A program made the translations under genes and the position numbers. The notes under the pieces are model-generated. The model saw only the letters and a list, made by a program, of their open reading frames with translations, was not told the origin of the DNA and searched no databases. 22,005 nucleotides of DNA. Origin: an uncultured Candidatus Sericytochromatia bacterium. GTDB taxonomy: Bacteria > Cyanobacteriota > Sericytochromatia > UBA7694. Positions 1-22,005 of the stretch are shown piece by piece. Position 1 is the stretch's first letter, and every line of letters begins with the position of its first letter. Location: the NCBI GenBank assembly GCA_964342365.1, contig CAYFGW010000055.1, positions 1 through 22,005 on the forward strand, in the 5' to 3' direction.

Positions 1-584
1 CCGTATCCCTCGCCGTACATCTGGTAGCGTAGGATGTCAGCGATGGGAGCTTGATGGTCACACGCACTTTCACATACGCTCGCGCACCCTCGGCAGTAGA
101 GGTGGTCCGTCGCCCGAGCGTAGCGTTCAAGCAGGTCCCACTCCGCCCGCGACATTCGACGCTCTTTCGCCGCCGCCGCGTTCTCCTCAATCTGCTCGAA
201 GTTGCTCATCTGCGACACGATCGTTGAGATGCGCTCGTCCGCCCACGTCGCTTTCAGGGAGACGACGTGGCGCGAGAGTCCTTCCCTCTCGAACTCCTCA
301 TACCGCGGAACAGCACCAGCTCCCGTCTTCATGGCCACAAGGCCGACACCGGCCTCGACGCATTTGTCCATCCCAGCGTTGAGGGCATCGCTGTCATAGT
401 CGCGGAAGTTGTATTTGAGCATCAGGACGTCGACGAAGCCGCACGCCGCGGCGCGCTCGAGCGTCGGGATGAGGCCGCCGCCGTGGGACGAGAGCCCGAA
501 GTAGCGGACCTTCCTCGTCTTCTTGAGCGCTTCCGCAGCCGCCTGGCCCGCACCCGCAGTGAGTTTGCCGCCAGTATTGAACGT
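1..584 (-). CDS. Aldo/keto reductase family protein, C-terminal ~190 codons only. The ORF runs off the window at position 1. The N-terminal half is absent, cut off at a composition junction.
   Basis: The minus-strand frame with codons at 3k..3k+2 is open from 584 down to 1; the in-frame stop is 'cta' at 585-587. Its translation contains AKR-type motifs: ...AAAEALKKTRKVRYFGLSSHGGG..DVLMLKYNF...EAGVGLVAMKTGAG..., compare the GKIRYIGVSN and V(Q)xYNl AKR blocks. The C-terminal tail is Cys-rich (CRGCASVCESACDH). The region is far GC-richer than the rest of the window. The six-frame track misses this ORF because it lacks an in-window start. Confidence 0.6.
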
Positions 585-1466
585 CTAACCCGCGGTCGCA
601 CCAAGGTGGATGAAGACATGCTTGAAGAGCTGGAAGAAATTCTGCTTCAGAGCGATGTGGGCTTAGACACCACCGACGACATTCTGGACTATCTGCGTGA
701 GAAGGCCAAATCAGAGCGCTTTTTGCCCGAAGAGGTACTGCCTGCGCTTACAGAATACCTGGAAGATACTCTGGAAAGTGAACCTTTTCGCATTGAAGAA
801 GGCAAGCTAAATATTTTCCTGGTGGTGGGCGTGAACGGCACGGGAAAAACCACCACCGTGGGCAAAATTGCTGCCAAACTTAAGCTCAGTGGCTACCGCG
901 TGATGCTGGCCGCTGGCGACACCTTCCGTGCTGCTGCCATTGATCAGCTCGCAGTGTGGGGCACGCGGGCCAATTGTCCTGTGATCAGTCACCACGAGGG
1001 GGCGGACGCCGCTGCGGTGGTGTACGATTCCATTCAGTCGGCCCGGGCCAAAAAAATGGATGCCTTGCTCATTGATACCGCTGGCCGTTTGCACAACAAA
1101 GAGCACTTGATGGAAGAACTGGAAAAAGTGCATCGCATTGTGGAGCGAGAAAAGCAGGACGATCGCCTGGAGCGTATTCTGGTACTGGACGCCACCACAG
1201 GGCAAAACGGTCTCAAACAGGCGGAAGTGTTCTCAAAAGCCGTGCCGCTGGATAGCCTGATTCTTACCAAATTAGATGGTACCGCCAAGGGCGGCGTCAT
1301 TTTCGCCATTAAAAAACAGCTCAATATTCCCATTAAGCTGCTGGGTGTGGGCGAAGCCCTGGGAGATTTACAGGAGTTTGAGCCCAAGGCTTTTGTAGAA
1401 GCTCTCTTTGCACAGGATGATGTGCTGGAAGCCGCCGAGCGAAAAGCCGCTGAAGAAGCTGCCTAG
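523..1466 (+). CDS. ftsY: Signal recognition particle receptor FtsY (N and G domains). The 5' end and start codon are undetermined: the homology runs into the GC-rich junction, and the only in-frame Met in native-composition DNA is near 616.
   Basis: The translation shows the N-domain helix (RLARTRSEF..LTRGRTKVDEDMLEELEEILLQSDVGLDTT) and all G-domain motifs: P-loop GVNGTGKTTTVGKIA, DTFRAAA, DTAGR, TKLDGTAKGG, ending ...FVEALF. The track ORF start at 267 lies inside the antisense of the AKR fragment and is an artifact. The stop is TAG at 1464-1466. Confidence 0.85.
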
Positions 1467-2704
1467 TGAGTACCTGGCTACAGTGGACCGTGCCTCCCGT
1501 GGTGGGGGCCATTGTGGGTTACTTTACCAACGACCTGGCGGTGCGGATGCTCTTTCACCCGCTGGAAGCCAAGTACATTGGTAAAGTCAAGGTACCGCTA
1601 ACCCCGGGCCTGGTACCCGCTGAAAAAGAGCGGCTCGCGGACAAAGTGTCTCATCTGATTGTGGACACCTTTTTGACCCCGGAAGATTTTCAGGGACTCG
1701 TGGAGCGTTTGCTCACCGCTGAGCGAGTACAGACGGCCACGGATATTTCTGTGGAAGTGATTTTGACCGAACTCAAGCAAAAAGACAAGGTGCAAACCCT
1801 GGCCGACGATTTCGCAGAAGCCCTGTCCGATCTCGTGCAGCGTTCGGTGCCCGCCCTGACAGAACACCTGGCGGAAAAAAGCCTCACCCCCGAGCGGATT
1901 CAGTACGTGTTGGATCAGGTGATGGACAGCGTGATTCAAAACTTTCAGCTTACACCGTCCATGGCGGTATTTGTCACCGAGCATATTATGGAGCTGGTGA
2001 TTACCCCTGACCATTTGCGCCAGAGTCTGGTGAGTTTGCTAACTCCCTCAAATATTGCGGCCATCGACGAAATGGCCAAAGAACGGCTCACGGGCAAGTA
2101 CGGTGTTTTGCTCTTCTTTTTAAATCTGCAAGACGTGCTCACCAAAATGCGCCTCTTTTTAGATGCTGAGCCGGAACAATCCAATGCACTCATTGACGAA
2201 ATTCTGGAATTGATGCGTTTAGAAGATGCCATTCAGCGGGCCATTTTGCGCTTTAATCCCCGGGAAATGTCCTGGGAACGCATTGCGGATTTCAAAGGCT
2301 CTCTGGTGAGCTGGATGCACAATTATCTGAGCAATAACTATGAGGTGATTGTGCCCCCGCTGGTGGCCAAAATGGATATTCCTGCCCTGATGCAGGCCAT
2401 GATTCGTCGTTTTGAACCGGATAACATTCCACCGCGCGTGATTGTCAAAATCAAGCAGGAAACCGCCAGGTTTTTGCAGCACTACTTAGAAAACAACCTC
2501 CACCGTCTCGTGAAAGAAGCGCTGGCCATGGCGGATTTACAGAGTTTGATTGGTAATAAAATTCGCGCCTTTTCTCCGGCCCGTATGGAAGAAATTATTC
2601 TGGAAGTCTCTAAAAAAGAGCTGAATATGATCGTGTGGTTCGGGGCGGTGCTGGGCTTTTTGATTGGCTGTCTTCAGGCAGGGATTTTGACCTTCGTCAA
2701 TTAA
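1466..2704 (+). CDS. DUF445-family inner-membrane protein. It has a hydrophobic N-terminus with a GYxTNdLAvrMLFhP motif and a C-terminal transmembrane helix.
   Basis: A 412-aa ORF. Its GTG start overlaps the ftsY stop by one base (taGtg), which suggests translational coupling. The N-terminus MSTWLQWTVPPVVGAIVGYFTNDLAVRMLFHP matches my recollection of the DUF445 signature, and the C-terminus is hydrophobic (IVWFGAVLGFLIGCLQAGIL). Confidence 0.7.
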   Translation: MSTWLQWTVPPVVGAIVGYFTNDLAVRMLFHPLEAKYIGKVKVPLTPGLVPAEKERLADKVSHLIVDTFLTPEDFQGLVERLLTAERVQTATDISVEVILTELKQKDKVQTLADDFAEALSDLVQRSVPALTEHLAEKSLTPERIQYVLDQVMDSVIQNFQLTPSMAVFVTEHIMELVITPDHLRQSLVSLLTPSNIAAIDEMAKERLTGKYGVLLFFLNLQDVLTKMRLFLDAEPEQSNALIDEILELMRLEDAIQRAILRFNPREMSWERIADFKGSLVSWMHNYLSNNYEVIVPPLVAKMDIPALMQAMIRRFEPDNIPPRVIVKIKQETARFLQHYLENNLHRLVKEALAMADLQSLIGNKIRAFSPARMEEIILEVSKKELNMIVWFGAVLGFLIGCLQAGILTFVN

Positions 2705-2732
2705 TCTGCTACTTTAAAAAAGAGGTCTTATC

Positions 2733-3134
2733 ATGCAAAAAGAGCGCCTGATTGCCGCCGCTGACGCCGTGCGGGGCGAATTTAGTTTCCCCGGAAAGCG
2801 CGGATTTACGGCAGCCAGTGTTTCAGCGGCCCTGATTACTCGCAAAGGCAGTTTGTACACCGGAATTTGTATTGATGTGGCCTGTGGCATGGGGTTTTGC
2901 GCAGAACACAGTGCCATTGCGGACATGCTCAAGCACCGGGAAACCCATGTGTTAGAAATTGTCGCTCTCAATAAGCACGGTATTATTCCTCCCTGCGGAC
3001 GCTGTCGGGAGTTTTTGTATCAGGTGAATCCTGCCAATATTGATACCCGTGTTTACTTACCTCAGGATAACGTGGCCACCCTGGATGAGCTGCTGCCGGT
3101 ACACTGGCTTAAATTTAAAGGCGGTGTACCGTGA
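2733..3134 (+). CDS. cdd: Cytidine deaminase (small homotetrameric Zn enzyme)
   Basis: The zinc and catalytic motifs CAEHSAI and PCGRCRE are present (compare CAERSAL / PCGACRQ in B. subtilis Cdd). It is 133 aa, and a GAGG-like SD sits about 10 nt upstream of the ATG. Confidence 0.85.
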   Translation: MQKERLIAAADAVRGEFSFPGKRGFTAASVSAALITRKGSLYTGICIDVACGMGFCAEHSAIADMLKHRETHVLEIVALNKHGIIPPCGRCREFLYQVNPANIDTRVYLPQDNVATLDELLPVHWLKFKGGVP

Positions 3135-3592
3135 AATATATTCTACTGACCCTATGCTTACTGGCAGGATGTAGCAGCGTTCAGGTACCCATTGAAGAAG
3201 ATTTTTCACAGCGCAGAGCGGCCATGGGTGTGGCCGAACAGCATTTAGAAGCCTTGCTGCAAAAAGATATCCAAAAGGCTGTTCGCCACGTGGATTTTCC
3301 CCTGTGGATAGACGGAAAAATGTGGGAACGTGAGTCGTTTATCGCACTGATGGAGCGAGAAATCAGAGCCAAAAAGGTAGACGTTTCCTATATGCTGTTT
3401 TTGACTGCCCGTGACTTTACGGGGCTGGGGTCTGAAGACATGGTGGTTAATCTCAAAGAAAAGGGCGTAGAAAATCCTTATTTTATGCTGGTACGTCTGG
3501 AAAAAGAAAAACCGCTGGTGCTGATGATTATGGTCCACAAAGACGGACAGTGGCGTGTAAAAGGCATCAGCAATAACCGGGCAGAGTTGTAA
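3131..3592 (+). CDS. Lipoprotein of unknown function (paralog A of a tandem pair)
   Basis: The GTG start overlaps the cdd stop (GTGA). The signal peptide has a lipobox, MKYILLTLCLLAG|CSS. The mature part is a paralog of the next gene (PIEEDFSQRRAA...DFPLWIDGKMW...DGQWRVKGI). Confidence 0.7.
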   Translation: MKYILLTLCLLAGCSSVQVPIEEDFSQRRAAMGVAEQHLEALLQKDIQKAVRHVDFPLWIDGKMWERESFIALMEREIRAKKVDVSYMLFLTARDFTGLGSEDMVVNLKEKGVENPYFMLVRLEKEKPLVLMIMVHKDGQWRVKGISNNRAEL

Positions 3593-3607
3593 AACGCCAA
3601 AAGTGTC

Positions 3608-3633
3608 CTATACTGATAACATCATCAGTACAG
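3608..3633. promoter_or_regulatory. Inverted repeat cTATACTGAT-aacatc-ATCAGTAcAG (7 bp perfect arms with a 6 bp spacer, or 10 bp arms with one mismatch) between the two lipoprotein paralogs, about 15 bp upstream of the paralog B ribosome-binding site. It is a candidate operator for a dimeric regulator or a small RNA hairpin.
   Basis: Read directly from the sequence: TACTGAT at 3611-3617 and ATCAGTA at 3624-3630. Confidence 0.3.
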
Positions 3634-3643
3634 GAAATAAATT

Positions 3644-4132
3644 ATGTTTAAACCTTTTCTCTTAACGCTTACCACCCTGCTCTGCTTGAGCAGCTGTATG
3701 CCTGAAAGACTTCCCATTGACGAAGACCCTAACCAGCGTCAGGCTGCCGTAAAAGCCGCCAGAGCGTATATGAATGCCTTACAAACCCAGGACTTTGACA
3801 CCGCCGTGGCCATGTCAGGTTACCCTTTCTGGTTAGACCGTACCATCATGCCCAGCGCAGATCTGCTTGAAAAAGAATACCGGCGAGAATTAGATGGCGA
3901 TAACGAACTGGGGCGCTGGAAGCTCTTGCGGGCCCGGTTTTATAGCCGTGAAGATATGGAAATATTTGCCGAGCGACTGGTCAAACGTTTGTCCGATAAA
4001 AATATTCCCACTGAGCATTTTGTAGTGCTTCAGTACGAGGATCAGCGGGGAGACCGCAAGCGCAGCGAAAATATTTTGCTGATGATGGCTTTTGAAGAAG
4101 GGCAGTGGCGGGTTTACGGGTTGGAAGATTAA
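3644..4132 (+). CDS. Lipoprotein of unknown function (paralog B)
   Basis: The signal peptide has a lipobox, MFKPFLLTLTTLLCLSS|CM. The mature region aligns with paralog A (PIDEDPNQRQAAVKAARAYMNALQTQDFDTAV...YPFWLDRTIM...EGQWRVYGL). An AGGAAA SD lies upstream. Confidence 0.7.
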   Translation: MFKPFLLTLTTLLCLSSCMPERLPIDEDPNQRQAAVKAARAYMNALQTQDFDTAVAMSGYPFWLDRTIMPSADLLEKEYRRELDGDNELGRWKLLRARFYSREDMEIFAERLVKRLSDKNIPTEHFVVLQYEDQRGDRKRSENILLMMAFEEGQWRVYGLED

Positions 4133-4139
4133 AAGGGTC

Positions 4140-4240
4140 GAAATAGGGCATACCCGTCAGGGGGCGTTCCGGCCTTCAGCCTTCAAGACCCCTTCTGGGC
4201 ATACCCTATTTCTCTGGCTTCTTTTTGTGCTGTTTTTGGT
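4140..4240 (+). terminator. A 73-nt imperfect palindromic element (GAAATAGGG...CCCTATTTC outer arms enclosing direct GGGCATACCC repeats and a GC-rich core) followed by a T-rich tract. It is a probable rho-independent terminator for the lipoprotein genes, or a REP/MITE-like intergenic element.
   Basis: It starts 8 bp after the paralog B stop. The 9-bp arms at 4140-4148 and 4204-4212 are perfectly complementary, inner pairing is partial, and tctctggcttctttttgtgctgtttttgg follows. Confidence 0.4.
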
Positions 4241-4327
4241 TGGTGGGTGTATGTGAGAGGTTCGCCCTGAGAAAGATACTGAAAAACATTGGCGAGTGCG
4301 TGGCATAGAGCATTAGAAGGAGTGACC

Positions 4328-4618
4328 ATGAGTTTTCAAAACCAGCTTCTGGCGCTTATTACTGATTTTTTGAAGTACATAATCTCTGCTGCTGTATTTA
4401 GTGACGAGTTTATCGCGCTGTATAAGCGAGACGAAGAGTTTGTAGAGGAGCCTTATGGCCGTTTCTTTTCCGCTGTTTTTGCGGCCTGTGATGCTTATTG
4501 CGAAGATCAAAACCTCAGAGATGAATATGACCTTGATGAACAACAATTATTTGTGCGTGTTCGAGAACTCTACGAAGGATTCTCAGCTCGTAGACAATCA
4601 GGCCGCTCCGAAAGCTGA
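4328..4618 (+). CDS. Small acidic protein whose residue pattern is reminiscent of the colicin D immunity (ImmD / Colicin_immun) family. It is probably a nuclease-toxin immunity protein, possibly an orphan.
   Basis: A strong AAGGAG SD sits 6 nt before the ATG at 4328, so the upstream Met at 4289 is unlikely to be the start. The 96-aa sequence has the pattern ...AVFSDEFIALYKRD...FFSAVFAACDAYCEDQNLRDEYDLDEQQLFVRVRELYEGF, which from memory resembles ImmD (..AIEFSERICVERRRLYG...[35 protein letters not shown]). The family assignment rests on recollection, not a search. Confidence 0.55.
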   Translation: MSFQNQLLALITDFLKYIISAAVFSDEFIALYKRDEEFVEEPYGRFFSAVFAACDAYCEDQNLRDEYDLDEQQLFVRVRELYEGFSARRQSGRSES

Positions 4619-5173
4619 CAGCAGTTTTCCTCTGACGCCGGTGGACTCTACCAGTTCGGCACCCACACTGGCACCGTAGACGCCGCCAATCATGCTAACG
4701 ATGCCGCCGAATGCGCCGGTGGCTCCAAAGGCTTTCATGGCTACAGCGGTGACGCTACTGCCAGCGTAAGAGCCCAGGCCTGCGCCCGCTCCGCGCATGG
4801 CGTCAGACAAAAGGTTGGCTCCGGCTCCGGCGGCGGTCTGGTTGCCACTGGCCAGGGCTGCCCCCTGTTTGAACAGGGACAGACCGGTAAATACGGCGGC
4901 GGTGACGCCTACGGTTTTACCCACGGCTTTGACGTGAGGTTGATTGAGTACGTCTTTGATCCCGTTGGTGGCAGGGCCTTCTCCAAGAATAAGTTTAATG
5001 GGCGTTTGACTGAGTACACCTGCGGTGACACCCCGGGTAAACCAGCCGTCGGCGTGGTCGTTGTAGGGATTGGGTTCGGGAGTAGTGGGATCTGTGGGGG
5101 CTTCATAAGCGGAAGGAGATTGCCCGGATAAACCGATCATATTGCCGGGATTGAAAACAGATGTAATTTGCAT
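4598..5173 (-). CDS. Gly/Ala-rich protein with repeated GxxxG (glycine-zipper) motifs and no signal peptide. It is a putative membrane-inserting bacteriocin or toxin-like protein.
   Basis: A 191-aa ORF. A GAAGG SD lies about 8 nt upstream in an AT-rich leader. The C-terminal two-thirds reads ...GAGAGLGSYAGSSVTAVAMKAFGATGAFGGIVSMIGGVYGASVGAEL..., typical of glycine-zipper membrane peptides such as class II microcins and CdzC-like proteins. The last 21 nt overlap the convergent 4328..4618 gene. Confidence 0.55.
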   Translation of the reverse strand: MQITSVFNPGNMIGLSGQSPSAYEAPTDPTTPEPNPYNDHADGWFTRGVTAGVLSQTPIKLILGEGPATNGIKDVLNQPHVKAVGKTVGVTAAVFTGLSLFKQGAALASGNQTAAGAGANLLSDAMRGAGAGLGSYAGSSVTAVAMKAFGATGAFGGIVSMIGGVYGASVGAELVESTGVRGKLLSAFGAA

Positions 5174-5287
5174 GGAACGACCTTCTTTTTTAAACTCAAT
5201 ACACTGTTTTACTTATGGTGGTGTGGCGTGTGTGTCTTTCTTAAATTAACTATTTATTACTCGTAAAATAACCTTGTCTTAAATAAA

Positions 5288-5323
5288 GAAAAGTCCCCTG
5301 ACGTTAAATCAGGGGACTTTTTA
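5288..5323 (-). terminator. Rho-independent terminator downstream of nrdJ (bidirectional hairpin)
   Basis: There is a perfect 11-bp stem, AAGTCCCCTGA (5291-5301) and TCAGGGGACTT (5309-5319), with a 7-nt loop. T/A-rich runs flank it on both sides, tttctttattt on the minus strand and ttttt on the plus strand. It lies 35-70 bp past the nrdJ stop. Confidence 0.8.
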
Positions 5324-5357
5324 GTATGATTTAGCCTTCTAGAGTTTCAGAAAAACC

Positions 5358-8150
5358 TTAGGAGCAACCGCTGGTGGCACCACAGTTCAGACATTTATAG
5401 CAAGAACCGTTACGCACCATGGAGGCTGAACCACAACCCATACAGGGAGGCGCATCCTGGCTGTTTACAAAGGACATTCCTTTTTGCTCCGACTCCACAA
5501 TGGCTTTTTCACCATTAGACATCGGTTTTTCCGCAGGTGCAGCTTTGGCCGTAGGCGCAGCTTTTGCCACGGGGGCATCAGACTTCTCAGTGGCTGCCAC
5601 CGCAGTATGAACCGCCTGTGCTTCTTCTGTGGACAGGAAGCGCAGGGCCAGCCAGCGGAAGATATAGTCCATGATGGACTTGGCAAAGGGAATCTCTTTG
5701 TTGCCCGTGTAGCCAGAGGGCTCAAAGCGGGTGTGAGACAGTTTGTCCACCAGTACCTGTAAAGGTACGCCGTACTGTAAAGCCAGCGATACAGAGGTGG
5801 CAAAGGCGTCCATCAGTCCAGAAATCACGCTGCCTTCTTTGGCCATAGTAATAAAGATTTCACCCGGAGATCCGTCTTCGTAGGTTCCCACGGTCACATA
5901 ACCTTTGTGTCCGGCAATGCTGAAGCGATGGGTCAGGGCCTGACGCTCATTGGGTAAGCGACGACGGCGGGGGCCCACGGCCTTTTCTTCTTTGGGCGTG
6001 TCTTTGGCCTTACCGGTGTTGAGGGGCTGGGTGCGTTTGCTGCCGTCTCTGTAAATGGCCACAGCTTTAACACCCAGTTTCCAGGCTTCTACATAGGCGT
6101 CAAAAATATCGTCCACGTTCACGTCGGTGGGCATATTCACGGTTTTTGAAATAGCGCCGCTAATAAAGGGCTGAACGGCTCCCATCATGCGGATATGACC
6201 CATATAGTGAATGGAACGACTGCCTTTGAGGGCTTTAAAGGCACAGTCAAAGACGGGCAGGTGCTCTTTTTTGAGTTCAGCGGCGCCTTCTACGGTGTCG
6301 TTCTCGTCGAGATAGGCCAGAATATTGCTGGACTCCTCGGGGGTGTACCCCAGGTTTTTGAGGGCCAGGGGAATGGTCTGGTTCACAATTTTCATGGAAC
6401 CGCCGCCCACCAGGCGCTTGTACTTGATCAGGGCAATATCGGGTTCCACACCGGTGGTGTCACAATCCATTAAGAAAGCAATGGTGCCGGTAGGAGCCAG
6501 TACGGAGACCTGTGCGTTGCGGTAGCCATACTTTTCACCCAGGGCCAGAGCTTGATCCCAGGATTTTTGCGCAGCGACTTTGATGTTGTCGTGGCGCAGA
6601 CCGTCGTTCACGTCTTTGACCGCCGCACGGTGCATTTGAATCACCTTGAGCATGTGGTCTTTGTTGGGCGCGTAGCCTTCAAAAGAACCTACCACCGACG
6701 CAATTTCAGAGGACACTTTGTACGCTTCGCCCGTCATGAGGGCCGTAATGGCTGCGGCATAATCTCTGCCGGTGTCACTGTCATAAGGCAGTCCCTGCGC
6801 CATGAGAATCGCGCCCAGGTTACCGTAACCTAATCCTAAGGTGCGGTAGCGGTGGCTGTTGGCTTCAATAGAGGCTGTGGGGTAGCTGGCCATATCCACC
6901 ACAATTTCCTGAGCCGTAATCAGCACGCGCACGGTGTGCTTAAAGGCTTCTACATCAAAGACACCGTCGTTGTAATACTTCATCAGGTTAATGGACGCCA
7001 GGTTGCAGGCGGTGTCATCGAGGAACATATACTCAGAGCAGGGGTTAGAACCGTTGATACGGCCTGAAGCCTTGGAAGTGTGCCAGCGATTGATGGTGCT
7101 GTCATACTGCATGCCGGGGTCACCACAAATCCAGGTGCCTTCACACATCCGCATGAGCAGTTCGCGGGCCTTATGGGTTTCTACAATAGAGCCATCGGTG
7201 ACCGCGCGGGTATGCCAGTCTTCATCGTTGATGGCAGCCTGCATAAATTCATCGGTGACCCGCACGGAGTGGTTGGCGTTTTGAAAGTGCACGGAATCAT
7301 AAGCGCCGCCGGGCACGTTGAAGCCACCGTCATAACCGGCGTCAATCAGGGACCATGCTTTTTTCTCTTCGCTGGACTTGGAATCCACAAATTCCACAAT
7401 ATCCGGGTGATCTACGTTTAAGATGACCATTTTGGCCGCACGACGGGTTTTGCCGCCGGATTTGATCACGCCCGCAAAAGCGTCGTAGCCGCGCATAAAG
7501 GAAACGGGGCCGGAGGCCTCGCCACCGCCGGAGAGACGTTCTTTAGAGGAACGAATGGTGGAGAAGTTGGTACCGGTGCCGGATCCCCACTTAAAGAGCA
7601 TGCCTTCGGTTTTGGCCAGGGTCAGAATAGAACTCATATCGTCTTCAACGGAGTTAATAAAACAGGCGGAACACTGAGGCCTGGGCTCAATGCCTACGTT
7701 GAACCACACGGGACTGTTAAAGGCCGCACGCTGATTCACCAGAATAGAGGTCAATTCTTTATGGAACGTGTGACCGGCTTCTAAGCTTTTGAAGTAGCCC
7801 TGTTCCAGGCCCCAGCGAGCCATGGTGTCTGCCACACGGCCAATGAGCTGTTTGACGCTGTGTTCCCGATCAGGAGAGTCCATCTGGCCCGAAAAATACT
7901 TGGAAACCACCACGTTGGTGGCCTGTTGTGACCACGACCGGGGTACTTCTACATTTTTTTGCTCAAAAATGGTTTCGCCTTTTTCGTTGGTGATGGCAGC
8001 GGTGCGCTGTTCCCACTCTAATTCTTCAAAAGGATGTACGCCTTCCGTGGAATAGTAAGACAAAAAATCCATGCCGTTGTCGCTATAGACAAAGGGTTTT
8101 TCGTGTTCAGCCAGGGTTCCTGGGGGATGTTTAACTTGCGTATTAGACAT
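5358..8150 (-). CDS. nrdJ: Class II (adenosylcobalamin-dependent) ribonucleotide reductase NrdJ with a C-terminal Cys-rich Zn-ribbon
   Basis: About 930 aa with extensive RNR class II signatures (N-terminal ...FVYSDNGMDFLSYYSTEGVHPFEELEWE..., NPCSEY, C-terminal CMGCGS...CYKCLNCG). The ATG at 8150 is preceded by a GGAG SD. The track's extra first codon, TTG at 8153, is less likely to be the start. Confidence 0.95.
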   Translation of the reverse strand: MSNTQVKHPPGTLAEHEKPFVYSDNGMDFLSYYSTEGVHPFEELEWEQRTAAITNEKGETIFEQKNVEVPRSWSQQATNVVVSKYFSGQMDSPDREHSVKQLIGRVADTMARWGLEQGYFKSLEAGHTFHKELTSILVNQRAAFNSPVWFNVGIEPRPQCSACFINSVEDDMSSILTLAKTEGMLFKWGSGTGTNFSTIRSSKERLSGGGEASGPVSFMRGYDAFAGVIKSGGKTRRAAKMVILNVDHPDIVEFVDSKSSEEKKAWSLIDAGYDGGFNVPGGAYDSVHFQNANHSVRVTDEFMQAAINDEDWHTRAVTDGSIVETHKARELLMRMCEGTWICGDPGMQYDSTINRWHTSKASGRINGSNPCSEYMFLDDTACNLASINLMKYYNDGVFDVEAFKHTVRVLITAQEIVVDMASYPTASIEANSHRYRTLGLGYGNLGAILMAQGLPYDSDTGRDYAAAITALMTGEAYKVSSEIASVVGSFEGYAPNKDHMLKVIQMHRAAVKDVNDGLRHDNIKVAAQKSWDQALALGEKYGYRNAQVSVLAPTGTIAFLMDCDTTGVEPDIALIKYKRLVGGGSMKIVNQTIPLALKNLGYTPEESSNILAYLDENDTVEGAAELKKEHLPVFDCAFKALKGSRSIHYMGHIRMMGAVQPFISGAISKTVNMPTDVNVDDIFDAYVEAWKLGVKAVAIYRDGSKRTQPLNTGKAKDTPKEEKAVGPRRRRLPNERQALTHRFSIAGHKGYVTVGTYEDGSPGEIFITMAKEGSVISGLMDAFATSVSLALQYGVPLQVLVDKLSHTRFEPSGYTGNKEIPFAKSIMDYIFRWLALRFLSTEEAQAVHTAVAATEKSDAPVAKAAPTAKAAPAEKPMSNGEKAIVESEQKGMSFVNSQDAPPCMGCGSASMVRNGSCYKCLNCGATSGCS

Positions 8151-8153
8151 CAA

Positions 8154-8482
8154 AAGCTCCGTTATTATTTTGGTTAATATTCACCGCAAATAAGAAATAT
8201 ACGTGCAAATTGGGTCAAAAAACGTTTATTTTAACCGGTCTTTTCAGGGCCATTTCTCACGGGTTTGTGTTTTACAGTGTAACCTATCGCACATTTTCAG
8301 GCTACCCTGCCAGCACGGATTTTGGCTTTCAAAAAAACTATTGATTCGTCTCAAAGTAAGCTGAGTTGGTTATTACAGCGTTTTATATCTTTTTTTGTTA
8401 TTTTGTGGCAGAAAGCATGAGACCACAACCAGGGATAAATCCTTGTATACATGTGTTTGTTTGTGTATTTGTATGAATTTCT
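8154..8482 (-). promoter_or_regulatory. Unusually long (~330 bp) untranslated region between tatC and nrdJ. It is the presumed nrdJ promoter and 5' leader, and it contains a TG/CA-rich simple tract (8445-8475) and a TGTATACA palindrome.
   Basis: There is no ORF here. Composition is AT-rich. I found no recognisable NrdR box pair or B12-riboswitch core by eye. Confidence 0.3.
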
Positions 8483-9292
8483 TTAGTTTTCGGGATTTCT
8501 TGACAAAAGTAACCGTTCGCCCAACCACATAAGCACCAGTCCCAACTCAAATAAAACAATCAGGGTACTGGCCAGCAGGGTCTGGGTCATCATGTCCACC
8601 GAAGGCGTAATGACCGCTGCCACCACAAAGCTCACCAGAATGGCGTAGCGACGTTGGGACACCAACAGTTGACGCTCCACAATGCGAAAAATGCCCAGAA
8701 TTAACATGACAATGGGCACCTGAAACATCAGACCGGTACTAAAAATCAGCACCGAAGCAAAACCCACAAAGCGGTCAATAGACAGCATGGGCTGAATGCC
8801 TTCGGGCGTAAAACCAATTAAGAATTGCAGGCCCAGGGGCAAAAGTAAGAAGTAGGCAAACATGACCCCTGCCAGAAAGAGGCCGTAACTGAACACAATA
8901 ATGGGCATTAACACCCGACGCTGCCAGCGCTCTAAGGCCGGTCCCACAAACCAGAACACTTCTCGTAGCACCACGGGTACCGCCAGGAACAGACCAATCA
9001 AAATAGACATGCGCATGACGGCGGTAAAGCCTTCGGCCGGAGATACAATCACAAACTGTACGTTAGCAATGCGAGACTGAAGCATTTCCAGCAGCGGCTG
9101 GTGAAAGTAAAAGCCTGCAGCAGCACCAATCACCACCGCTACTGCACAAATAATCAGGGCCCGGCGCAGTTCTCCCAGATGCTGAAAAAAGCCCATTTCT
9201 CCGCGATCTTCTTGTACCACAACCTCTGGCAAGTGGTCAGGATCCGCCTGCTTGCGATCTTTTTCCGTTTCACTAAAAGGATGTTCAGTCAT
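8483..9292 (-). CDS. tatC: Sec-independent (Tat) protein translocase subunit TatC
   Basis: Polytopic membrane protein with a TatC-type N-terminus (MGFFQHLGELRRAL..) and six hydrophobic segments. The chosen start, ATG at 9290-9292 (MTEHPF...), lies 2 nt after the upstream methyltransferase stop. The longer track ORF from 9337 would overlap the upstream gene by ~50 nt. Confidence 0.85.
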   Translation of the reverse strand: MTEHPFSETEKDRKQADPDHLPEVVVQEDRGEMGFFQHLGELRRALIICAVAVVIGAAAGFYFHQPLLEMLQSRIANVQFVIVSPAEGFTAVMRMSILIGLFLAVPVVLREVFWFVGPALERWQRRVLMPIIVFSYGLFLAGVMFAYFLLLPLGLQFLIGFTPEGIQPMLSIDRFVGFASVLIFSTGLMFQVPIVMLILGIFRIVERQLLVSQRRYAILVSFVVAAVITPSVDMMTQTLLASTLIVLFELGLVLMWLGERLLLSRNPEN

Positions 9293-10085
9293 GAGGCGTG
9301 TCCTGTGAAGCCTCTTGTAAGCCCTCTTGTAAACCATGCTGGCGAAGATACTCGTGGGCCAACATGGCGCCAGCGGTCACCACGTTAAGGGATTCTACCC
9401 GGGCGTGGATGGGAATGCGCAGCGTCATCCCCGCCAGTTCCCGCAAATCGGGATGTAACCCTTGCCCTTCGTGACCCAGAGCCAGTAGCATTTTTTCGGG
9501 CAGTGGGCTGGCTACGCTCAGGCTGTGAGCCTCTGCGGCAGTGGCTACCAGTGTCCAGCCGCCGTTCAGGTAGTTGCTGAGTGCAGGAATATCCACCTGC
9601 ATCACGGGCAAACGCAGGCTTGCTCCCATGGAGCCCCGAATCACTTTAGACTGAAAGGGATCGGGGGTGGGGCCAAAACTTAAGATGCCCCGCCAGTTCA
9701 GGGCATCCGCCAGACGACACAGGGCGCCAAAGTTACCGGGGTCTTGCAGACGATCTGCCACAAACCAGGCGCTTGCCCGCTGTGGATCTTCGGGAATGTC
9801 TTGCATGCGAAACACCGCTAATGCGTCGGGAGCAGAGCTCATTTGGGAGGCATACTGCATGAGTTCGGCGGGGAGTTCGTACAAAGCAAAATGATCCAGC
9901 GCAGCCTCCGACAGCATCATGCCCTCACGCACAAAGATCTGCTCGGCCTGCCAGCCGTTGCTCAGGGCTTCTTCAATTAATACCCGGCCTTCAATCACAA
10001 AAGCACCGTTTTTCTGACGGTATTTCCTTTGCGCTAACTGGCGCAGATGTTTTATCTTAGGGTTAGATCGACTATGTATCAACAT
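9285..10085 (-). CDS. TrmH/SpoU-family RNA 2'-O-methyltransferase (RlmB/YacO-like)
   Basis: The N-terminal substrate-binding motif is present (SNPKIKHLRQL...GAFVIEGRVLIEEAL). SpoU methylase motifs are also present (DPGNFGALCRLADALN, GHEGQGL, SLNVVTAGAMLAHEY). Confidence 0.8.
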   Translation of the reverse strand: MLIHSRSNPKIKHLRQLAQRKYRQKNGAFVIEGRVLIEEALSNGWQAEQIFVREGMMLSEAALDHFALYELPAELMQYASQMSSAPDALAVFRMQDIPEDPQRASAWFVADRLQDPGNFGALCRLADALNWRGILSFGPTPDPFQSKVIRGSMGASLRLPVMQVDIPALSNYLNGGWTLVATAAEAHSLSVASPLPEKMLLALGHEGQGLHPDLRELAGMTLRIPIHARVESLNVVTAGAMLAHEYLRQHGLQEGLQEASQDTPHD

Positions 10086-10109
10086 GTGAGGTATATTGTA
10101 CCGCGGCTT

Positions 10110-12074
10110 ATGAGAGAAAAGGTATGGATTGGACTACGGATTGTTCTGGCCCTCTGCGCCCTCGGCGGAGGATATTTGCTGCTGCGCAAACTCTGGTTTC
10201 TGCGTCTGGACCAGCCGCTGTACCTGCTGGGACTGCTGCTTTTAATCCCCGCGGTGCTTCTGCTGCGTCACTATAGTCGGCGACAGCAGGAGCGTTTAGA
10301 CCATCTCTATGAACACCCGCTTCAGTCCCGCCTGTCTATTCGAGGGCCCGCGGCGCTGTGGAAGCAGCACTTGCCGCTAATGGCCCTGTTTGCCTGTGGT
10401 ATGGTGGCTCTGGCCCGTCCCCAGGGGCCGATGATCTTTAGTGAGAGTACCAGCAGTGGTATCGACATTCTTATCGGCATTGATGTATCAGACAGTATGA
10501 AAGCCACTGACGAAGCTTATCCCAATCGCATGGGTGCTTCGGCAAACGTCATTCGTCAGATGCTGCCCTTTTTTGAGGGAGATCGCGTGGGGCTATTTGT
10601 GTTTAGTGGTGAAGCCTTTAGTCTGGCTCCCTTTACTTATGACCACGGGACGTTAAACACTTTTCTGGATGAAATCAGTCCGGACCTGTTGCCCTCCGAA
10701 ACCACGGACTTAGAAGAAGCCTTTCAACATGCGGTGAAGCGCTTTGGACTCGATAAGACAGAAGCAAACAAGACGGGTAATACGCCGGTGCAAGAAAAAG
10801 CGGGTCAATTGCTCATGCTGTTTAGTGATGGGGAAAACCAGCTGGGGGATTATCAGGATGAAGTGAAAACCCTGGCCCGAAATAAAGTACCCGTATTGAC
10901 CGTGGGCGTGGGCACCACACAGGGGGCTCGCATTCCTGAAAACGGCCTCATGGGCAGAGGCTATAAAGTGTGGCAGGGACAGTACGCCATCAGTAAACTC
11001 AATCCCACCCTCCTGAACAAAATTTCTGACGCCACGGCGGGCACCTATTTGCCCCTGAAAAAGGTCAATCAGCTGCCTGCGGCCCTGCAAGCTGCCAGGT
11101 CCAATTTGTATTTAAAAAGTAGCGATCGTAAAACCCAGACCTTTGAAGAACGCTATATGTACTGGATTGGTTTGGGAATTTTGCTCTGGCTGCTGTTGCC
11201 CCTGCTTTTGTCGGGCCGGGAATTTGTTAGGCCTCCTTCTTTTCAGCGGGCCCTTCGTCAGCAGAAAATCAGGCTCAATTCCACACAAGTGGCGCTGGTG
11301 TTCTTTTTGTTGTCTCCGCTGCTACAGAGCGCCTGGAGTCCTCAACAGGGCTGGAAAAGCCTGATGGACTACTGGCAACAAACCCGGGGCCAGCAGGCTT
11401 ACGAAGACGGCAATTATGAGGCCGCAGAAGAATCCTTTGCGCCTGAAGAAGATGGTAATGCGACCCTGCGTAATAATCAGGCCCAGTCTCAGTACCGCAG
11501 CGAAGACTACGATCAGGCCATCGAAAACTTCAAAAAGAATCTGGATGCCACCGAGCTAAATGCTCAGCAAAAAGCTAACACCCACTACAATCTGGGCAAT
11601 AGTTATTATCGTAAAGGGCAGGATCGCTGGGAGGATGCGGTGAAGGCTTATGAAGAAGCCCTGAAGCTCAATCCCAAAGACAAACAGGCCTTAGAAAACC
11701 TGAATTTTGTGCAACAAAAGCTGGCAGAGCAGCAGCAAAAACAGCAGGGCAACGACAACAAGAATCAGCAAAACCAGCAACAAAATCAGCAGGGCAACAA
11801 CGATGACCCTCAGAATCAGCAGCAGCCGCAGCAGAATCCGCAAAATGATCCTCAGCAGGAGCCCCAGGAACCGCAAACGCCCCAAAACGAACCCACGCCG
11901 GAGCCTTCGCCTCAATATTATGATCAAAAAGAGCTAGAAGAAGCCCTCAAACAGCGGGAACGGGACGAGCGCAACAACAAGAACAATTTTCACCGCTTCC
12001 GCAAAAAGCAAAAAGAGGCCCGCCAGAATCAGGATCCGTGGGACGCGGCGGCCAACGGCGTGAAAAACTGGTAA
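10110..12074 (+). CDS. BatA/BatB-like aerotolerance-type membrane protein. It has N-terminal transmembrane helices, a VWA domain with a MIDAS motif, a third transmembrane helix, TPR-like repeats, and a Q/N/P-rich low-complexity tail.
   Basis: LDQPLYLLGLLLLIP...LARPQ matches the BatA N-terminal signature. DVSDSM is a MIDAS motif. YNLGNSYYRKGQDRWEDAVKAYEEALKLNPKD is TPR-like. The tail reads QQQKQQGNDNKNQQNQQQNQQGNNDDPQNQQQPQQNPQ.... The start is ambiguous among 10047, 10074 and 10110; I chose 10110 (MREKVW). Confidence 0.75.
   Translation: MREKVWIGLRIVLALCALGGGYLLLRKLWFLRLDQPLYLLGLLLLIPAVLLLRHYSRRQQERLDHLYEHPLQSRLSIRGPAALWKQHLPLMALFACGMVALARPQGPMIFSESTSSGIDILIGIDVSDSMKATDEAYPNRMGASANVIRQMLPFFEGDRVGLFVFSGEAFSLAPFTYDHGTLNTFLDEISPDLLPSETTDLEEAFQHAVKRFGLDKTEANKTGNTPVQEKAGQLLMLFSDGENQLGDYQDEVKTLARNKVPVLTVGVGTTQGARIPENGLMGRGYKVWQGQYAISKLNPTLLNKISDATAGTYLPLKKVNQLPAALQAARSNLYLKSSDRKTQTFEERYMYWIGLGILLWLLLPLLLSGREFVRPPSFQRALRQQKIRLNSTQVALVFFLLSPLLQSAWSPQQGWKSLMDYWQQTRGQQAYEDGNYEAAEESFAPEEDGNATLRNNQAQSQYRSEDYDQAIENFKKNLDATELNAQQKANTHYNLGNSYYRKGQDRWEDAVKAYEEALKLNPKDKQALENLNFVQQKLAEQQQKQQGNDNKNQQNQQQNQQGNNDDPQNQQQPQQNPQNDPQQEPQEPQTPQNEPTPEPSPQYYDQKELEEALKQRERDERNNKNNFHRFRKKQKEARQNQDPWDAAANGVKNW
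11690..11900 (+). repeat. Low-complexity CAG/CAA/AAC/CCN-rich coding tract (the Q/N/P-rich tail of the VWA-TPR protein)
   Basis: Visible triplet-repeat-like composition. The antisense and alternate-frame ORFs at 11691..11927 and 11707..11937 are artifacts of this tract. Confidence 0.6.
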
Positions 12075-12088
12075 GTGACGGTATAATA
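12061..12088 (+). promoter_or_regulatory. Candidate sigma70-type promoter for the crotonase operon: GTGAAA, a 16-nt spacer, then a perfect TATAAT at 12083-12088. An AAGGA SD follows before the ATG at 12114.
   Basis: Read from the sequence. The -35 element is weak and overlaps the end of the upstream CDS. Confidence 0.35.
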
Positions 12089-12113
12089 AAAGAAAACCAC
12101 CAAGGATAAAGTC

Positions 12114-12899
12114 ATGTCAGAAGAAACCATTCTCTATGATGTTAAAGAAAACGTTGCCTTTATTACCATCAACCGCCCCAAGCGTTTAAACGCGCTGAGT
12201 ATTCCCACTTTAAAAGACATGGTGACCGCCCTCAAGCGAGCGGACGAAGACAATGACGCTCGCGCCATTGTCATTACCGGTAGCGGTACCAAGGCCTTTT
12301 GTGCGGGTGCAGACATTGACAGCTTTTATAACGAAAGCAAGGGCTCTGTGAATGAACACGAATTCAGAGATCAGCTGTTGGCCCTGTTTACGGTCATGAC
12401 GCAGTTGAAAAAACCCACCATTGCCCGCGTGAACGGCTATGCCCTCGGCGGTGGTTTTGGTCTGGCCATGGCCTGTGATCTGGTGGTGGCTTCCAGTAGT
12501 GCTCAATTTGGGACTCCTGAAGTGAATATTGGTCTGTTCCCCATGATGATTATGCCCGTTTTACAGCGCAATATTGGCCGCAAAAAGCTTTTAGAAATGA
12601 TGTACACCGGCGATAAAATCAAAGGTGACGAAGCCCTGGCACTGGGTATGATTAACTATTCGGTCAGTATTGATCAATTGGATCAAACCATTCTGGAGCT
12701 GACCCGCAAACTCACCCGCAAAAGCCAGATGATTTACAAACTGGGCCGCGAGGCTTTCCACACCATGGCAGATATGCCCCTGCGGGAAGCCCTGGACTAT
12801 TTACAGGATATGCTTTCCAAAAATTTACACACAGAAGACGCCAAAGAAGGCTTACAGGCTTTCTTACAAAAACGTCCGCCCGTCTGGAAAGATCAGTAA
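12114..12899 (+). CDS. Enoyl-CoA hydratase/isomerase (crotonase) family protein. One of the two hydratase catalytic Glu residues is not conserved.
   Basis: Crotonase-fold motifs are present: AFCAGADI, NGYALGGGFGLAMACDL, FGTPEVNIGLFP. The GGGxE glutamate is replaced (GGGFG), while the second Glu (TPE) is retained. Confidence 0.85.
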   Translation: MSEETILYDVKENVAFITINRPKRLNALSIPTLKDMVTALKRADEDNDARAIVITGSGTKAFCAGADIDSFYNESKGSVNEHEFRDQLLALFTVMTQLKKPTIARVNGYALGGGFGLAMACDLVVASSSAQFGTPEVNIGLFPMMIMPVLQRNIGRKKLLEMMYTGDKIKGDEALALGMINYSVSIDQLDQTILELTRKLTRKSQMIYKLGREAFHTMADMPLREALDYLQDMLSKNLHTEDAKEGLQAFLQKRPPVWKDQ

Positions 12900-14504
12900 A
12901 TGAGTCAGCAAGAGCGACCCGCCCGCTCCTTGCGACAGGGGGGACAACGTCGGGTATACAGAGACTGGAGCGCCGCTGAAGCCGCATTAGAAGGTGGAAC
13001 TGATGCTCTCAATAGCGGGTTGGGCGATGAAATGGACCAGCTCATTGCCTCACAAGCGCAGGAAATGCAGATGATTGATACCCTGCAAGATGAGGAAGTA
13101 GAAGCAGAAGTTGGCGGCAGCTATTCTGCGCCGGTGCAGCCTGCGGCCAGTCCCTCGCCCCATCAGCAGGACATGGCACCGCTTAAGGTGATTGTGCCCG
13201 ACGCTCCCCAGAGTGAAGAACCCAAAGAAAAACCCAAAGTGACCCGCATGGACGGTCGAAAGCTCCAGCGGGCGCGGCGCTATAGCGAACTGAAGGCCGA
13301 CGACGAGCGCAAAAAGCGCGAAGAAGCGGAAGCGGCAGAAAAAGCCGCTGCAGAGGCTGCCAAACAAGAGGCCAGCCGCAAAGCACCGCCCGATCGCTCC
13401 GCCAAAACCCGGGCGTTGCCCCAGCATCAGACCACCCAGTTGCAGGGCAATCTGCAGGATGTGAACAAAAAAATTGAAGAAACCCGCGAAAACGTCAAAA
13501 GTACCGCAGAGGCCTTATCCGAGAATATCAAAGAGATTTCCGATAAAATCACCGTCAAGGTGGTGGGCGGGATTCAGCGTTTTAGCAAGGGTTTAAACCG
13601 CTTTATCAACCGTGTGGGCAAAGACGTGGATCCCGTGGAGCGGGAAACCGACTTCGAAGATGAACCGTTGCCCACAGACGCACCCGCTCAGCCTGCCATA
13701 AAAGAAGACGCTGCCCCTCTGAACGTGCCCCGTGACCCCCTTGGTCATGTGGAAACGGTGCCCAAAGTGATGTATGCGGATCTACTCAAAGAAAAAGTGT
13801 ACTTTCAGGATTTCAAAAAAAATCCCCTCGTGGAATCTCCCGAAAACCTCTCTGCTGAGGATTTACAAACCGCTTTTGTAGAAGCGGCTTTGCAAGATAT
13901 TCGTCGCTGCGTCAAACTGGTGCGAGAATTACCCGACCCCAAAGAAGGGCCTTATTCAGGACTTCCCGTGGCCTTTATTTTCAAAAACGTGCGCGAAAAC
14001 GATTTGTACTTCTTTATGCATTATGTGCTCTCCAAGCCGGGGCCCTTCCGCAAGAAAACCTTTAAAATTTCTGAGGCCTTTGGCACCTGGATTTTAAAAC
14101 GTTCTGCCATTACAGTGGTGGCGCGGCCTTTTCCAGAAGTACCGGATATCCATTATTTGCCGTTGTATAAGCAAAATATTCGCTTTACCACCCGCGATCG
14201 TAAGTCTTTGATTCTGGCTTCTAACAAAACGCCGGAGGCTTTTGAAGGGGAATTTATGGAGCGAGCCATCGACGAGGTGAAAAACTGTGTGCCGCTGGTG
14301 GAAAATTTCCCACCCACGGACAAGGGCCCCTATCAGAAGCGGCCCCTGAAACAGGTGTTTCGCTATGTACAGGAGCGGGATATTCACTTCTTCCTGCACT
14401 ATATCCAGGCCAACCCGGACGTGTTTCAGGGACAGAACTTTAAGTTTGCGGAAGCCTTTGCCAGCTGGATTCTAAAGCGTTCTCACGAAACCCAGCTGCC
14501 TTAA
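12900..14504 (+). CDS. Hypothetical 534-aa protein. It has an N-terminal charged, low-complexity (disordered or coiled) region and two tandem copies of a ~95-aa domain. I recognise no known family.
   Basis: The ATG immediately follows the crotonase stop (TAAATG), so the two are translationally coupled. There is no signal peptide. The repeats are ...VKLVRELPDPKEGPYSGLPVAFIFKNVRENDLYFFMHYVLSKPGPFRKKTFKISEAFGTWILKRS and ...VPLVENFPPTDKGPYQKRPLKQVFRYVQERDIHFFLHYIQANPDVFQGQNFKFAEAFASWILKRS. Confidence 0.7.
   Translation: MSQQERPARSLRQGGQRRVYRDWSAAEAALEGGTDALNSGLGDEMDQLIASQAQEMQMIDTLQDEEVEAEVGGSYSAPVQPAASPSPHQQDMAPLKVIVPDAPQSEEPKEKPKVTRMDGRKLQRARRYSELKADDERKKREEAEAAEKAAAEAAKQEASRKAPPDRSAKTRALPQHQTTQLQGNLQDVNKKIEETRENVKSTAEALSENIKEISDKITVKVVGGIQRFSKGLNRFINRVGKDVDPVERETDFEDEPLPTDAPAQPAIKEDAAPLNVPRDPLGHVETVPKVMYADLLKEKVYFQDFKKNPLVESPENLSAEDLQTAFVEAALQDIRRCVKLVRELPDPKEGPYSGLPVAFIFKNVRENDLYFFMHYVLSKPGPFRKKTFKISEAFGTWILKRSAITVVARPFPEVPDIHYLPLYKQNIRFTTRDRKSLILASNKTPEAFEGEFMERAIDEVKNCVPLVENFPPTDKGPYQKRPLKQVFRYVQERDIHFFLHYIQANPDVFQGQNFKFAEAFASWILKRSHETQLP
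13824..14482 (+). repeat. Intragenic tandem duplication: two diverged copies of a ~95-codon domain, approximately 13824-14105 and 14232-14482
   Basis: A protein-level self-alignment shows the conserved pattern F.EA..D...CV.LV...P...GPY...P....F..V.E.D..FF.HY....P..F....FK..EAF..WILKRS. Confidence 0.7.
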
Positions 14505-14523
14505 AACACTTCCCTGAAACGGC

Positions 14524-22005: not shown

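Follow-up and report, generated by a model that had tools for sequence, protein, structure and literature searches.

Two genes of a Candidatus Sericytochromatia bacterium run towards each other and overlap at their 3' ends, within a stretch of 22,005 nucleotides that was analyzed as a whole and is called the window in the following. One of them encodes a small protein resembling the immunity protein of colicin D, and the other encodes a Gly/Ala-rich protein of 191 residues. A first-pass annotation of this DNA described the second protein as glycine-zipper bacteriocin-like, and offered two explanations for the pair: an orphan immunity gene or an atypical toxin/immunity module. This raises the question of whether the two genes are partners or unrelated neighbors, and of how their ends came to overlap.

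Layout of the convergent gene pair

The plus-strand reading frame extends from 4289 to 4618 and contains an in-frame ATG at 4328, from which a protein of 96 residues would be made. The gene so defined (4328 to 4618, plus strand) matches the Colicin_immun family PF09204 and is the ImmD-like immunity gene of the pair; a Shine-Dalgarno-like GAAGGAG, seen by direct reading of the sequence at 4316 to 4322 on the same strand, lies 5 nt 5' of the ATG. The reading frame, this motif and an isoelectric point of 4.34 agree with the earlier description of an acidic 96-residue protein with a ribosome-binding site and a start at 4328. On the minus strand, the gene of the 191-residue protein occupies 4598 to 5173, as supported by its reading frame, its homologs and its dN/dS. 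The coding 3' ends had been said to overlap by 21 nt, and the coordinates of both reading frames, together with the sequence, place this overlap at 4598 to 4618 on both strands. Here the codons of the two strands are in register: the final six codons of the immunity gene (residues 91-96 of its protein) and its stop are antisense to the conserved codons that encode the C-terminal SAFGAA of the 191-residue protein and to the stop codon after them. ENA ERZ17294083 and Logan ERR868468, two further public assemblies, are 100% identical to the window in the overlap region; this identity across the junction means that the overlap is not a chimeric join or an assembly artifact. A terminator scan found no terminator-like site between the two genes, thus the two transcripts must overlap. 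From this geometry, antisense interplay between them is possible; it looks like a side effect of an insertion, and the convergent transcripts may interfere with each other only incidentally.

Upstream of the 191-residue gene lies nrdJ (5358 to 8153; NF005122, 1426.8 bits), which is followed by a bidirectional hairpin terminator with a perfect 13-bp inverted repeat (5288 to 5322, found by the terminator and repeat scans). With this terminator in between, nrdJ and the 191-residue gene belong to separate transcription units. The intervening sequence of about 115 nt (5174 to 5287, minus strand) reads as the leader or promoter region of the 191-residue gene; it is AT-rich, with 31% GC vs 51.8% in the whole window, and carries GAAGG 8 nt upstream of the ATG. 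The annotation of an own AT-rich leader for this gene, beyond the nrdJ terminator, is thereby borne out.

On the other side of the pair, the immunity gene is preceded by a spacer of 195 nt (4133 to 4327, plus strand), which the comparison of loci found to be absent from relatives. The repeat scan detected in it an imperfect 24-nt inverted repeat (4140 to 4163 and 4189 to 4212), followed by a T-rich stretch; the hairpin at 4140 to 4212 was considered as a special element and rejected, as its folding energy is no better than that of shuffled sequence (z = 0.20). Between the spacer and the DUF445 gene lies the rest of a variable stretch (2733 to 4132, plus strand) in which relatives carry no gene or one. 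In the window it holds two paralogous lipoprotein genes (3131 to 3592 and 3644 to 4132, plus strand) with the lipoboxes LAGC and LSSC, and a cytidine-deaminase-like gene (2733 to 3134, plus strand) whose product does not reach the NCBIfam equivalog cut-offs. No RNA family of Rfam matches anywhere in the 22-kb window.

The ImmD-type protein and the search for its toxin

In a Pfam profile search, the 96-residue protein matches PF09204 (Colicin_immun) with 49.8 bits and an E-value of 5.4e-13, where the family cut-off is 22 bits; residues 6-81 align with positions 4-84 of the 88-position profile. The first-pass annotation had noted a resemblance to ImmD-type immunity proteins and proposed a comparison with the Pfam immunity families, and in this comparison the protein scores well over the cut-off. 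A pairwise search of PDB sequences did not recover ImmD (its structure with colicin D is PDB entry 1V74); assignment to the family is thus based on the strong profile match. Judged by its sequence, the small protein is clearly a member of the ImmD-type family.

According to the account of Graille et al. (2004) given in PMC5536347, ImmD consists of four helices and, as a tRNA mimic, shuts off the active site of colicin D; it is also the major immunity partner of the Tox-ColicinD domains, which occur in polymorphic toxins of many phyla (Zhang et al., PMC3482391). Several properties of the 96-residue protein fit this family: the near full-length profile match, a similar size, a strongly acidic composition (19.8% Asp and Glu), a prediction of all-helical structure and the absence of an N-terminal signal sequence by inspection. 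If it works as ImmD does, the protein would act in the cytoplasm, with the basic active-site cleft of a tRNA-cleaving toxin of the colicin D type as its binding site. It also differs from ImmD in four respects. The host is Sericytochromatia-like, a group absent from the Tox-ColD lineages listed in PMC3482391. The sequence is too divergent to be detected pairwise against PDB sequences, the protein has a 15-residue C-terminal tail that is partly encoded by the antisense of the neighboring gene, and its own gene adjoins no colicin-D-type toxin gene.

Immunity genes normally directly adjoin their toxin gene. The genes flanking this one are a lipoprotein gene and the 191-residue gene, no gene of the 22-kb window encodes a toxin or secretion-system domain, and no reading frame in the 195-nt spacer has a Pfam match that would indicate the remnant of a toxin gene 5' of the immunity gene. 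Judged by the window, the immunity gene therefore counts as an orphan, yet it is still a member of the PF09204 family. We infer that it is an orphan across the whole genome as well. Of the two explanations offered by the first-pass annotation, the orphan gene is the one upheld by the lack of a toxin domain in the window, and the module is the one that falls, for want of co-occurrence of the two genes (see below).

Considering that 22 kb of the genome was covered, a cognate colicin-D-type tRNase toxin may also lie elsewhere in it, for example as a domain at the C-terminus of an Rhs, CdiA or bacteriocin-like protein. The immunity gene would then not be an orphan, and would protect the producer and its siblings. 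That Tox-ColicinD domains are widespread and paired mainly with ImmD (PMC3482391) lends this some plausibility; the two flanking genes, and a window free of toxin domains and toxin remnants, make it rather unlikely. We therefore return to the orphan gene. Indeed, orphan immunity genes that guard against foreign toxins have been documented (10.1101/471110; PMC12247911). Like the orphan immunity genes and AID clusters of Bacteroidales described there, the gene in the window is unlinked to a toxin, appears to be horizontally acquired and sits in a variable stretch of the chromosome. Unlike the AID clusters, it is a single gene and no array, has no integrase or mobile-element genes nearby, and would confer a protection that is putative. 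Its most likely role would be that of an orphan defense against toxins delivered by competitors.

The family of the 191-residue protein

The 191-residue protein contains 16.8% Gly and 15.2% Ala, and its N-terminus has no hydrophobic, signal-like segment; composition and N-terminus are as annotated for a Gly/Ala-rich protein without a signal peptide. Its full-length homologs form seven clusters with 61-100% identity. Across these clusters, the start residues MQI are invariant and the C-terminal half is highly conserved. Against three orthologs, dN/dS is 0.11-0.24, with synonymous sites saturated. A spurious GC-rich reading frame had been raised as a concern, and conserved full-length homologs with such dN/dS values dispel it: by sequence comparison, this is a real, conserved gene under purifying selection. 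The family is small. A profile search of 1.84 billion protein representatives returned only 20 members, of 182-215 residues except for two (113 and 259 residues), and a search of metagenome contigs with the close-subfamily alignment as the query gave no further loci. The three members with a named source all come from Candidatus Sericytochromatia, and on the record of every source-named member the family appears specific to this lineage.

An AF2 model built from a 26-sequence alignment has a pLDDT of 66, with low confidence in the poorly conserved N-terminal region of about 80 residues and predicted helices at residues 81-108, 114-148 and 154-177. The C-terminal part would thus consist of three Gly/Ala-rich, marginally hydrophobic helices, whose location in a membrane is plausible. 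Against the PDB, Foldseek found nothing significant for this model; the best match (E = 0.34) is to Gly-rich membrane helices, e.g. of the V-ATPase c-ring. In the subfamily of the window, the highest Kyte-Doolittle mean over 19 residues is 1.44, below the classical transmembrane threshold of 1.6, and distant members of the family reach up to 2.0, which is clearly transmembrane-like. Marginal hydrophobicity of this kind is also a trait of soluble toxins that enter membranes. The protein had been described as carrying stacked GxxxG zippers, a claim that stands in part. The count of GxxxG and small-xxx-small motifs in it is not significantly over that expected from composition (shuffle p about 0.05 to 0.6), so the motif number carries no signal of its own, and specific glycines are indeed conserved: G167 is invariant in the family, and G89, G110, G128, G134, G153 and G163 are conserved in at least 90% of members. 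The protein is most likely an endogenous, membrane-associated and probably oligomeric protein of undescribed role. No member has an annotated or experimental function; thus, this description rests on genomic context and composition.

The bacteriocin label is not borne out by any of the comparisons. None of the 26 family members matches a Pfam family, including the glycine-zipper and bacteriocin families, and the three glycine-zipper profiles singled out for comparison (Gly-zipper_Omp, YMGG and Rick_17kDa_Anti) match neither the protein of the window nor any of the 26 at E ≤ 1. Like these Pfam families, the protein has glycine-rich helices and some conserved GxxxG spacing, e.g. G163/G167; unlike them, it has no lipoprotein signal, is much longer and carries the variable N-terminal region. 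For the 191-residue protein, NCBIfam, PHROGs, PADLOC, PDB sequences and phage genomes gave nothing significant; the best match to a T6SS effector family of NCBIfam has an E-value of 0.54, and in a PDB profile search the family's best match is Aquaporin Z (E = 0.065), a chance match. Class II bacteriocins and microcins have a double-glycine or Sec leader and adjacent exporter and immunity genes. This class was considered and rejected: the conserved N-terminus of the 191-residue protein has no leader motif, and its gene is surrounded by nrdJ and by genes for CBS, VF530, DUF445, lipoprotein, hydrolase and transporter proteins. Three related genomes, this one included, have the gene in the same neighborhood of housekeeping genes. 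Neither an exporter nor a conserved immunity partner nor a secretion-system gene goes with it.

Comparison of loci and origin of the overlap

The relationship between the two genes was decided by the loci of relatives. The gene order VWA-TPR, SpoU, TatC, nrdJ, ..., 191-residue gene, ..., DUF445 is common to the window, a Sericytochromatia MAG (L001/L004) and a further locus (L002), and their DUF445 proteins are 83-86% identical; neither relative has a Colicin_immun gene. Other close relatives (L003, L010/L011 and L012) have the 191-residue gene in other contexts, likewise without a Colicin_immun gene. In the distant subfamily, all four loci (L006-L009) have the family gene directly downstream of a DUF4332 lipoprotein gene. 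Altogether, nine distinct loci carry a member of the 191-residue family, and only that of the window pairs it with a Colicin_immun gene; the other eight lack one. With the immunity protein as the query, tblastn hit nothing but copies of the window sequence, and the other fetched loci gave no match. The gene is thus carried by one lineage only.

DNA alignment places the break precisely: homology between the relatives extends up to the stop codon of the 191-residue gene and no further. Between this stop codon and the DUF445 gene, the number of genes varies: none in L001, where only a lipoprotein-gene remnant is left, a single lipoprotein gene in L002, its end 5 nt away from the 191-residue gene, and four in the window. 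The immunity gene also differs in composition, with a GC3 of 0.371 vs 0.581 ± 0.043 for 19 other genes of the window. In a word search of 5.8 billion protein clusters its product found only itself, and no close relative of the product was present in the collections of plasmids, metagenome contigs or viral contigs. The outlying composition, the lack of close relatives and the end of homology at the neighbor's stop codon argue for a recent foreign insertion: the gene is foreign-looking, and its sequence points to a recent, lineage-specific horizontal acquisition.

These results speak against a toxin/immunity module. Eight loci keep the 191-residue gene without the immunity gene, homology breaks off at the stop codon of the 191-residue gene, and the immunity gene is a compositional outlier. 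The genes lie on convergent strands, are not co-transcribed from the same strand and differ sharply in codon composition. The function mismatch that the first-pass annotation had pointed out, namely nuclease-type immunity next to a pore-former-like protein, is real: toxins that act as membrane ionophores are countered by small membrane hairpins of very high hydrophobicity (PMC11630599), and the 96-residue protein is of another type, an acidic member of a nuclease-immunity family. This mismatch argues against a partnership of the two genes, and as judged from these sequence comparisons, they are not a toxin/immunity module.

A partnership of a less usual type has to be weighed as well, in which the 191-residue protein would be a membrane-inserting toxin, the 96-residue protein a recruited, unconventional immunity protein or antitoxin, and the overlap a means of antisense control. 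The models for such a toxin are Tse4 of P. aeruginosa (PMC12169545), Ssp6 of Serratia (10.1101/676247) and the CDI ionophore domains (PMC11630599), which are proteins of about 170-215 residues without a signal peptide. The 191-residue protein resembles them in this respect and in its Gly/Ala-rich composition, its three long, marginally hydrophobic helices and its predicted helical bundle; its size is that of the small glycine-zipper pore-forming effectors (PMC12169545, 10.1101/676247), and the two genes do physically overlap. It has no detectable sequence or fold similarity to Tse4, Ssp6 and the CDI ionophores, its gene stands in a conserved housekeeping context under purifying selection and, in contrast to Tse4, Ssp6 and CdiA-CT EC93, the close subfamily has no conserved neighbor and none of the loci contains a T6SS or CDI gene. 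Considering that the gene is maintained without a conserved partner, that eight of nine loci have no pairing, that the immunity gene is a foreign-looking insertion, that known ionophore immunity proteins are hydrophobic membrane proteins and not acidic soluble ones (PMC11630599), and that neither the T6SS effector match nor any of the 26 Pfam comparisons amounts to similarity with a toxin family, we regard this partnership as exceedingly improbable.

The same contexts bear on a second proposal, that the 191-residue protein acts against other bacteria after secretion or delivery by contact, or is a substrate of type III or flagellar export, with its immunity gene unlinked and the adjacent one there by coincidence. 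Its strictly conserved N-terminus (MQI...) is rich in Ser, Thr, Asn and Pro and has no Sec signal, in two relatives its gene lies 1-4 kb from the genes of FliH and a type III ATPase, and the DUF4332 lipoprotein gene that always precedes the gene in the distant subfamily could be a partner. The FliH/ATPase linkage is loose, however, with further genes intervening; in the close subfamily, none of six contexts includes secretion-system, PAAR, VgrG or Rhs genes or a conserved adjacent small membrane protein, and the conserved chromosomal position in the subclade is typical of a core gene. Such a role is thus very improbable.

A more far-reaching reading is conceivable. The 191-residue protein would then found a new, Sericytochromatia-restricted class of membrane-active proteins, with a channel or pore of three glycine-rich helices, Sec-independent export and a DUF4332 lipoprotein partner in the sister subfamily; the ImmD-type gene would be the first sign of colicin-D-type tRNase warfare against these non-photosynthetic relatives of cyanobacteria, and antisense read-through might dampen the 191-residue gene. 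We consider this reading decidedly unlikely.

The explanation that we hold to be probable is that two unrelated genes were brought tail to tail by chance, an orphan ImmD-type gene beside the gene of a Sericytochromatia-specific, membrane-associated protein. Horizontal transfer probably brought in the immunity gene along with the roughly 195 nt upstream of it, and the insertion site would be the small variable stretch that begins exactly at the stop codon of the 191-residue gene. At this junction, the immunity reading frame would simply run on into the neighboring gene, where a TGA that is antisense to a conserved Ser codon ends it, and the 21-nt overlap would be a by-product of a frame crossing the insertion junction. 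Since the Pfam domain ends at residue 81, and residues 91-96 with the stop codon are the antisense of the neighbor, the overlap is best read in this way.

Taken as a whole, the finding is ordinary: the orphan gene of the ImmD type belongs to a known kind, and the adjoining 191-residue family is minor and uncharacterized. Neither has a bearing on a long-standing open question. The locus carries a caution, namely that an immunity-like gene overlapping a toxin-like gene is not in itself a module; here, the comparison with relatives decided the matter. Follow-up work on the orphan ImmD-type gene would carry the evidence of tRNase-toxin conflict to the poorly known Sericytochromatia, and the 191-residue family offers a compact, lineage-restricted candidate for membrane activity in these bacteria.

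Gene content on either side of the 191-aa gene

The stretch between the stop codon of the 191-aa gene and the DUF445 gene carries, on the plus strand at window 2733..4132, genes for a cytidine-deaminase-like protein and two lipoproteins. The deaminase-like protein (133 aa) lies under the NCBIfam equivalog cut-offs and falls just short of the Pfam threshold, scoring 24 bits against a required 25. The two lipoproteins (153 aa and 162 aa) are paralogues with 29% identity, for which there are weak NTF2-like hints (DUF4019, E 0.054; LEH, E 0.17; PDB 2bng, E 0.057). Among the related loci that carry a member of the 191-aa family, L002 has one lipoprotein gene of the same type, and only a remnant is found in L001, from a Sericytochromatia MAG. 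On the opposite side, these same two loci have two additional genes between nrdJ and the 191-aa gene, encoding a VF530 protein and a CBS-domain protein (L001 5042-5768; L002 5041-5750), whereas in the window the two genes are separated by only a 184-nt spacer (5174..5357); thus, gene content is variable on both flanks of the 191-aa gene.

In two further relatives, the 191-aa gene is found near genes for a FliH-like protein, a type III secretion-type ATPase and an internally repetitive protein (L003 1-3365; L012 519-4835). The FliH-like protein is unusually long in both (571-574 aa), and the repetitive protein (321-323 aa) has no Pfam match.

Other genes of the window

The TatC, SpoU-methylase and VWA-TPR genes (window 8483..10085, minus strand, and 10047..12074, plus strand) overlap one another by about 40-50 nt when longest-ORF coordinates are used; most likely, the true start codons lie downstream of the first possible start.

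Flanked by an enoyl-CoA hydratase gene and a vault-like gene, a 534-aa protein is encoded at window 12900..14504 on the plus strand. It has no Pfam match, and the single hit it gives is to TraP in NCBIfam, weak (E 2e-4) and far under the cut-off. The vault-like gene (14524..16962, minus strand) encodes an 812-aa protein with MVP_shoulder (E 2.5e-31) and Vault_3 (E 8e-9) domains and no match in NCBIfam; the protein is related to the major vault protein, here in a bacterial, Sericytochromatia-like genome.

A DUF4332 gene in the distant subfamily

In all four loci of the distant subfamily, a DUF4332 gene lies directly upstream of the 191-aa-family gene on the same strand (L006 5452-6651; L007 5166-6642; L008 4044-5370; L009 5322-6648), and the DUF4332 genes of L007 and L008 encode products with a lipoprotein-type signal. 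The DUF4332 gene and the distant-subfamily gene may form a conserved unit of two genes.
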